Shown here one piece after another: positions 1-64,000 of a stretch of 64,000 nucleotides of DNA. The position numbers were made by a program, and so were the translations under genes. The notes under the pieces were generated by a model, which had not been told where the DNA came from, ran no database searches, and saw nothing but the letters and a program-made list of their open reading frames with translations. Source of the DNA: a virus. The stretch's first letter is position 1; each line of letters begins with the position of its first letter. The DNA lies in IMG/VR virus record IMGVR_UViG_3300030118_001869, positions 50,107 through 114,106 of that record. The stretch is one strand, 5' to 3'.

Positions 1-428
1 TCTACAACAGTATCATAGATCTTTGCGTAATGCACAGGGCCATCTGCTAAACCTCCAGTAGAAATTACTGATCCTCTAGGTCTAATGTTACCTAAGTATG
101 CACTGGTTCCTCCACCATACTTTGACATCATACCTATTTCTCTCCCTGCATTTAGTATACTATCTAAATTGTCATCAACGTTACTACCATAACAACTAAT
201 AGGTAATCCTTTTTGTTTACCAAAGTTAATCCATACAGGTGTAGATAAACTATAGTAACCCAAAGACATATAGTGCTCAAACTTTTGTGCAAAGCCTGGC
301 ATCTGCAAATACTTTTCTGCTGTATTTGCTATATCTTTTATTCTTTGTTCTGGTGATTCTGATATATATCCTCTTGATAAAAATTTACGGCTATCTTCAT
401 TTAGCCAATAGTACTTACTAAATTCCAT
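1..428 (-). CDS. nrdA: Ribonucleotide reductase class Ia alpha subunit (5' part; runs off the window)
   Basis: Manual translation MEFSKYYWLNEDSRKFLSRGY...SLSTPVWINFG...LPISC...SKYGGGTS; ATG overlaps the nrdB stop (TAATG). Confidence 0.93.
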   Translation of the reverse strand, partial: MEFSKYYWLNEDSRKFLSRGYISESPEQRIKDIANTAEKYLQMPGFAQKFEHYMSLGYYSLSTPVWINFGKQKGLPISCYGSNVDDNLDSILNAGREIGMMSKYGGGTSAYLGNIRPRGSVISTGGLADGPVHYAKIYDTVV

Positions 429-1408
429 TAAAATAAATCATTTACTGTTATACTTTTACTTTTCTTATTATAATCTATTTGCTTTTTATAGAAGAAGTCA
501 CCTTCTTTTGTAGACTTCATTTCAACTTCAAACCACTTAGTAGCTTCAAGCATATTCTTATCTACATCAAACAAAGGTAACATATCTATCTTTTTTAGGG
601 AATTATTAAATCTATTTTTGATAAAGTTCTTTATTGTTTCTTTGGGTAGGAAACTTAACTCACCTGTTTCAAAGATCCAGTCAAGTATATCACACTCAGC
701 TATATAAGCTTTTTTACATGCAGAGTGTATTAAGTTATGAAACTCTTCATCAAACCACTCAGGGTTTTCTTTTCTGATTATATTTATAATCTCTGCTCCA
801 AAGTTACCGTGAATGTCCTCTTCTTTGGATGTTGCCTCAACTACATTAGATATACCTTTTAATATACTTCTATCTTTATTAAAAGACATCATAATTAAAA
901 ACTGGCTAAATAAACTTACATGCTCAATAAATAAAGAAAACAATAGTACAGACTTAGTGTACATCTTATTGTCTCTACTTCTAGAACCATCTAAGTACTT
1001 TTTTAAGTATTTAATTCTACCTGCTATAGCTGGTATCTCAACCACACTTTTAAATTCATCTTCTAGGCCTAATATTCTAATTAGTCTAGCATAGGCATCT
1101 TTATGTCTAACTTCTGATTCAGCAAATGTAAATCCTACATCTCCTATTTCTGTTATAGGCATACGCTTATATAGATCACCCCAAAATGTTTTTACATTGA
1201 CTTCTATCTGTGCTATAGCTAACATAGTCTTCTTGATAACATCACGTTCTTGATTTGTAATATTTACTTTGAAGTCTTGTATGTCTTCTGTAAAGTTAAA
1301 CTCTGTATCAATCCAATAAGAGTGTCTTATAGCATCTTTATATGCTAGTAGTTGGGGATATTCATATGGTAATATGTTAGTTCTGGGCATAAAAATGTTC
1401 TTGTTCAT
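428..1408 (-). CDS. nrdB: Ribonucleotide reductase class Ia beta subunit
   Basis: Di-iron motifs ESEVRHKDAY, IEHVSLFSQF, KEEDIH; C-terminal DFF...Y; adjacent to nrdA. Confidence 0.95.
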   Translation of the reverse strand: MNKNIFMPRTNILPYEYPQLLAYKDAIRHSYWIDTEFNFTEDIQDFKVNITNQERDVIKKTMLAIAQIEVNVKTFWGDLYKRMPITEIGDVGFTFAESEVRHKDAYARLIRILGLEDEFKSVVEIPAIAGRIKYLKKYLDGSRSRDNKMYTKSVLLFSLFIEHVSLFSQFLIMMSFNKDRSILKGISNVVEATSKEEDIHGNFGAEIINIIRKENPEWFDEEFHNLIHSACKKAYIAECDILDWIFETGELSFLPKETIKNFIKNRFNNSLKKIDMLPLFDVDKNMLEATKWFEVEMKSTKEGDFFYKKQIDYNKKSKSITVNDLF

Positions 1409-1433
1409 AATTTAAAATTTAAGGGTTGAAGAC

Positions 1434-1468
1434 AAAAAGAAGCATATAGCTAGAATACTATATGCTTC
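1434..1468 (-). terminator. Intrinsic terminator or attenuator-like hairpin upstream of nrdB
   Basis: Perfect 11-bp stem GAAGCATATAG/CTATATGCTTC followed by a T-run on the - strand. Confidence 0.6.
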
Positions 1469-1523
1469 AGGACTATTCACTATAATAATCTATAAAAATA
1501 AATTATCCCTTACAAGTTTTTTT

Positions 1524-1718
1524 TTATATTTTCCAATCAACGTACGTAATCTGGATTGTCAAGAATAAAAATCCTAATTCTAAACCATAAAAAGGTCTGA
1601 ATTTTTCATCTTCACATTTCACTGTACAGTTGATAGTTTTGAACCCTAACAGGGTTTCATTAGGTAGAACATTAAAGTATACTCCTAATCTATTTTGATT
1701 TTTAGAAATTGTATTCAT
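1524..1718 (-). CDS. Small hypothetical protein, amphipathic beta-strand pattern
   Basis: 64-aa ORF with TATATTTG box upstream (1765-1772). Confidence 0.65.
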   Translation of the reverse strand: MNTISKNQNRLGVYFNVLPNETLLGFKTINCTVKCEDEKFRPFYGLELGFLFLTIQITYVDWKI

Positions 1719-1764
1719 ATAAAATTTGGTTTTTGAATATTAAAAATAGGACAGTGTCCGTAAA

Positions 1765-1772
1765 CAAATATA
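1765..1772 (-). promoter_or_regulatory. Bacteroidota -7 promoter element TAnnTTTG
   Basis: TATATTTG on - strand, about 47 nt upstream of the 1718 ATG. Confidence 0.55.
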
Positions 1773-1797
1773 ATGTTAATTGTATTAACCACATAAT

Positions 1798-1809
1798 TTT
1801 TGTATATTA
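1798..1809 (+). promoter_or_regulatory. Putative phage late promoter TTTTGTATATTA
   Basis: Identical 12-mer also at 34805, 51225 and 52596, each before a + strand gene block. Confidence 0.65.
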
Positions 1810-1835
1810 AATATATAACCAATAAACGAAGAATT

Positions 1836-2087
1836 ATGTTTAAGAATATTTTAGATGGCATCTGGAACTTCTCTTTAAAAAAAGGGTGGAACTGGATATG
1901 GTCAAAAACGGATATAGATGAAAAGGCAGTAGCTACAGTTAAAGAGATTAAGAAAAGATATAAGCTTACTGCACAAGAATTAGCTGATGTAGCTGATGCT
2001 ATTAAAGAAGTAGGAAACCAGATAGGGGATCTTGATGATGCTGTATCAGGTGGCAAACGTAGAGGTAGACCAAAAAAGAATGGCTAG
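1836..2087 (+). CDS. Hypothetical protein with basic AT-hook-like tail (RRGRPKK)
   Basis: ORF track; ATG at 1836 preferred as start. Confidence 0.7.
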   Translation: MFKNILDGIWNFSLKKGWNWIWSKTDIDEKAVATVKEIKKRYKLTAQELADVADAIKEVGNQIGDLDDAVSGGKRRGRPKKNG

Positions 2088-2214
2088 AGTAATACTCAGA
2101 CCCTACGTTAAGCCTAGTAAAAAGAAAAGACCAGGCATCCATTCTAAGACTAAACAGTCTAATCAGAAAGGAAGCAAACTATATTTTAAAAAGTATAGAG
2201 GTCAAGGTAGATAA
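2080..2214 (+). CDS. Small highly basic protein (ends KKYRGQGR)
   Basis: ATG at 2080 overlaps the previous gene; 44 aa, K/R rich. Confidence 0.7.
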   Translation: MARVILRPYVKPSKKKRPGIHSKTKQSNQKGSKLYFKKYRGQGR

Positions 2215-2240
2215 ATGTTTAACAATTAAAAATTAGAATC

Positions 2241-2486
2241 ATGGCTGAAAAATTATTTAAAGCTTTAGCTAAAAAAATGGGCAAAGACAAATCTATGAGC
2301 ATCTTACAAAAGATGGCTAATGGAGGAGGCAATATGCCTAAAGACGTAACAGAACTTATGCAAGCTAGAAATGGAATGGGATCAATGATAAACCCAGAAC
2401 TAAGTAAGGCAGAAATGGGCACAGAATATGAGTATGGTTACGGAGGTATGGTTAAAAAGAAGAAGAAGTCTAAAAAAAAAAAGTAA
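2241..2486 (+). CDS. Small Met/Gly/Lys-rich protein
   Basis: ORF track; YGGMVKKKKK tail. Confidence 0.7.
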   Translation: MAEKLFKALAKKMGKDKSMSILQKMANGGGNMPKDVTELMQARNGMGSMINPELSKAEMGTEYEYGYGGMVKKKKKSKKKK

Positions 2487-2551
2487 AAAATAAATATCAG
2501 ATAGGAGGGCAGCACTCAACTGCAGCCACTTACTCTGGAAAATAATTTACT

Positions 2552-3157
2552 ATGAATATTTTAACTGATATACTTAGTTTAATTAAGCAGGACAAATACG
2601 CAAGTTCCGCAGCAGACAATGATGTTATAGCAATAGGTGTACACGAACCACCAGACATGTTAGGCATAGCATCTCCCGTTCCCTATAAGTCTGTTAAAGT
2701 AATCAAACTCAAGGACTTACAAATACCTGCACAGATTTGTACCTATGTAAATGTTCCTGAGACAATACTTGGCAATACTGCTGGAGTATACAAGGAGACC
2801 GTTACAACAACAAATCCGCAAACTTGCACAGTCAAGTTGCGTAAACTCAAGTCCCTATCAGTTAACACTACAATCCAGGAAAACGGTGATTATATTGACA
2901 TAACCACTACTGGGGAGCCTAACAAGGCCGAGAATCTATCTACTACAACTGGCTTAGGTGTATTTGCACAGAAGAATGGGGAAACGCTACAGTTTAAGTC
3001 TATTAAGGCAGATGGAGCAGGAGGTAAGTTTAGTGCTAACTCAGAGCTTATAGAGTTAGCCTATGCTAAAGATATCAGATTAACGTCACCTAACGGTAAA
3101 GTTTGGAAGATTAATGTAAGTGATGAAGGTACGTTGTCAGCAGTAGAAGTAACATAA
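2552..3157 (+). CDS. Putative virion structural or decoration protein
   Basis: Beta-rich; C-terminal LTSPNGKVWKINVSDEGTL motif typical of phage fibre proteins; N-terminus resembles the 5424 and 7600 proteins. Confidence 0.55.
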   Translation: MNILTDILSLIKQDKYASSAADNDVIAIGVHEPPDMLGIASPVPYKSVKVIKLKDLQIPAQICTYVNVPETILGNTAGVYKETVTTTNPQTCTVKLRKLKSLSVNTTIQENGDYIDITTTGEPNKAENLSTTTGLGVFAQKNGETLQFKSIKADGAGGKFSANSELIELAYAKDIRLTSPNGKVWKINVSDEGTLSAVEVT

Positions 3158-3168
3158 AATTTAAAGTA

Positions 3169-3369
3169 ATGCCAGCAAAGAAAAAGAAAAAGAGTACAGT
3201 AAACGCATCAGGTAATTACACAAAGCCAACTATGCGTAAAAGATTGTTTAACCAAATCAAAGCCGGTAGCAAAGGTGGTAGACCAGGACAGTGGTCAGCA
3301 CGTAAAGCTCAAATGCTAGCTAAAAGATATAAAGCTGCAGGTGGAGGTTATAGAGGAAAAAAGAAATAA
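3169..3369 (+). CDS. Basic protein, DUF5872-like N-terminal half
   Basis: YTKPTMRKRL...IKAGSKGGRPGQWSARKAQMLA...GGGY motif. Confidence 0.7.
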   Translation: MPAKKKKKSTVNASGNYTKPTMRKRLFNQIKAGSKGGRPGQWSARKAQMLAKRYKAAGGGYRGKKK

Positions 3370-3836
3370 TGTCAAAACCTAAGAAAAAATTTAAGGATAC
3401 TAAAGTAGGCCAGTTTCTTACAGATAAAGTACCAGGTATACTTGGTGTAGTAGGAGATGTTTTGCCTGACGCAGGTGTATTAGGTGTAGTAAAAGGATTA
3501 ATTGAAAAAGAAGATCCTGTAGTACTACCACCAGAGGATAAAGAGAAAGCAATGAAGCTGCTTGAACTTGATATGATAGAGATGCAAGAAATTAGTAAAA
3601 GATGGGATAGTGATATGAAGTCAGATTCCTGGCTCAGTAAGAATACTAGACCTATGAGTCTAATTTTTTTGACATTATCTATGGTTTTATTAATTTTACT
3701 AGATAGCTTTGAGTGGAGCTTCAATGTATCAACCGGTTGGGTAGATCTTTTGCAGACACTTTTAGTTACAGTCTATGTAGCTTATTTTGGTTCAAGAGGG
3801 GCAGAGAAGTTTCAATCAATAACTAAAAATAAATAA
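3369..3836 (+). CDS. Putative holin (GTA/3TM holin-like)
   Basis: RWDSDMKSDSWLSKNTRP motif, two TM helices, YFGSRGAEK. Confidence 0.75.
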   Translation: MSKPKKKFKDTKVGQFLTDKVPGILGVVGDVLPDAGVLGVVKGLIEKEDPVVLPPEDKEKAMKLLELDMIEMQEISKRWDSDMKSDSWLSKNTRPMSLIFLTLSMVLLILLDSFEWSFNVSTGWVDLLQTLLVTVYVAYFGSRGAEKFQSITKNK

Positions 3837-3838
3837 AA

Positions 3839-4063
3839 TTGAATATATCTAAAGAAGTATATAAGTATTTAAAAACCAAAGCTGAGGCTGATAAGGCTAA
3901 GGCTCTTTTAAGTTTAGAACTACTAGGTAATAATGCAGTTGGTATTGGAGATCACTCTACTGGTGATTTCTATAAGAATGTAGATGAAGCATTTGAAGGA
4001 CTGTGTGATGCACTTGATAGATTAGACGTATTAGATAAAAATTTTGAAGTAGAATGGGACTAA
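3839..4063 (+). CDS. Conserved phage hypothetical protein (AVGIGDHS motif)
   Basis: ORF track, TTG start, helical hairpin. Confidence 0.65.
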   Translation: MNISKEVYKYLKTKAEADKAKALLSLELLGNNAVGIGDHSTGDFYKNVDEAFEGLCDALDRLDVLDKNFEVEWD

Positions 4064-4296
4064 CAAAAAGACAAAAGAGTCTTAAGAGATGGACAAAACA
4101 GAAGTGGAGAACACCTTCAGGGAAAAAAAGTTCAGAGACTGGAGAAGTTTATGCTCCGTCAAGAACAATAAAGAAACTTAAGTCTACTAAAAAGGGTAGA
4201 GCTAAGTTAGCAGCTGCTAATAAAAAGAAAAGGGCTGCAACTAAGAAAGGTAAACAACACGCAAGACATGGATTGCACAAAGGTAAAAAAAGATAA
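4054..4296 (+). CDS. Basic protein, DUF5872-like C-terminal half
   Basis: QKSLKRWTKQKWRT.SGK.S.ETGEVY.P motif. Confidence 0.65.
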   Translation: MGLTKRQKSLKRWTKQKWRTPSGKKSSETGEVYAPSRTIKKLKSTKKGRAKLAAANKKKRAATKKGKQHARHGLHKGKKR

Positions 4297-4298
4297 CT

Positions 4299-4574
4299 AT
4301 GGCAAAGCATAAAAAACAACAAGCAGCAATTGCAATAAGTATGAAAAAGAAAGGTAAGAAGCCTAAAGGAGCAAAGCCTATGGCTAAGTCACTTGTAAAG
4401 AAGAAAGCTGGTGGTTCAGTTTCTTCTAAAGGTGTCAAAGCTCCAGCAGGTTTTCACTGGATGAAAGCAGGATCAGGATTTAAGTTAATGAAGAATCCAC
4501 CAAGTGGATATAAAAAACATCCTGGCTCATCACTTGTTGCTAAGTTTAAGATACAAAAGGTACATAAGAAGTAA
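4299..4574 (+). CDS. Small highly basic protein
   Basis: KAPAGFHWMK motif, K-rich. Confidence 0.7.
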   Translation: MAKHKKQQAAIAISMKKKGKKPKGAKPMAKSLVKKKAGGSVSSKGVKAPAGFHWMKAGSGFKLMKNPPSGYKKHPGSSLVAKFKIQKVHKK

Positions 4575-4885
4575 TGCCTAGAAAGAAAAAAGACCCTAAA
4601 GTAGGGACTGGTAAAAAACCAAAAGGTAGTGGTAGAAGGCTATATACAGATGAGAATCCTAAAGATACCGTACGTATAAAGTTTGCTACACCTGCAGATG
4701 CTAGAGCAACTGTAGCTAAGGTTAAAAAAATAAATAAACCTTTTGCTAGAAAGATACAGATATTAACTGTAGGGGAACAAAGAGCAAAGGTTATGAAAAA
4801 GACACAAGTTGCTTCAATATTTAAAAAAGGTAAAGAAGCTATAAGAAAGAAACATGGCAAAAAAAAGAGATCCAAGACTAGCTAG
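4574..4885 (+). CDS. Small highly basic protein
   Basis: GTGKKPKGSGRRLYTDENPKDTV motif; TAATG coupling to previous gene. Confidence 0.75.
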   Translation: MPRKKKDPKVGTGKKPKGSGRRLYTDENPKDTVRIKFATPADARATVAKVKKINKPFARKIQILTVGEQRAKVMKKTQVASIFKKGKEAIRKKHGKKKRSKTS

Positions 4886-5144
4886 AGCAGGAGTATCAGG
4901 TTTTAATAAACCTAAAAGAACTCCTAACCATCCTAAGAAATCACATATTGTGGTAGCTAAGGAAGGTAATAAGATTAAAACCATACGCTTTGGTCAGCAA
5001 GGAGCAAAGACAGCAGGTAAACCTAAAGCAGGTGAGTCAAGTAGAATGACTAAAAAGAGAAAGTCTTTCAAAGCTAGACACGCTAAAAATATTGCTAAGG
5101 GTAAAATGTCTGCTGCTTATTGGGCTAATAGAGTAAAATGGTAA
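4854..5144 (+). CDS. Small highly basic protein (IRFGQQG...RKSFKARH...YWA..W family)
   Basis: Motif pattern recurrent in phage basic proteins. Confidence 0.75.
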   Translation: MAKKRDPRLARAGVSGFNKPKRTPNHPKKSHIVVAKEGNKIKTIRFGQQGAKTAGKPKAGESSRMTKKRKSFKARHAKNIAKGKMSAAYWANRVKW

Positions 5145-5148
5145 AGAT

Positions 5149-5421
5149 ATGTGGGAGTTATTCAAAGATCATAATGACATTAATGAGAAATCCATTATTG
5201 GGTTTATCTCATTCTTTGTTATGGTGGTTTTTGCATGCGCAGATCTTCTAACAGGATACTTTGGAAAAGATTTAGTGATAAATGAGTTTATATACAATTC
5301 ATTTGTATGGGTAACATTAGGTTGCTTTGGAATTGCAGAGGTAGGTGCAGTACTAAATGGTAAAAAGAAAAATCCTCCAAAGAAAGAGGATGCAGATATT
5401 AATATAAATATAAGTAAGTAA
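5149..5421 (+). CDS. Two-TM membrane protein (possible second holin or antiholin)
   Basis: Two hydrophobic helices, charged tail. Confidence 0.6.
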   Translation: MWELFKDHNDINEKSIIGFISFFVMVVFACADLLTGYFGKDLVINEFIYNSFVWVTLGCFGIAEVGAVLNGKKKNPPKKEDADININISK

Positions 5422-5423
5422 TA

Positions 5424-7580
5424 ATGAATTTATTTCAGGAACTAACTAGTATGTTTTCAAGGAACCAGTTTGTGGTCAAGCCTCCTAAAGGCACTGACTA
5501 CTTTCCTTTGGGTATACATAAAGGTAATAGAAGGGGTTCTATAACAAAATACCCGGAAGTAAAGTTAGTTACTCTTAAAGAGGTTGCAGACTATATAGCA
5601 ACTGTCAATGATCAGAGACTTGATGAAGTACTAATTGTAGGTAATTATACTGGTGGTAGAGATATATTTGTTACTGCAGGTGACAGTGTTAGATTTACAT
5701 CTACTTCTAAAATTACTATGGGAGATGATACTAATGATAATATTAATGACTCAAAGTTTGATATATTTCACAATGGTACTAATGCTGTAATCAACAATAA
5801 AAAAGGTAAACTTGCTTTAATTAATGAAGAAGAAGATGCTATAATGCCTTTTCAACTAAATGAAGGCTCTGGAGTTACAACATACTTTGAAGCAGATCCT
5901 AGTGGAGCTGCTAGGTTAGTTAGATATTATAAAGATATATTACTTAAAGATAATGTATTACTAAATGCAGGTGATGGAAAAGACTTTAGGTTTTATCATA
6001 CTGGTTCACATTCTTATTTAGAAGTAGGCCCTAGTGCACCAGGTAATCTATATATTAGAAATAGAAATGAAACTGGTGATATTTTATTTGCTGCAGACAC
6101 GGATGGAATGGGTACTACAGATACCTACTTTATGATAGATTCTTCTGCACTACAAACTCAATTTTTTTATAATGTAGAGCTTCAAGATCATGTAAGACTT
6201 GGTTTAGGAGACACAATGGATATGTCTTTGTATCACACAGGAAGTCAAGCTTACATAAGTAATACTACAGGTATACTAGATATCAAAAGTACAAATGGTA
6301 ATCTGCAACTTTCTTCTGGAACACAAATAGATATTGGTAATAACTCCGGTGTTCTATATACATTACCGCTTGCAGATGGTACTGCAGGTCAAAGTGTAAT
6401 AACTGATGGCTCAGGTGCATTATCTTTTGGTAATGCTGGTCTTGCTAACGGAGTTGTAGTTAATGACTCAAATGCAAACACAGACTTTCCAGTTGTATTC
6501 CATGATGAAAATAATAATTTATTAGATGATACGGGAACATTTACATATAGTCCTGGTAATAGTAGATTAAAAATAGATGCATTAACAATAGATAGCACAA
6601 AACTATCAGGAGTAAACATAGTTATAAACTCAGATCTATTAAGATTAGGTGAAGAAGGTACTAGTAAAAATTATTTGCAAGGTAGTGCAGGCGGTCCAGT
6701 TATAATATCTTATGATGGTGATAATAGATTCTCTACACAACCAGATGGTATTAAATCTATAGGTGTAGTAAAAGTAGCTAATACAAGCAATCAATTACAA
6801 TTTACAATACCAGCAGCTCAAGGTACCGCAGGTCAGGTTCTAAAGTATCCTTCTTCTGGATCCACATTAGAATGGGGTAGTGTAGGAAACCAAAATCTAT
6901 ATGAAACAATTGCAATTCAAAATGCTAATGGTACTACTAATATACCAGCAACTACTACAACAGATACATTTACTATTAAAGAAGGAGCAGGTATAATACT
7001 TGATGAAGATGCAAGTAATCAACTAGTAGCTATTAAGCAATCTTCTGAAAGTCTACATACTAAAGGTAGTTGGCTTCCAACACTTAATGCAAGAATTGGT
7101 GTAACCCAACAAGCAGGATTTGAGGTAACTAATTATGCTATACAACAAGGTAGATGGCATAGACATGGTAACTTAGTAACTGCAATGTTCAAACTTAGAA
7201 TAAATACTGATCAAATAACTCTATCTAGTAATACTAAGGGTGTATTATACATAGAAACTTTTCCATATGATTTGGCATCAGGTAATGCTTTTCATAGTGT
7301 TGCAATGCAAAGAGTTGAAGGTTTGCTACCCCTTTCTTCTGGAAGTGGTCATGGTCAATGGATGCTAACCAGTGTATTTGGGACACACTTTAATAGTGAT
7401 GGTGCAATAGAAATTAGAAGATTAAATTATAATAATAATACTATTCCAGGTATTACAGAGTTAATGCTAGAAGAAGATATTCCTACAGGCTCTAGTGTCT
7501 ACAGTATCTATTTAGAAGGTGTTATTACATATGAAACAAACGATGCAACTATACATAGTACTGCGTCAGTAGATAGTTAA
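5424..7580 (+). CDS. Tail or head fibre-like virion protein
   Basis: 718 aa, G/T/N/S-rich; repeated (F/L)YH.G...Y(L/I).N..G.L modules; TLP..DGTAGQ.L..DGSG motif; C-terminal GSW.PTL...GRW.RHGNLVT receptor-binding-type domain. Confidence 0.75.
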   Translation: MNLFQELTSMFSRNQFVVKPPKGTDYFPLGIHKGNRRGSITKYPEVKLVTLKEVADYIATVNDQRLDEVLIVGNYTGGRDIFVTAGDSVRFTSTSKITMGDDTNDNINDSKFDIFHNGTNAVINNKKGKLALINEEEDAIMPFQLNEGSGVTTYFEADPSGAARLVRYYKDILLKDNVLLNAGDGKDFRFYHTGSHSYLEVGPSAPGNLYIRNRNETGDILFAADTDGMGTTDTYFMIDSSALQTQFFYNVELQDHVRLGLGDTMDMSLYHTGSQAYISNTTGILDIKSTNGNLQLSSGTQIDIGNNSGVLYTLPLADGTAGQSVITDGSGALSFGNAGLANGVVVNDSNANTDFPVVFHDENNNLLDDTGTFTYSPGNSRLKIDALTIDSTKLSGVNIVINSDLLRLGEEGTSKNYLQGSAGGPVIISYDGDNRFSTQPDGIKSIGVVKVANTSNQLQFTIPAAQGTAGQVLKYPSSGSTLEWGSVGNQNLYETIAIQNANGTTNIPATTTTDTFTIKEGAGIILDEDASNQLVAIKQSSESLHTKGSWLPTLNARIGVTQQAGFEVTNYAIQQGRWHRHGNLVTAMFKLRINTDQITLSSNTKGVLYIETFPYDLASGNAFHSVAMQRVEGLLPLSSGSGHGQWMLTSVFGTHFNSDGAIEIRRLNYNNNTIPGITELMLEEDIPTGSSVYSIYLEGVITYETNDATIHSTASVDS

Positions 7581-7599
7581 ACTTAAAAATTATAAAACA

Positions 7600-8607
7600 A
7601 TGAATATATTTCAAGACTTAGCAAGCATGTTTAACAAGAATCAATTTGTTATAGGCGGTGTGCCTAAAGCAAAGGATTACATTCCTATTGGTATAGATAA
7701 GGGTAATAGACCTGGTACACCAGTACATAATCCAGAAGCCAAGCTAGTTACTGTTAGTAACTTGGCCAGTGCTGTAGCAAATGTTCTTGAGACAGCCTCA
7801 GATTTTAATAGACTTAGAGTATTAAATTCTTCAGAGGCACAATTTAACCCAGTAGAAAATACATCTTTAGTTACATTTGCGAAGAGAAGCAATGACAATG
7901 GATTATCAATAGCATTTAACGAGAAGGTTCAGTTCCACGGTTCTCAAGCGAGTGGCACAAACCAATACGGTAGAATGCTTGGATTAGAGATTGAAACTGC
8001 ATACACTGGTGGATTCCCACAACTTGTTGCACAACAGGTTAAGAGTGAGTTCAAGGGAACTGGCAATGCCTACTTCGTTATAGGGCAGATCAATATTGCA
8101 GAGATGGATGGTGCTAATAATAAACAAGTAAATAGTGTATATGGTCACAGTAATCAAGTGAGACTCAAGGGATCAGGTACAGATACAACTGAGTTTGTTA
8201 TTGCTCACCACAATACAATTGATGTAGACAATGCAACACAAGATATCAATAATATCTATTCAGGATACTATGAAATGGATATCAATGCAGGTGCTACAAT
8301 AAATGATGCATACCAGATATACCTTAACTACAAGAAGTCATCAGAGACATTAGTAAATTATAAAGGTCTATATCATAAGTATGATGGATCTGCAACAGGA
8401 ACTGCACAGTTTATACATAATGAAGCAGACTTGCCTCTAGATACTGCAGGAGCTGTTAATGCTAAAGAGTTTAATCTTAATGCACTTAACGCAGGCCCAG
8501 CAGCTAATGCTACAGGAACTCCTGGACAGATCAGAATAGATGCTGATTATATCTATGTATGTGTTTCAGATAACACTTGGAAAAGAGCCGCATTATCAAC
8601 CTTTTAA
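7600..8607 (+). CDS. Fibre or spike-like virion protein
   Basis: N-terminus paralogous to 5424; C-terminal ATGTPGQIRIDADYIYVCVSDNTWKRAAL module common in phage fibres. Confidence 0.7.
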   Translation: MNIFQDLASMFNKNQFVIGGVPKAKDYIPIGIDKGNRPGTPVHNPEAKLVTVSNLASAVANVLETASDFNRLRVLNSSEAQFNPVENTSLVTFAKRSNDNGLSIAFNEKVQFHGSQASGTNQYGRMLGLEIETAYTGGFPQLVAQQVKSEFKGTGNAYFVIGQINIAEMDGANNKQVNSVYGHSNQVRLKGSGTDTTEFVIAHHNTIDVDNATQDINNIYSGYYEMDINAGATINDAYQIYLNYKKSSETLVNYKGLYHKYDGSATGTAQFIHNEADLPLDTAGAVNAKEFNLNALNAGPAANATGTPGQIRIDADYIYVCVSDNTWKRAALSTF

Positions 8608-8617
8608 TTAAATAGAC

Positions 8618-8680
8618 ATGAACAATAGATTATCAAGAAAAGATGGAGAGCCAGCACCGGTACCTCCATTATGGGATTAG
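8618..8680 (+). CDS. 20-aa micro-ORF MNNRLSRKDGEPAPVPPLWD
   Basis: Manual translation; A-rich leader; lies between the last late gene and the terminator. Confidence 0.4.
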   Translation: MNNRLSRKDGEPAPVPPLWD

Positions 8681-8721
8681 AGTAGTTAAATTTAAGGAAT
8701 AACTATACTACTCTAAAGAAG

Positions 8722-8746
8722 AAGGGCCCTAACCGGCCCTTTTTTT
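8722..8746 (+). terminator. Intrinsic terminator at the convergence of late and early blocks
   Basis: AAGGGCC-ctaacc-GGCCCTT followed by T-run. Confidence 0.75.
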
Positions 8747-8905
8747 ATCTTCTTTATCATAGCTCATCACTGATGGTAAACCAGAGTAATGGCATATATC
8801 AGGATATTTCTCTTCTTCCTTCTGCTCTTTACGTATATCCCATACTAAACAACATGCATAAGTTATAAATATAAATGCCCCTATAATAAACATTATAACA
8901 TTCAC
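8729..8905 (-). CDS. Small membrane protein (58 aa, CHYSGLPS motif)
   Basis: Manual translation from GTG: MNVIMFIIGAFIFITYACCLVWDIRKEQ...ICHYSGLPSVMSY; overlaps the stop of the upstream gene. Confidence 0.5.
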   Translation of the reverse strand: MNVIMFIIGAFIFITYACCLVWDIRKEQKEEEKYPDICHYSGLPSVMSYDKEDKKRAG

Positions 8906-9258
8906 AACAAATATGCAGCTTCAGTTCCAGCATCTCCCGGCTGGATTTTATAATCTTTAGCTTTCTTTGTTATCTTTCTCTCAGCCTCTATTTCTTTTTG
9001 TAAGTTAGCTAAAGCTCTCCAGGCAACCTTGGCAGAGTGACGTTGTCCATCATCATCCAATTTACCTGCATCTATAAGGTGGCGAGCTAGTGCATCAAGT
9101 TCATCTGTGCTCTTTGCTCTATCCCAATGCAAAGGTTTATCTGGATGGTGCTGTTGATTTCCAGCTAAGGAAACTTTAGCAACCTCCATTATTGCATCAG
9201 GAAAATACTTTAACACTCCTGTGTATACAGGGCGTTCCTTTCTTTGTTTTGCATCCAT
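8902..9258 (-). CDS. dATP/dGTP diphosphohydrolase domain protein (DUF5664-like)
   Basis: FPDAIMEVAKVSLAG...W...DALARHL...DDDGQRHSAKVAWRAL; start refined to MDAKQ. Confidence 0.8.
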   Translation of the reverse strand: MDAKQRKERPVYTGVLKYFPDAIMEVAKVSLAGNQQHHPDKPLHWDRAKSTDELDALARHLIDAGKLDDDGQRHSAKVAWRALANLQKEIEAERKITKKAKDYKIQPGDAGTEAAYLL

Positions 9259-9259
9259 A

Positions 9260-9490
9260 TTATTCCCATAAACTATCATGTGCAAGACTTCTATGATACT
9301 CCCATCTTTTGCGGGCGTCCATAATAGAGTCTTGTTTCTTATATATAATGGTATCATTATTATCTATATACCAATCTAACACCTCTGGATCTTTATCCGG
9401 GTTATATACATTTTGCTTACATCCTAAGAAGTGAAACAAAACCAACATATATAACAATGTCAATAGTATAAAATAAAGTCTTTCTTTCAT
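9260..9490 (-). CDS. Putative small lipoprotein
   Basis: Hydrophobic signal ending FLGC. Confidence 0.55.
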   Translation of the reverse strand: MKERLYFILLTLLYMLVLFHFLGCKQNVYNPDKDPEVLDWYIDNNDTIIYKKQDSIMDARKRWEYHRSLAHDSLWE

Positions 9491-9655
9491 AAATCATATT
9501 TTAAGAGTAAGATGGGCTGCTGGCTTAATTTAATCAATTATGTTCCAGTTGGTTGCAGCCCATTCAAACTCAAGTTTAATCATGCCATGAGTCAGAGAAA
9601 ACTATATACCTTAACAATACATATATTAATAAGATACTAAAAGCAAACTTCCAGA

Positions 9656-10555
9656 TCACCTTACTAAGTTCTCTACTCTGTTTTGGACAATGTCTACATC
9701 TACTGTATTAGGTACTTCTAACCAATCAGTATCATCTATCTTTGTTTCTGATACCTTAGTGTTAGGGTCATACATAGTAGTAACAACAGTTTTTGTCTCA
9801 CTATTAATATTAGTACCATTTAGTTGTGCAGTAATGTAATCATGAAACTTCTGCATGTCTCTCAACCATGTACGTGGATGAGATTTTTTAAGTGCATGTG
9901 TTACATGATTATAAAATGACCAAGCCTTATCACTGCTACAATTGTAGTTATATGATGGCTTATTCATTTCTGCTTTGACAATACTCATTTGTGTATTATC
10001 TAGGATATCAAGATCACAATATAACATTCCAAGCATCTTAGCTTGCTCTTCTTTTGTAAGATTTGTATTTCTTAAGAAGTCTCTGTCATCAATAATCTTT
10101 CTAAATGTTAGCTCAGCTCTTTTTATTTGACTTGATATCTGCGCTGAGATATCTGCATCAGCTGAACCAGTGTGCTTACGTGCAAAGTTCATAAGATCTC
10201 CACTACATGTACCATTGTAGCATACCATAACGTATCCTCCAATAGAACATTGAAATCTAGTGGACTTATCATATGAGTTTGTCCAGGCAAACATCATTCC
10301 AAGTTCAGTCTCTGTGCTGACCTTTTCATCTGTAGTTGTAAGTGGACTAATATGATATATCCCCTGTGCTACATTGGCATTCATATTAGCTCTATACATC
10401 TCTTTTGTTACACTAAATCCGCTATCATTTAGCATCTTTAATGTTGTGTCTATTACCCTAGCATGGGGTATGACTGTATAGCTTTTACCATGTGTTGGTA
10501 AAGGTTGCGACTCAAGATATGTTCTTGTAGTCTCTGTTGGTTTTGTGTATCCCAT
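9656..10555 (-). CDS. DUF932-like phage protein
   Basis: Y..IPH, NSYDKS, VCYNG, RKHTG, WSFYNHVTH motifs. Confidence 0.7.
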   Translation of the reverse strand: MGYTKPTETTRTYLESQPLPTHGKSYTVIPHARVIDTTLKMLNDSGFSVTKEMYRANMNANVAQGIYHISPLTTTDEKVSTETELGMMFAWTNSYDKSTRFQCSIGGYVMVCYNGTCSGDLMNFARKHTGSADADISAQISSQIKRAELTFRKIIDDRDFLRNTNLTKEEQAKMLGMLYCDLDILDNTQMSIVKAEMNKPSYNYNCSSDKAWSFYNHVTHALKKSHPRTWLRDMQKFHDYITAQLNGTNINSETKTVVTTMYDPNTKVSETKIDDTDWLEVPNTVDVDIVQNRVENLVR

Positions 10556-10590
10556 AATATATAAACTTTAAAAGTGTAAATATAAGTAAA

Positions 10591-10791
10591 TCATTTTGAT
10601 ATAGCAAGTTTTTCTTCCTCAATCCACTTGATAAATCCGTCTTCTTCTGCTATTTTCTTAGCATGTTTTTCTGACAGAGCCCAAACACCCATCCATTTTT
10701 TGTGAACATCAGGGTTTGGTGCACTCCACATTTTTTCATGTGGAATGTACCATACATTGAAGAACTTTTGCCCTTTAAATTTATTTTTCAT
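10591..10791 (-). CDS. Hypothetical protein
   Basis: ORF track, in operon. Confidence 0.6.
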   Translation of the reverse strand: MKNKFKGQKFFNVWYIPHEKMWSAPNPDVHKKWMGVWALSEKHAKKIAEEDGFIKWIEEEKLAISK

Positions 10792-10793
10792 AA

Positions 10794-12785
10794 TTAAAAT
10801 AATTCTAGTTGACTTGTAGAAACTTTAAGTATATTATTTATCTCTTGTTCTATTGCAGATATATAATATGCCTTATCAATATTATATGCTTCCCATTGTG
10901 GTTCTACTTTCATTTTATTGAATATAGTTTGTAACCACTTACCAGATTCTAATTGTATCTCTCTATGATCATTCTTATTGACTTTAATAATCTTGACACC
11001 AGTTTTGGAAATATAATATCTATTAATCTTTTGTAACTTATTCTCAATAAACTCTCCTCCATCAATAGTTCTAGAAACTTGTTGCCAATCACCTTTAGAC
11101 TTACCACCTATGCAGTAATCTAAAATGTTTTTGTTTTGTTCTAAATAATCTTGAGGAAGCATATCATGAATAAAATAATAAAAGATAGCTTTTGGTATAA
11201 TAAGTTTAGATTTGTTCTTATGTAACATTAAGTTATGGAAGTCAAACCTACCCTTGAGCTTTGTTGGAGCACAATAGAACTTATCTTTATCTACTTTGTA
11301 TAGATAATGAGGATTCTTTTGCTTCAACGTTCTGAACTCTTCTATTGATACTTGTCTAAATTTGTTTAACCCTATGTAATTATTTACATCACCAAGTATT
11401 AACTTCTGATATTCATCATGCTCAAGTTGTAGATTTGTTATATCTTCCCATTCCTTACATACCTCTAGATACTTATCTTTCTGATCCCTAGGTATTCTAA
11501 TCTCTATACCATCTGTATTCTGTAGTAATGATACTGAACCAGGTATAGCTTCCATAATCATTTCATACAGCATCATCAACGTTAGTTGACCGTTTACTGT
11601 AATCTTCATACAGAGCTCTGGATCATAGAAGAAACTATTCACATCATTACTCAAGCCAAATGTTGAGTTTAATATAATCTTATAAACATAGTTCATAGGA
11701 TTACTTTTAGGTATCTTCTTTCTTTCTTTGAAGAACCATTCATACTGATCACAAAACATATCCGCAGGGAAATGTCCTGGTGACCATCTGTTCTTGATAA
11801 CAAGATTTGGATAGAATGAAGTAACATCTGAAGACATTATAATATTATCTTCATCTGATTCATAAACTCCAGGTTGACGTGCACCATGTGCACCACCTAA
11901 ACCAAAGTGTGTAGTTACACCTTTATAACTAACATTGTATTTAAATCCACGTCTTGAGTTAGATGGATCTAGCTCAACATGCTTAAATCTATCTAATAAT
12001 ACATTAAACTCTGGAGACTTAAAATTTATATAAGGCAGTATTATATCTTTGAACTTTATAGTTTCTCTATAAGTTCTCATTCTTTTTAATTCTGCCTTTG
12101 GTATATTTAAAAGGTTAGATAAGTAATAACCAAATAGTTCTTTACTTATCCTTGGTTCAGATGCACTAAACAAGTTGATACCATACTCCTTAGTCAATGC
12201 TTTACGTAAACTAACTAAAGACTTTGACCTATTAAATATTTCTTTTGTTGATTCAACATCATTAATACAATATTCAATTACAGTATCTATTTGTTCTTGT
12301 GTCTCAATTCTTGTCTCATGAGACAATGGCATGTCTAATATATTTTGCCAATCCATACTGTACTGAATCCACTTCAAGCTTGAACGCTTTGCTGGATTAT
12401 CCCAGTGATGCATTTTAAATATATCTATCTGCCCAATAACCATCTTCCAAAGAGGATACTCTGAAAACTTTTTATTGTTTGCATCTGATATTGTCTTTTG
12501 TGCATACCTATAAATAGCCCTGGCTACCTCATCAGCTGTTCCTTCAGTCCAGTCCTGATAGTTATCTATAATATAATGAGTGACTTGTGCATCAAAGGCT
12601 AAGCCGTTGAATGATATGTGCCACTCTCTGTTATTTACATTTTGTTTTAGGAACTCTATGAATTTATCTCTGTCATCTCTAAGCTCATGTATTACAAATA
12701 CTTTCTGCTCTTCTCCTTTGTAGTGTTTGAATACTGCCACAAAGCAATTAGACAAAGTCTCATAGTCCATTATCCAATGAGTCAT
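10794..12785 (-). CDS. polB: DNA polymerase family B
   Basis: Exo DYE, FNGLAFD, YCINDV; polymerase motifs SDVTSFYPN, KIILNSTFG, NTDG. Confidence 0.92.
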   Translation of the reverse strand: MTHWIMDYETLSNCFVAVFKHYKGEEQKVFVIHELRDDRDKFIEFLKQNVNNREWHISFNGLAFDAQVTHYIIDNYQDWTEGTADEVARAIYRYAQKTISDANNKKFSEYPLWKMVIGQIDIFKMHHWDNPAKRSSLKWIQYSMDWQNILDMPLSHETRIETQEQIDTVIEYCINDVESTKEIFNRSKSLVSLRKALTKEYGINLFSASEPRISKELFGYYLSNLLNIPKAELKRMRTYRETIKFKDIILPYINFKSPEFNVLLDRFKHVELDPSNSRRGFKYNVSYKGVTTHFGLGGAHGARQPGVYESDEDNIIMSSDVTSFYPNLVIKNRWSPGHFPADMFCDQYEWFFKERKKIPKSNPMNYVYKIILNSTFGLSNDVNSFFYDPELCMKITVNGQLTLMMLYEMIMEAIPGSVSLLQNTDGIEIRIPRDQKDKYLEVCKEWEDITNLQLEHDEYQKLILGDVNNYIGLNKFRQVSIEEFRTLKQKNPHYLYKVDKDKFYCAPTKLKGRFDFHNLMLHKNKSKLIIPKAIFYYFIHDMLPQDYLEQNKNILDYCIGGKSKGDWQQVSRTIDGGEFIENKLQKINRYYISKTGVKIIKVNKNDHREIQLESGKWLQTIFNKMKVEPQWEAYNIDKAYYISAIEQEINNILKVSTSQLELF

Positions 12786-12804
12786 ATGCTAAATATTATT
12801 AGTT

Positions 12805-12830
12805 AAAAAAAGGGCCACAATGTAGCCCTT
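12805..12830 (-). terminator. Intrinsic terminator upstream of polB
   Basis: AAGGGCTACA-t-TGTGGCCCTT followed by T-run on - strand. Confidence 0.6.
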
Positions 12831-12859
12831 CATTTAAAATCAAAAAAACAAAAACAAAA

Positions 12860-13273
12860 TTACAGTTCTGTGATGATCTTAGATACTTTAGTATCTTTGA
12901 TTTCTACATCCGTGAACTGTTTATAATCAAACGTATCTGCATTAATTGCAAATATGTTTATGAAATTATCTATATCATTTTTCTCAGCAATATAGTATTC
13001 TGAATAAGTTTGTTGACTTACTCTTTGTTCTTTTACAGTTTTACCGGTTGTCTTATTAGGAACCTTAAGCCTCATTGGTTGACCTTCATCATTTAATCTT
13101 GGTACCATATGAAATGATTGTTTACTATTCACTCCAATACATGCTAAGATACCTGATGATGGATCAAACATGGCTTCAATATACGGAGCATCTTTGCTCA
13201 CAGGAATTAAATTAAAACTCTTAGCTCCTCTAAAAGAAGAGTTAACAAGCATCATGTTTTTACCTATACTCAT
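12860..13273 (-). CDS. Hypothetical protein
   Basis: ORF track; TATCTTTG box at 13288-13295 just upstream. Confidence 0.75.
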   Translation of the reverse strand: MSIGKNMMLVNSSFRGAKSFNLIPVSKDAPYIEAMFDPSSGILACIGVNSKQSFHMVPRLNDEGQPMRLKVPNKTTGKTVKEQRVSQQTYSEYYIAEKNDIDNFINIFAINADTFDYKQFTDVEIKDTKVSKIITEL

Positions 13274-13860
13274 ATTTGATTTTTATCCAAAGATAATGAA
13301 TTTTTGAAATTATGCAAATCTATTTTCATAGGATATGAATAAAATAATGTTTCTTTTATCTCATCAGGCGGACTACAAACTTCATATACATCCTGTATAA
13401 GTTCAAGATCAACATCAAAGTAATTTGCATACAATTTATGTATCTCTTCTTCTGGTGTAAGAAAAGACTTCACATATGATGATATCCTACCTTGTCCTCC
13501 AAAGAACTCCAAGATAGCTATCTTACTGTTTATGCTAAATGCAGAATATCTTCCCTCAATAAATTTATCATAGTCATGCCTATAATCTTTCATGTCAAAG
13601 ATTATAAGTTGTTCATCACCTAGATCATAGTGTTCCATTTGATTTTGTAATAACGGTAAATGGTCTAGCTGAAACTTAATAAATGCCTCATTACACTTAG
13701 TTTTGTATACACAAATAAATTTATAATCAAGATGGTCATAGATTTCATCCCAAAAACAATAAGTTTCTGATGGGACAAAGTCTATTCCCTTCTTTAATCT
13801 TAGTAAAGGATATAAAAATACTTTACTTTTTTGAAAATATTCTGTATATACACCTCTCAT
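13270..13860 (-). CDS. Hypothetical protein
   Basis: ORF track, overlapping neighbours. Confidence 0.75.
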   Translation of the reverse strand: MRGVYTEYFQKSKVFLYPLLRLKKGIDFVPSETYCFWDEIYDHLDYKFICVYKTKCNEAFIKFQLDHLPLLQNQMEHYDLGDEQLIIFDMKDYRHDYDKFIEGRYSAFSINSKIAILEFFGGQGRISSYVKSFLTPEEEIHKLYANYFDVDLELIQDVYEVCSPPDEIKETLFYSYPMKIDLHNFKNSLSLDKNQI

Positions 13861-13862
13861 AC

Positions 13863-14846
13863 TTATAAATTAACCCTTCTTACTAAGAATTCATAGGGTA
13901 AATTAAAGTTTTTGGTGTCAAAATGGTATTTTGCAGCCTCTAAAGCGTTAAATAAGTCATTCATCCAGCTTGACATAGACTCAATTGATACATTAAATAT
14001 GTAAACTTGATCATAACTATCAATAACAATAAATCTAAATCTTATAGTATAATCTTTCTTGTCATCCGGTAGATTTTCAAAGACTAATTTACTATATATA
14101 GAAGATTGTAACCAGTAATTATAGTACTCTACAGTATCTTTGAAGTCAGTAATACTCTTTGATGTTGTCTTCAAATCATATATAGTTACTTCCTTTGTGT
14201 CATCATTAATTTCATAGAAGTCTATATAGCCATGTAAACCAAAGTTATAGTCCTTTAAATCACACTGTAGATATGCTTCTGCATGTGTAGTTATAGGATC
14301 TAATTCAAAGTCTGATTTCTTTTGAGCCAATGCTGTTTGAACTTCTTCATTACTATTTAGTAGCTCAACTCTTTCTTTGCATTTATTAAGAGTATCAAGA
14401 TCTATAATGTTCTTAATATCATTCATAATAAATGCCCAGTAATCTGCATTGTCTGCAGTCCTGATCTTAGCTAACCTCTGCTCATCTTTCTTTAGTGACT
14501 GATACAGGTTAATCTCTTTAAGAGAATCTAATATAACAAAGTCTTCAACTTTCTCAAGCGTAACAGCATCTGTGTAGTTAGTCATATTATATAATACTTT
14601 CTTTACACTATCTGATGGTGTCTTACCTGGGACAATCTTAAACTTTTCATTAAGCTTGTCTGCTTCAAATAGAAGGCAGTGTATAACACTACCCTCTATA
14701 AGATGCTTGTCTAACCTAATCTCTTTTTCTTTCAGTATATAATCCTTATAAAATAAAGAAGGAGAGAATAACAATCTATTCAATGAAGAATAGCTGAAGT
14801 TAAAGTCCTTGCTAAAGAACTCCTCTTCTTTTTGTTTATCTACCAT
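13863..14846 (-). CDS. PD-(D/E)XK exonuclease (RecB/RecE-like)
   Basis: SYSSL, GSVIHCLL, HGYIDF...YDLKTT, YWLQSSIY. Confidence 0.8.
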   Translation of the reverse strand: MVDKQKEEEFFSKDFNFSYSSLNRLLFSPSLFYKDYILKEKEIRLDKHLIEGSVIHCLLFEADKLNEKFKIVPGKTPSDSVKKVLYNMTNYTDAVTLEKVEDFVILDSLKEINLYQSLKKDEQRLAKIRTADNADYWAFIMNDIKNIIDLDTLNKCKERVELLNSNEEVQTALAQKKSDFELDPITTHAEAYLQCDLKDYNFGLHGYIDFYEINDDTKEVTIYDLKTTSKSITDFKDTVEYYNYWLQSSIYSKLVFENLPDDKKDYTIRFRFIVIDSYDQVYIFNVSIESMSSWMNDLFNALEAAKYHFDTKNFNLPYEFLVRRVNL

Positions 14847-14847
14847 T

Positions 14848-14976
14848 TTATTTAAATAAGAATAAAAGTAATATTATAGCAAAGCATACAAGTAAACTAT
14901 AGCCTGCAACCTTTTCAGTTTGCTCTACTCTATACTTACTTCTACCTTGTCTATATTTAAAATCATCTTCTGTCAT
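14848..14976 (-). CDS. 42-aa tail-anchored membrane microprotein
   Basis: Manual translation MTEDDFKYRQGRSKYRVEQTEKVAGYSLLVCFAIILLLFLFK; fills the operon gap. Confidence 0.55.
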   Translation of the reverse strand: MTEDDFKYRQGRSKYRVEQTEKVAGYSLLVCFAIILLLFLFK

Positions 14977-15130
14977 AGTTACTTAATTTTTGTTGAAGTT
15001 TTTGAATTTGTAATTTTCTCTTGGAACTAAATGGTAAAGATTTTAATTTAAGTATTTCATCAATTATTTTATCTTGATCTTTACGTAAATATTCTTTACC
15101 ATTCTCTCCAAAATGCCCCAGATCTCCCAT
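14963..15130 (-). CDS. 55-aa hypothetical protein
   Basis: Manual translation MGDLGHFGENGKEYLRKDQDKIIDEILKLKSLP...; abuts both neighbours. Confidence 0.55.
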   Translation of the reverse strand: MGDLGHFGENGKEYLRKDQDKIIDEILKLKSLPFSSKRKLQIQKLQQKLSNYDRR

Positions 15131-15132
15131 AG

Positions 15133-16332
15133 TTAAAATGGTAAATCATCAAAGCCGTCAGGCTGAGTTAGTTCTTCTATAATCTCTTTTCCTGATTGCT
15201 TTTTAATAATACAGTTTTTATACTCCGGTGCAAGTTTAATATCCTCTATACTAACATTAAATACAGGATTCTTGTCCTTACCAAAACCATATCTAACTAC
15301 TACTTCTTTATGTACAGTTTCTCTAATAGTTTTCCAAGCCCATTCTGTTAATGATTGCTCTTTAACTAATTCAGCCATAAGCTTTTCATAAACTTGTATC
15401 TGATAATAGTTTGTATTATGTGGAGTAATATCTTGTAAACGCTCTCTCAAAGCTTTTACATTTACTGTATTCCAGTTATTTGCATACCGTATATCATCAT
15501 AGTTCATTGTCCACATAAATGCTACTTTATCTAGGCATTCCTCTACATTACAATTAGCAAGCATTTCTACAGCTAATGATACTGCATCATTATCTCCTGA
15601 TTTTAACATCTGTGTTGTACTTACAACTTCATCCTCTGTAATTATATGTGAATCTTCATTACATATCTTGTTAATACACTTATCTAATACAAGACGGTTC
15701 TTTGTAAGTTCTCTGAATTGATTTACGTTTTCATTCTCAAGTATTACAGAATAATTACCAGGATAATTATTATCCTCAATAAACTTTCTAGATGCTTTAT
15801 TCCAATCATCATAGAATATATTTATTTCATCAGATGAATTATAACTATATCCAGTTTTAATTGCAACATGACAAGTGTCACCTAGCTTATTATAAAGAGA
15901 TTCAATGTTATCAATAAAAGAATCACTATATATAAACTTATCACTATGCTTTTTTAGTGTTTCTATAAATAGATTTAAATAATCTTTTGTATAGTAATTA
16001 TCCCAAGTTTCCGTTAGAAGACTTGCAACTAGTTTATTAGATACAATACTGTAATTAGCTTTCTTCTGATCTCTAACAACTCTTACATTATATTTATCTT
16101 TTAATGTATCTAGTTTTACCCTAGGTAATGATAACTTAGGATATCTATATAATGTAGCACCATCTATTTCAATCATATCTGGTTCAGTTGCAATATCTAA
16201 TTTTACTAGGTTTGCTACTGGTTCATTCCAACCAGTTTTTGCACCTACAAAATATCCAACATTGTCAACCTTACCTTCAAGCTTTTCTTTAGATGAGTCA
16301 CTACTTATGGTTAATCTATATGCTCTATTCAT
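15133..16332 (-). CDS. Hypothetical protein, BRCT-like segment, probable paralog of 16325-17347
   Basis: YRYPKLSLPRVKL..LKDKYNVRVVRDQKKANYSIV; ends DDLPF. Confidence 0.7.
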   Translation of the reverse strand: MNRAYRLTISSDSSKEKLEGKVDNVGYFVGAKTGWNEPVANLVKLDIATEPDMIEIDGATLYRYPKLSLPRVKLDTLKDKYNVRVVRDQKKANYSIVSNKLVASLLTETWDNYYTKDYLNLFIETLKKHSDKFIYSDSFIDNIESLYNKLGDTCHVAIKTGYSYNSSDEINIFYDDWNKASRKFIEDNNYPGNYSVILENENVNQFRELTKNRLVLDKCINKICNEDSHIITEDEVVSTTQMLKSGDNDAVSLAVEMLANCNVEECLDKVAFMWTMNYDDIRYANNWNTVNVKALRERLQDITPHNTNYYQIQVYEKLMAELVKEQSLTEWAWKTIRETVHKEVVVRYGFGKDKNPVFNVSIEDIKLAPEYKNCIIKKQSGKEIIEELTQPDGFDDLPF

Positions 16333-17347
16333 TTTTTTCTAATTTTAAATATTCACGATACTCAGGTTTTACTGCAACCTTAAAGACATACAAATCTCTA
16401 TTAGAAATTCTTATCTCTTTTCTTACTATAGGCTCCAAGTATCTGAATGCTCTTGAAGTTAATAAATTATTTTCTTTTAGCCAAACAATCATCATCTCTG
16501 CAGTATAGTCTGTATAATCTTCAATACCTGAGTTATGATACCAATACTTTAGATCTTTATCTCTTCTAGCATAGTATATTTCATTACCACATTCTTGAGA
16601 AAGTTTCCATAATAGATGACGATTAATATCTGGATCTATTGTAGGAAGCATCTTGAATGCTAATGCTCTGTCATCTCCTCCTGCATTTATTTGTGATATT
16701 AGCATGTTAAGCATATCATGTGTTAGGGCTTGTCTTGTTGAAGATTCACCCATCACAGTTTCTACATCTATAACTGGAAAGTTCTGAGTACCTATCATAT
16801 AAGATAATACTAGTGCAGCACCTGTAAAGTAATCCATTTCATATAAGCTATCACTATCCTCATCATCCCATGACCATGTTCCACCATACTCTGCTTCATC
16901 TTTCTCTTGTTGATATAACAAATACACATCATTTCCTTTGATATGGTATGCATGATAGTTCCAAAGACTTGCTAGCAACATTTTAGTATTTATGTTAGCA
17001 CTGCTTTGATATTCTCCACTAATAGAATGATGAGTTATCACTGCATCAGCTTCATTTATATCAGTGGTAAGTTTTATACCATGCTCTTTCAAGTTCTCCT
17101 TCAATCTATCTTGGCTTACACCACAGTTTGGAAGAAGAAATACTTTTTTATATCCCTGACCAATCAACGTTTTCTGTGTTGGTTTAGTTAATATCTGTTG
17201 TATCTCTTCTCTTTTTGTAGGATCCTGTGCTAAATATACAGGTAGTAGAGTACCGTAGGCAGACACATAGTGTACTTTACTTGTGTCTGCCAAATTGTGG
17301 TAATCTAATACAGTTTTATCTACATGTGTAAAAATGTATTTACTCAT
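16325..17347 (-). CDS. Hypothetical protein, BRCT-like segment
   Basis: FLLPNCGVSQDRLKENLKEHGIKLTTDINEADAVIT. Confidence 0.7.
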   Translation of the reverse strand: MSKYIFTHVDKTVLDYHNLADTSKVHYVSAYGTLLPVYLAQDPTKREEIQQILTKPTQKTLIGQGYKKVFLLPNCGVSQDRLKENLKEHGIKLTTDINEADAVITHHSISGEYQSSANINTKMLLASLWNYHAYHIKGNDVYLLYQQEKDEAEYGGTWSWDDEDSDSLYEMDYFTGAALVLSYMIGTQNFPVIDVETVMGESSTRQALTHDMLNMLISQINAGGDDRALAFKMLPTIDPDINRHLLWKLSQECGNEIYYARRDKDLKYWYHNSGIEDYTDYTAEMMIVWLKENNLLTSRAFRYLEPIVRKEIRISNRDLYVFKVAVKPEYREYLKLEKNE

Positions 17348-17349
17348 AA

Positions 17350-18630
17350 TTATTTCATTGTCATTTTAATAATTTCTGGTTTCATCATTAGCTTACTAAA
17401 CTTCTGCTTGTTACCATTATAGATAGTCCTTACAATAAGATATTTTAAATCATTTGTAAAGTAATCTTTTGTACATAATGCTTCAAGCCTATCAGTAATC
17501 TTTTGACTCACTGTATTATCTTTAGAATATACAACCGCATAGTTTGCAAGTCTTGTAGCTAATGTAGATGCAATGTCAGCACGATATGCATCTCCATCAC
17601 CAATACATCCTTTTAACTCACCAAGTATGTAATCTTGGTTATCATGAGTTAACAGATCCATTGGTGTTACAAGCTTATCTAACTTATTATTAATAAATGT
17701 AGTGAACATTGATGCAAATGCATCTCCTACACTACCTTCACCAATTAACTGTATCAAGGATAAGTTCTTTTCAAAAGACTCAAAGCTTGATATAGAATTA
17801 AAGAAGGTTGTTATAGACCTTGCATTTGTTTCTTGACTTACAAGCTCTGGATGCAATAACAAGAAGTTAATACATCTTGTATCTATATTTGCTTCTTCTG
17901 CCCATCTAGCCCAAACATTCACATCATACTTTAGATTTGCAGTAATATATCTAGTCTTCTGTGCTGCGTCAATACTATTAACCATATAGTCTCCATTGTC
18001 TGGATTTGCTGTCAATATAATATGCCAGTCTTCTGGTAATGTCCATGATATATACTGCTGTCTATCTACTAACTCCATCACTGCTTGTATGAATCTCATA
18101 TCAGCACGGTTCCAGTCATCTAATAATAGTATACCACCTTTTTTCTTATCAGCAATCCACTCAGGTGCACAGTAAGACATTCTATTCTTACCGGTCATCT
18201 TGTATCCTTGCTTAAGATATTCTTGTACTGCAAGTTCATCTACCCAAGATCCTATCTTTTTTGTTACAGTATTAGTAGTATTAAGATTAGCAAGGCTAGC
18301 GCCACCAGCTCTTTGTGCTGCTGTTACCATCTGTAAGTCATCACTACTGCTCTTTACGGGTATTTGCTTCTCTGTATACATTTGGAACTGACGTACAGGA
18401 AAACCTACAAGGTCACCTATCTCTTCTATCTGTGATAGATTTAATTTAACAAAGTCAAGGTCATTCTCTTTTGCAAGTTCAATAACCGTTGAAGTCTTAC
18501 CAATACCAGACTCACCAAGTATTTCTACTGAGACAGGATTCTTACCTTCTTTTCTTATATGTCTATTGTTTGTAATGATATGATTTACAAACCCTTTTAA
18601 TTCATCAATATTTAAATTTACTTCTGCCAT
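17350..18630 (-). CDS. MoxR-type AAA+ ATPase
   Basis: Walker A GESGIGKT, Walker B ILLLDDWNRAD, ILTANP, D.AQKTR; adjacent to a vWA gene. Confidence 0.85.
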   Translation of the reverse strand: MAEVNLNIDELKGFVNHIITNNRHIRKEGKNPVSVEILGESGIGKTSTVIELAKENDLDFVKLNLSQIEEIGDLVGFPVRQFQMYTEKQIPVKSSSDDLQMVTAAQRAGGASLANLNTTNTVTKKIGSWVDELAVQEYLKQGYKMTGKNRMSYCAPEWIADKKKGGILLLDDWNRADMRFIQAVMELVDRQQYISWTLPEDWHIILTANPDNGDYMVNSIDAAQKTRYITANLKYDVNVWARWAEEANIDTRCINFLLLHPELVSQETNARSITTFFNSISSFESFEKNLSLIQLIGEGSVGDAFASMFTTFINNKLDKLVTPMDLLTHDNQDYILGELKGCIGDGDAYRADIASTLATRLANYAVVYSKDNTVSQKITDRLEALCTKDYFTNDLKYLIVRTIYNGNKQKFSKLMMKPEIIKMTMK

Positions 18631-18637
18631 TTTAATT

Positions 18638-19792
18638 TTAATTTAATTGTATTTTTAATCCTGGTAACTCTTCATTGATACTACATTGACTGCTATGAAC
18701 CCATAATGCATTCTTAGGACAGTTTTCTGGAGTATAAGCCTCACCATCTGTTAAATATATTAGTGCCGTATAAGCACGCTTTTTATTATAGTGATCAATA
18801 ACTGGTTGGAAGTCTGTACCTCCTCTACCTTTTATTTCCCAATCTTTTTTTGGATTAAATTCTTCTATAGAATTAATCTGTGTGTCACACTGTACTACTG
18901 TAATCTTGTGACCCGTCTTATGCATATGGTTTATTTCATTCATAAACTCTTTCAACTCATCAGTTGATACTGAGCCAGATGTATCTACACCAACACATAC
19001 ATGATTCTTAGTTTTAATCTTCAAACCAGGGTTATCACTATATCTTTTATTATACTTACGTCTCAGCTTTTTTGTATACACTACACTTGAGTTCCCAACA
19101 AATCTCTTGAGATATGCTCTCCAGTTAAATTTAGGTGGCTCTACATTAAGTAGCCTGCGTATCAGTTCAGCTAACTCACCAGGTATATTACCTCTTCTCT
19201 TTTCTGTTTGCTGTGCTACTTCTTTTATCTGATGCTCTATCTGTTTCTTAATCAGTTTCTTTTCTGACTCAGGTAGATTATCAAATTCATCCCATGTGCT
19301 GTGGCAATAACAAGACGTCCCATCCATTTGATCTAATAAGTTATCTAGAGATGGAGATGATCCGCTATCCTTTGCTTCAGATAACAAATCATAATAAGCT
19401 TTTGTACCTGCCTTAGTTGGTAATTTAAGTTCAGGAAAACTTTCCAATACTAAACCGCCTTCTGGTAGGCATCTGCTACTTATATATTGATTAATCTCTA
19501 AATCTGCAGCTATATTAAATAACTGTTTATCAGCATAAAGATCTCTAACAAGTAGATGTCCAAATGATATATGCAATATCTCATGTTTGAGTAGTCCTTT
19601 TCTTGTGTCATCAGTTAATGATCCAAAATATTCAGGATTGATAGTGAGCTGAACTCCAATACCGTTTTGCATAACACCAGCTGTTGGTATGTCTTTTCTA
19701 TAGGTTTTATTTAAACCAACAATAAAGAGCCCGTAAAAGGGCTCCTCAAGTATTAATGTTTTAGTTGCTTTTGATAATTGGTCTTTTACCAT
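18638..19792 (-). CDS. Metallopeptidase-vWA protein (DUF2201-type)
   Basis: HEILH zincin motif plus NIAADLEIN; MIDAS DTSGS, GRGGTDF, YLTDG. Confidence 0.88.
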   Translation of the reverse strand: MVKDQLSKATKTLILEEPFYGLFIVGLNKTYRKDIPTAGVMQNGIGVQLTINPEYFGSLTDDTRKGLLKHEILHISFGHLLVRDLYADKQLFNIAADLEINQYISSRCLPEGGLVLESFPELKLPTKAGTKAYYDLLSEAKDSGSSPSLDNLLDQMDGTSCYCHSTWDEFDNLPESEKKLIKKQIEHQIKEVAQQTEKRRGNIPGELAELIRRLLNVEPPKFNWRAYLKRFVGNSSVVYTKKLRRKYNKRYSDNPGLKIKTKNHVCVGVDTSGSVSTDELKEFMNEINHMHKTGHKITVVQCDTQINSIEEFNPKKDWEIKGRGGTDFQPVIDHYNKKRAYTALIYLTDGEAYTPENCPKNALWVHSSQCSINEELPGLKIQLN

Positions 19793-20139
19793 TTTAATTG
19801 TACTTTAATATTATCTATGAAATCAAACGTGTTAATATCTGTTATACTATTATTTATATTAGTACTCAAGAGGTAAGTAAACACTTCCTGTACCTCTAAC
19901 TTTCTCTTCTTACATTCATGGTATAATGCTTTGTAAGTAAACTTATCTGGGTTAGGCCAGTCAACAGTTGGGAACTCTTTAATAAAGTCCTTGCGTCTTG
20001 ATCCGGTTAACTCTTTAGCAAACAATAGCTTATATATAGAATCAACTTCTAGGTTATGTATATTAGATACTGCTATCTCAAAGTCTGCAGTATCACCTTT
20101 TAATTGTTTAAGTGTATTTATAAAATTATCTAAGTTCAT
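19786..20139 (-). CDS. Hypothetical protein
   Basis: ORF track, coupled to neighbours. Confidence 0.7.
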   Translation of the reverse strand: MNLDNFINTLKQLKGDTADFEIAVSNIHNLEVDSIYKLLFAKELTGSRRKDFIKEFPTVDWPNPDKFTYKALYHECKKRKLEVQEVFTYLLSTNINNSITDINTFDFIDNIKVQLKW

Positions 20140-20486
20140 TAATCATTTATTTTTAAAGCTTTCATCATCCAAGAGGGTCTTTGGTTTGCTATAATACAAG
20201 TCATCCATTCTTTTGCAGATGGTATGTAATTGTTACAATCCTCTTTTACATGTTGTTCTCCAACATATCTTGTATATACTGTTTTACCATCTGAATTTGT
20301 AAAACTTTTGCCAAATATTTTTTCAGCTTCAAATATCCCTTCAGAGTGATGACGGAACATTCTATGATTAGAATGACCTAACCATTTTTTAGTTTCATCA
20401 AACCAATCATGTATAGCTTGATAGTCACTAATCTTTCCGCCCCACTTCCTACAAGAACTCTTGCTGTGTAGTAATGGGTGTGCCAT
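20139..20486 (-). CDS. DUF6915-like His-rich protein
   Basis: MAHPLLHSKSS.RKWGG..DY.AIHDWFD..HRMFRHHSEGIF..R.VGEQHVKED. Confidence 0.75.
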   Translation of the reverse strand: MAHPLLHSKSSCRKWGGKISDYQAIHDWFDETKKWLGHSNHRMFRHHSEGIFEAEKIFGKSFTNSDGKTVYTRYVGEQHVKEDCNNYIPSAKEWMTCIIANQRPSWMMKALKIND

Positions 20487-20515
20487 ATTATAATTTTGAA
20501 TTAGCCAAGCATTAG

Positions 20516-20536
20516 CTTGGGAGAAATATAATTAGG
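20516..20536 (-). promoter_or_regulatory. Putative phage early promoter (CCTA-N9-CTCCC)
   Basis: Near-identical 21-mers at 24436, 32812 and 34734, all upstream of - strand genes. Confidence 0.65.
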
Positions 20537-20551
20537 ATTTAAAAGAGGGTT

Positions 20552-21013
20552 CTAGTGGTCATATGTTCCACCTAGTTGTCCCATTCTAACATGTATAAGT
20601 CTCTGTGGAAGAACCTTATCATTATAGATTGTTTCTCCTATGGAAGAATACTCTTCTGTTGTCCTTTGATGGTAATCTAAATTCCATTTACCTGTTGTAA
20701 CATCTATATGCATAGTACCATAGCCACCTTCATTATTAACCCAGTCACCATGTTTACAAGCATGATCATCTACAAATTCATAGAATAAATCTCTTATTTG
20801 ATTATCAAATTCTTGTGGATTATCTGCTTGGTATGCATCAGACCATGAACTGTTACCATTCATATCTGTAAATTCTATATCATCTATGTCACCACTATCA
20901 CCAGATCCTGAGAAATTAATGCTTATTTGCTTTACTCCTCTGTCTTTTAGTGCTAGTAGTAGAGACGCTTTTATTATTTTTTCTTGTTCTTTGTCTACTT
21001 GCTGGTATAACAT
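20552..21013 (-). CDS. DUF6878-like acidic protein
   Basis: FSGSGDSGDID and DWVNNEGGYG motifs. Confidence 0.7.
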   Translation of the reverse strand: MLYQQVDKEQEKIIKASLLLALKDRGVKQISINFSGSGDSGDIDDIEFTDMNGNSSWSDAYQADNPQEFDNQIRDLFYEFVDDHACKHGDWVNNEGGYGTMHIDVTTGKWNLDYHQRTTEEYSSIGETIYNDKVLPQRLIHVRMGQLGGTYDH

Positions 21014-21386
21014 TTTCTTCTTCTTTTAAAATTTCTATAAATACACCTGGATTTACTTTATCATATCTATATTCAGGGAATACAGGTATCATATGATGCA
21101 TATCATCATCTTCAATCCATCCGTGCTTTACCATGTCATCCTGTATTGTTTGTGCAGGATTTATATAGTCAAATTTGTGTCTGGTACCTCTAATAAAAGT
21201 GAATGCTATTCTAACAGGTAGTTTATGATTCTCAAGTTCCTTTGCAAATAAAGGCCCATAAGATTCAAAATACTGTTTTGTTTTCTTCCTGTAATTCATT
21301 ACAGTCTTACTTGCTATAAAGTATTTACCTGTCCATCTTCTTCCATTTTTACTACTTGGTACATTACCGGGTATAAACCATTTCAT
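20916..21386 (-). CDS. RusA-like Holliday junction resolvase
   Basis: GNVPSSKN; DYINPAQTIQDDMVKHGWIEDDD acidic triad. Confidence 0.7.
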   Translation of the reverse strand: MKWFIPGNVPSSKNGRRWTGKYFIASKTVMNYRKKTKQYFESYGPLFAKELENHKLPVRIAFTFIRGTRHKFDYINPAQTIQDDMVKHGWIEDDDMHHMIPVFPEYRYDKVNPGVFIEILKEEENVIPASRQRTRKNNKSVSTTSTKRQRSKANKH

Positions 21387-21388
21387 AT

Positions 21389-22366
21389 TTATTGTTTTAA
21401 TGTATGTATCAAAAGTTTTCTAAGGGAAGCATTTATTGTTTGAGCAGTGTATTGCTTTACAGCATCTGAAATATCTTTACATTTATTCAGTGTGCAGCCA
21501 TCTAGGTTATACATCTCTTTATATTTCTGTATAGCTTTCTTGCCTGCATCATCATTATCAAACAATGTTATTACTTTCTTATACTTTTTCTTTAAATTTT
21601 CAACAATATAAGGTTTTATTATGGTATTTTCACTGTCTGGTGCAATAACTTCAAGTTTGTAGCCGAAGCTCTTGAGGCACATTGCATCCTTGAGTGAAGA
21701 ACAAATGACTAAATAAGGCTGAGAGAAGTCTAGTTGATCATACCCTTGTAGATATGATTTAACTTTGTGAAACTTATGCTTCTTAGATAGTGGTTGATAT
21801 ATCTTATAGACATTACCTTCTTTATCAAAGTAACCGTACATATATCTTCCTTCTATTTTAAGAGACTTAACTTCACCATCCTCTTCCTTAACCATATTAT
21901 AGTATTCTATAGGTCTAACATTATACTTACCTAGTAGACTACTACCAATATTATATGCTAACCAGTATTGTGCATCATGATCTGACCATGTTCTTTCTTT
22001 AACAAAGTCTATTTCCCATTTTGCAGCTACTTTAAACTTAGTATTATTAAAGTCATCTGTTTTAGCATACTTATTATAATCCTCAACTATCTTACTTACA
22101 GCCTGAGAATATTCTAAATCAAACAAATCTTTGACAAGATCTATTTTACTACCGTACTTACCAGTGGAAAAGTCTTTATACTTGTATTGCATTATGGACT
22201 TATCTACAAAGATACACATAGATGCAGTTCTCTCAGAAGGATTAAAGATAGATTTAATCTTTATGTCCTGACCCGTGAGTTTCTCTGGTAATTCTAAGTA
22301 ATGTTGGAATACCCAGTAACTGGGTACATTTGATTCACTAGATACTAAATTCTTTGTATTAAACAT
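21389..22366 (-). CDS. DNA primase (Toprim), crAss-type
   Basis: KIYQP, LQGYDQL, ICSSLKD, APDSE, FDNDDAG, KDISD; start refined to MFNTK. Confidence 0.85.
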   Translation of the reverse strand: MFNTKNLVSSESNVPSYWVFQHYLELPEKLTGQDIKIKSIFNPSERTASMCIFVDKSIMQYKYKDFSTGKYGSKIDLVKDLFDLEYSQAVSKIVEDYNKYAKTDDFNNTKFKVAAKWEIDFVKERTWSDHDAQYWLAYNIGSSLLGKYNVRPIEYYNMVKEEDGEVKSLKIEGRYMYGYFDKEGNVYKIYQPLSKKHKFHKVKSYLQGYDQLDFSQPYLVICSSLKDAMCLKSFGYKLEVIAPDSENTIIKPYIVENLKKKYKKVITLFDNDDAGKKAIQKYKEMYNLDGCTLNKCKDISDAVKQYTAQTINASLRKLLIHTLKQ

Positions 22367-22382
22367 CTTTGATTTTTTATTA

Positions 22383-22486
22383 TAATAAATACCAGGCTGG
22401 GCCTTGGTCACGCAACTGTAGTTTGACTCCAATTAAGCTGCTGCTGCCACGTCTGGACTGACACCAGTAAGCACCTGGATTTATTA
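22383..22486. ncRNA. Candidate structured RNA or DNA hairpin (about 104 nt)
   Basis: GC-rich intergenic rod closed by TAATAAAT.CCAGG/CCTGG.ATTTATTA with an inner stem. Confidence 0.45.
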
Positions 22487-22493
22487 CTATATA

Positions 22494-23171
22494 TTATAAA
22501 TCAAAGTCATCTCCAGCATTTACTGTTGTTGCTGGCTCAAAGTTTGTATTTGTAGTAGACCCCTCTTTCTTTTGAATTTTTCTTACATGATCTGTTTCAT
22601 TAAATGTAAGAAGTCTAGAGTTCTCTTTGTCTAGTGCTTCTAATGGAACACCATCTTTTGACATACGTGGTAAGAACAAGTCAAGGTTTATATAACCATC
22701 TTTATTCTCCCATTCTCTACCACCAATACAAGCATTAAAGAACTCACTGTTAGAGAATAAATTATTACACTCTACCATAAAGTCTTCAATAGTTTTAGCT
22801 TCAATCTTATCAAGATCCTCTCTTTTATTTAATACTTCACTTAAGAAAATCATAGCCTTCAATACTTCATTATCTCTTTTGATTTCTATACCGCTTGGTA
22901 ATGTAGTATCTTTATAAGGATATGGTGAGAATCTTACTCTACCTACTTGACCTGCATATCTTGGGCCATTAGGATTATTTACATCTTTTAGAAAACCTTG
23001 GAAGTCTGACTCCTCTGGTTTACCTTCTACATGTAATACAATATTATATGCATCTGGATCATATGGTGTAACGTCAAATGTAATTGAGTTAATCTTGATT
23101 ACATTATTACCTGATCCCATCACTGGTTTAATTCTGCCACTACCGGCAGACATGTCTTTTGTACTTAACAT
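22494..23171 (-). CDS. Putative ssDNA-binding protein
   Basis: Between Sak4-like ATPase and primase; acidic tail GDDFDL. Confidence 0.5.
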   Translation of the reverse strand: MLSTKDMSAGSGRIKPVMGSGNNVIKINSITFDVTPYDPDAYNIVLHVEGKPEESDFQGFLKDVNNPNGPRYAGQVGRVRFSPYPYKDTTLPSGIEIKRDNEVLKAMIFLSEVLNKREDLDKIEAKTIEDFMVECNNLFSNSEFFNACIGGREWENKDGYINLDLFLPRMSKDGVPLEALDKENSRLLTFNETDHVRKIQKKEGSTTNTNFEPATTVNAGDDFDL

Positions 23172-23190
23172 ACTCTTAAAATTTAATTAA

Positions 23191-23874
23191 TTAATTATTA
23201 TACTTATCTATGCATTCATTCACGTATGCAAGATCATTTGGTATGAATCCATCATCAAACATACCCATTGGAGATTTACATGTGTTCTCTCCATTGTTTT
23301 GAGTGTCAAAGCCATAGTGGTAAACACCCTTATCATCTTTAACTACTTTCCCAAATAGGACAATACTAAAGAGACCCTCTAAAGTTAATGCATTATCTAT
23401 CATTTTACCAACAGTTTTTGCTTTAACTCTACGGTTACCATTAATATCAGTTGAATCTTCTGAGTGAGTCAAGAAGTATATAGTAAGATCATCTCTCATA
23501 TCTTTAGGCATCTTTGCAATTTGTGCAAGGTTAGCCGCTATCTGAGTGAACTTATCATAGCCTTTCTCATTTGCTCTATCAAAGTATTCAAAAGAACTCA
23601 TATATTGCCAGTCATCTACAACTAGTGTTTTGACATGTGGCATATTATCATTTACATGTTTCATTGCTTTGCCAATACCGGCAGCAGTAGAAACAGCTAC
23701 AAGATTACCCTTTGGATTATCTTTATTCATTGTTGTATACTTGCTCTTCCAACCTTTAAAAGGTAAAGGTTTGTTAGCAATGTTGATTATAACAGTTGAC
23801 TTTGGATCTAAGTTCCTCATACTAGTTGACTTACCAGTTCCTGAGTCAGCAATAATTAATACAGATTGTGCCAT
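23191..23874 (-). CDS. AAA_24 / Sak4-like P-loop ATPase
   Basis: ADSGTGKST, LVVDD, LTHSE, KTVGKMID, CKSPMGMF...IPNDL. Confidence 0.85.
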   Translation of the reverse strand: MAQSVLIIADSGTGKSTSMRNLDPKSTVIINIANKPLPFKGWKSKYTTMNKDNPKGNLVAVSTAAGIGKAMKHVNDNMPHVKTLVVDDWQYMSSFEYFDRANEKGYDKFTQIAANLAQIAKMPKDMRDDLTIYFLTHSEDSTDINGNRRVKAKTVGKMIDNALTLEGLFSIVLFGKVVKDDKGVYHYGFDTQNNGENTCKSPMGMFDDGFIPNDLAYVNECIDKYNN

Positions 23875-24405
23875 TTAATTCATCTTATTTAAAATGTGAT
23901 ACATAGTTTTATTTATAGCTTGTAAAGAAGCATTTATCTCTCCAAGCACATCCTTTACAGTAGGGTCTTTTTTATCATCAGGGTTTGCTAAATTAGCAAA
24001 GTCTTCTATAACTTTTGCTGCATTATCTGTGATATCTCTTACTACTACTAATTCACTGACAGGTATTAAGTGTCTCTGATATCCTGATTTGCTCTCTACA
24101 AGTTCATACTCTTGACGCCAATGTTTATTGTGCTTGTGTAGATACAGCGTTCTCTTTGGATCTTCAGATTCATAATCAATACTTACAAACTCAGTGTACA
24201 CGTCCTTTTCTTTCTCTAATTCACTAGGAAAGAAGCTGACATGCAGTTCATCTTTACCTGGTGGCCTGTAAGCCATCTTCGGTATATATAGTGCATCAGC
24301 CAAATTGTTCTCCTCAAAATACTTTTCATGTGTTTTGTAGAGTTCTTTGACTTTAGCTTTCCTTTCTTCTGGTGACATATAACTTTTATTTTTAGTACTT
24401 ATCAT
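23875..24405 (-). CDS. Hypothetical protein
   Basis: ORF track; first gene after the 24436 motif. Confidence 0.75.
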   Translation of the reverse strand: MISTKNKSYMSPEERKAKVKELYKTHEKYFEENNLADALYIPKMAYRPPGKDELHVSFFPSELEKEKDVYTEFVSIDYESEDPKRTLYLHKHNKHWRQEYELVESKSGYQRHLIPVSELVVVRDITDNAAKVIEDFANLANPDDKKDPTVKDVLGEINASLQAINKTMYHILNKMN

Positions 24406-24435
24406 ATAATTATTTTATATACGTGCAACTGACAG

Positions 24436-24456
24436 CTGGGGAGAAATATAAATAGG
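24436..24456 (-). promoter_or_regulatory. Putative phage early promoter, copy 2
   Basis: + strand CTGGGGAGAAATATAAATAGG. Confidence 0.65.
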
Positions 24457-24472
24457 AACCCAAAAAGGTTCT

Positions 24473-25429
24473 TTATCTTCTCTCTTGCTGTTCAGGAGTT
24501 CTCATCTCTGCTATCTCCATTTGCTCAAACTTAGCTTTGAAGAAGCTCATACGTGCATCACCATTCCTTGCTTTAAGGAAATGTAATACCAACGTTCTAT
24601 CATCCTCTATGATATACCTATCTGGTCCATAGTATCTGATCTTTTGTTTAGCTGGTCTGTTAATACCAATCAACGTATCAGCATGTTGTAACATTGCATC
24701 TGAGCCAAATATATCTGACTCTAATACATAGTTACCATACTTACCATCAACACTCCTATCAGGATTATCAATGTTTCTGTTAAGTTGTGATATAACAACA
24801 AACAAGCAAGGATACTCACGCTTTGTCTGTGTAAAGAACTCACCTAACTCAAATAGCATATCTAAGCTACTGTTTTGATAAGGTGCTCTCTTAACAAGCA
24901 TAGTGTGGTCCAATGTTATAATAGTGTTAGTACCTTTATGCATATTCATATACATATCTACCTGCTCACGCATCTGGTTCACAGTCATAGGTTTACTAAC
25001 AATATCTACAGGGTGCTTGACCCTTCCTTTAGCATATTCATGACATTTATTTAGAACATCTGTTTTTAGTTTGCTTCCTGCACTACATAATTCTTTATAT
25101 GTTTTGCCTGTGATAGATGAGAACTCTCTGATTGCTGAGGTTCTACCTACCATCTCAAACTGAAACTCTAATACTCTAAAGTTGTCTGCTGGATTTAATA
25201 TAAATGATTCTCTTACTATCTGATCTTTGATAAGTGTTTTACCTGAACCAGGTCTACCACCTATAACAGTAAGTGTATTCCATTCTAATCCATCAGTTGT
25301 AGCATCATTAAACTTAGGCCAAGGAGTATATATAGACTTTTCTTCTCCAGTCTGTCTACGGTACATGTACTTAAGTGCTTCATTAAAAGCAGCGTACTGT
25401 CCAACCCAAGCTTCTTTTGCTTTTGCCAT
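24473..25429 (-). CDS. dnaB: DnaB-like replicative helicase (ATPase domain only)
   Basis: GGRPGSGKT, FQFEM, LDH, SQLNR, SDAMLQHAD, KARNG. Confidence 0.9.
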   Translation of the reverse strand: MAKAKEAWVGQYAAFNEALKYMYRRQTGEEKSIYTPWPKFNDATTDGLEWNTLTVIGGRPGSGKTLIKDQIVRESFILNPADNFRVLEFQFEMVGRTSAIREFSSITGKTYKELCSAGSKLKTDVLNKCHEYAKGRVKHPVDIVSKPMTVNQMREQVDMYMNMHKGTNTIITLDHTMLVKRAPYQNSSLDMLFELGEFFTQTKREYPCLFVVISQLNRNIDNPDRSVDGKYGNYVLESDIFGSDAMLQHADTLIGINRPAKQKIRYYGPDRYIIEDDRTLVLHFLKARNGDARMSFFKAKFEQMEIAEMRTPEQQERR

Positions 25430-26019
25430 TATACTACTTTTTCTTTAAAATGTTTATCTTCAGTATCAATACCTTCTTTTATTAAGTCACAGTAATCTGC
25501 AAGAGTAGAATGTTTTACCCTATGTTTATCCTGTTTACTAATGAAGTATTGACTGGTCATCATATATTGATAGTCCTTATCTCTAAACTCATTAACATAC
25601 ATTCTAGTAGCCTTAATTATCTCAGGCCATGTATAGTCATAAGTCTCAAAGAACCATCTAAATGAGCTACCTAATGCTTTTACATTCTGTCTAGCAGGTT
25701 TACCACTAGGTAGTTTTTTTGCTGGAAAGATTTCTCTGTACATATTTATCTTTTGTACAAAGTCTTTACCCATTAATTGAATATCTGTTTTCTTTTTTGC
25801 TTTCTTAAAATAGTTATCCAACTGAGTCATTATAGTCCTTGCCTTTTTGGTAATAGTATAATGCTCTTTATCTTCATTATATTCTATTAATCCTTTCTCT
25901 AGTAAGGTTTCTATACTGTGACCATAATGGGGTGTAACCTTCATATTAACTGCAAAGAGTGAAAGACACTCATTTGGAGTCATACCAGCCTTAGTAATAA
26001 TCTGAAAAAATTCCCACAT
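25429..26019 (-). CDS. Hypothetical protein, possible replication initiator or helicase loader
   Basis: wHTH-like N-terminus; coupled to dnaB; TATATTTG box at 26040-26047. Confidence 0.55.
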   Translation of the reverse strand: MWEFFQIITKAGMTPNECLSLFAVNMKVTPHYGHSIETLLEKGLIEYNEDKEHYTITKKARTIMTQLDNYFKKAKKKTDIQLMGKDFVQKINMYREIFPAKKLPSGKPARQNVKALGSSFRWFFETYDYTWPEIIKATRMYVNEFRDKDYQYMMTSQYFISKQDKHRVKHSTLADYCDLIKEGIDTEDKHFKEKVV

Positions 26020-26055
26020 ATGTTGGTTTTAGAGGTTATCAAATATACGAAATTG

Positions 26056-26742
26056 CTACCACTTAATCAAGTCTTTTCCTTGCCAAGTTAAGTATTCATT
26101 TATACGATTGAATACGTCTTGATGATCCCACGTTCCACCTTTACGATAGGCAGCACTAGCAGGGTGTGATACCTCTAGCTTTGTGCCAAATGGGAAATAC
26201 GATAGCCATTCCTGAGCTTTCTTTCCTAAACCAACTACAATGATATCTGGCCTAAGATTGCTAATCTCTGTAAGAAGAGAGGACATGAATGGTTTCCACA
26301 TATCATAATGAGAGCCAACATTATTAACTTCTACAGTCATAGCTGTATTAAGTAACAATACGCCCTGGTCCGCCCATCTTCTTAAGTCTGGATCTGCATC
26401 TGGTGTGTCAAGTGCTTTAAATATATAGCGTAGAGAAGCTTCAGGCTTACCTTTCTTACTACAACTAAATGCAATACCGTCAGCAACATCAGGCTGAGGA
26501 TAGGGGTCTTGCCCTATCATCACAACCTTCAGTTGATCAACCGGGCAATGTAGGAATGCATTATATGCATCACCATACCTTGGAGTAAATCTTACTCCTG
26601 ATTCATTAGCTGACTTTAAAGCTTTTACGACATTGTAATGATCAGTGGAATCAAGCCACGGGTTTAATATAGGAGCCCAATCTGAGCTGCTTACCTTTTC
26701 TTTAATTTTACTAATTATATAAATTATATTTGGTTCATTCAT
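26056..26742 (-). CDS. ung: Uracil-DNA glycosylase family 1
   Basis: GQDPY, GIAFS, SLRYI, GVLLLNT, SHPAS. Confidence 0.93.
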   Translation of the reverse strand: MNEPNIIYIISKIKEKVSSSDWAPILNPWLDSTDHYNVVKALKSANESGVRFTPRYGDAYNAFLHCPVDQLKVVMIGQDPYPQPDVADGIAFSCSKKGKPEASLRYIFKALDTPDADPDLRRWADQGVLLLNTAMTVEVNNVGSHYDMWKPFMSSLLTEISNLRPDIIVVGLGKKAQEWLSYFPFGTKLEVSHPASAAYRKGGTWDHQDVFNRINEYLTWQGKDLIKW

Positions 26743-26764
26743 AAATTTTAAATACTTTTGTTTT

Positions 26765-27193
26765 ATGGCTAAATCAATGACTAAATTAAATCCTGGTGTA
26801 ATTAAAGATGTTGTAGTGCATTCAGATTATATTGCTGCATTTCAATCTATAATGCTTTACTACGTTGACCAGGTATATCCAAAGTCTTCAGACTTAGCAG
26901 TTATACTGCAAAAGTTTAAAGGGATTATGGATGGCTCTATTGATATTAAAGATGCAAAACTAAAGTGGTATGAATATCATACTTGGATATTCTACTCTAT
27001 GTTGCAAACTCTAAGCACAAAAGCTGCTGAACAAGGTATGTATCAAGATACAGAAGTACAGTATGACGAAGATGTACTTGGTAAACTTACTAAAGCTATT
27101 CTTGAAAGAGATACCGAAAGTCAAAAAGAGTTATATGCAAAGTTCTTTAATGATATAGAAACAAAGCTAGACGCAGAAGAAAAATCATCTTAA
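26765..27193 (+). CDS. Hypothetical protein, lone + strand gene in the - strand block
   Basis: 142 aa, no competing - strand ORF; TACTTTTG at 26753-26760. Confidence 0.75.
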   Translation: MAKSMTKLNPGVIKDVVVHSDYIAAFQSIMLYYVDQVYPKSSDLAVILQKFKGIMDGSIDIKDAKLKWYEYHTWIFYSMLQTLSTKAAEQGMYQDTEVQYDEDVLGKLTKAILERDTESQKELYAKFFNDIETKLDAEEKSS

Positions 27194-27568
27194 CTGCATT
27201 CCATTAAAATCTCCCATTTCTACTAGTGCTTGTATAACTAAGTTAAGTTCATCTCTATCACATTCTGCAAAGCTTTTACAATACTCTTGTTTATCTCTGA
27301 CAAAACATAATCCTGCTTTTCTTTTACACTGTAGTTTTACTTCTTCAAATGTATAACCTATATATTGAGCAAGTTCTCTGATCATAGCATGTACTCTAGC
27401 CAATTGAGCATTACTACCTTTATCAGTACTAACTCCTATAAATATATCTATTGGACTACCGTCAGGTATTTCTTTCAGGAAAGAATTAAATCTCGTCTCT
27501 TGAGCCTTATTAGGAAAGTCCAGCTTGCCCTCTTTTACAACAAGCCTAGCATGCATATTATTCTTCAT
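27185..27568 (-). CDS. NinB-like recombination accessory protein
   Basis: S..QLARVHAMIRELA...EEVK...KSFAECDRDEL. Confidence 0.55.
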   Translation of the reverse strand: MKNNMHARLVVKEGKLDFPNKAQETRFNSFLKEIPDGSPIDIFIGVSTDKGSNAQLARVHAMIRELAQYIGYTFEEVKLQCKRKAGLCFVRDKQEYCKSFAECDRDELNLVIQALVEMGDFNGMQLR

Positions 27569-27833
27569 GGTTTTCCTTTAATATTCTTTCATCAAGTTTC
27601 CATAGATCCAGTTCAGATTCTGCTAATTCTAAGAAAGGTAATATATCAACATCATGATAATTACCGTCTTTATCTTCAGCTAGACATCTAATCTCTTTAA
27701 TTTCTACAGATGGTCCACTACCAGGATGACCTGGATCACCATTAGGATACGTATGTATCATAGGTTCACCTGGGTCATACTCATAGTGTACATCTAACCA
27801 AACTTTTTCTGTGAGTTCTAATGTATATATCAT
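27558..27833 (-). CDS. Hypothetical protein
   Basis: YDPGEP...PNGDPGHPG motif. Confidence 0.7.
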   Translation of the reverse strand: MIYTLELTEKVWLDVHYEYDPGEPMIHTYPNGDPGHPGSGPSVEIKEIRCLAEDKDGNYHDVDILPFLELAESELDLWKLDERILKENHEE

Positions 27834-28066
27834 TTGAATCTTAGTATTTCTCCATCAACATAGACAAACTCTTGACCGCATGCTAAACATCTAGCTTCAG
27901 TCTCATTACGTTCCATTGTTGTATTGGAGCAGTTTAAACAAGTATCTTCATTCCATGGAATAAACTCCTCACAAGTTTGTTTTGCCATCTCTTGAATAAA
28001 TGCATCATGTGATCCATTGTACTCTCGGTCTAGCATTTCCATGTAGATTTCTTTCATTCTTCCCAT
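27830..28066 (-). CDS. Small Zn-ribbon protein
   Basis: MGRMKEIY start; CLNC...CLAC. Confidence 0.65.
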   Translation of the reverse strand: MGRMKEIYMEMLDREYNGSHDAFIQEMAKQTCEEFIPWNEDTCLNCSNTTMERNETEARCLACGQEFVYVDGEILRFK

Positions 28067-28070
28067 ATTA

Positions 28071-29189
28071 TTAAATTGGATTATAATATTTGATTTTATT
28101 ATTGTCAAAGTCTTTTAGTGCTTTCTGTACCCAAGTCTCATCCTGTGTGCCTTTGTAACACAATATGTGACATACTGCTGACTCAGATGGATTAAGTCTT
28201 AATAATCTACCTATCCTTTGAGCTGTCTTTCTTTCATTACCATATGCGTGCATTATAATACCCTGCTTTAACCCAGGGATAGTTACACCTTCTGATAATT
28301 GTAAGACACAAGAAAGCTTATCTATTCTACCATCAGAGAATAACTGTAAGTTATCTTCTGATTGTGCATTCTTTGAGTGGTAACTGTGTCTACATACTCT
28401 ATCAGCTTGAGTCATAGTATTTGCAAATACAATACATTTTGTTTTTACTTTCCTAAGTAGGTCCTTTACATAGGTTTCTTTTGTATTGTAATCCATCAAG
28501 GCTCTCATTCTCATTATAGATGCAAACTGCATCTGCTTTTGAGTCTGAGCTGCAATAACTCTTTGTACTACGTATGCATAATCTTTCTTCTCTGATGTAT
28601 ACCAGTATCCGCCATCTTTCTTTTTCTTCTTCAATGTTTTAAGATCAGAGAGCTCTAATTCATGCACAACAATCTGATAATTGTTTAATATATTTGAGTC
28701 AGTAGCATTATCAACAGAGAATGTATACTTAATAGGACAATACTTCTGTACCATTCTAGCTTTCTCACTACCTTTTCTTCTTGGCGGGGTACCTGTAAGA
28801 CCAAGTATCTTGCCTTTATAGTTACTAAGAAATAGTTCATGGTTCTCTAATAAACTATGACACTCATCTAGATATACAATATCATATATACCAGGGTCTT
28901 GTTTATTTATAGAAAGATATGTACTGAATCTAATATGCTGTAGTAGATTTGTATCACCCATCTTAGTTAGCTCATCAGTCCATGATTTTTTAACTGAGTT
29001 CTTAGGTACTACTACAAGTACTAATATAAAGGGATCATAATTCTTTTTAAGATGCTCTATTGCAATACGTGTTTTACCAACACCCATTGATATCCCAAGA
29101 CCACACCTTTTATGTTGCATTGTTACTTTTAATGCTTCTGCCTGTACAACCTCTCTGGTCATAGAAACAGTTTTATTATATACTTCCAT
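28071..29189 (-). CDS. Superfamily 2 (DExH) helicase
   Basis: MGVGKT, DECH, GLTGT, EGVTIP, QRIGRLLR. Confidence 0.88.
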   Translation of the reverse strand: MEVYNKTVSMTREVVQAEALKVTMQHKRCGLGISMGVGKTRIAIEHLKKNYDPFILVLVVVPKNSVKKSWTDELTKMGDTNLLQHIRFSTYLSINKQDPGIYDIVYLDECHSLLENHELFLSNYKGKILGLTGTPPRRKGSEKARMVQKYCPIKYTFSVDNATDSNILNNYQIVVHELELSDLKTLKKKKKDGGYWYTSEKKDYAYVVQRVIAAQTQKQMQFASIMRMRALMDYNTKETYVKDLLRKVKTKCIVFANTMTQADRVCRHSYHSKNAQSEDNLQLFSDGRIDKLSCVLQLSEGVTIPGLKQGIIMHAYGNERKTAQRIGRLLRLNPSESAVCHILCYKGTQDETWVQKALKDFDNNKIKYYNPI

Positions 29190-29253
29190 AGTAAATAAGT
29201 GAATGTTAGTACGAATGACCATACTAATATTGCTAAATAATTAGGTTCTCTTT

Positions 29254-29679
29254 TCATAATCTTGATTCTGTATATCCAAATTGTTCTGCCGCACTTGGAT
29301 TTTCTTCTATCCATGTATGACAATTTCTACAAACTGATAACCATGTAGTGGTATCTAAATGATACTTACCTCTACCTTTCATATGATGTATCTCTGTAGC
29401 CTTTACACTACATCTAGGAAGTCCTGCTTGACAAACAGGATGCTGATCCAAGAAGGCTTTACGTAAAACGCTGTAAGCCCTCTCAGTCTTTTGCATCTTA
29501 GAAGACATTTGTCTAATCTTCTTTCTAGGTTTGTTAAACTTTCTGTAATAGTCAGATTTAAAATTATCTTCTTGCTTAATTTTAAACCAACATATCTTAC
29601 AGTACTTCCTGCCTTTGTCATTCTTCCATATAAACTGTTCAGTTTCACAAGAATAACACTTCTTTTTCTTTGCTTTCAT
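29254..29679 (-). CDS. HNH endonuclease-like protein
   Basis: CxxC pairs, EIHHMKGRG, VCRNCH. Confidence 0.7.
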   Translation of the reverse strand: MKAKKKKCYSCETEQFIWKNDKGRKYCKICWFKIKQEDNFKSDYYRKFNKPRKKIRQMSSKMQKTERAYSVLRKAFLDQHPVCQAGLPRCSVKATEIHHMKGRGKYHLDTTTWLSVCRNCHTWIEENPSAAEQFGYTESRL

Positions 29680-30194
29680 GCAGCCTTTAATGTTAAAAAG
29701 GTCCTAGGTAGCAATCCTTTTTGCATAAACCTTAGTATTACATCTTCATATGTAATCCCTAAGTCTCTCAAAGACATTGTATTCTTAAAATCTTTAAGAG
29801 TTTCCTCTGGTGGAATAGATATAATATACTCTGCCATAGGTCCCGTAAATGTCTTTCTAAAATACGCATTTACTTTCTTATTACAAATTATTTGCTTCCA
29901 TATATTTAGTTCATCCTGTGCTCTTTTCCATACTCTAATTATCCTTCTTTTCTTATCCCAATGTAACTTGGCTTTCTCCTCTGCACTATACATGTTTAAA
30001 CCATGTAGTACACGTTTAAACAAAAAGTGTTGATATGGATTAAGTTTACGGTAGCTTAGGTTCTGTACTAAATTTTTAGGGTGTAGTTGGTATTCTGATA
30101 GTATACCATAATAGTTTAGTCTCTCTTCATGACGTTCTATTAATTCTTTATTTATATTATTCTTTATTAAGTTGATTTGTTCTGAGTTAAACAT
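29676..30194 (-). CDS. Hypothetical protein
   Basis: ORF track; start refined to MFNSEQ. Confidence 0.75.
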   Translation of the reverse strand: MFNSEQINLIKNNINKELIERHEERLNYYGILSEYQLHPKNLVQNLSYRKLNPYQHFLFKRVLHGLNMYSAEEKAKLHWDKKRRIIRVWKRAQDELNIWKQIICNKKVNAYFRKTFTGPMAEYIISIPPEETLKDFKNTMSLRDLGITYEDVILRFMQKGLLPRTFLTLKAA

Positions 30195-30301
30195 ATTTGT
30201 TATTATAAGGGTTAAACATAAGTGATAAGTATAAATGTCGGGCTCCAAACCGTATGATCAAGCAGCTAAAAGCTGATTTTTACATTTATACAGAGAAGGA
30301 T

Positions 30302-30874
30302 TTAGAGTTCAAATGACTCTACACCTTCTTCGTCAGCAACTTCTACTTCATCAGTAGATTCAGTTACAATTGCCTCTTCTTGCTCAACTTCTGCAATAGA
30401 ATCTTCTAGATCTACTTGCTTAGTTGCTTTAACCTCATCCATTATTTTTGCTGAGGTTCCGTTAGCTTCTCTAATAGCATCACCATTTGCATGTGGAACT
30501 AATGTGTCACTAACATTTTCATCTTCAGAGTAGAAAGTTTTCCTATAAATAGGTTCACCATCTGATGTAGCACATATAATACCTGTTGTACCAGCCATTT
30601 TTAAGTCTATATCAGGGTTTTCTTCATTGAACGGAGTAGTTTGTTCAATAACGTAGATCTTTCCATTGATCTCTTTAGTATGCTGAAGACCTGTTTCTTC
30701 TAAGTCTTCTATTTTACCGTGAATCAGTGTTGATAACTGCTTCACATTCACAAAGTTGTTGGCTCCAATTATTCTTCTCTTCTGAGTTAATCTAATGAAA
30801 CCATAATCAGGGTTTTTAGATGATTGACGAATTACATTACCTAATTCATCAGCATCAATTTTTACTGTTGACAT
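30302..30874 (-). CDS. Hypothetical protein with acidic tail (possible second SSB)
   Basis: OB-like beta core, highly acidic C-terminus ending FEL. Confidence 0.6.
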   Translation of the reverse strand: MSTVKIDADELGNVIRQSSKNPDYGFIRLTQKRRIIGANNFVNVKQLSTLIHGKIEDLEETGLQHTKEINGKIYVIEQTTPFNEENPDIDLKMAGTTGIICATSDGEPIYRKTFYSEDENVSDTLVPHANGDAIREANGTSAKIMDEVKATKQVDLEDSIAEVEQEEAIVTESTDEVEVADEEGVESFEL

Positions 30875-30906
30875 AATTAAAATATTAAAAGGGTGAAAAT
30901 TAAATA

Positions 30907-31182
30907 TCAGATATCATCTGAGTGGAAGTAATCATCATTAAGTTTTTCTACTGTGTCTATTTCATCCAATCTTGGTTCATATTCTGAGTCAGCCTTAATA
31001 TCTTCTAAGGCTTCCTTACGTGCCAAGGTTGTGTTTGCATATAGCCCGTAGAAAGGACTTGTTACTTCTTTTGTATATGCTGAGCTGATACCATTAAGAT
31101 CATTTATCTCTTCATCTGACATTGATAGATACTGTTCTACCGAACATTCTATTATTCTGCCATTTGGGAGTTGTAGTATCAT
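30907..31182 (-). CDS. Small acidic hypothetical protein
   Basis: ORF track; TACTTTTG box at 31203-31210. Confidence 0.7.
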   Translation of the reverse strand: MILQLPNGRIIECSVEQYLSMSDEEINDLNGISSAYTKEVTSPFYGLYANTTLARKEALEDIKADSEYEPRLDEIDTVEKLNDDYFHSDDI

Positions 31183-31286
31183 CTTATTACATCTGAGTCA
31201 ATCAAAAGTAGTAAAAAATCTACAGTAATAATGATCTAAGATGGTATATTCTCAGCTTTTGGATTAAAAAGTTAGCATAATAATAG

Positions 31287-31538
31287 CTAACATAATATAA
31301 TTTTTCTACCAATACGCTTGATAACACCTGCATCTTTCAGTTCTTTTATGTTTCTACTGATCTGACGCTGACTTTTATCAAGTATATCTGCTAGAGTTGA
31401 TATAGATGGATAGCATTCACGTTTATCTCCACAATATATACACAATAATGCATATAATGCTTTAGATTGTGCTGAGACAGAGGGATTAGACATAACTTCC
31501 CAATCTACTATACCAAATCTTTTATAAATCTTCTCCAC
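31287..31538 (-). CDS. Helix-turn-helix protein (HTH_36-like)
   Basis: KALYALLC...CYPSISTLA..L..SQRQISRNIKELKDAGVI. Confidence 0.8.
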   Translation of the reverse strand: MEKIYKRFGIVDWEVMSNPSVSAQSKALYALLCIYCGDKRECYPSISTLADILDKSQRQISRNIKELKDAGVIKRIGRKIILC

Positions 31539-32010
31539 GTTCTACATGAAGTTGGAAATATGGTATGCTATCAGCAGGAATTACTTCACATGCAGTCCTA
31601 TCAATCCTTTCTTTCTTATATATTAAGGTTTTGTCTTCATTATAAGTCATAAGCTCAATATCTAATCTTGTAGAGAATCTGTTTATATCATTACCATAGC
31701 TGTCTCTCTGTGGTACTCTACCAAAATAGTGGTTATTTACACATAAACCTAAGTCAATCATGACATCTATGTCTATATTGTCTGCAAACCACCCCGTTTT
31801 AGAGTGAAACATTACATAATCACCAGGTATAATAGGAACATACTGTTCTTTAAGTTGTAATAGCATGATCATCATTGCTATAGACTCTTTGTCCATAGTC
31901 TCCATGAGGAACTGTGCTATCATATTTCTATTGACACCTGCATTGAGCCCATCTTCAATGAGCCCAAGTGCTGTGTCATGTGGTATTGGTACATCTATCT
32001 GTCTCGCCAT
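31522..32010 (-). CDS. Hypothetical protein
   Basis: ORF track. Confidence 0.7.
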   Translation of the reverse strand: MARQIDVPIPHDTALGLIEDGLNAGVNRNMIAQFLMETMDKESIAMMIMLLQLKEQYVPIIPGDYVMFHSKTGWFADNIDIDVMIDLGLCVNNHYFGRVPQRDSYGNDINRFSTRLDIELMTYNEDKTLIYKKERIDRTACEVIPADSIPYFQLHVERGEDL

Positions 32011-32780
32011 CTTTTCAAGTCATTTATGTGAAATGTATACTGAGGTGTAACCACGTGTGTCATGAATGATTTTAATTCATACCATACATAGCCTGTCTCA
32101 GGATTCATAAGTATATGGTTATCTTGTGCAGGCATAAAGCTCTGAGCCAGCATAAATAACTTATGACCAGTTTCCTGATCATATAGAACATCTACTACAG
32201 TAACTGCATGGCCTGGAAATCCTCCTACAACAAATACATCACCTGCCATTATATCCCATATAGGAACTGCTTCAAGGTTATACTCTGATATAGACCATGT
32301 ATTAGCATATGTCCATACCAAATCCATCCATTTCCTAAATGTTTCACAATTATCTTCTCTTCCTGATGATCCAAGGTATTCCAAATAGTTATACTCTGTG
32401 CCATCAGCTCCATTGAATACTAATCTATCATAGAATTCTGGACCATTACTGTAATTATAAGATGCCCATAGATACATTGATGCATCTGCGCACTGATGTA
32501 AGTCCAAAGGACCTATGTCATAGTCAAATACTGCAGCAAATACATCATTACGGCCATTATATTTAACCTGTCCGTTATGATATCTTACAATATCTTCCTT
32601 CTTTAAAGGATGATCTATTAACCATTGAGAGAAACCATCATCTGATCTGAAGTATTTCTTTGCCTCTTTTGGTATTTTAAAGTGAGTTTTTATAGACTTA
32701 TCACTAGTCTTTAAGGATACGTATTGTGCATGTGTCACATTTAGTGCAAGCATACACATAATTAATATTAAATTTTTCAT
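31995..32780 (-). CDS. Secreted DUF4846-family protein
   Basis: Signal peptide MKNLIL...HAQ; DLHQCADA, GDVFVVGGFPGHAV.VVD, LAQSFMPAQ. Confidence 0.75.
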   Translation of the reverse strand: MKNLILIMCMLALNVTHAQYVSLKTSDKSIKTHFKIPKEAKKYFRSDDGFSQWLIDHPLKKEDIVRYHNGQVKYNGRNDVFAAVFDYDIGPLDLHQCADASMYLWASYNYSNGPEFYDRLVFNGADGTEYNYLEYLGSSGREDNCETFRKWMDLVWTYANTWSISEYNLEAVPIWDIMAGDVFVVGGFPGHAVTVVDVLYDQETGHKLFMLAQSFMPAQDNHILMNPETGYVWYELKSFMTHVVTPQYTFHINDLKRWRDR

Positions 32781-32811
32781 GTTTACTGTTATTAAAAGTT
32801 GCTGAACTCCG

Positions 32812-32832
32812 CTTGGGAGAAAAATAAATAGG
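32812..32832 (-). promoter_or_regulatory. Putative phage early promoter, copy 3
   Basis: + strand CTTGGGAGAAAAATAAATAGG, 31 nt from the DUF4846 ATG. Confidence 0.65.
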
Positions 32833-32999
32833 TAAAATAAAGGTGAATCAGGAAGCCGGTTAACTATTAATAAACTAAACTTATGAAAACTACTCATCAT
32901 AATACGATAGACTTCCTTCATCACCTCTGGTTATCACTTACCTAACCAATGCTTAGCCTTAATACTAATGTTATTATAGTATATAATACTATGTTATTA

Positions 33000-33323
33000 T
33001 TAGTTGGACACTGATGTCTTCTTATAGTTAAATTCTATGTATAAGAATGGAACTAATAAGGCAATACCACCTCCCTCAGTTAATCCTATTGATAGGCCAA
33101 ACTGTGGGATCTTTTCTACTTTCACGTTAGGTAAGATTGTAATACCACCTAGCAATGCATATAATACAATTGCTGAGGCAATATTGTATGTAACTACAAG
33201 AACTCCTGTAATTACTACAGCTGTTTCACTTCCAGTAAAGGAAGCAATCATAAAAGCCAACGCTGCTATTGGCTGCATTACAACAAGGAACACCTTGACT
33301 AATGCTCTAAGAAACTTATTCAT
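33000..33323 (-). CDS. Membrane protein
   Basis: Two TM helices followed by beta-strands. Confidence 0.65.
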   Translation of the reverse strand: MNKFLRALVKVFLVVMQPIAALAFMIASFTGSETAVVITGVLVVTYNIASAIVLYALLGGITILPNVKVEKIPQFGLSIGLTEGGGIALLVPFLYIEFNYKKTSVSN

Positions 33324-33334
33324 AATTTTATTTT

Positions 33335-33775
33335 TTAATTAGTTATTACATAGTCTCCATTGTTTATCAATAGTGTAATATCCTGTATAAACATTTGTTC
33401 ACCAAGGTTATTGTTACAGTCTATTGATGTTGTATCTGCTTCTAAGTCATATAAAGTGTTACTAAATATAACATAGTCTGGGTCTGAATTTAGTCCTGGA
33501 GAACTCCAGAATATTTCACGCCATTGTGCATATGCTATTTGGTTTATGCCTACACAAAAGGCAATCCAACGGTTATATGCAAAGCATGATCTATCTTCAT
33601 CCCATGCAAGATACATGTATTCCCAGTTTTCTGTACCATATTCTGAATCATACTGGCCTTTATTTATAACTTCAGTATATATAAATGCCTGATTTTCTGG
33701 GTTAAGAATAGGGTCATCATCTTTAGAGCACGAGGCTAATAAGATAATGGATAAGATATAAAGGGTCTTTTTCAT
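33335..33775 (-). CDS. Lipoprotein
   Basis: MKK-hydrophobic-LLASC followed by SKDDD, a Bacteroidota surface export-like signal. Confidence 0.75.
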   Translation of the reverse strand: MKKTLYILSIILLASCSKDDDPILNPENQAFIYTEVINKGQYDSEYGTENWEYMYLAWDEDRSCFAYNRWIAFCVGINQIAYAQWREIFWSSPGLNSDPDYVIFSNTLYDLEADTTSIDCNNNLGEQMFIQDITLLINNGDYVITN

Positions 33776-33838
33776 AATATTATTCTATATACAAGTATAG
33801 ACCTACTATAATTAAGTAGGCCATACCTGTGATTAAAC

Positions 33839-33994
33839 TTAACATCTGACCATTCTTTGTTTCTTTGCATTCCAACACTTCTGTGACTTGTAGTATTTCT
33901 TTTTGCTTTTACACATTCCTCTTGAGGAACTACAAGATGATAGTATTGGACCAAAGATAAATATGGCCACGATAATATACATTAATTTTTTCAT
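33839..33994 (-). CDS. Small basic Cys-containing lipoprotein (51 aa)
   Basis: MKKLMYIIVAIFIFGPILSSC lipobox. Confidence 0.6.
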   Translation of the reverse strand: MKKLMYIIVAIFIFGPILSSCSSSRGMCKSKKKYYKSQKCWNAKKQRMVRC

Positions 33995-34295
33995 AATGCT
34001 AGGATTAAAGTGATTTGCAATATTGCGGGTACTTATATACTCTTCATATAAGAGAAAGACAATATACATATAAAGCCAACCCATAACTTGTAGTCTTATT
34101 GGTATTGTTGATCCACATTCCTCTAGTTATGGTGTTAGCTATGTATATATATACGGTCATTACTTTTATTTTAGGTGGTAATAAGTGGTATTTTGTGGGT
34201 ATTTGGCCTCACATTTATTGTGCAACACACACAATTAATTTGTTTTTATGTTGCAAAATAGTTGCAAAAGCCAACGTTGGAACTAAAAAAGTAAA

Positions 34296-34320
34296 AAAGG
34301 GAACACTTGGTTCCCCTTTC
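34296..34320 (-). terminator. Intrinsic terminator downstream of the 34379-34672 gene
   Basis: GGGAAC/GTTCCC stem with an A-run on + (T-run on -). Confidence 0.6.
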
Positions 34321-34378
34321 TTTGTCTTACTACTGATTACACGCTATCACCTGTGCTTTTTGTAGTTGCTGACTTATA

Positions 34379-34672
34379 TTAGTGTGCCCAATACAGGTTG
34401 TCAAACTCTTCTCCTGTTGATTGGTTCACTACTTTCTTTTCGGTTAGTTCTAATGATGCTATCTCATCACCTACCTTTAATTCAGCCTTTAAGGCCATAC
34501 CGTCTTCAGGGCTTATAGCAGTAAATCCAAAGCGGACATTACCATTCCCTGCTTGTTGCCTCACCTCAAATTCTCTGCTACCAATTTTCTTGGTTACAGT
34601 TTGGACACCTGAGAGAGGTGCGTCCGAAGTGATAAGACCTTTGTTACTCTCAGTAATTTTAAAATAATACAT
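34379..34672 (-). CDS. Hypothetical protein, first gene of the early arm
   Basis: 97 aa; own promoter motif upstream and terminator downstream. Confidence 0.75.
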   Translation of the reverse strand: MYYFKITESNKGLITSDAPLSGVQTVTKKIGSREFEVRQQAGNGNVRFGFTAISPEDGMALKAELKVGDEIASLELTEKKVVNQSTGEEFDNLYWAH

Positions 34673-34733
34673 AGTAAATAAATTTTAAGTTAAACAATTA
34701 TTTTAGTGGCGGGTAGAGACCTGCCAAATTATA

Positions 34734-34754
34734 GTTGGGGAGCAAAACAATAGG
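34734..34754 (-). promoter_or_regulatory. Putative phage early promoter, copy 4 (variant)
   Basis: + strand GTTGGGGAGCAAAACAATAGG (8-nt spacer). Confidence 0.5.
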
Positions 34755-34804
34755 ACCTCTTGCCAATGCTAAATACACTACATTTTTTTTAGGTGGAAAA
34801 AAAA

Positions 34805-34816
34805 TTTTGTATATTA
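34805..34816 (+). promoter_or_regulatory. Putative late promoter TTTTGTATATTA
   Basis: Start of the + strand arm, 17 nt before the ATG at 34834. Confidence 0.65.
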
Positions 34817-34833
34817 AGTGTATAGACCTAACA

Positions 34834-35154
34834 ATGGAACAAGAAGACTACGGATACGGGAAATCAGTTGAAGAGATGCAAAAAGAGGAGGAGATGCTTA
34901 CTACAGCATTCAATAACTCTTATAACTATCTAACTAATAAAGTTACTATGGATTATGTATTGCATGCTAGTGAGAGTGAATTTGGGTTTGTATTGGCTCA
35001 TAATACACATGTTGGGCCTACGAAAATGGAACTAGAGAATATGATCCTCCACTTTATAGAGACTGAAGAGTATGAAAAATGTGCAGTACTTAAGGGTATA
35101 TTGAATAAAGAATATCCTGAGTCAATCAATGAATCATTAGAAGAGTGGCTATGA
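34834..35154 (+). CDS. Hypothetical protein with UVR-like motif
   Basis: EEYEKCAVLK; start refined. Confidence 0.7.
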   Translation: MEQEDYGYGKSVEEMQKEEEMLTTAFNNSYNYLTNKVTMDYVLHASESEFGFVLAHNTHVGPTKMELENMILHFIETEEYEKCAVLKGILNKEYPESINESLEEWL

Positions 35155-35399
35155 CAGAAAATAGTATAAAGAAATTAGGATTTGAAAAATGCGTGATAGA
35201 TCAAAATGATAGCGGTTTAGATCGTGATATATATTATTATACGTATAACGTAGGTAGCGTATGTTTTATATCTAATGATACTAGTGATGGAAAAGGTAAG
35301 AGTAACTGGGAAGTAGAAATACCTGGATCAGACGTAGTATTTAACACCGTAAAAGATCTTCAATGCGTAATAGAATGTCTAGAAAGAAACAGAGTATGA
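35151..35399 (+). CDS. Hypothetical protein
   Basis: ATGA overlap with previous gene. Confidence 0.65.
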   Translation: MTENSIKKLGFEKCVIDQNDSGLDRDIYYYTYNVGSVCFISNDTSDGKGKSNWEVEIPGSDVVFNTVKDLQCVIECLERNRV

Positions 35400-35590
35400 G
35401 TAAAGCATTACTAAAATTTGAGGTACATGAAAGTGGTGAAGGATCTAGTGACTTTAAGATTATAGAGATAGTTACTGATAGAACACCTGAGTGGACAATG
35501 TCACAATACCTAAGAAATAGAAGTAATACTACAATGAAACTGCTTTACTCAGTTCCTTTTGCTGAATCAGAACAAAAAAATAATGGATAA
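35396..35590 (+). CDS. Hypothetical protein
   Basis: W.M.QY.RNR motif; overlaps neighbours. Confidence 0.6.
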   Translation: MSKALLKFEVHESGEGSSDFKIIEIVTDRTPEWTMSQYLRNRSNTTMKLLYSVPFAESEQKNNG

Positions 35591-35972
35591 GTATATATAC
35601 AGGGCTAAGTTAGTTAGAGTAGTGGACGGGGATACTTTTGATGCAATGATAGACCTGGGGTTTGATACGTGGATAAAACGTAGAATCAGACTGAAAGGCG
35701 TAGATACGTGGGAATCTAGAACTCGTGATAAAGCTGAAAAGAAAAAAGGGTTGGCCGCTAAGGCACGAACAAAAGAAATACTCTTAGACGTAAGCTGTGA
35801 CTCTGGATTATGTAGACTTAAATCATACGGAACGGGTAAATATGGACGTGTACTAGGAGAAGTATACGTAAAAGATATAGATGGAAATGAATTATGCTTG
35901 AATCAAGCCTTATTAGATGAGGGTCATGCTTATGTATATGATGGAGGCAAGAAACAAGTGTTTAAGTCATGA
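35583..35972 (+). CDS. Thermonuclease (SNase-like)
   Basis: RVVDGDT, RIRLKGVDT.E, GKYGRVLG, NQALLDEGHA. Confidence 0.88.
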   Translation: MDKYIYRAKLVRVVDGDTFDAMIDLGFDTWIKRRIRLKGVDTWESRTRDKAEKKKGLAAKARTKEILLDVSCDSGLCRLKSYGTGKYGRVLGEVYVKDIDGNELCLNQALLDEGHAYVYDGGKKQVFKS

Positions 35973-36343
35973 AAAAATTTATATTAGTAATAATCTTTCT
36001 TATACCTTTCTTTTCATACACACAATTCTATAAAGAACGTGACAAGCAACTTCACTTTGCAGCTGGTAATATAGCAGGTGCAGCTGGATATGTATGGTCC
36101 TATAACAAACACCATGATAAAAAGAGAGCTATTATAACAGGTATATGCACAGCTTTTGCAGCTGGTGTAATGAAAGAACTATATGACAGCTCTATACAAG
36201 GTAATTATCTAGACTTTGAGGATCTTGCTGCTACAACATTAGGAGGAATCACAATAACAACCACTATTCCTTTATTTGAACCTAAGAAATCAAAAAGAAA
36301 AAAGAAAAGAAGACCTAGATCAAAAGGTAAGTGTGGTAGATAG
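35969..36343 (+). CDS. Membrane protein (YfiM/VanZ-like DK..HF...KE..D motif)
   Basis: DKQLHF, KELYD, DLAATTLG. Confidence 0.65.
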   Translation: MKKFILVIIFLIPFFSYTQFYKERDKQLHFAAGNIAGAAGYVWSYNKHHDKKRAIITGICTAFAAGVMKELYDSSIQGNYLDFEDLAATTLGGITITTTIPLFEPKKSKRKKKRRPRSKGKCGR

Positions 36344-36415
36344 TTTACTTTAAACTTTTATTATTTAAACTTTATTTATATATTTGTTATATATTGTTTA
36401 ACTAAAACCAATGAT

Positions 36416-36676
36416 ATGGCAATAAATGAAAACTTAGTTCCTGATGAGGAACAACTAAGTCCTGAAGAAATAAAGGATAGAAGACAAGAGCTTACTAATT
36501 TCTATAAAGATGGAATTAAGCACTTAAAAGTACAAAAAGAGTATGAAACTCTTTTAACAGAGATAGAAGAGCAAAGAGCAAAAAGGATGCAAGCATCTAT
36601 GTTTTTAGCTAATGCCTTTGCTAAAGAAGAAGCTAATAACCAAAACCAAGAAAATGAAAATAATAAAAAAGGGTGA
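36416..36676 (+). CDS. Coiled-coil hypothetical protein
   Basis: ORF track; TATATTTG at 36379-36386. Confidence 0.7.
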   Translation: MAINENLVPDEEQLSPEEIKDRRQELTNFYKDGIKHLKVQKEYETLLTEIEEQRAKRMQASMFLANAFAKEEANNQNQENENNKKG

Positions 36677-37571
36677 TTCAGGCCCAGAAGTTCATAGACT
36701 ACAAACTGTTTTAAAATTACAACAAGATGGAGTTTTTGGACCAGCAACAGAAAAAGCAGTAATTAGATTTCAACTAGCATATGATTTAAAACCAGATGGT
36801 ATAGTTGGACCAAGTACATGGGAACGCCTTATGATAGGTAGCACTTATCAAGAAGAAGCTATAGATGAAGATACAGATAATCAATCTATGATATGGCAGA
36901 CTAATTATGATCAAACAGTACATAGATATTTTTTACCTAAAGGAGAATATCTTGAAGGACCTGTAGTAAATGAATATGCATTTTTACATCATACAGCAGG
37001 TAGACACAATCCATTTAAAGTAGTGGACCATTGGGGAAGAGATACAAGAGGTAGAGTAGCTACAGAATTTGTTCTAGGTGGTAAGTGTTCAAGCAGTGGT
37101 AAAGATGAGTATGATGGTGTGATGGTACAAGCATTTCCGGTTGGAGGATATGGATGGCATTTAGGTAAAACAGGTAGTGGTCACATGAATAGACATTCAA
37201 CTGGTATTGAAATATGTGCATTTGGATATTTAAAAGATGGTAAAACTTATGTAAATACAACTGTTAGAGAAGATCAAATTTATACATTAAAAGAACCATT
37301 TAGAGGATATACACAATATCACTCTTACACAGATAAGCAAATGGAAGAAACTGAAAAGTGGATTAAATATATTGCTGAGAGAGATGGTATTGATGTAAGA
37401 TTAGGTTTGAAACAGTGGATACAAAAGTATGGACCTGCAAAAGCATTTGATTTTCAAGAGGATGCTTACTATGGAAAAGTGAAAGGTTTACTTACACATA
37501 CAAATGTTAGAAGGGATAAGACGGATTGTTATCCTGATGAAAGACTTATTGATATTATATTAAGTTTGTAA
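36654..37571 (+). CDS. Endolysin: PG-binding domain plus N-acetylmuramoyl-L-alanine amidase
   Basis: DGVFGPATEKAV..FQ, DGIVGPSTW; LHHTAG, GIEIC, LTH...KTDC. Confidence 0.88.
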   Translation: MKIIKKGDSGPEVHRLQTVLKLQQDGVFGPATEKAVIRFQLAYDLKPDGIVGPSTWERLMIGSTYQEEAIDEDTDNQSMIWQTNYDQTVHRYFLPKGEYLEGPVVNEYAFLHHTAGRHNPFKVVDHWGRDTRGRVATEFVLGGKCSSSGKDEYDGVMVQAFPVGGYGWHLGKTGSGHMNRHSTGIEICAFGYLKDGKTYVNTTVREDQIYTLKEPFRGYTQYHSYTDKQMEETEKWIKYIAERDGIDVRLGLKQWIQKYGPAKAFDFQEDAYYGKVKGLLTHTNVRRDKTDCYPDERLIDIILSL

Positions 37572-37572
37572 A

Positions 37573-37953
37573 ATGGCTATAGTAAATAAAGTAGACTTTA
37601 AAAAGCAAGTGACAATAAACGAAACTATTGGTTATCAGATATTGTCATATTGTTTTTTTAATAATATACATATTAGCAGCACTGATCTTAAACTTTTAAC
37701 AGAATTAGCAAAGCAAGCTGGTGTTGAATTAACAAAGTTTTGTGTGTATCTTACAGACACTAAGATATTTAAAAGCAATCAATCTGCTAGAAATGCAGTA
37801 ACAAAGGCAGAAAAAAAGGGATTGATTGTTAAAAATGGAGTTAATAAGAAGACAGTAAACTTAAATACTGACATGAATGTCCAGGTTGAGGGTATTGTTT
37901 TGTTAGATTATAAAATACTAGGACGTGAGACCCAAAAGCCACAAGCAATTTAA
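37573..37953 (+). CDS. Hypothetical protein (wHTH-like)
   Basis: QSARNAVTKAEKKGLI. Confidence 0.65.
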   Translation: MAIVNKVDFKKQVTINETIGYQILSYCFFNNIHISSTDLKLLTELAKQAGVELTKFCVYLTDTKIFKSNQSARNAVTKAEKKGLIVKNGVNKKTVNLNTDMNVQVEGIVLLDYKILGRETQKPQAI

Positions 37954-38293
37954 AGAAGATATTGCAAAAGAGGTTGGGGTACACCCAAAAGTTGTAGATG
38001 ATTTTATAACTTTTTATTATGCAAAAGTTAGAAAAGCTTTGTCTACACTAGAATATCCTAGAGTACTTGTTGATGGACTAGGTACATTTTTTATTAGAAA
38101 AGGTAAACTAGAGAATGCTATCAAAAGAAACAAAAGTATGTTAGGTAATCTAAAAAAGAGGACTTATAAAGGATATGAAAAGACTTATGCAATAAATCAA
38201 AAGCTTGAAGAAATGGAATCAGCTATAAGAATTATTGAAGATAACATAGAAAATAAAAAACAGTTTAAAAAGAAAAAGAATGCCAATAAGTAA
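37925..38293 (+). CDS. HU/IHF-like DNA-binding protein
   Basis: IAKEVGV...V...V.VDGLGTF. Confidence 0.7.
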   Translation: MRPKSHKQFKEDIAKEVGVHPKVVDDFITFYYAKVRKALSTLEYPRVLVDGLGTFFIRKGKLENAIKRNKSMLGNLKKRTYKGYEKTYAINQKLEEMESAIRIIEDNIENKKQFKKKKNANK

Positions 38294-38591
38294 ATATTTA
38301 AATGCTCTAAAAAATATAGATGAGATATATGATGGTATCAAAAATGATCTTTTTAAAAAAGAGTATGTAGAAAAAATTGCTGAGTCTAGAATTAAAATAT
38401 GTGAAACATGCAAGGAATATGATACAAAAGGTAGCAAATGTCTTGTTCCTGGCACACAACCATGTTGTACTTTGTGTGGATGTTCTATGCATTGGAAGTC
38501 AAGATCTATGGCATCAGAGTGTCCAGCAGGTAAATGGGAACAATTACTAACTCCTTTAGAAGAGGAAAAATTAATAAATAATGAAGATTAA
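38280..38591 (+). CDS. Cys-rich Zn-binding protein
   Basis: R..IC..C, C..CGC, CP.GKW. Confidence 0.7.
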   Translation: MPISKYLNALKNIDEIYDGIKNDLFKKEYVEKIAESRIKICETCKEYDTKGSKCLVPGTQPCCTLCGCSMHWKSRSMASECPAGKWEQLLTPLEEEKLINNED

Positions 38592-38667
38592 TTATATATA
38601 CAAAGATGTTACAATCACGTATACTAGTAACCAACAAAATGGTATATGGTATACTACAATAAGTTAA
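38581..38667 (+). CDS. 28-aa micro-ORF
   Basis: Manual translation MKINYIYKDVTITYTSNQQNGIWYTTIS; bridges two genes. Confidence 0.4.
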   Translation: MKINYIYKDVTITYTSNQQNGIWYTTIS

Positions 38668-38671
38668 TAAG

Positions 38672-39484
38672 ATGGCAATAATATTTAAAGAAGAAGGTCA
38701 TGTCTATGAAAGCACAGATACTGATAAAATAAAGTGGACTAGTGTTACTTCATTCATAGGTATGTTCAAACCAAAGTTTGATGCAAAAGCACAAGCTAAA
38801 AAATCTTCTAAAAACAAACGTTCTAAGTGGTATGGTATGACTGAAAAAGAAATACTAGAAGCTTGGAAGAATGAAACAGATAGAGCTATTAAGCTTGGTA
38901 ACTTTTATCATAATCAAAGAGAAGCTGATATGATAGAGTTTGACACTATAACTAGATATGGATGCACACTACCTATATTCAGACCAGAGTTTGATGATAA
39001 AGGTGGCAAGATTGCACCAGAACAAAAGTTAGATAGTGGTATTTATCCAGAGTTATTAGTATATTTAAAATCAGCAGGGCTATGTGGTCAGGCTGATTTA
39101 GTTGAGATTGTAAATGGGTATATTAATATTACAGATTACAAGACTAATAAAGAGATAAAAGAGAAAGGTTTTACTAACTGGGAGGGTATAACAAGTAAAA
39201 TGTATAATCCTGTAAGTCATTTAGATGATTGTAATTTGAATCATTATAACTTACAATTGAGTATTTATGCGTATATTATTAAAAAGCACAACCCTAAACT
39301 TAGAGTTGGTAATCTTAAAATCCAACATGTAAAATTTAAACAAGTTGGTACAGATTCAAACGGGTATCCTATTAATGAACATGTAGATGGAGAACCGGTT
39401 ATTGAAGATATAAAAATGTATAACCTGCCATATCTTAAGGATGAAGTAATTCAACTTATTAAATGGCTAAAACAAAATAAGTAA
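38672..39484 (+). CDS. PD-(D/E)XK nuclease
   Basis: SVTSFI, G..YH, CGQADL, DYKTN, YNLQLSIY. Confidence 0.82.
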   Translation: MAIIFKEEGHVYESTDTDKIKWTSVTSFIGMFKPKFDAKAQAKKSSKNKRSKWYGMTEKEILEAWKNETDRAIKLGNFYHNQREADMIEFDTITRYGCTLPIFRPEFDDKGGKIAPEQKLDSGIYPELLVYLKSAGLCGQADLVEIVNGYINITDYKTNKEIKEKGFTNWEGITSKMYNPVSHLDDCNLNHYNLQLSIYAYIIKKHNPKLRVGNLKIQHVKFKQVGTDSNGYPINEHVDGEPVIEDIKMYNLPYLKDEVIQLIKWLKQNK

Positions 39485-40110
39485 TGCCTAAAACAACATT
39501 AATATTAGTAGTACCAAATTTAGATGGATCTCCAAGTAGTACTAAATCAAGATATAAGTTTACACCAGAATCACAAATTACTTTTCATAGTGAATTAATT
39601 AATGCTATTGCACCATATTTTAATCCTATATTAAAAGAATTTAGTAACACATATACCATAGTAAGCATTGCAGGTCATGAACCTTTTGTTGTAAAGGCAT
39701 CTATGTCTGCACTGCAAGCTATAATGGAAAATAAACCTTATGCACCAGTATCTGACGGTTCAGGAGGTTCAACTTCTGGTGGTTCTGGTTTTAGTGGATC
39801 TGGTACTGGTGGAAGTGGAAGCACTGCTTATACTTCAACAACGCAACAAACATTTAATTCTGCATGTTTGGGTACGGCTAATCAAACATATTATCACAAT
39901 GGAAGTGGTACTTTACCAGCAGCTGGTAATCAAGTATTTTCAGACTCAGCAAAAACTACATTATTAAATGATGGTTACTACGGTATTGATCCAACTGGAA
40001 CAGCTCCACAAAAAATAATTAGAGTTTCTGCTGGTTATGTAGTTACAGGTTGGCCACTGGATTGTTTAGAGCATCAAATAGATTATCCAACTAATGACCC
40101 AATAGAATAA
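39484..40110 (+). CDS. Two-domain protein with Gly/Ser linker (possible decoration protein)
   Basis: GSGGSTSGGSG linker; C-terminal SAC...TYYHNG...YY beta module. Confidence 0.65.
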   Translation: MPKTTLILVVPNLDGSPSSTKSRYKFTPESQITFHSELINAIAPYFNPILKEFSNTYTIVSIAGHEPFVVKASMSALQAIMENKPYAPVSDGSGGSTSGGSGFSGSGTGGSGSTAYTSTTQQTFNSACLGTANQTYYHNGSGTLPAAGNQVFSDSAKTTLLNDGYYGIDPTGTAPQKIIRVSAGYVVTGWPLDCLEHQIDYPTNDPIE

Positions 40111-40259
40111 TGTTAACACGTTGGGAAATTCATACAGGTCTTGTACCAGGAATAGTTTTTGGATACAGAGCATACAAAAATGATGATATATGTACTATAG
40201 AGCATGTATTTTACTTAGGTGTTATAGATATATGTTTAACTTTATACTATGATTGTTAG
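40110..40259 (+). CDS. 49-aa hydrophobic beta-strand microprotein
   Basis: Manual translation MLTRWEIHTGLVPGIVFGYRAY...HVFYLGVIDICLTLYYDC; TAATG coupling. Confidence 0.55.
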   Translation: MLTRWEIHTGLVPGIVFGYRAYKNDDICTIEHVFYLGVIDICLTLYYDC

Positions 40260-40767
40260 ATTATTTGACATACAAAATGGAAAAGCAGTGCCTACTGAGC
40301 ATTGCTATACACTAAAGTTTCTGAAAGATATTATGGAGACATATCCTGATACATACATGCAAGTGTATCAATATTTGTTTTATATGGCTTGCCCTAATCC
40401 TGATCTCAATCCTTTCTTTAATTTACCAGAGCATGAGAAAGAAGATATAATTATAGAAGAAATAGGATTAGAAGAATCTACTGAAGATTCTAAAATTAGG
40501 TATTCTTTAGAAATGTGTAATAAACTCTATGAAACACCTACCTATAGAGCTTATGTAGGTATTAAAAGCATGCTAGATAGACTTGCTAAGTATATGGAAA
40601 CAACACAGATAGAGCATGGTAGAGATGGAAATATTAACTCAATGGTAAATGCAGCTGCTAAGTTTGAACAAATTAGACAGTCTTACAAAGGTGCATTTAC
40701 TGATATGAAATCTGAGCAAGAAAGCTCTGTCCGTGGTGGTCAGGGACTTGCTTATGATCAAATGTAA
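40249..40767 (+). CDS. Conserved hypothetical protein (possible terminase small subunit)
   Basis: Helical; position near TerL; ends RGGQ.LAYD. Confidence 0.5.
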   Translation: MIVRLFDIQNGKAVPTEHCYTLKFLKDIMETYPDTYMQVYQYLFYMACPNPDLNPFFNLPEHEKEDIIIEEIGLEESTEDSKIRYSLEMCNKLYETPTYRAYVGIKSMLDRLAKYMETTQIEHGRDGNINSMVNAAAKFEQIRQSYKGAFTDMKSEQESSVRGGQGLAYDQM

Positions 40768-40782
40768 ACTTAAATTTAAATT

Positions 40783-41064
40783 ATGAAAACCAAAGTAATC
40801 CCAGTAGGTAAGAGAGTTCTTATCAAAAAGAAAGATGCAGATGCATACTTTCCAGGCACTAAAATTTTAATACCAGAAAATCAAAGACAAGATGAACTAA
40901 AAGGCTATGTTATAGCAATAGGTAAAGAAGTTGATGAGGTTCAAGTAGGTGATCTAGTACAATACGCAGATTATGCACTGCCAACTAAAATGAAACACGA
41001 AGGAGAAGATCATTTGCTTATAGCAGCAGGTGATATATTTGCAGTTTTAGTAGATGAAAAATAG
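40783..41064 (+). CDS. groES: Co-chaperonin GroES
   Basis: PVGKRVLIK, ILIP, G.VIAIG, VQVGDLV.Y, DIFAV. Confidence 0.85.
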   Translation: MKTKVIPVGKRVLIKKKDADAYFPGTKILIPENQRQDELKGYVIAIGKEVDEVQVGDLVQYADYALPTKMKHEGEDHLLIAAGDIFAVLVDEK

Positions 41065-43241
41065 TGCATAATATCCCAACATATGATAATAGTCAATGGA
41101 CAACAACAGAGTTTAGTTCTGATGAAGAACTAGCAAAGTTTATTTTATCAATATTTAAAGAGCCAGGTGAATATGAATTTGATGAGACATCTTTTATATT
41201 TAATTCTGAGGCACGTAGATTTAACAAAGATGGATTTTATTGTGGGTCACCATTTAGATCTAAAGACTTCATGGCATATTGGGATGATCAAAAAAATAAA
41301 TGTAGAAAAGGTGTTATATATAAAGTTAAAGATAAGACATGGTACATAACTAGAGATTATTACATGTGGCTAAACTTTCTACCTATTTATGATAAAGAAG
41401 AAAAGAAGTATGGTTTTGCTAAAGTTAGAGATGCACAATATCATATGGCACTATATGAAATACTTGCTGAATTAAATAATAAGCATTGTGCAATATTAAA
41501 GAAACGTCAGATAGCTTCATCATATTTTCACATGGCTAAGATTCTTAATACCTATTGGTTTGAGGAAGGATCTGTATGTAAGATAGGTGCATCTTTAAAA
41601 GATTATATAAATGATAAAGGATCCTGGAAGTTTTTAGATGAATACAAAACATTTCTAAATGAGCACACTGCTTGGTATAGACCCTGCACACCAGAAAAAG
41701 TTTTATTATGGGAACAAAAGATAGAAGTTAGAGTAAATAACAGAAAAACAGCAAGAGGTCTAAAATCTAAGATACAAGGTGCATCATTTGAAAAGAATGC
41801 AACAACAGGTGTTGGTGGTCCTACTACATACTTCTTTCATGAAGAGGCTGGGATTGCACCTAAGATGATGGATACTTATGAATATCTTAGACCTGCAATG
41901 TCTTCAGGTATGATGACAACAGGTATGTTTATTGCAGCAGGATCAGTCGGAGACTTAGAACAATGTAATCCTCTAAAAGAGATGATACTTAATCCTACAG
42001 TCAATGATATATATGCTGTAGAAACTAATTTAATGGACGCTGACGGCACTTCTGGCCTAGCAGGTCTGTTTATACCAGAGCAGTGGTCAATGCCGCCTTA
42101 CATTGATGATTTTGGAAACAGTAAAATAGATGAAGCTTTGGAATCAATTACTCTAGAGAGAAAAAAATGGAAGAATGAACTAACTCCAGAACAGTATCAG
42201 CTTAGGATATCACAGAAGCCTATGAATATTGCTGAGGCATTTGCTTATAGAAAACAATCTATATTTCCACAAGGTATACTACAAAAGCAAATGAGAAAAA
42301 TTTTAGACAAAGATTACAGCTATGAACATATAGAACTAGAGAGAGAACAAGAAGGAATAGTTGCTAAAAGAAGTAACAGATTACCTATAAGCAAGTTTCC
42401 TGTAGATAAAAAGTCTAGCAATAAAGAAGGTGTATTAGTTGTATGGGAAAGACCAGTAAAAAATCCTGAGTTTGGTATGTACTATGCTTCTGTTGACCCT
42501 GTGTCAGAAGGTAAAACTACAACATCTGATTCTTTGTGTAGTATTTTTGTTTATAAGAATCCTGTTGAAATAAGAAGAGAAACTCCTGATGGTATAGAAA
42601 CAATAATAGAAAAGGATAAGATAGTTGCTGCATGGTGTGGTAGATATGATGATATAAACAAAACACATGATCAATTAGAAAAAATAGTAGAATGGTATAA
42701 AGCTTGGACTGTAGTAGAGAATAACATATCATTATTTATTCAGCATATGATTGCTAGAAGGAAACAAAAGTTTCTAGTTCCTAAGCAGCAGATATTATTT
42801 TTAAAAGATCTTGGCTCAAATAGAACAGTATATCAAGAGTATGGTTGGAAGAATACAGGAACTCTTTTTAAGAATCACTTGATATCATATGCAATAGAAT
42901 TTATTAGAGAGCAAATAGATGAAGAGACAGATATAAACGGATCTGTAATAAGTCAAACATTAGGCGTTGAACGTATACCTGATCCTATGCTTTTAAAAGA
43001 AATGTTAGCATACTATCCTGGATTGAACGTGGATAGACTAGTTGCATTCTCTGCATTAATAGCTTTTGCTAAGGTGCAACAATCTAACAGAGGATACCTT
43101 AAAAGGAGTGAATCAACATCAAAATCCTTGGATAATCAAGAAAATTTGTATAAATTAAAGTATAGTGCGTTTAGAAATATAGGACGCAATAAAGGCATAG
43201 GAAGAACCAAGAAAAGATCAGGATTTAAAAATATAAGATAG
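41064..43241 (+). CDS. Terminase large subunit
   Basis: LKKRQIASS (Walker A variant), FFHEEAG, ASVDPV, VENN, NVDRLVA. Confidence 0.9.
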   Translation: MHNIPTYDNSQWTTTEFSSDEELAKFILSIFKEPGEYEFDETSFIFNSEARRFNKDGFYCGSPFRSKDFMAYWDDQKNKCRKGVIYKVKDKTWYITRDYYMWLNFLPIYDKEEKKYGFAKVRDAQYHMALYEILAELNNKHCAILKKRQIASSYFHMAKILNTYWFEEGSVCKIGASLKDYINDKGSWKFLDEYKTFLNEHTAWYRPCTPEKVLLWEQKIEVRVNNRKTARGLKSKIQGASFEKNATTGVGGPTTYFFHEEAGIAPKMMDTYEYLRPAMSSGMMTTGMFIAAGSVGDLEQCNPLKEMILNPTVNDIYAVETNLMDADGTSGLAGLFIPEQWSMPPYIDDFGNSKIDEALESITLERKKWKNELTPEQYQLRISQKPMNIAEAFAYRKQSIFPQGILQKQMRKILDKDYSYEHIELEREQEGIVAKRSNRLPISKFPVDKKSSNKEGVLVVWERPVKNPEFGMYYASVDPVSEGKTTTSDSLCSIFVYKNPVEIRRETPDGIETIIEKDKIVAAWCGRYDDINKTHDQLEKIVEWYKAWTVVENNISLFIQHMIARRKQKFLVPKQQILFLKDLGSNRTVYQEYGWKNTGTLFKNHLISYAIEFIREQIDEETDINGSVISQTLGVERIPDPMLLKEMLAYYPGLNVDRLVAFSALIAFAKVQQSNRGYLKRSESTSKSLDNQENLYKLKYSAFRNIGRNKGIGRTKKRSGFKNIR

Positions 43242-43242
43242 C

Positions 43243-45978
43243 ATGAGAGTATTTAATGCAATGCAACTCAAGGCAGGAGCCAAGAAAGAAGGTGGACATG
43301 TATCCTCTTCCCTGACACAACCCATACAGTTTTTACCAGCTAAGAAGAAAGATGATGATTGGTCAGCATGGAACTTAGATTGGTTAGAATTACAGGGTAT
43401 GGAGTTCTTACGTAGAAATGCCAGAAAGCTTTTAAAAAACTATAAACTTGCAAAAGGTATTATAGATAAAAAAGATTACATTGTTGAAGAAGACAATGAT
43501 CACAAAGACTTAATGGATGTACTGACAAAAGAAGATGAGTCAGCATTAGAACTTAAATTTTATCCAATTATTCCAAATGTTATTAATGTTTTAAGCGGTG
43601 AGTTCTCAAAGAGATTCTCTAAAGTGCAATTCAGAGCTGTTGATGATACATCATACAATGAGATGTTAGAATCTAAAAGAGCATTAGTAGAGGAAAACTT
43701 ACTAGCCGATGCATCAAAGAAACAATTACTTAAGATGCTTGAGATGGGATTAGATCCTGAATCAGATGAAGCTAAACAAATAATGGATCCTTCAAAAATC
43801 AAATCACTACCTGAGATAGAAGACTTTTTTAGCAAGAGCTACAGAAGTATGGTAGAAGAATGGGCTACTCACCAAATGAATGTAGATGTTGAAAGATTCA
43901 AGATACAAGAATTAGAGGAAAGAGCTTTCCGTGATATGTTAATTGCAGATAGAGAGTTCTGGCATTTTAGAATGATGGAAGATGATTATGATGTAGAGCT
44001 GTGGAATCCTGTATTAACATTCTATCAAAAATCTCCTGAGACAAGATATATATCTGATTCTAACTATTGTGGTAAGATGGATCTTATGACTGTTGCTGAT
44101 GTAATAGATAAGTATGGCTACTTAATGAATGAGAAGCAACTTAAATCTTTAAACAAGATATACCCAGCTAGATCTAGTATGTATCAAGTTAACGGCTATC
44201 AGAATGATGGAGCATACTATGATGCTACCAGATCACATGCATGGAATACTAACAGTCCAAGTTTAGGATATAGAAGATATGTAAGTAATTGGTCAGATGA
44301 TCCAGCCAGGGGCGGGGACATAGTAAGTGCTATTCTTAATGAGGGAGAGGATGTATTGCAATGGGGAGAAGGTGATTTAATGCGTGTAACCACTGTCTAC
44401 TGGAAAACGCAAAGGATGGTTGGACATCTTACCTGTATAAAAGAAGATGGGCAAGTAATGCAAGAAATAGTAGATGAAACATTTAAGGTTACTATGAAAC
44501 CTATGTATGATACATCACTAATCAAAAACAAATCAAAAGAAAATTTATTGTATGGTGAGCATGTAGACTACATCTGGATCAATGAAGTTTGGGGTGGTGT
44601 TAAAATAGGACCTAACTCACCAACAGGATGGCGTTCTGAGATGGGTAATAATGTAGATCCAATATATTTAGGGATAGATAGAAAAAAACCTGGTAGAATA
44701 CCTTTTCAATTTAAAGGAGAAAAAACATTATATGGTTGTAAACTACCTGTAGAGGGTAGAGTGTTTTCAGATAGAAACACAAGGTCTACATCTTTAGTAG
44801 ATTTGATGAAAGCTTATCAAGTTGGTTATAACATGGTAAATAATCAAATAGCAGATATATTAGTTGATGAGCTAGGAACAGTCATTATGTTTGATCAAAA
44901 TGCCTTACCACGTCATGGTATGGGTGAAGACTGGGGAAAAAATAATTATGCTAAAGCGTATGTAGCAATGAAAGATTTTCAAATGTTACCGTTAGATACC
45001 TCAATTACTAACACAGAAAACGCAACTAACTTCAATCACTATCAAACTCTAAATATGGAGCAAACTAGTAGATTGATGTCAAGGATACAATTAGCAAATT
45101 ATTTTAAGTCTCAAGCATTTGAGGCTATTGGAATCAACCCACAAAGACTTGGAGGTCCAGTAGCGCAGCAAACAGCTACTGGTGTTACTCAAGCACTACA
45201 GCAATCATACTCTCAAACTGAAACATACTTCATTAATCATTCAGATAATCTTATGCCAAGAGTACACAAAATGAGAACTGATTTAGCTCAGTATTATTAC
45301 AGTAACACTCCAAGTTTAAGGTTGCAATATATTTCAACAGCAGCTGATAAAGTTAATTTTACTATCAATGGTACAGAACTATTGATGAGAGACTTTAATA
45401 TTTTTGCTACAACTAGAACAAATCACAGACAAATTCTTGATCAACTAAAACAAATGGCTCTAACTAATAATACTACAGGGGCTAGTATATATGATCTTGG
45501 TAATATATTAAAAGCAGATTCTATTGCTGAAGTCACTGATATACTAAAAGATTCAGAAGCTAAGACACAGGCAATGAAGCAGCAAGAAATGCAACAGCAA
45601 AGAGAGATGCAACAAAAACAAATTGAATCTCAAGCTGAAGAGAATAAACTTAAGTTAGAATTCCAAGCAGGAGAAGCTGCAAAAGATAGACAAAAAGATA
45701 TTACTGTTGCTGAAATTAGATCTGCAGGATACGGATCCATGGTAGATTTAGATAAAAATCAACAGTCAGATTACCAAGATGCACTAAAAGATATACAACA
45801 AACTTCACAATACAGAGAGCAGATGACTATGAAGCGTGAGCAGAATGCACAAAAAAATGCACAGGCTCAGGCTAAGTTACAAATAGACAGAGAAAAGCTT
45901 GCTACACAACGTGATATTGCTAATAAAAACCTACAGATAGCAAGAGAGAATAAGAACAAATATGATGAAAAAAGTTAA
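43243..45978 (+). CDS. Portal protein
   Basis: 911 aa after TerL; YPIIPNVINVL.GE, SLVDLMK.YQ, GI.PQRLG, Q-rich helical tail. Confidence 0.85.
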   Translation: MRVFNAMQLKAGAKKEGGHVSSSLTQPIQFLPAKKKDDDWSAWNLDWLELQGMEFLRRNARKLLKNYKLAKGIIDKKDYIVEEDNDHKDLMDVLTKEDESALELKFYPIIPNVINVLSGEFSKRFSKVQFRAVDDTSYNEMLESKRALVEENLLADASKKQLLKMLEMGLDPESDEAKQIMDPSKIKSLPEIEDFFSKSYRSMVEEWATHQMNVDVERFKIQELEERAFRDMLIADREFWHFRMMEDDYDVELWNPVLTFYQKSPETRYISDSNYCGKMDLMTVADVIDKYGYLMNEKQLKSLNKIYPARSSMYQVNGYQNDGAYYDATRSHAWNTNSPSLGYRRYVSNWSDDPARGGDIVSAILNEGEDVLQWGEGDLMRVTTVYWKTQRMVGHLTCIKEDGQVMQEIVDETFKVTMKPMYDTSLIKNKSKENLLYGEHVDYIWINEVWGGVKIGPNSPTGWRSEMGNNVDPIYLGIDRKKPGRIPFQFKGEKTLYGCKLPVEGRVFSDRNTRSTSLVDLMKAYQVGYNMVNNQIADILVDELGTVIMFDQNALPRHGMGEDWGKNNYAKAYVAMKDFQMLPLDTSITNTENATNFNHYQTLNMEQTSRLMSRIQLANYFKSQAFEAIGINPQRLGGPVAQQTATGVTQALQQSYSQTETYFINHSDNLMPRVHKMRTDLAQYYYSNTPSLRLQYISTAADKVNFTINGTELLMRDFNIFATTRTNHRQILDQLKQMALTNNTTGASIYDLGNILKADSIAEVTDILKDSEAKTQAMKQQEMQQQREMQQKQIESQAEENKLKLEFQAGEAAKDRQKDITVAEIRSAGYGSMVDLDKNQQSDYQDALKDIQQTSQYREQMTMKREQNAQKNAQAQAKLQIDREKLATQRDIANKNLQIARENKNKYDEKS

Positions 45979-46117
45979 CTTATAAAAAAGATTTTTAACG
46001 TTAGCTATATATTGCTAAAAATGTTATAAATAATCAAATATTATAAGTTTACATATGAATTATAATTCTTATATTGTATATGTACATAATATTATTAATT
46101 AATTTAAACCAACAATT

Positions 46118-47413
46118 ATGGCAGATAATAAAACACAAGATACTACTGTAGAACAAGTAGATATCAATATTGATGAGTTATTTGCAGCAGCACCAGATGC
46201 TGATGCAATAGTAACACCAGAGACAAAACCAAAAAATATCTTTTCTAAAAGTGAAGGTGTAGATATGAGCTTCACAGAAAAGAAAGAAGAACCGAAGGCT
46301 GAAGAGCCTGCAGTTGAAGAACCTAAAGCAGAGGAACCTAAACAAGAAGAAGAAAAAGTTAAGGAGCCTGAAGCTAAAGAGGAAAAGAAAGAAGAGACTG
46401 CTACACTAGATGATGTTTTAGATTCTATAGATGAAGAACCTACAGAAGAAGAAACAAAGAAAAGAGGTAGAAAGAAAATAGAAGGTATAGCTGATGTATT
46501 TGAAAAGCTAATAAAATCTGACAAGATTGTACCTTTTGATGATGACAAACCTCTAGCTGAGTATTCAGCAAAAGACTGGGAAGAGTTGATTGATGCTAAC
46601 TTGGAAGAAAAGGCAAACCAAGTTAGAAAAGAAACACCAGCAAAGTTCTTTGAAAGTTTGCCTGATGAATTAAAGATAGCTGCAAGATATGTATTTGACG
46701 GTGGTAAAGATCTTAAAGGTTTATTTCAGACATTAGCACAAGTAGAAGAAACATCTACTATTGATGTTAAATCTGAAAGAGGTCAAGAGAGAGTCATCCA
46801 AGAATACCTTTCTGCAACCGGATATGGTACAGCAGAAGAGATAGCAGAGGAAATAGAAGTCTGGAAAGATTTAGGAAAGCTAGAGCAACAAGCTCTTAAG
46901 TTTCAACCTAAACTTCAAAAGATGCAAGAAAAAGTTGTTGCTACAAAATTAAAAGAGCAAGATCTAAAGAAGAAACAACAAGAACAAGCATCTAAAGATT
47001 ATATGGAAAATGTATATAATACATTAAAAGACGGAGCACTTAATGATATTAAGATAGATAAAAAGACTCAGTCAATGTTATATAATGGACTTGTACAACC
47101 TAATTATCCTTCTGTAAGTGGACGTAACACTAACCTGTTAGGACACTTACTTGAAAAGTATCAATTTGTTGAGCCTAATTATGCTCTTATATCTGAAGCC
47201 TTATGGTTATTACAAGACCCAGATGGTTACAAATCTAAGATTATGGAGAAGGGAGCTCAGAAAACAATTGAGAAAACAGTTAGAAAATTAAAGACTGAAC
47301 AAGTAAATAGCGGTGGAAGTTCTTTAGGTGTAGAGCAAAAAGAAGACTCTACAGGTAAAAGGACATCTAGGAAAAAGCTTCCTAGACAGCAAAACATATT
47401 TAAAAGATTTTAA
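46118..47413 (+). CDS. Scaffolding-like protein
   Basis: Acidic EEPK repeats, coiled coil; between portal and MCP. Confidence 0.65.
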   Translation: MADNKTQDTTVEQVDINIDELFAAAPDADAIVTPETKPKNIFSKSEGVDMSFTEKKEEPKAEEPAVEEPKAEEPKQEEEKVKEPEAKEEKKEETATLDDVLDSIDEEPTEEETKKRGRKKIEGIADVFEKLIKSDKIVPFDDDKPLAEYSAKDWEELIDANLEEKANQVRKETPAKFFESLPDELKIAARYVFDGGKDLKGLFQTLAQVEETSTIDVKSERGQERVIQEYLSATGYGTAEEIAEEIEVWKDLGKLEQQALKFQPKLQKMQEKVVATKLKEQDLKKKQQEQASKDYMENVYNTLKDGALNDIKIDKKTQSMLYNGLVQPNYPSVSGRNTNLLGHLLEKYQFVEPNYALISEALWLLQDPDGYKSKIMEKGAQKTIEKTVRKLKTEQVNSGGSSLGVEQKEDSTGKRTSRKKLPRQQNIFKRF

Positions 47414-47471
47414 AAATTTTATATATATACTTTAAACATTAATTATTAACACTTAAAAACTATAATCAATT

Positions 47472-49088
47472 ATGGCAACTCCAGTTTTAAACAATGGGAT
47501 TTTCCTGAGAGATACAAGCTACAAAGCTAGTTCACATATTGATTCTTATCACTTGACAGCAATGCTGGGCTCTGCTGAGCCACAGGATTTAGGTCCAGTT
47601 GATTTATGGGCAATGACTCAAAAAGTTGAAATGCCTTTATATCAAATGGCTTCGTTTGGTGGAAAGAATACAATCCTTGTGGATAATGCTAGAGGTGAGT
47701 ATAAATGGCAAACTCCCGTGGCACAAGATCTACCATTTATTGTGGCAGATATTGAGTCATCAAACTCAAGTAAAGGTATTGATGGAACTACCTTTAAAAT
47801 TAAATTATCCAAGCGTTCTTTTGGACATGGTGATATTATCACTTATGACAAGTACAATGGATTAGAATTATACATTACTGCAAGTGATATTATTCCTGCT
47901 GGTGATGGTTTCATCTATGAAGTACAATTAGTCAATAACAATAGCAGTGCTGTATTAGACAACAAGTACTTAGCTTCAGGAACTAAATTCTTTAGAAAAG
48001 GTTCTGCAAGAGGTGAGTACGGTGAAAGATTCAGTGATATTGAAGCTGGCTCAGGGTTCAGAGAATTCTACAACTTTGTAGGAGGAGCTGAAGCTCACGT
48101 ACATTATTCAATTTCTTCTAGAGCAGACTTAATGATCAAAGGAGGATTGAATGCAGACGGAACAGTTCCTGTAACTGAAATTTGGAGAAATTTTGGTGCA
48201 GGTGATAATATGTCTGTAAGTTCTATTGAAGAACTAGTAGCAAGCATGGGTAAAGCAGGTGCTAGAGATGCGTTTGAAAGCGGTCAATTATCAAGATCTT
48301 TCATTACAAATCTAGAAGCTGCACACCTAAGCAAGATTGCTAATGACATTGAAACTTACCTAATGTGGGGTAAAGGTGGTAGAATTAGACAAGATGGTCC
48401 AGATGATATTAGATTATCAGTTGGTCTATGGTCTCAGTTGGATAACTCATTCAAAAGAGTATACAACAAGTCATCATTTACTCTTGATATGTTCAAGTCT
48501 GAATTATACAACTTCTATCAAGGCAAAGTTGAATTCAAAGGCCCAGATCCACAAAGAGCACTTGTTGTACAAACAGGTATTGGTGGTATGCAATTGATCA
48601 ACAAAGCTATTGCTGATGAAGTATATGGTTCTGGACTAGTACAAAATGCTTCTGATATTGGAGCAGTAACAGGATCTGGAATGGATCTAGACTTTGGTTT
48701 TGCTTACACAAGCTTTACTATTCCATTCTTAGCTAATGTTAAATTTGTATTGAACCCAGCTTTTGATAACTTACATACTAATGATGTTGAGAACCCATTA
48801 ATTGACGGAAGACCGTTAAGTTCTTACAGCTTCATTATCTTTGATGTTACTGAAAGTGGAAATGATAATATTCACCTATTGAAGTTATCTTGGGATAATC
48901 AACTTAAGTGGTTCTACCAAAATGGTACTATGGACTACATGGGAAGAAACCAAGGATTTGCTTCTACTGGTAACTTTAATGGTTACAGAGTTTATATGAC
49001 TCAAACCATGCCGGCTATCTGGGTGAAAGATCCAAGTAAAGTTCTAAAAATTGTAATGAGAAACCCAATTACAGGAGGATCATTCTAA
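47472..49088 (+). CDS. Major capsid protein
   Basis: Position, size, biased codons, E.YLMWGKG, terminator after. Confidence 0.85.
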   Translation: MATPVLNNGIFLRDTSYKASSHIDSYHLTAMLGSAEPQDLGPVDLWAMTQKVEMPLYQMASFGGKNTILVDNARGEYKWQTPVAQDLPFIVADIESSNSSKGIDGTTFKIKLSKRSFGHGDIITYDKYNGLELYITASDIIPAGDGFIYEVQLVNNNSSAVLDNKYLASGTKFFRKGSARGEYGERFSDIEAGSGFREFYNFVGGAEAHVHYSISSRADLMIKGGLNADGTVPVTEIWRNFGAGDNMSVSSIEELVASMGKAGARDAFESGQLSRSFITNLEAAHLSKIANDIETYLMWGKGGRIRQDGPDDIRLSVGLWSQLDNSFKRVYNKSSFTLDMFKSELYNFYQGKVEFKGPDPQRALVVQTGIGGMQLINKAIADEVYGSGLVQNASDIGAVTGSGMDLDFGFAYTSFTIPFLANVKFVLNPAFDNLHTNDVENPLIDGRPLSSYSFIIFDVTESGNDNIHLLKLSWDNQLKWFYQNGTMDYMGRNQGFASTGNFNGYRVYMTQTMPAIWVKDPSKVLKIVMRNPITGGSF

Positions 49089-49104
49089 TATTAATCAATA
49101 AGAC

Positions 49105-49133
49105 GGGGAGGGCACGTCCCTCCTCCCTTATTT
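49105..49133 (+). terminator. Terminator after MCP
   Basis: GGGGAGGG-cacgt-CCCTCCT hairpin followed by TTATTT. Confidence 0.6.
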
Positions 49134-49147
49134 AAATTTAAAAAGTT

Positions 49148-49363
49148 ATGGCACTAGATAAATTCAAACAAGTTCAAGACGACAAAGTTTTAGATGCAAA
49201 AAACAAAGCTGAGCATGGTTTAGCTAAGTTTGCACATCTAAATAAAGTTGTTGACTTTGTAAATGTTAAAGCATATGCTGATAATGCTGCTGCCGTGGCC
49301 GCAGGACTAAAAGTTGGTGATTTATATCACACCGCTGGTGACGTTAAAGTAGTTACAGCATAA
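49148..49363 (+). CDS. Small virion protein
   Basis: YADNAAAVAAGLKVGDLYHT motif seen in phage fibre and decoration proteins. Confidence 0.65.
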   Translation: MALDKFKQVQDDKVLDAKNKAEHGLAKFAHLNKVVDFVNVKAYADNAAAVAAGLKVGDLYHTAGDVKVVTA

Positions 49364-49412
49364 CTCAAAAAACTTTTGCTGGGCTTAGCTCAGCATTAGA
49401 TATTTTAAGATT

Positions 49413-49433
49413 GTACATAATTATGTACTTTTG
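49413..49433 (+). promoter_or_regulatory. 16-bp palindrome overlapping a TAnnTTTG box
   Basis: GTACATAATTATGTAC plus TACTTTTG. Confidence 0.55.
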
Positions 49434-49463
49434 AGTTGAATATTAATTTAAAAACCAATAATA

Positions 49464-50483
49464 ATGAGTGATTATACAATAGTAGAAAAGTATCAGCAAA
49501 CAAAGCAACAAAGCAGTATTGCTATACGCCCTTATTTTAATCCTAATAAAGCTAATATGGGATTAGAAAATTATGGAATGGCATTACATGATGGTGTCTA
49601 CCATGAAGAGAACTTAGCATGTTTAGAACTAAATGGTGTTAAGAGATATGTAACTGGTCTTAATGAGTTTGCACCAGAAGTCAAAAGACTTGCTGTAGCA
49701 GAAAGAGAGCAGAAAGTAAAAGAAATAAGAAGTGTTGTTTCACAACTAGAAAAAGATCTAGCAGCTAATGTTGTAGATCCAGAAGATAAAGAGTTTTGGA
49801 ACAAGCTTACTTTACTTAAACCAGACAATGATAAGTTTTGGTCAAGGATAAGTCTTAAATGTGGTAATGATCCTGTATTTTTAGATCCTTACAATGACCC
49901 TTATGATTTGATTAAGTTATATGCTATTAAGGCAGGTGGCTTTTCAATTGTTGCAAAATCTTTAAAAGAAGCAAAAAGCTCAGGTGATGCACCAAAATTT
50001 TATCTTGATACGGTTGAAGAAACTATTCAAACTAGAACTGAACACAGTAAGTTAAGAAATAGAGCTATTGTAGAATTACAAAAGCTATATGATAAAAATC
50101 CAACAAAACTAAGATACGTAGCAAAAGTAGTAGATGTAGAGAGTACACAGTATACTGCAAGCATTTCTAATGATGTAGTATATGAAAATATGGATCTTTA
50201 TATAAATGCACAGGGTGCTGAAAGTAATAAGAAAAGAGCAACTGAAACATTTATTGAAGCAGCTAGATCTAGCATGGAGGATCTTAAAATTAGAGCATTA
50301 GTAAAAGATGCACTATATTATAAGTTTATCACTACTAAGTCTAGTGGTTGGATAGAGCCTTTAGATAGTGGCGTAAAATTAGGAAAGAGACCTAATGAGT
50401 GTGTTGCATTTTTAAAGAATCCAGAGAATGAAGAAGTACTAACTAGTTTGCTAGAAAAGGTAGAACCATACTGGAACGCTTAA
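49464..50483 (+). CDS. Conserved morphogenesis-module protein
   Basis: Post-MCP position as in crAss-like gene order. Confidence 0.65.
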   Translation: MSDYTIVEKYQQTKQQSSIAIRPYFNPNKANMGLENYGMALHDGVYHEENLACLELNGVKRYVTGLNEFAPEVKRLAVAEREQKVKEIRSVVSQLEKDLAANVVDPEDKEFWNKLTLLKPDNDKFWSRISLKCGNDPVFLDPYNDPYDLIKLYAIKAGGFSIVAKSLKEAKSSGDAPKFYLDTVEETIQTRTEHSKLRNRAIVELQKLYDKNPTKLRYVAKVVDVESTQYTASISNDVVYENMDLYINAQGAESNKKRATETFIEAARSSMEDLKIRALVKDALYYKFITTKSSGWIEPLDSGVKLGKRPNECVAFLKNPENEEVLTSLLEKVEPYWNA

Positions 50484-50494
50484 AAATATAAACT

Positions 50495-51199
50495 ATGACT
50501 AATGATTTACTACAAATTAAACTAAGACAGAGATTAAATAAACTGTCAAGCAATGACTTTGATAATCTTGAATGTTGGCAAATAATTGAGGCTTTTAACA
50601 AATCTCAGTTGCAATGGTGTAGAAGACAACTTCACGGTATGAATCAATACAAGGAAGGTGATGAAGGATCACAAAGACGTATAGATGATTTGAATATCTT
50701 ATTAGTTGAACAGCAGTTATCTGGATCACAGAATGCAAGTTACTTTGAATCAAATGAATTACCAGATAACTATCTGGAATACAAGAGATTAAGTACACAA
50801 GCAAAAGGAGATTGTTGTAAAGATCCTTATTCTATGACAGTTTACTTAGTAGAGGAAGCTAATATAGATTTAATTTTAAGAGATCCTTTAAAAAAACCAG
50901 ACTTTGAGTGGGCAGAAACAATAGCTACATTCATAGGAAATACAGTTAGAATATACAGAGACACTGATTTTTCTATAGTTAGACCAACTTTAACATACTA
51001 CAGAAAACCAATAACTATACAAGTTGCCGGGTGTATAAATCCACAAGATGGATCAGATAGCACCGTTGATGTAGAGTGTGAGTTTAGAGATGATATAGTT
51101 GAACTAATTATAGATGAAGCAGCTAGCTTGATTGCAGGTGACATTGAAAACATGTTACAGATGCAAAGAGGCATGCAATCTGCTGAGCGTTCTAACTAA
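50495..51199 (+). CDS. Putative head-tail ring or adaptor protein
   Basis: FNKSQ..W, RIDDL..L, TYYRKP, E.I.DEAA. Confidence 0.6.
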   Translation: MTNDLLQIKLRQRLNKLSSNDFDNLECWQIIEAFNKSQLQWCRRQLHGMNQYKEGDEGSQRRIDDLNILLVEQQLSGSQNASYFESNELPDNYLEYKRLSTQAKGDCCKDPYSMTVYLVEEANIDLILRDPLKKPDFEWAETIATFIGNTVRIYRDTDFSIVRPTLTYYRKPITIQVAGCINPQDGSDSTVDVECEFRDDIVELIIDEAASLIAGDIENMLQMQRGMQSAERSN

Positions 51200-51224
51200 A
51201 TATTTGTTTGTTATTAGAAAATTA

Positions 51225-51236
51225 TTTTGTATATTA
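51225..51236 (+). promoter_or_regulatory. Putative late promoter TTTTGTATATTA
   Basis: Exact repeat of the motif. Confidence 0.65.
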
Positions 51237-51296
51237 TTTATGTATCTATGTGATACGTATATTTAATTTATTTATAAACTTTAAAAATTAGTAATT

Positions 51297-52511
51297 ATGG
51301 CTTATTTTAATCACGCTTTTTGTAAAAGCTTTGTAGTGTCAGACGTAGTAACCACAGATGGTAATGCTACTTCTGCATTTGCGGCTGGACACATAGGATT
51401 AGTAGACAGTAGTGACTGGAAGTCTATTGCAACTGCAAATGGAACTTTAGGTGACAACGGTTTATTATACTTAGTTCAGGGCAATTATCTGACTAATGAT
51501 TCACTAGGTAACAATCCAGGTCATGGAGGTTATTCAGAATCAAACAAGTCAAAAGGGATTAACCCAAAGTATATAACAGGTCTTTGGAAATCCGCTTGTG
51601 TTGACCCAGTAAAAGCAACTGCTTCTGTTAGTATAGGAAAAGATTGTTCTCCATGTGGTGAAACACAATATGTTAGAGTAGATATCAAAGGATCACCAGC
51701 TCTAAGATTCTTAAATAAAAACATATATGCTATTGGAGACAGTGGCTCAGTATGTTGTGTAGACGGACAGACTCATGTTGATCCAGGTGTAGCTCTTGCT
51801 ACAATTGGAAAAATGTTATTAGCTGATCCAGTTGTAAAACCTTTTATTCAAGAAGCTACAGGTGGTGGTATTGTAATAACAACTGGCGGTTCTGCTGCAA
51901 CGTATACTATTGCTCAGGCATTAGGTGAAGCAGGTTCTGGAAACTATACTGCAAGTACAGATCCAGTAGGTGATAACGTTAGTGCAGAGTTAAAAGTTGA
52001 AGCAGCATATGTAGAAACTAAATTTGGAAATCCATCATTTGATACTAGAGATTTCTATGGTAAAGAGCCTTTATCAGTAGAGTTATCTTTTGTTGATATG
52101 AAAGGAGATCCTTGTGACTCATGTGGAACTTCATCTAAGACTCCAGGTAAAATGCAGCAAACAAGTGGAGAATCAGTACTTAGAAAAGTATTGTTATCAG
52201 AAGCTTACGCTCAAAACCCATTTAGTCAAGGTGCAATTGACAGTGCAAGAATTAGAGAGATTGAAGGATCTGACAAAATTTTAGCAGCTGTTGACAGAAA
52301 TGCATTATATAGAGGATTCTATATTCAGCACAGTGTACCAAGATTTAACAATCCAACAGGAACGTTTGATAATGATCAGTATTTATATGAGATTTATGTA
52401 AAATGTTCTGATGATGCGTTGATTGCTAAAATGGAAGCATTACTCAATAGAGTTGAAGCTTTAGCAAATGATGTGAAGAATATGGTTAAAGCATCTTCAC
52501 CAGACGCTTAA
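51297..52511 (+). CDS. Abundant structural protein (auxiliary capsid-like)
   Basis: Own promoter and terminator; G/A/S-rich; H.VPRFNNPTG.FDND motif. Confidence 0.6.
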   Translation: MAYFNHAFCKSFVVSDVVTTDGNATSAFAAGHIGLVDSSDWKSIATANGTLGDNGLLYLVQGNYLTNDSLGNNPGHGGYSESNKSKGINPKYITGLWKSACVDPVKATASVSIGKDCSPCGETQYVRVDIKGSPALRFLNKNIYAIGDSGSVCCVDGQTHVDPGVALATIGKMLLADPVVKPFIQEATGGGIVITTGGSAATYTIAQALGEAGSGNYTASTDPVGDNVSAELKVEAAYVETKFGNPSFDTRDFYGKEPLSVELSFVDMKGDPCDSCGTSSKTPGKMQQTSGESVLRKVLLSEAYAQNPFSQGAIDSARIREIEGSDKILAAVDRNALYRGFYIQHSVPRFNNPTGTFDNDQYLYEIYVKCSDDALIAKMEALLNRVEALANDVKNMVKASSPDA

Positions 52512-52544
52512 GATAAAAATTAACTACATAGTGGTAATTTTAAG

Positions 52545-52575
52545 AAAGGCAGGACCTAAAAGTCCTGTCTTTTTT
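52545..52575 (+). terminator. Intrinsic terminator
   Basis: AAAGGCAGGAC-ctaaaa-GTCCTGTCTTT followed by T-run. Confidence 0.8.
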
Positions 52576-52595
52576 ATTTTATATTGTATGATTAA

Positions 52596-52607
52596 TTTTG
52601 TATATTA
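52596..52607 (+). promoter_or_regulatory. Putative late promoter TTTTGTATATTA
   Basis: Exact repeat, directly after the terminator. Confidence 0.65.
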
Positions 52608-52648
52608 TTACTGTAGTGTAGTTATTCCGGACTAAATACATATATATA

Positions 52649-53185
52649 ATGGCAGAAAAACATATTTTAAGCTTAGAGATACCTACGGTTAGTAATTGTG
52701 AGGTTTTATGTGTCAAAGACACAAGTCAATATACTACAAAGTTAGAAGTAGATTGTTCAGAATTATTAATTACAATGCCAGGTTTTACTGCACCAGTACT
52801 TATCAAAGTAGATGAAAAATTTGATCTTTGTTTAAATGCTTGTGTATTAGCACTACAAAAAGTAGATTGTGGTAAAAAACGTACAAAACTTCCTGATGGT
52901 GTATATGTAGTTAGATACAGTGTGTCACCAAATGATAAAGTTTATGTAGAGTATAATCATTTAAGAATTACTAATCTCCTTACAACTTACTATCAAAAAC
53001 TATGTGACATAGATGTAAAACCTTGTGAGCCAAGCAGTGAACGTGAAGACTTACTAAGGGAAATGAATTATATAAAAACTTTAATTGACGCAGCAGTTGC
53101 AGAAGTAGAGTATTGTTCTAATCCTAATAAAGGTATGGAACTATATAATTATGCAGAAAAACTATTAAATAAAATAATATGTTAG
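52649..53185 (+). CDS. Putative tail hub or structural protein
   Basis: LPDGVY.VRYSV.P motif; Cys-rich. Confidence 0.6.
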   Translation: MAEKHILSLEIPTVSNCEVLCVKDTSQYTTKLEVDCSELLITMPGFTAPVLIKVDEKFDLCLNACVLALQKVDCGKKRTKLPDGVYVVRYSVSPNDKVYVEYNHLRITNLLTTYYQKLCDIDVKPCEPSSEREDLLREMNYIKTLIDAAVAEVEYCSNPNKGMELYNYAEKLLNKIIC

Positions 53186-53189
53186 AAAG

Positions 53190-53321
53190 ATGAACTGTAA
53201 AAATTGCAATAAACCAATATCTTGCGGATGTCAAAAGGCAGTAGCAAAAGACGGAAGCACAGTATGCAAAATGTGTTTAACAGAATATAATAACAAACTA
53301 CAAAAACAAAATGTACTCTGA
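53190..53321 (+). CDS. 43-aa Cys-rich microprotein
   Basis: Manual translation MNCKNCNKPISCGCQKAVAKDGSTVCKMCLTEYNNKLQKQNVL. Confidence 0.6.
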   Translation: MNCKNCNKPISCGCQKAVAKDGSTVCKMCLTEYNNKLQKQNVL

Positions 53322-53817
53322 AGTTGAGATAATAGAAAAACAACAAAAGTTTGCACAACAGACTTATAAAAATTTCATGTCAAGAAGATTTGGAATCACA
53401 CCTTGTTGTTTAACAGATTTAGAGTCAACTATAATTAAAAAAGAAATATGTGATTGGAATAGTAAATACAGGTCTCAAGAAGTATATCCTACTAATAAAG
53501 ATGGTGAGTTTATCACACCTTTTGAAGTGGTATCAGTAAAAGATGAACCTTGTACAGATCCATTACCAACAGAAACCAACTGTATAGTTAATTTACAAAC
53601 TATAGTTAATGCAGCTAATGATGCTGATACATTTGTCTTTAGCCAGAATACTCCATCCAATACTTGGGTGATAGTACATGGACTTGGAAAGTTTCCTTCT
53701 GTAACGGTTGTTGATTCAGCCAATAGTGTTGTAGTAGGTAACGTTGCTTATGATAGTCCTAATCAGGTAACTGTAACATTTGAAGCGTCATTTAGCGGTA
53801 AAGCTTATTTAAATTAA
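53311..53817 (+). CDS. Tail-associated protein
   Basis: C-terminal WVIVHGLGKFPSVTVVD...VTVTF..SGKAYLN domain. Confidence 0.65.
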   Translation: MYSEVEIIEKQQKFAQQTYKNFMSRRFGITPCCLTDLESTIIKKEICDWNSKYRSQEVYPTNKDGEFITPFEVVSVKDEPCTDPLPTETNCIVNLQTIVNAANDADTFVFSQNTPSNTWVIVHGLGKFPSVTVVDSANSVVVGNVAYDSPNQVTVTFEASFSGKAYLN

Positions 53818-53828
53818 AATAAACAGTT

Positions 53829-56228
53829 ATGGCAATAAAACACTTATCAAATATTAGTTTAGAACAAAATGAGTTACAAAATGCAGTAATTCATTCATTA
53901 GGTACCGCACCTACTTCTCCAGTAGAAGGACAGATATTCTATAACTCAGGTGCATCCAAAACAGTATTTGTATATACAAAAGCATCTGGTGCATATGACT
54001 CTACATTTTGGAAACCTTTAGCACCTGGTGATATTACAAGTATTACTACTTCTACACCTAACCAACTACAAATAACAAATGGTGGTGAGGGTGATACTGT
54101 GCTAGATATTATTACAGAAGCTGTTTCAACTAATAGTACAGGTTTAGCTACAACAGCACAAATTAAATCTTACGTAGATTCACAAGTAGACACAGTTGAC
54201 ACATTATCAGAAGTTTTAGCTAATGGTAATACAACGGGAGCAACTAACATAGTTGTACAGAAAAGTATACAATTACCAACGACAACTACAAATACTGGCA
54301 CACCTACAGACCAAGGTGTGATATCATTCGGAGGAACTCATACAAATGGTAACAGAATTTTTAATGATAGTTCTGGAGGAACTTTAAGAATTCAAGGTAG
54401 TAGTAATCTAAATCTAGAAGCTTCCAACATAAGGATGCTTAATTCTAATGGAAACTTACTTAAGTTAGGAGACACTGGTGCTTTCTTATATTATCAAAAT
54501 TCAGAAAAATTAGCAACTACAACTAGTGGTGTTACTATTACAGGTAGTTTAACATTAGACAGTGTAGCTATATCAGCAGTACAAACATCTGGTGAATCAT
54601 TTGCAGACAATGATACAAGCTTAATGACATCAGCTGCTATTGATGATAGAATTAATGCAGCTATTACAGCAGAGGATTTAGATTTTGCTGGTGATAGTGG
54701 TTCAAGTTCTGTTGATTTAGATTCACAAGAATTGACTATTAGTGGTGATACAGGAATTACAACTACAGCAAGTGGTCAAACTTTAACTATTGATCTTGAT
54801 GATACAGCTGTAACACCTAATTCATATGGTAGTTCTACTGCTATTCCTACATTTACTGTAGATCAGCAAGGTAGATTAACTGCTGCAGGAGAGCAATCAG
54901 TATCTACAACATTAGATATTGCAGCTGACTCAGGAACAGATAATGGTGTAGTTTTAGGGACGGATACACTTACAATATCTGGTACAGCAAATGAGATTGA
55001 GACAAGTGTATCAGGTGATACTATAACAGTAGGTATTCCAACTAATCCTATATTTACAGGTAACACTAAAGTAAATGCAGGACACTTTACAATTCAAGCT
55101 TCTAGTGGTAACAGTACACTTAGATTAGGTAATCAAACATCTGATACAGGTCAAATTTCTGCAGGTGAGAGTTTACAAATATTTATTGACGGTGATAATA
55201 ATTCTACGTCAGAGCTATTTGAAATTAAAACAACACAATCAGGATCACCATCTACAGTATTTAGTGTTGATCAAGAAGGTGATACTTCTATAAGTGGTAA
55301 TGTTGTTATAACAGGTGGTTTAACAGTAAATGGAGCAACAACTACAGTAAGCACTCAAAACTTAAATGTAGAAGACGCATTAATAGGTTTACAAAGTGAA
55401 CTTACAGGAGCCAATAGTAATGATATAGGATTTATATTTGAAAGAGGCTCAACTGGCAACAATGGTGTATTTGTTTGGGATGAAAGTGAAGACAAGTTCC
55501 ATTTAGGTACAACAACTGCTACGCCTGCTTCTACAGGCAGTTTAAGTATTACTAAAGGTAATCTAATAGCAGACCTTACTGGGAACGCAGATACGGCCTC
55601 TAAATGGGCTACAGCAAGAACTGTAACTTTTTCAGGTGGTGATGTATCCGGTAGTTTTAGTATTGACGGCAGTGCTAACGTTAGTAGTGTAGCACTTACT
55701 GTTTCTGGATTTGACAACTATCAAGGTTGGAATTTAAAAGTAAATGGATCTAGTACTACAGGCGGTGCATCTATAACATCTGGTGAGGCAGTTGATTTTA
55801 AAAATACAACAGGAGACGGTGGTATAACCGTAAGTAATCCTGCAACTAATGAAATACAGTTTACTGCGCTTGGTGCTACTACCACCAGAAAAGGTGCTAT
55901 AGAAATAGCTACGCAAGCAGAAACAGAAACTGGTACAGATAATACAAGAGCAGTTACCCCTAAAACTTTAAAAGATGGTATATTATCAAAAAGATTTTTT
56001 AAAGATACTGTAGGTAATGGCTCAGATACAACTATTACGGTAACGCATAACTTTGATACTAAGTTTGTGTTGGTGCAATGTGCAGAAAATGAAGATAATG
56101 GTACAGACCCAGGTGAGACAGTATTGGTAGATACAGAAAGAGATACTGCTGACACTGTTAAATTACATTTTGCTACAGCACCAGCAACCAATTCCATTGA
56201 CGTCATGATTGTTAATTGTAATATATAA
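53829..56228 (+). CDS. Tail fibre protein
   Basis: 799 aa T/S/G-rich; LTVNGATTTV, ATTTRKGAIEIATQAE..TGTDNTRAVTP fibre repeat. Confidence 0.8.
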   Translation: MAIKHLSNISLEQNELQNAVIHSLGTAPTSPVEGQIFYNSGASKTVFVYTKASGAYDSTFWKPLAPGDITSITTSTPNQLQITNGGEGDTVLDIITEAVSTNSTGLATTAQIKSYVDSQVDTVDTLSEVLANGNTTGATNIVVQKSIQLPTTTTNTGTPTDQGVISFGGTHTNGNRIFNDSSGGTLRIQGSSNLNLEASNIRMLNSNGNLLKLGDTGAFLYYQNSEKLATTTSGVTITGSLTLDSVAISAVQTSGESFADNDTSLMTSAAIDDRINAAITAEDLDFAGDSGSSSVDLDSQELTISGDTGITTTASGQTLTIDLDDTAVTPNSYGSSTAIPTFTVDQQGRLTAAGEQSVSTTLDIAADSGTDNGVVLGTDTLTISGTANEIETSVSGDTITVGIPTNPIFTGNTKVNAGHFTIQASSGNSTLRLGNQTSDTGQISAGESLQIFIDGDNNSTSELFEIKTTQSGSPSTVFSVDQEGDTSISGNVVITGGLTVNGATTTVSTQNLNVEDALIGLQSELTGANSNDIGFIFERGSTGNNGVFVWDESEDKFHLGTTTATPASTGSLSITKGNLIADLTGNADTASKWATARTVTFSGGDVSGSFSIDGSANVSSVALTVSGFDNYQGWNLKVNGSSTTGGASITSGEAVDFKNTTGDGGITVSNPATNEIQFTALGATTTRKGAIEIATQAETETGTDNTRAVTPKTLKDGILSKRFFKDTVGNGSDTTITVTHNFDTKFVLVQCAENEDNGTDPGETVLVDTERDTADTVKLHFATAPATNSIDVMIVNCNI

Positions 56229-56262
56229 TTGTACATTTGTTTAATTTAAAAAGTAAGTAGGC

Positions 56263-59200
56263 ATGAGTCTAAAATCCTTATCAGGACTAAAAATAGGAGA
56301 CTACACGCTGCCAACTTCTGATGGAACTAATGGACAAGTTTTACAAACTGACGGTAGTGGTAATGTAACTTTCCAATCAGTATCTATAAGTGACAAGTTC
56401 ACAAGCGGACTTTCTTTTGATACATCCACAGGAGTTTTAACAGCAACAGTTACTAATGGATCTAATGTAACAGAAGATCTAGATGGGAGATATGTGCTCC
56501 TAGGTGGAGATACTATGTCCGGTGATCTTACTATAACACATGCTGGTTCACCTAGCTTACACCTTATTGATACTACTAATGATGTAGATTTTAGGCTTAG
56601 AGCTGCTAATACTTATGTTACTTTTGAGGCTGATAGAGACGATGATGCTGCTAGTACTAGAATGCAGTTCAAAGTAGATAATATTGTACAATATGAAATA
56701 TTACAAACTAGCACGCAAACATTTGTTAATACTACTAGTTTTATTAGAAAAGATGTAACTGGTAGTGGAGGATTTGGATTTAATATAACTACAAGAAAAG
56801 CAACTGGTAATACATACTCAGCTGGTGATGATGTAGGTAGAATAAACTTTAGAGGTAGAGATGATGTTGTAACTAGTGATATTTCAATGGTTTCTGTTAT
56901 AGCAGAAGCTGATAGTACATTTACGTCTACAGATCAAAAAGCAAGACTTAAGTTTCAAGTATTTACTGGTACACAACTAGAAAATGTTTTAGAGTTAAAG
57001 TCTAATAGAAATGTTGAGATTAGTGGTGGAACTTTAATGCTAGGTGATGATGTAACTATATTTAGAGATGGTGCTAATATATTAAGAACAGATGACGCTT
57101 TACATGCTAACGGACATATACATGTTGGTGGTGTATCTGGAGGTGGATCTATATATAACAGAGCAGACACTACTAACAATATTACTTTTTCTTCATCAGG
57201 TGTTGCTATTTCTAAAGATACAGATATTACAGGTGACCTAACTGTAAATACATCATCAACAAATAGTGTAGGTAATGGTATTGTTTTAAATAGACCTGCA
57301 GCGGGAACTCACTATCATGCACTACACCTTTCTACAAATGGTACATGTAATTGGTCTGTTGGTCAGAATAGTAATGATAGCTTCCAAATATATGAAGAGG
57401 GTCTAAATTCAAAAACCAGATTTACAATAGCACAAGGCGGTAATGCAACTTTTTCAGGAACAATAACAGCTTCAAACTTTTCAGGTTCATCTTCTGGTAC
57501 AAATACAGGTGATCAAGATTTAAGTGCTTACATAACACAAACAGATGCAGACGCTAGATATGTTTTAGAAACTGGAGGCTCTAGTAGTGCTATGACTGGT
57601 GACCTTCATTTAATATCAGGAGGACCTAAAATTATTCTACAAGACAACACAGATGATGATGATCAACAAATTATATTTAGAGATAACGGTGGATCTAATG
57701 AATATATAATAGGAACTTCAGACTTTACTAGCGGTGGAGGACAAGATGGATTTTATATAGGATCAACTACAAGTGATGGTGAAATAGGTCTTGTAACTGC
57801 TAATACAACTGCACTAACACTTGATACATCACAAAATGCAACATTTGCAGGTACTTTAACAGTTAATGGTGCTGATGCAATTACAATACCAGATTATATT
57901 CTTCATGCTGGTGATGATAGTAAGTTTGGTTTTCCTAGTAATGACAATTTCAAAGTAAGATTAGCTGGTAGTGATGTGTTTACTATGAATACCACTACAG
58001 CAACTTTTGATGGTGATCTAATTCTCAACGGAACAGCCCCAACATTAAGAATACAAGACTCAAGAAATTTAAACAATAATGATTGGGATAATGTTAGTTT
58101 AGGTAATATTGAATTTTATACTTCAGATACAACTAGTCCTGGTGCCAGAGTTTTAGCAGAAGTAGAAGCTTTTAGTAACGCAGCAGCAGCTTCAGGCCCT
58201 AATGCAGAACTTAGATTTAAAACTTCTCAAAACACTGATTCTTCACCACAAACTAGATTAACAATATCTCATGATGGTGCTGCAACGTTTGCAGGTGATG
58301 TAAGTACAGGTGGAGTAATGAATGTTGTGGGTGGTGATTTAAAATTAGATCTAGGCCGTAACATAAGATTTGGAAATCAATTAGCTATTATAAAAGAAAG
58401 TAATGGAGAGTTAAAATTTTATGGTGGTACAAACTCTACAGATGGTGGTTTTGAATTTTTTACCTGGGATGGTTCTGCTTATAATTCTTCTCTTACTTTA
58501 AAAAATGACAATAACGCAACTTTTGTAGGGTCAATTACAGCTGGTGGTGCTAGATCAATCTTTGCGGCTGATACAGTTGTTAATTCATATAGTGGTACTG
58601 CTGGAGTTGAGGTATATAAAAATGCTGGAGACTCAGTACTTTTAATTCATCAAGATGATGGTAACCATCAATCTAAATTACATTTTAGAACTGGTGGAAA
58701 TGATACTATAATTAAAGTTCCAGATAGCACTTATGCTTTAAGAGTAGATAGTGAAACAACCACTGATGCATTTACATTATCTCTTGCTGGTAATGCAGGT
58801 TTTGCAGGATCAGTTACAGGAACTTCACTTGTTGCTCCTAATGTTTATGCTCAGAATCTTTATATAACATCTTCTGGTACTAGTGCTGTAAACAGAATTG
58901 ATAATGATACATCAAGTCTTTACATAACATATGGTGGTACAAGCAACCGTGCTTTAGAAATTTCTAATAGTAATGGTAATGCAACTTTTGTAAATGATAT
59001 AGAAACACCTGGTACAATAAATTTACCTGGAAACGGTAATACTGCTACAAGAGAAATATTAATTAATGCTCATGGAACAAGAGCTAAATTAATGAAAGAA
59101 GGTAATGCTGCTTATTGGCAGGTTGCTCAAGGTAGTAATCAATTTGAAATAACTGACGCTGCAAACGGTAACAGCACAAAAGGGAATGTTCTACTTAGAA

Positions 59201-62200
59201 CAAACGGTCATGATGATTATGATAATAAATTAATACTAGTTCCTAATGGAGGTACTGTAGGTATAAATACACCTGTTCCATTTACAGCAAACGCAAATGC
59301 TAATGAGTTAGTTGTAGGTAGTGGTAGTGGTAATCAAGGTATAACAATATATTCTGGTGATAGTAATAGCGGTTCTATATATTTTGCTGATGATTTAGAT
59401 GAAGAAGGAGCAGGAGATGGTCCAGCTGGAAATAGAGATGGTATAATTAGATATGAACATGCTTATGCTAGATTTAATATTAGAACAGGCGGTAATCAAG
59501 ATTCTTTAATCTTAACTAATACCTCTGCAACTTTTAATGGTAATGTAGTTGTAGGTAATGCTTTATATGTTCCTAATGAAATTTATCATGCTGGTGATAC
59601 TAATACTTCTATACGGTTTTCTGCTGAGGATCAATTTAGAATTGTTACAGGAGGTGGCAACAGACTACAAGTTCAAAATGATAAAATATTAGTTGGTGAT
59701 GATGTCAACATGCAATATGATGGTATTAGTACTGGTAATAGTGGTACTGTTGTTTATGGTGGATTTTTAAATCCTGCATCTGAAGCTAACATGGTTCACA
59801 TACCACATATTATAAATGACTTAGCTGGATTTAATAAATGGAGTAATGCTACAATAACTACAAGTGGTTTTTATCAAACAAGAAGTGGTAGTGCAGGTAG
59901 TTATACTTATAGTAATGAAGTTTCAAGCAGTACAGCCGGTTGGGCAAATGCTTTTGATGCACACTCAAGTACAGCAGGTAGTTGGTATTCAGACAATGGT
60001 TCTGATGGTGTATATACTCATGGTACAGATACACCAGGTGTAGTAGAACTACAATGGACTAATGAAGCTACATATTCATTATGGGCTGGTATTGTGTTTG
60101 GTTCAGGTAGTTTTACAGCAACATATGTAAAAATAGAAGCTTATAGAGGCGGTGCATGGCAAACACTATGTGAGATAACTAATAACACAGACCAAGTTAT
60201 ATTAAGACAAGTTGGTAGTAATTCTGGTACTGGTGCAGCAACTACTAGATTAAAATATACATTAGGTGGTTCTGTAAATAACAGTTACTTTAGAATTCAT
60301 TCTCTGTATATGGCAAACTACAGAGCCGGTGATAATAACCTAAACAATACAAGTATAGATAGTACAAGAGGTGTTAACTTCCTAGAGAGATATAAAAATA
60401 ACTATGCACATGGACATTTTTATCCTGGAGCTCACAACACTTATGATATAGGATCTTCTTCATACAAGTGGAAAAATATTATTGGTGTTAATCTTCATGG
60501 TGATTTAGTTGGTACTATACATTCATCTACTACAGCAAATACACAATCACAAGGTAATAACTCAACTAAAGTAGCTACAACAGCTTATGTAGATACAGCT
60601 GTATCAAACCTAGTTGACTCAGCACCTTCAACTTTAGACACATTAAATGAGTTAGCAGCAGCACTAGGTGATGATGCAAACTTTAGTACAACAGTTACAA
60701 ACAGTATAGCAGGAAAAGTATCTAAGTCAGGTGATACTATGACTGGTAGTTTAACTATTGGTTCAGATGCATCTGGTCATGACTTTTTAGTATATGGTAG
60801 TGCTACTGGTGAAAAAATGCTTTGGGATACAAGTGAAAGTAGATTAGTAATTAATCATGATACTGATGATTTTGGTGTTGGGATATTTACAGTAGGTTCA
60901 GCACAAATGACTCAACCTCAACTTAAAGTTGGTAGAGATGCAAGTCAATACTGGGGAGTATACACTGATGATAGAAATGCACACTTAGTACATAGACAAG
61001 ATGAGACTAGTGGTATTATGACTACTAGGTTTGATCAATGGGATAGCAACACATCTGATAATACTGGGCAATGGCAATGGAGATCTGGTGATGGCACTGG
61101 TGCTAGTATGACTAGTGCAGCTGTTTTATATCAAGATGGTGATTTTACTGTAAAAGGTGATTTGATGCCAATGACAGATGGTGGTGGATCTTTAGGTAAA
61201 GGTTCTGGTACTAACTTAAGATGGGGCGGTTTAGAATTACAAAGCGGAGCGGGTATACAGTGGCAAAATGGAGATGCTAGAATTATAGAAGGTTTAGTTA
61301 ATAACTACAGTTTATCTTTCCAAACATATGATGGCTCTTCAATGTCTACAGCATTAAGACTAGATGGTGATAATACTGCAACTTTTGCAGGTAATGCAAG
61401 ACTACCTAATTCTGGTAAGTTATTCTTATGGAATGATCATGACTCAAATTTTTTAAGGTATAATTTATGGCAAGCTTCTGCATCAGGAGGTATGACTATA
61501 AGAAATATAGCATCTGGTGGTGATATAATTTTCCAAACTAATAATTCTAACACAGCATTAACCATAGATTCTTCTCAAAACTCAACTTTTGCAGGTCACG
61601 CAATATTAAATAGTGGTAAATACTTAGAGTTTTCTGGTCAGGGTAAACTGATCAATATGGATGTTACTGCTTGGAGTAATGCATCAGAACATAACTTATT
61701 ATATGCAGGTTGGGAAAGCAGTTTAGGAGATTATTTATCATTGAAAGTTCCAGGTAATGGTACAACTAATCATGGTAATTTAATTATAGGTGATAATGGC
61801 TTGTGGTTTGGTAGAATGAATACTACTGATAGTGCACAAGCAACTGATAGTAATACTAACCCACATAGTGGTAGTGGCTCAAATTATTTTAGAGTTAATA
61901 CAGCTGGTCAATTACAAGTATCAGGTTCAGTAGTATCACCTATCTATTATGATACATCAGGAACAACATATTATTTAGATTTAGCTAACACTGGTACATC
62001 ACTAAAAGTTGCAGGGGATGTGCGAGCTGGAAATATTGGTTTAGGATCAGACCCAACATCATTTGGTACTGGTGTACCAACTTTATTATTTAAAGGAACA
62101 AATTCAACAAATGGCCGTGCGGGTGCATTATATTTTAAAGAAAATGATGGAACTGATACGGCTGCATTATATGTAACAGATGGTGCTGATGGATATGGAA

Positions 62201-64000
62201 CGGTTTTAACTGCTTATCAGGGTAGTATAAAATTAACAACAGGTAGTTTAACAGGCACAGTATTAACGCTTGATCAAAGTAACAATGCAACTTTTGCTGG
62301 TGCACTTTTACCAGCAAATAATGGAACACAAGCTTTTGGTGGTAGTAGTAATCGTTGGGATGTAGGTTATTTTAACAAAGTTAGAATTACAAATGTAGTT
62401 ACAAATAAAATATTAAAGTTTGATGGAACAGATATAGATGATTCTATAATGACTGATGATGGGTCTAGTGTAACTGTTGCAGGTTCTGTAACCGCTACTT
62501 CATTTGTAAAATCAGGGGGTACATCATCACAGTTCTTAATGGCAGATGGATCTGTTAGTACAGGTGGTGGTACTGCTACAACTATAAATAATAATGCTGA
62601 CAACAGGGTTATAACCGGTAGTGGAACAGCTGATACATTAGAAGCTGAAAGTGGTTTAACATTTGACGGTGATATATTAGAAATAACTGGATCAGGTACT
62701 ACGACAAAAAGGATGAAAGTTTCACCAGGTACTGATTATGGTAGAGCTCATATTGGTAGAGCAACGTTAGGTAAATTAGGTTTTGATGATCATGCTGGTT
62801 TTTCACATGAAGATCATAACGGTCAAAATAGTTATGCTTTACTTCAAGACAATAACGGTAACACATATGTCAACACCCCTAATAACAAAACAGGTTATTT
62901 AAGAACAAACAATACAACAAGAGCTTATTGGAACGGTAACGGTTTTTATAGTAACAGATATTATGATAGTAATGACACAACTTATTACTTAGACCCAGCT
63001 TCAAATAGTATATTAAATCAAGTTTCATTTGGAGTGCCAGCACTAGGTAGTAATACTAAAGCTAGATTTTTTGCAATAGAAGGTAATGCAGATGCATCTG
63101 GCGAGGGTTCAAGTAGAATATTCTTTACAGAACATAATTCTACAGATGCTGCTAAATCTAAATATGGTATGTCTCTTGGTTATAGAGGTGGTAACACTAG
63201 TATAACTGGAACAGATGGTAATTCATGGACAGGTTTACAACTTATTAGTAATGGACAATGGGGTATGTGGGGTCATAATAATAGTGCTCAAGGTGCTCTT
63301 ATTATGTACGGAGATAGAGCAGGTACTTTTATAAACTTTGATGCTAACGCTTTAAACAACACTGGTGATATTACTGGTAAATCTGTAGATGGGGATCATT
63401 CTAAATTATATAAATTTGGTGGCTTATTCTTGACTTGGGATAGTGATAGTTATGGAACTAACTTTAACCACAGTATTACATCTACAGACAACGGATCATA
63501 CAGTGATAGTATTACTATTAACTCATATGATAAAGTTAGAATTAATATTGATAGTAATAACAATGATTCTGGTTCTACATTTAGTGTTGGTCAACATGGG
63601 ACTGGAACTAGTGGAACTTTATTAACACTTGATGGTGATGGTCATCATACTGTAACAGGCTCTTCTAGAGCTCCAATATTTTATGATTCAAATGATACTA
63701 ATTATTTTATAAATCCAGGCTCAGCAGACTCTGTTGTACACACAGGTTTTAAAATAAACGCACCTGATGAAGGTGGCGCACCAGCTATGACAGCAATACT
63801 AGACATGCATGGTTATGAAGGCCGTGGTGTTGGTATTAAAATGAAAGATAATGTTAATAGTGCTAGTGGATCAACTGATAGAGAGTGGTTTGTTGGTACT
63901 GGATATAATACTTCTGGTTTTAATATTGGTTACGCTTCTGATGGTTCTCAATCATCTTATGCTGCTCAAGCTAAACTTGCAATAACAACAGGTGGTGACA
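56263..64000 (+). CDS. Giant modular tail fibre (>2,579 aa, runs off the window)
   Basis: ATG at 56263 (MSLKSLSGLKIGDYTLPTSDG...); no in-frame stop seen, consistent with its absence from the ORF track; recurring xATFAG, LDTLNELAAALGDD and YYLDPA fibre motifs. Confidence 0.85.
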   Translation, partial: MSLKSLSGLKIGDYTLPTSDGTNGQVLQTDGSGNVTFQSVSISDKFTSGLSFDTSTGVLTATVTNGSNVTEDLDGRYVLLGGDTMSGDLTITHAGSPSLHLIDTTNDVDFRLRAANTYVTFEADRDDDAASTRMQFKVDNIVQYEILQTSTQTFVNTTSFIRKDVTGSGGFGFNITTRKATGNTYSAGDDVGRINFRGRDDVVTSDISMVSVIAEADSTFTSTDQKARLKFQVFTGTQLENVLELKSNRNVEISGGTLMLGDDVTIFRDGANILRTDDALHANGHIHVGGVSGGGSIYNRADTTNNITFSSSGVAISKDTDITGDLTVNTSSTNSVGNGIVLNRPAAGTHYHALHLSTNGTCNWSVGQNSNDSFQIYEEGLNSKTRFTIAQGGNATFSGTITASNFSGSSSGTNTGDQDLSAYITQTDADARYVLETGGSSSAMTGDLHLISGGPKIILQDNTDDDDQQIIFRDNGGSNEYIIGTSDFTSGGGQDGFYIGSTTSDGEIGLVTANTTALTLDTSQNATFAGTLTVNGADAITIPDYILHAGDDSKFGFPSNDNFKVRLAGSDVFTMNTTTATFDGDLILNGTAPTLRIQDSRNLNNNDWDNVSLGNIEFYTSDTTSPGARVLAEVEAFSNAAAASGPNAELRFKTSQNTDSSPQTRLTISHDGAATFAGDVSTGGVMNVVGGDLKLDLGRNIRFGNQLAIIKESNGELKFYGGTNSTDGGFEFFTWDGSAYNSSLTLKNDNNATFVGSITAGGARSIFAADTVVNSYSGTAGVEVYKNAGDSVLLIHQDDGNHQSKLHFRTGGNDTIIKVPDSTYALRVDSETTTDAFTLSLAGNAGFAGSVTGTSLVAPNVYAQNLYITSSGTSAVNRIDNDTSSLYITYGGTSNRALEISNSNGNATFVNDIETPGTINLPGNGNTATREILINAHGTRAKLMKEGNAAYWQVAQGSNQFEITDAANGNSTKGNVLLRTNGHDDYDNKLILVPNGGTVGINTPVPFTANANANELVVGSGSGNQGITIYSGDSNSGSIYFADDLDEEGAGDGPAGNRDGIIRYEHAYARFNIRTGGNQDSLILTNTSATFNGNVVVGNALYVPNEIYHAGDTNTSIRFSAEDQFRIVTGGGNRLQVQNDKILVGDDVNMQYDGISTGNSGTVVYGGFLNPASEANMVHIPHIINDLAGFNKWSNATITTSGFYQTRSGSAGSYTYSNEVSSSTAGWANAFDAHSSTAGSWYSDNGSDGVYTHGTDTPGVVELQWTNEATYSLWAGIVFGSGSFTATYVKIEAYRGGAWQTLCEITNNTDQVILRQVGSNSGTGAATTRLKYTLGGSVNNSYFRIHSLYMANYRAGDNNLNNTSIDSTRGVNFLERYKNNYAHGHFYPGAHNTYDIGSSSYKWKNIIGVNLHGDLVGTIHSSTTANTQSQGNNSTKVATTAYVDTAVSNLVDSAPSTLDTLNELAAALGDDANFSTTVTNSIAGKVSKSGDTMTGSLTIGSDASGHDFLVYGSATGEKMLWDTSESRLVINHDTDDFGVGIFTVGSAQMTQPQLKVGRDASQYWGVYTDDRNAHLVHRQDETSGIMTTRFDQWDSNTSDNTGQWQWRSGDGTGASMTSAAVLYQDGDFTVKGDLMPMTDGGGSLGKGSGTNLRWGGLELQSGAGIQWQNGDARIIEGLVNNYSLSFQTYDGSSMSTALRLDGDNTATFAGNARLPNSGKLFLWNDHDSNFLRYNLWQASASGGMTIRNIASGGDIIFQTNNSNTALTIDSSQNSTFAGHAILNSGKYLEFSGQGKLINMDVTAWSNASEHNLLYAGWESSLGDYLSLKVPGNGTTNHGNLIIGDNGLWFGRMNTTDSAQATDSNTNPHSGSGSNYFRVNTAGQLQVSGSVVSPIYYDTSGTTYYLDLANTGTSLKVAGDVRAGNIGLGSDPTSFGTGVPTLLFKGTNSTNGRAGALYFKENDGTDTAALYVTDGADGYGTVLTAYQGSIKLTTGSLTGTVLTLDQSNNATFAGALLPANNGTQAFGGSSNRWDVGYFNKVRITNVVTNKILKFDGTDIDDSIMTDDGSSVTVAGSVTATSFVKSGGTSSQFLMADGSVSTGGGTATTINNNADNRVITGSGTADTLEAESGLTFDGDILEITGSGTTTKRMKVSPGTDYGRAHIGRATLGKLGFDDHAGFSHEDHNGQNSYALLQDNNGNTYVNTPNNKTGYLRTNNTTRAYWNGNGFYSNRYYDSNDTTYYLDPASNSILNQVSFGVPALGSNTKARFFAIEGNADASGEGSSRIFFTEHNSTDAAKSKYGMSLGYRGGNTSITGTDGNSWTGLQLISNGQWGMWGHNNSAQGALIMYGDRAGTFINFDANALNNTGDITGKSVDGDHSKLYKFGGLFLTWDSDSYGTNFNHSITSTDNGSYSDSITINSYDKVRINIDSNNNDSGSTFSVGQHGTGTSGTLLTLDGDGHHTVTGSSRAPIFYDSNDTNYFINPGSADSVVHTGFKINAPDEGGAPAMTAILDMHGYEGRGVGIKMKDNVNSASGSTDREWFVGTGYNTSGFNIGYASDGSQSSYAAQAKLAITTGGD

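Follow-up and report, generated by a model that had tools for sequence, protein, structure and literature searches.

A MoxR ATPase paired with a metallopeptidase-vWA protein has been reported in jumbo phages (Iyer et al., 2021; PMC7824862). Pairs of the N4 gp24/gp25 type occur in Schitoviridae, in PBS1/AR9 and in Rak2/K64-1-like jumbo phages. The same logic, an AAA+ motor combined with a MIDAS domain, operates in midasin (Rea1/Mdn1), an AAA+ ring whose MIDAS domain grips an acidic residue on dedicated adaptors or clients and which pulls assembly factors off pre-ribosomes. In bacteria, ternary conflict systems of the VMAP and iSTAND types combine MoxR and vWA proteins with an adjacent, fast-diverging helical third component (Kaur et al., 2020; PMC7159879).

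In this study, we analyzed a 64,000-nucleotide stretch of DNA (hereafter the window; positions 50,107 to 114,106 of IMG/VR record IMGVR_UViG_3300030118_001869) from the 114-kb genome of an uncultured marine phage, which falls in an abundant clade of such phages, about 110-120 kb in size. A first-pass annotation of the window had singled out a MoxR ATPase, a peptidase-vWA fusion and their neighbours as its best candidate for an undescribed system. First, we found that the pair itself is of the type already reported and equals N4 gp24/gp25: both proteins are homologous (the vWA proteins are 22-31% identical over 80-100% of their length), the HExxHxxxxH and MIDAS residues are the same and invariant, the ATPases belong to the same family, and the two genes lay side by side in all five regions examined. 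The gene order differs, being vWA and then ATPase, as in Alteromonas phage AD45-P1. The other differences lie in the Walker B motif (DD here, DE there), in three flanking ARM-module proteins that were absent from the other phages checked, and in the location of the pair within a replication block. Second, among solved structures, the ATPase family profile matched midasin AAA domains best (E 9e-23), and then McrB and MoxR 2R44. However, midasin combines six AAA modules in one giant polypeptide that has no peptidase, whereas the phage ATPase has a single module (presumably acting as a hexamer) and the MIDAS lies on a separate, zincin-fused protein. Finally, unlike the VMAP and iSTAND systems, the module is phage-encoded within replication genes, has neither a VMAP-C nor an iSTAND domain, and carries an N-terminal zincin on its vWA protein instead of C-terminal effector domains; PADLOC returned only a sub-threshold row for the ATPase (DolB, E 1.9e-4).

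Genomic setting and extent of the module

All genes listed by the first-pass annotation were present on the minus strand (Table 1), and they abut as described, with gaps of 1-7 nt and overlaps of 1-14 nt. They do not form a free-standing operon, as had been suggested, but sit within a replication/recombination block in the order helicase, Sak4, primase, RusA, module, RecB-like exonuclease and DNA polymerase. Genes for terminase, portal and capsid are on the opposite strand. The core consists of five genes encoding the 117-aa protein, the zincin-vWA protein, the MoxR/midasin-type AAA+ ATPase and the 340- and 399-aa proteins. The proposed machine does not include the DUF6915 cassette with its motif, the micro-ORFs or the nuclease, which neighbour it.

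Table 1. Positions of the module, its neighbours and associated elements in the window
Feature	Position	Strand	Evidence or remark
Terminator-like GC hairpin, then T run	12809..12831	-	between 137-aa gene and DNA polymerase gene
Two conserved genes, 196 aa and 137 aa	12860..13860	-	last of the gene string before the hairpin
PD-(D/E)XK exonuclease, RecB/RecE-like	13863..14846	-	PDDEXK_1 E 7.7e-8; phrog_412 exonuclease VIII
Two micro-ORFs, 55 aa and 42 aa	14963-15130 and 14848-14976	-	variable filler
BRCT-like + ARM-like protein 2, 399 aa	15133..16332	-	AF2 pLDDT 88.3
BRCT-like + ARM-like protein 1, 340 aa	16325..17347	-	AF2 pLDDT 85.8
MoxR/midasin-type AAA+ ATPase, 426 aa	17350..18630	-	phrog_1297 at 4e-35
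Zincin metallopeptidase (DUF2201_N) + vWA/MIDAS (DUF2201) fusion	18638..19792	-	Pfam 65 + 67 bits
Small helical (ARM-module) protein, 117 aa, core	19786..20139	-	directly upstream of vWA gene
DUF6915 protein, 115 aa, His-rich, optional	20139..20486	-	Pfam E 1.8e-39
18-nt recurrent motif, candidate promoter/leader element	20519..20536	-	CCTAWTTATWTTTCTCCC; upstream of DUF6915 gene

The 114-kb genome contains exactly three copies of the motif CCTAWTTATWTTTCTCCC (0.13 expected by chance), all on the minus strand and each about 30 nt ahead of an ATG. The motif is a candidate for a phage-specific promoter or leader element. Among the relatives, only the closest (loci L001-L005) keep it at these sites. 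Thus, the description of the unit as self-promoted could apply to the window's subclade, but not to most relatives, in which the motif is absent and the small core gene abuts or overlaps the RusA-like gene.

The DUF6915 gene was confirmed, but it is an optional addition to the unit: it was found in 11 of the 80 close loci and some distant ones, and its homologues (up to 54% identical) occur in unrelated Bacillus, Streptomyces and Gordonia phages that do not belong to the MoxR-vWA set. DUF6878 is likewise gained and lost among relatives. Both micro-ORFs exist, the 42-aa product having a hydrophobic C-terminus, but they are also optional (the 55-aa and 42-aa ORFs were kept in 5/80 and 21/80 loci, respectively). 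For the nuclease, the PD-(D/E)XK assignment was upheld (33 bits against a cut-off of 22) and the gene is the downstream neighbour in all complete loci; however, it more likely partners the Sak4/SSB-like recombination genes nearby as their exonuclease, which is a simpler reading than membership of the module. The 196- and 137-aa genes were kept in 61-63 of the 80 close loci and also in distant ones; their products had no Pfam match, and a single PHROG row for the 196-aa protein (E 0.006) was not convincing.

The ATPase and the zincin-vWA protein

The ATPase carries the Walker A motif GESGIGKT and the Walker B motif LLLDDWNRA. As the first-pass annotation had noted, Walker B has DD and an insert follows Walker A: DD was fixed in 49 of 49 distinct relatives, whereas the N4, PBS1, Moorella and K64-1 homologues have DE, and the insert measures about 40 aa relative to the L086/L088 homologues. 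The DD motif may slow or otherwise alter hydrolysis.

The fusion of an HExxH peptidase with a vWA domain was also confirmed, since both Pfam domains scored above their cut-offs and HExxHxxxxH, NxAxD, DxSGS, GGT and TD are invariant from N4 gp25 to the window protein. The zincin HExxH and MIDAS motifs are intact. Homologues of the vWA protein were found in 491 GenBank phage records, and to our knowledge no member of the DUF2201 family has a known substrate.

Accessory proteins

The 117-aa protein, previously listed as unknown, is encoded by a real gene and belongs to a conserved family of small proteins (95-145 aa) that holds its position just upstream of the vWA gene in all loci. Its profile aligned with those of the 399-aa family (hhalign E 2.3e-5, prob 76) and the 340-aa family (E 4e-4), and distant members matched the A4/A2 family profiles. 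A helical module is thus common to the 117-, 340- and 399-aa proteins.

The two larger proteins had been described as related and BRCT-like. BLASTP found no similarity between them (E 1.7). Nevertheless, their profiles aligned (hhalign P 1e-3), and an intermediate family (A4) scored with both and, when searched against the genome, matched exactly these two genes (1.2e-39 and 1.1e-11). Despite the BLASTP miss, these profiles and the predicted folds support their being paralogs. In the predicted structures, the 340-aa protein matched BRCT over residues 62-205 (VIA, Z up to 7.3) and ARM/HEAT over 205-281 (Z up to 6.8), and the 399-aa protein showed ARM matches at 229-307 (Z up to 7.4) and BRCT matches at 55-228 (Z up to 6.0 (VIA)). 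The predicted beta-alpha-beta-beta-alpha-beta-alpha core resembles BRCT scaffolds such as XRCC1, TopBP1/Rad4, Dbf4, Rev1, PARP and RFC1/LigA, and the genes likewise lie among replication and repair genes. However, the many BRCT matches are modest (Z 5-7.3), the sequence signal is very weak (Pfam BRCT matches in 1-2 of 40 members, E 0.004-0.016), large inserts interrupt the domain and an ARM-like module is fused to it. The BRCT assignment, which depends on these models, should therefore be regarded as modest.

Profile search placed the 340-aa protein in a family of 283 representative clusters, and a Foldseek search of BFVD with the 399-aa protein hit four phage proteins, all uncharacterised (E 1e-9 to 2e-6). 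The last residues of the 399-aa protein, GFDDLPF, are similar to the DDDIPF-type docking peptide at the C-terminus of bacterial SSB, although the protein is not an OB-fold SSB and the DDLPF tail is confined to the window's subclade (about 5 of 43 family members); most other members simply end in acidic residues. This family of putative adaptors, comprising the 117-, 340- and 399-aa proteins, seems to be undescribed so far.

Conservation and co-evolution

About 90 IMG/VR contigs keep the order of the five core genes. Of these loci, 80 are close and 9 are distant, with ATPases 47-65% identical, so that the order holds down to an ATPase identity of 47%. The first-pass annotation had proposed neighbourhood conservation as a check, and the 117-, 340- and 399-aa genes do co-occur with the pair in this clade: every relative fetched had the small ARM-like gene and one or two BRCT-ARM genes beside it. 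A single BRCT-ARM gene was found in one lineage (L086/L087) and two elsewhere, which would have arisen by duplication. Neither the vWA protein nor the BRCT-ARM family was present in the related crAss-like phage phi14:2. The accessory proteins evolve fast compared with the slow ATPase/vWA core: dN/dS was 0.07 for the ATPase (median identity 82% in the 80 close loci), 0.12 for the vWA protein, 0.23 for the 340-aa protein and 0.44 for the 399-aa protein, the highest of the block. In the latter, the N-terminus, insert and tail are variable, whereas the BRCT core and ARM module are conserved. In addition, homing endonucleases, which usually invade conserved, indispensable genes, were found inserted in the ATPase, vWA and polymerase genes of relatives.

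Divergence of the vWA protein correlated with that of the 340-aa protein better than in any other of the 78 gene pairs (rho 0.82, from raw distances uncorrected for phylogeny or differing dynamic ranges), although the ATPase gene lies between the two. This was the top pair in 220 of 300 taxon bootstraps, and in 97% of them vWA outranked all other partners of the 340-aa protein. Together with the synteny, this correlation supports a conserved multi-gene unit around the MoxR and zincin-vWA proteins with dedicated accessory proteins.

On the other hand, the synteny could reflect inheritance and not selection, because all BRCT-ARM loci fall in one broad clade in which the helicase-to-polymerase block is collinear in every relative, so that any two of its genes co-occur. 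The BRCT-ARM and small proteins would then be independent replication/recombination factors, for instance hub- or loader-like proteins recruiting host factors, and the job of the MoxR-vWA pair would be unrelated. The pairs of N4, PBS1, K64-1, AD45-P1 and the Moorella phage have other neighbours and no match to the A1-A5 profiles; the divergence of the 399-aa protein tracks the primase best (rho 0.76), not vWA; and the SSB-like tail and the QLELF end of the polymerase would fit a replisome hub without MoxR. We nevertheless consider this reading rather improbable, in view of the vWA-340 correlation between non-adjacent genes, the constant position of the small ARM gene just before vWA despite gain or loss of DUF6915/DUF6878, and the presence of one helical module in three proteins that flank the pair on both sides.

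Proposed function

The first-pass interpretation, an ATP-driven remodelling and proteolysis machine with adaptors or clients for host takeover or anti-defence, was supported as to the unit but only partly as a whole. Our preferred reading, which is tentative and takes midasin, RavA-ViaA, CbbQ-CbbO and the ATV MoxR-vWA pair as analogues, is a remodeller/protease that ARM-module adaptors aim at DNA-bound complexes during replication. The ATPase ring would provide mechanical force, the vWA MIDAS would grip an acidic residue of a partner, and the fused zincin would cleave the bound polypeptide. The ARM-module proteins would be adaptors or first clients, docking on vWA/ATPase through their common helical module, and the BRCT-like domains might target the machine to replication/recombination complexes, of phage or host, that are bound to DNA or bear phosphate, with the SSB-like tail adding further targeting in the window's subclade.

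A host-takeover or anti-defence machine, in which variable host proteins, whether defence or replication factors, are recognised by the fast-evolving BRCT-ARM adaptors and stripped or cut by MoxR-vWA-zincin, overlaps this preferred reading instead of excluding it. The bacterial ternary systems (PMC7159879) offer a precedent with their fast-diverging helical component, and the dN/dS and variable regions of the 399-aa protein, the early-type motif ahead of the module in the window's subclade and the restriction of the host-SSB-like tail to that subclade, as host-specific mimicry would predict, are all consistent with it. However, even this dN/dS is below 1, PADLOC gave no convincing match, and the core is under strong purifying selection, embedded in replication genes, among the most conserved genes of the block and universally present, unlike typical accessory counter-defence genes; the same pair is also a core component in N4-like and in jumbo phages, whose hosts are very different. 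Thus, an anti-defence role is possible but unsupported, and we regard it as unlikely.

In the archaeal virus ATV, a MoxR-vWA pair acts in tail development. A virion-assembly chaperone and maturation protease, a role put forward for the pair in jumbo phages of group 2.2 (Iyer et al., 2021; PMC7824862) and in keeping with the K64-1 pair, which is surrounded by virion structural genes and an Hsp70-like gene, is very unlikely here, since primase/RusA and exonuclease/polymerase enclose the pair, terminase, portal and capsid are encoded on the other strand, genes of nucleotide metabolism or replication adjoin the pair in N4, PBS1 and the Moorella phage, and BRCT-like partners suggest DNA or phospho-protein targets.

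With regard to the preferred remodeller/protease, the MoxR-vWA pair needs no such partners in general, because it has no detectable BRCT-ARM or small-ARM neighbour in the N4, PBS1, K64-1, AD45-P1 and Moorella phages. A motor-protease pair already seen in many phages has partner genes in this clade that may help to find its function.

Conserved gene order and genomic context

The source record (114,106 bp) was judged 99% complete, and bases 50107-114106 of it make up the window. G+C content was ~33%, minus-strand genes extended from about 8.9 to 34.7 kb of the window, and the terminase, portal and major head genes lay on the plus strand from 41 kb on. Megablast of the region against GenBank phages gave no match and no close GenBank phage relative was found; the DNA polymerase shared no more than about 33% identity with its counterparts in Vibrio, Nitrincola and Cellulophaga phi14:2 phages. 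Relatives of the ATPase were encoded on 394 IMG/VR contigs, and therefore the phage represents an abundant uncultured marine clade. All genes named in the first-pass annotation, which had proposed a self-promoted operon containing a MoxR-vWA remodelling and proteolysis machine, were found on the minus strand, where they are closely packed (see table below).

Twenty window proteins were searched by tblastn against the best 80 of the 394 loci, in which the ATPase was 81-92% identical. The gene order in these loci was fixed: 176-aa protein, Sak4-like annealing protein, 225-aa protein, primase and RusA-like protein, followed by vWA, ATPase, 340-aa, 399-aa, PD-(D/E)XK, 196-aa, 137-aa, DNA polymerase and DUF932. 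Median identity was 82% for the ATPase, 71% for vWA, 40% for the 340-aa protein and 31% for the 399-aa protein. The 117-aa gene was first detected in only 10-15 of these 80 loci; since a 95-145-aa gene whose product aligned with the 117-aa protein was found directly upstream of vWA in every locus, it is a fast-evolving core gene. Nine further loci were much more distant (ATPase 47-65%, 340 family 19-27% identical), and the order small protein, vWA, ATPase, BRCT-ARM, exonuclease, 196-aa, 137-aa and polymerase was kept in all of them. Two related loci, L086 and L087, contained a single BRCT-ARM gene that scored with both paralog profiles, as expected if the 340/399 pair arose by duplication. Cellulophaga phage phi14:2, which has the same polymerase type, had neither the vWA protein nor the BRCT-ARM family.

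The module comprises five genes, with intact ATPase, zincin and MIDAS motifs and strict linkage over deep divergence, in a replication/recombination context. The other members of the proposed unit did not all belong to it: the DUF6915 gene was optional, the micro-ORFs were variable, and the PD-(D/E)XK nuclease (PDDEXK_1, 33 bits vs cut-off 22; phrog_412 exonuclease VIII, 2.3e-12) is more simply the exonuclease of a Sak4/SSB-like recombination set.

Several other features of the region were observed. In the distant loci L085 and L086, GIY-YIG or LAGLIDADG endonuclease ORFs interrupted the ATPase, vWA and polymerase genes. They probably represent homing endonucleases within group I introns or inteins; such elements habitually invade conserved, important genes. 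The C-terminus of the DNA polymerase, STSQLELF, resembled the bacterial beta-clamp-binding motif, and no clamp or clamp-loader gene was seen among the genes scanned. A MazZ-like gene raised the possibility of a Z-base genome, which was dropped because the genome contained no PurZ-type adenylosuccinate synthetase.

Features of the region (window coordinates unless a locus is named)
Feature	Position	Strand	Remark
MazZ-like gene	8902-9357	-	dATP/dGTP diphosphohydrolase N-terminal domain, Pfam E 4.9e-11
Polymerase C-terminus STSQLELF	10794-10819	-	
42-aa micro-ORF	14848-14976	-	
399-aa protein	15133-16332	-	BRCT-like and ARM-like
340-aa protein	16325-17347	-	BRCT-like and ARM-like
ATPase	17350-18630	-	
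Zincin-vWA protein	18638-19792	-	
117-aa protein	19786-20139	-	small, helical
DUF6915 protein	20139-20486	-	
Hairpin CCAAGC-TAAT-GCTTGG	20505-20520	-	perfect, 6 bp
Motif CCTAWTTATWTTTCTCCC	20519-20536	-	
Primase	21389-22432	-	
ORF with third motif copy	31995-32924	-	as called from GTG
Third motif copy	32815-32832	-	
GIY-YIG/NUMOD1 ORF splitting the MoxR ATPase gene; LAGLIDADG ORFs splitting vWA and polymerase genes	L085:6833-7648, L086:5955-6788, L085:14052-14864		

The ATPase and zincin-vWA proteins

The Walker A motif of the ATPase was canonical (GESGIGKT in 49 of 49 relatives). In this protein it is followed by an insert of ~40 residues. Walker B read LLLDDWNRA, with DD in all 49 distinct close relatives, so both features noted in the first-pass annotation held. 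Of five distant homologues checked, four also had DD, the exception being L098, which gave no match to the pattern. Asp replaces the catalytic Glu of hhhhDE in the whole lineage, whereas homologues from N4, PBS1, Moorella phage, K64-1 and AD45-P1 had DE. N209 and R227, invariant in a nine-sequence alignment across phage families, may by position be sensor 1 and the Arg finger, respectively. Pfam AAA, AAA_5 and AAA_3 matches were all below cut-off (16.7-18.2 bits); the family profile matched midasin AAA domains best (E 9e-23), followed by McrB (3e-6) and MoxR 2R44 (2.5e-4), and the protein matched phrog_1297 'ATPase' at E 4e-35. The idea of a divergent clamp loader made up of the ATPase and both paralogs was dropped, as only weak, non-significant RFC rows were obtained.

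The predicted peptidase/vWA fusion was verified as a COG3864-type zincin-vWA protein, with DUF2201_N (65.0 bits, cut-off 23.2) and DUF2201 (67.2 bits, cut-off 26.4) both above the Pfam gathering thresholds. In the zincin motif HEILHISFGH, H70, E71, H74 and H79 were invariant in 10 diverse phages and all close relatives. HExxHxxxxH, NxAxD and the MIDAS set (DxSGS, GGT, TD) were invariant from N4 gp25 to this phage, and therefore both peptidase and MIDAS activities are probably real; the first MIDAS element read DTSGS here and in 51 of 53 relatives. Homologues occurred in 491 GenBank phage records, including N4-like phages (gp25), PBS1/AR9, K64-1/Rak2-like jumbo phages, Alteromonas AD45-P1 and a Moorella phage. 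The family carries the label 'HNH endonuclease' in PHROG 1314, and this name has been copied into many GenBank phage entries. The protein showed no HNH feature; Pfam describes it as a metallopeptidase with a vWA-like domain.

In this phage and in the five other regions examined (N4, PBS1, K64-1, AD45-P1 and Moorella phage), the vWA gene adjoined a MoxR-like ATPase gene. However, the other neighbours of the pair in those phages differed from those here, and our five family profiles (A1-A5, including the small protein and an intermediate family) matched nothing among them better than E 0.02. The vWA protein also differed from that of the VMAP/iSTAND MoxR-vWA ternary conflict systems. Their vWA proteins carry variable C-terminal effector domains, whereas here vWA itself was C-terminal (residues 266-369 of 384) and the sole fused domain was the N-terminal zincin. 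The third component of those systems has a VMAP-C or inactive STAND domain; the accessory proteins here had predicted BRCT/ARM-like folds.

The accessory proteins

The relationship between the 340-aa and 399-aa proteins was invisible to BLASTP (E 1.7), but profile methods upheld it. Between the two families, hhalign returned P 1e-3 across 125 columns. Searched exhaustively, the 340-family profile collected 283 representative clusters, of which a distant tail of 360-390 aa scored with both profiles; a profile built from this tail found exactly two genes in the genome, the 340-aa and 399-aa genes (E 1.2e-39 and 1.1e-11). Their probable homology is thus better supported than the BRCT label.

AF2 models were built from alignments of 47 (340-aa) and 43 (399-aa) relatives, with pLDDT of 85.8 and 88.3. 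Foldseek of both models against PDB found nothing at E <= 0.001 and one weak BRCT row, PDB profile searches with A1 and A2 found nothing, and protein Atlas scores were all below 0.8. An exhaustive structural aligner (VIA) revealed two pieces shared by both models. The first, at residues 62-205 (340-aa) and 55-228 (399-aa), each with inserts, matched the BRCT domains of more than 12 structures, including BAF155, XRCC1, MCPH1, PARP4, ECT2, Rad4/TopBP1, PTIP, Dbf4 and Rev1, over 61-80 aligned residues (rmsd 2.5-3.8 A) with Z of 5.1-7.3, although Z below 8 can reflect a common arrangement. The second, at residues 205-281 and 229-307, was ARM/HEAT-like with modest Z up to 7.4. Pfam on 40 family members gave one weak BRCT (E 0.0043) and one weak BRCT_2 match (E 0.016), neither significant, and so 'BRCT-like', as also used in the first-pass annotation, is a reasonable but unproven label. 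Basic residues were conserved in the family consensus. Four uncharacterised phage proteins in BFVD, including two encoded by a single phage, had the same overall fold; tblastn of the 340-aa, 399-aa and intermediate (P0231) proteins against GenBank phages gave no match. A search for fused, longer BRCT-ARM forms found none, which is weak evidence.

The small protein had a helical motif in common with the paralogs, roughly xxMLxSxDxDxxxLAxEMLxN, and hhalign linked it to the 399 family (E 2.3e-5, prob 76) and the 340 family (4e-4). All three accessory proteins thus share one helical module. Pfam, PADLOC and NCBIfam gave no convincing match for them, the two sub-threshold Pfam rows being PTPase and mTOR_dom.

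In the 399 family, the BRCT core and ARM module were conserved, and the N-terminus, insert and tail were variable. The 399-aa protein itself ends in GFDDLPF, the acidic run and [IL]PF at the extreme C-terminus that characterize an SSB-type docking peptide. This tail was confined to the window's subclade, being kept only in the window and three related loci (L001, L006 and L008); L072 ended in EEDLPF, and most family members ended in acidic residues.

Evolutionary signals

Nei-Gojobori dN/dS over 18 independent locus pairs, approximate because dS was about 1, was 0.07 for the ATPase, 0.09 for the polymerase, 0.12 for vWA, 0.23 for the 340-aa and 0.44 for the 399-aa protein. Among pairwise-distance correlations over 42 loci, vWA and the 340-aa protein ranked top (rho 0.82, uncorrected for phylogeny or for unequal dynamic range). 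This pair was first of 78 in 220 of 300 taxon bootstraps, and in 97% of bootstraps it outranked all alternative pairings of the 340-aa protein, though the ATPase gene lies between the two. As a signal of co-evolution, this correlated divergence is suggestive only. Divergence of the 399-aa protein best tracked that of the primase (rho 0.76, second-highest pair; top in 35 of 300 bootstraps), which may point to a connection of the second paralog with priming.

Optional genes and the upstream motif

DUF6915 (Pfam E 1.8e-39) and DUF6878 were detected by tblastn in only 10-15 of the best 80 of 394 loci. Both were lost in the largest subclade and reappeared, well conserved, in distant lineages; they are truly optional. 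DUF6915 occurred in 127 GenBank phage records, among them phages of Streptomyces, Bacillus and Gordonia, and this set differs from the one carrying MoxR-vWA. The protein, with many conserved His/Cys and no solved homologue, has kept an unusually similar sequence in widely different phages, with 54% identity to proteins of Bacillus anthracis phages and 64-85% within the clade. The micro-ORFs varied among the best 80 of 394 loci. The 42-aa one was weakly conserved and lay elsewhere in the locus in some relatives; its ~20-residue hydrophobic C-terminus suggests that it may encode a small membrane protein.

The motif CCTAWTTATWTTTCTCCC occurred three times in the whole genome, always on the minus strand with an ATG ~30 nt downstream. 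The promoter role assigned to it in the first-pass annotation is plausible. The third copy lay inside an ORF called from GTG, with an ATG ~30 nt after the motif, so the real gene start is probably near 32780 and the upstream part intergenic. Sigma-70 promoter-like sites were not enriched (54 found vs 56.6 expected), and none fell in the gap at 20487-20551. A hairpin upstream of the DUF6915 gene overlapped the 3' end of the motif; it was unique in the window, but at least one match arose in 41 of 100 shuffles, which is not beyond chance.

Possible roles of the module

We tentatively favor a model, possible though short of an even chance, in which the AAA+ ring and the MIDAS-zincin subunit would assemble into a remodeller/protease comparable to midasin and to other MoxR-vWA pairs. 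The ARM-module proteins would dock on it as adaptors or first clients, and the BRCT-like domains would direct it, during replication, to phosphorylated or DNA-bound complexes. The main rival, which we consider somewhat unlikely, is that the genes are adjacent by inheritance, each accessory protein acting as a replisome factor in its own right. An anti-defence machine, as suggested in the first-pass annotation, would be compatible with the fast-evolving second paralog and the mimicry of the SSB tail, but we regard it as unlikely: it had no direct support from PADLOC, whose single row, for the ATPase, was a sub-threshold match to DolB (E 1.9e-4, 18.8 bits), and NCBIfam gave nothing on the module proteins. 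The observation in that annotation was confirmed with corrections, and its interpretation was partly supported. A role in virion assembly, proposed by analogy with ATV when the MoxR and zincin-vWA pair was described (Iyer et al., 2021; PMC7824862), fits the genomic context here poorly and seems very unlikely.

A further reading, which we consider quite unlikely, is a phage-encoded, midasin-like extraction-and-cleavage machine. Here, the MoxR ring and a separate MIDAS-zincin subunit, steered by a diversifying family of BRCT+ARM adaptors (one mimicking the host SSB tail), would pull off and cut specific DNA-bound host or phage proteins at replication forks, re-tooling the host replisome for the phage. 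If true, this would be the first function for the N4 gp24/gp25-type pair, which is present in about 490 GenBank phage records.

Our literature search found no experimental work on the MoxR and zincin-vWA pair and no published description of the BRCT-ARM accessory family. The module combines a phage gene pair that is known, though functionally unexplored, with an apparently undescribed family of putative, co-evolving adaptors, which comprises ~280 clusters at 50% identity. The pair is found in N4-like and many jumbo phages and is routinely mislabelled. In the marine clade, it lies clearly among replication genes, and its dedicated, apparently co-evolving partners have interaction domains that can be recognised. 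This turns an 'unknown chaperone' into testable hypotheses: which proteins dock on the MIDAS, what the zincin cleaves, and whether DNA ends or phosphoproteins are ligands of the BRCT-like domains.
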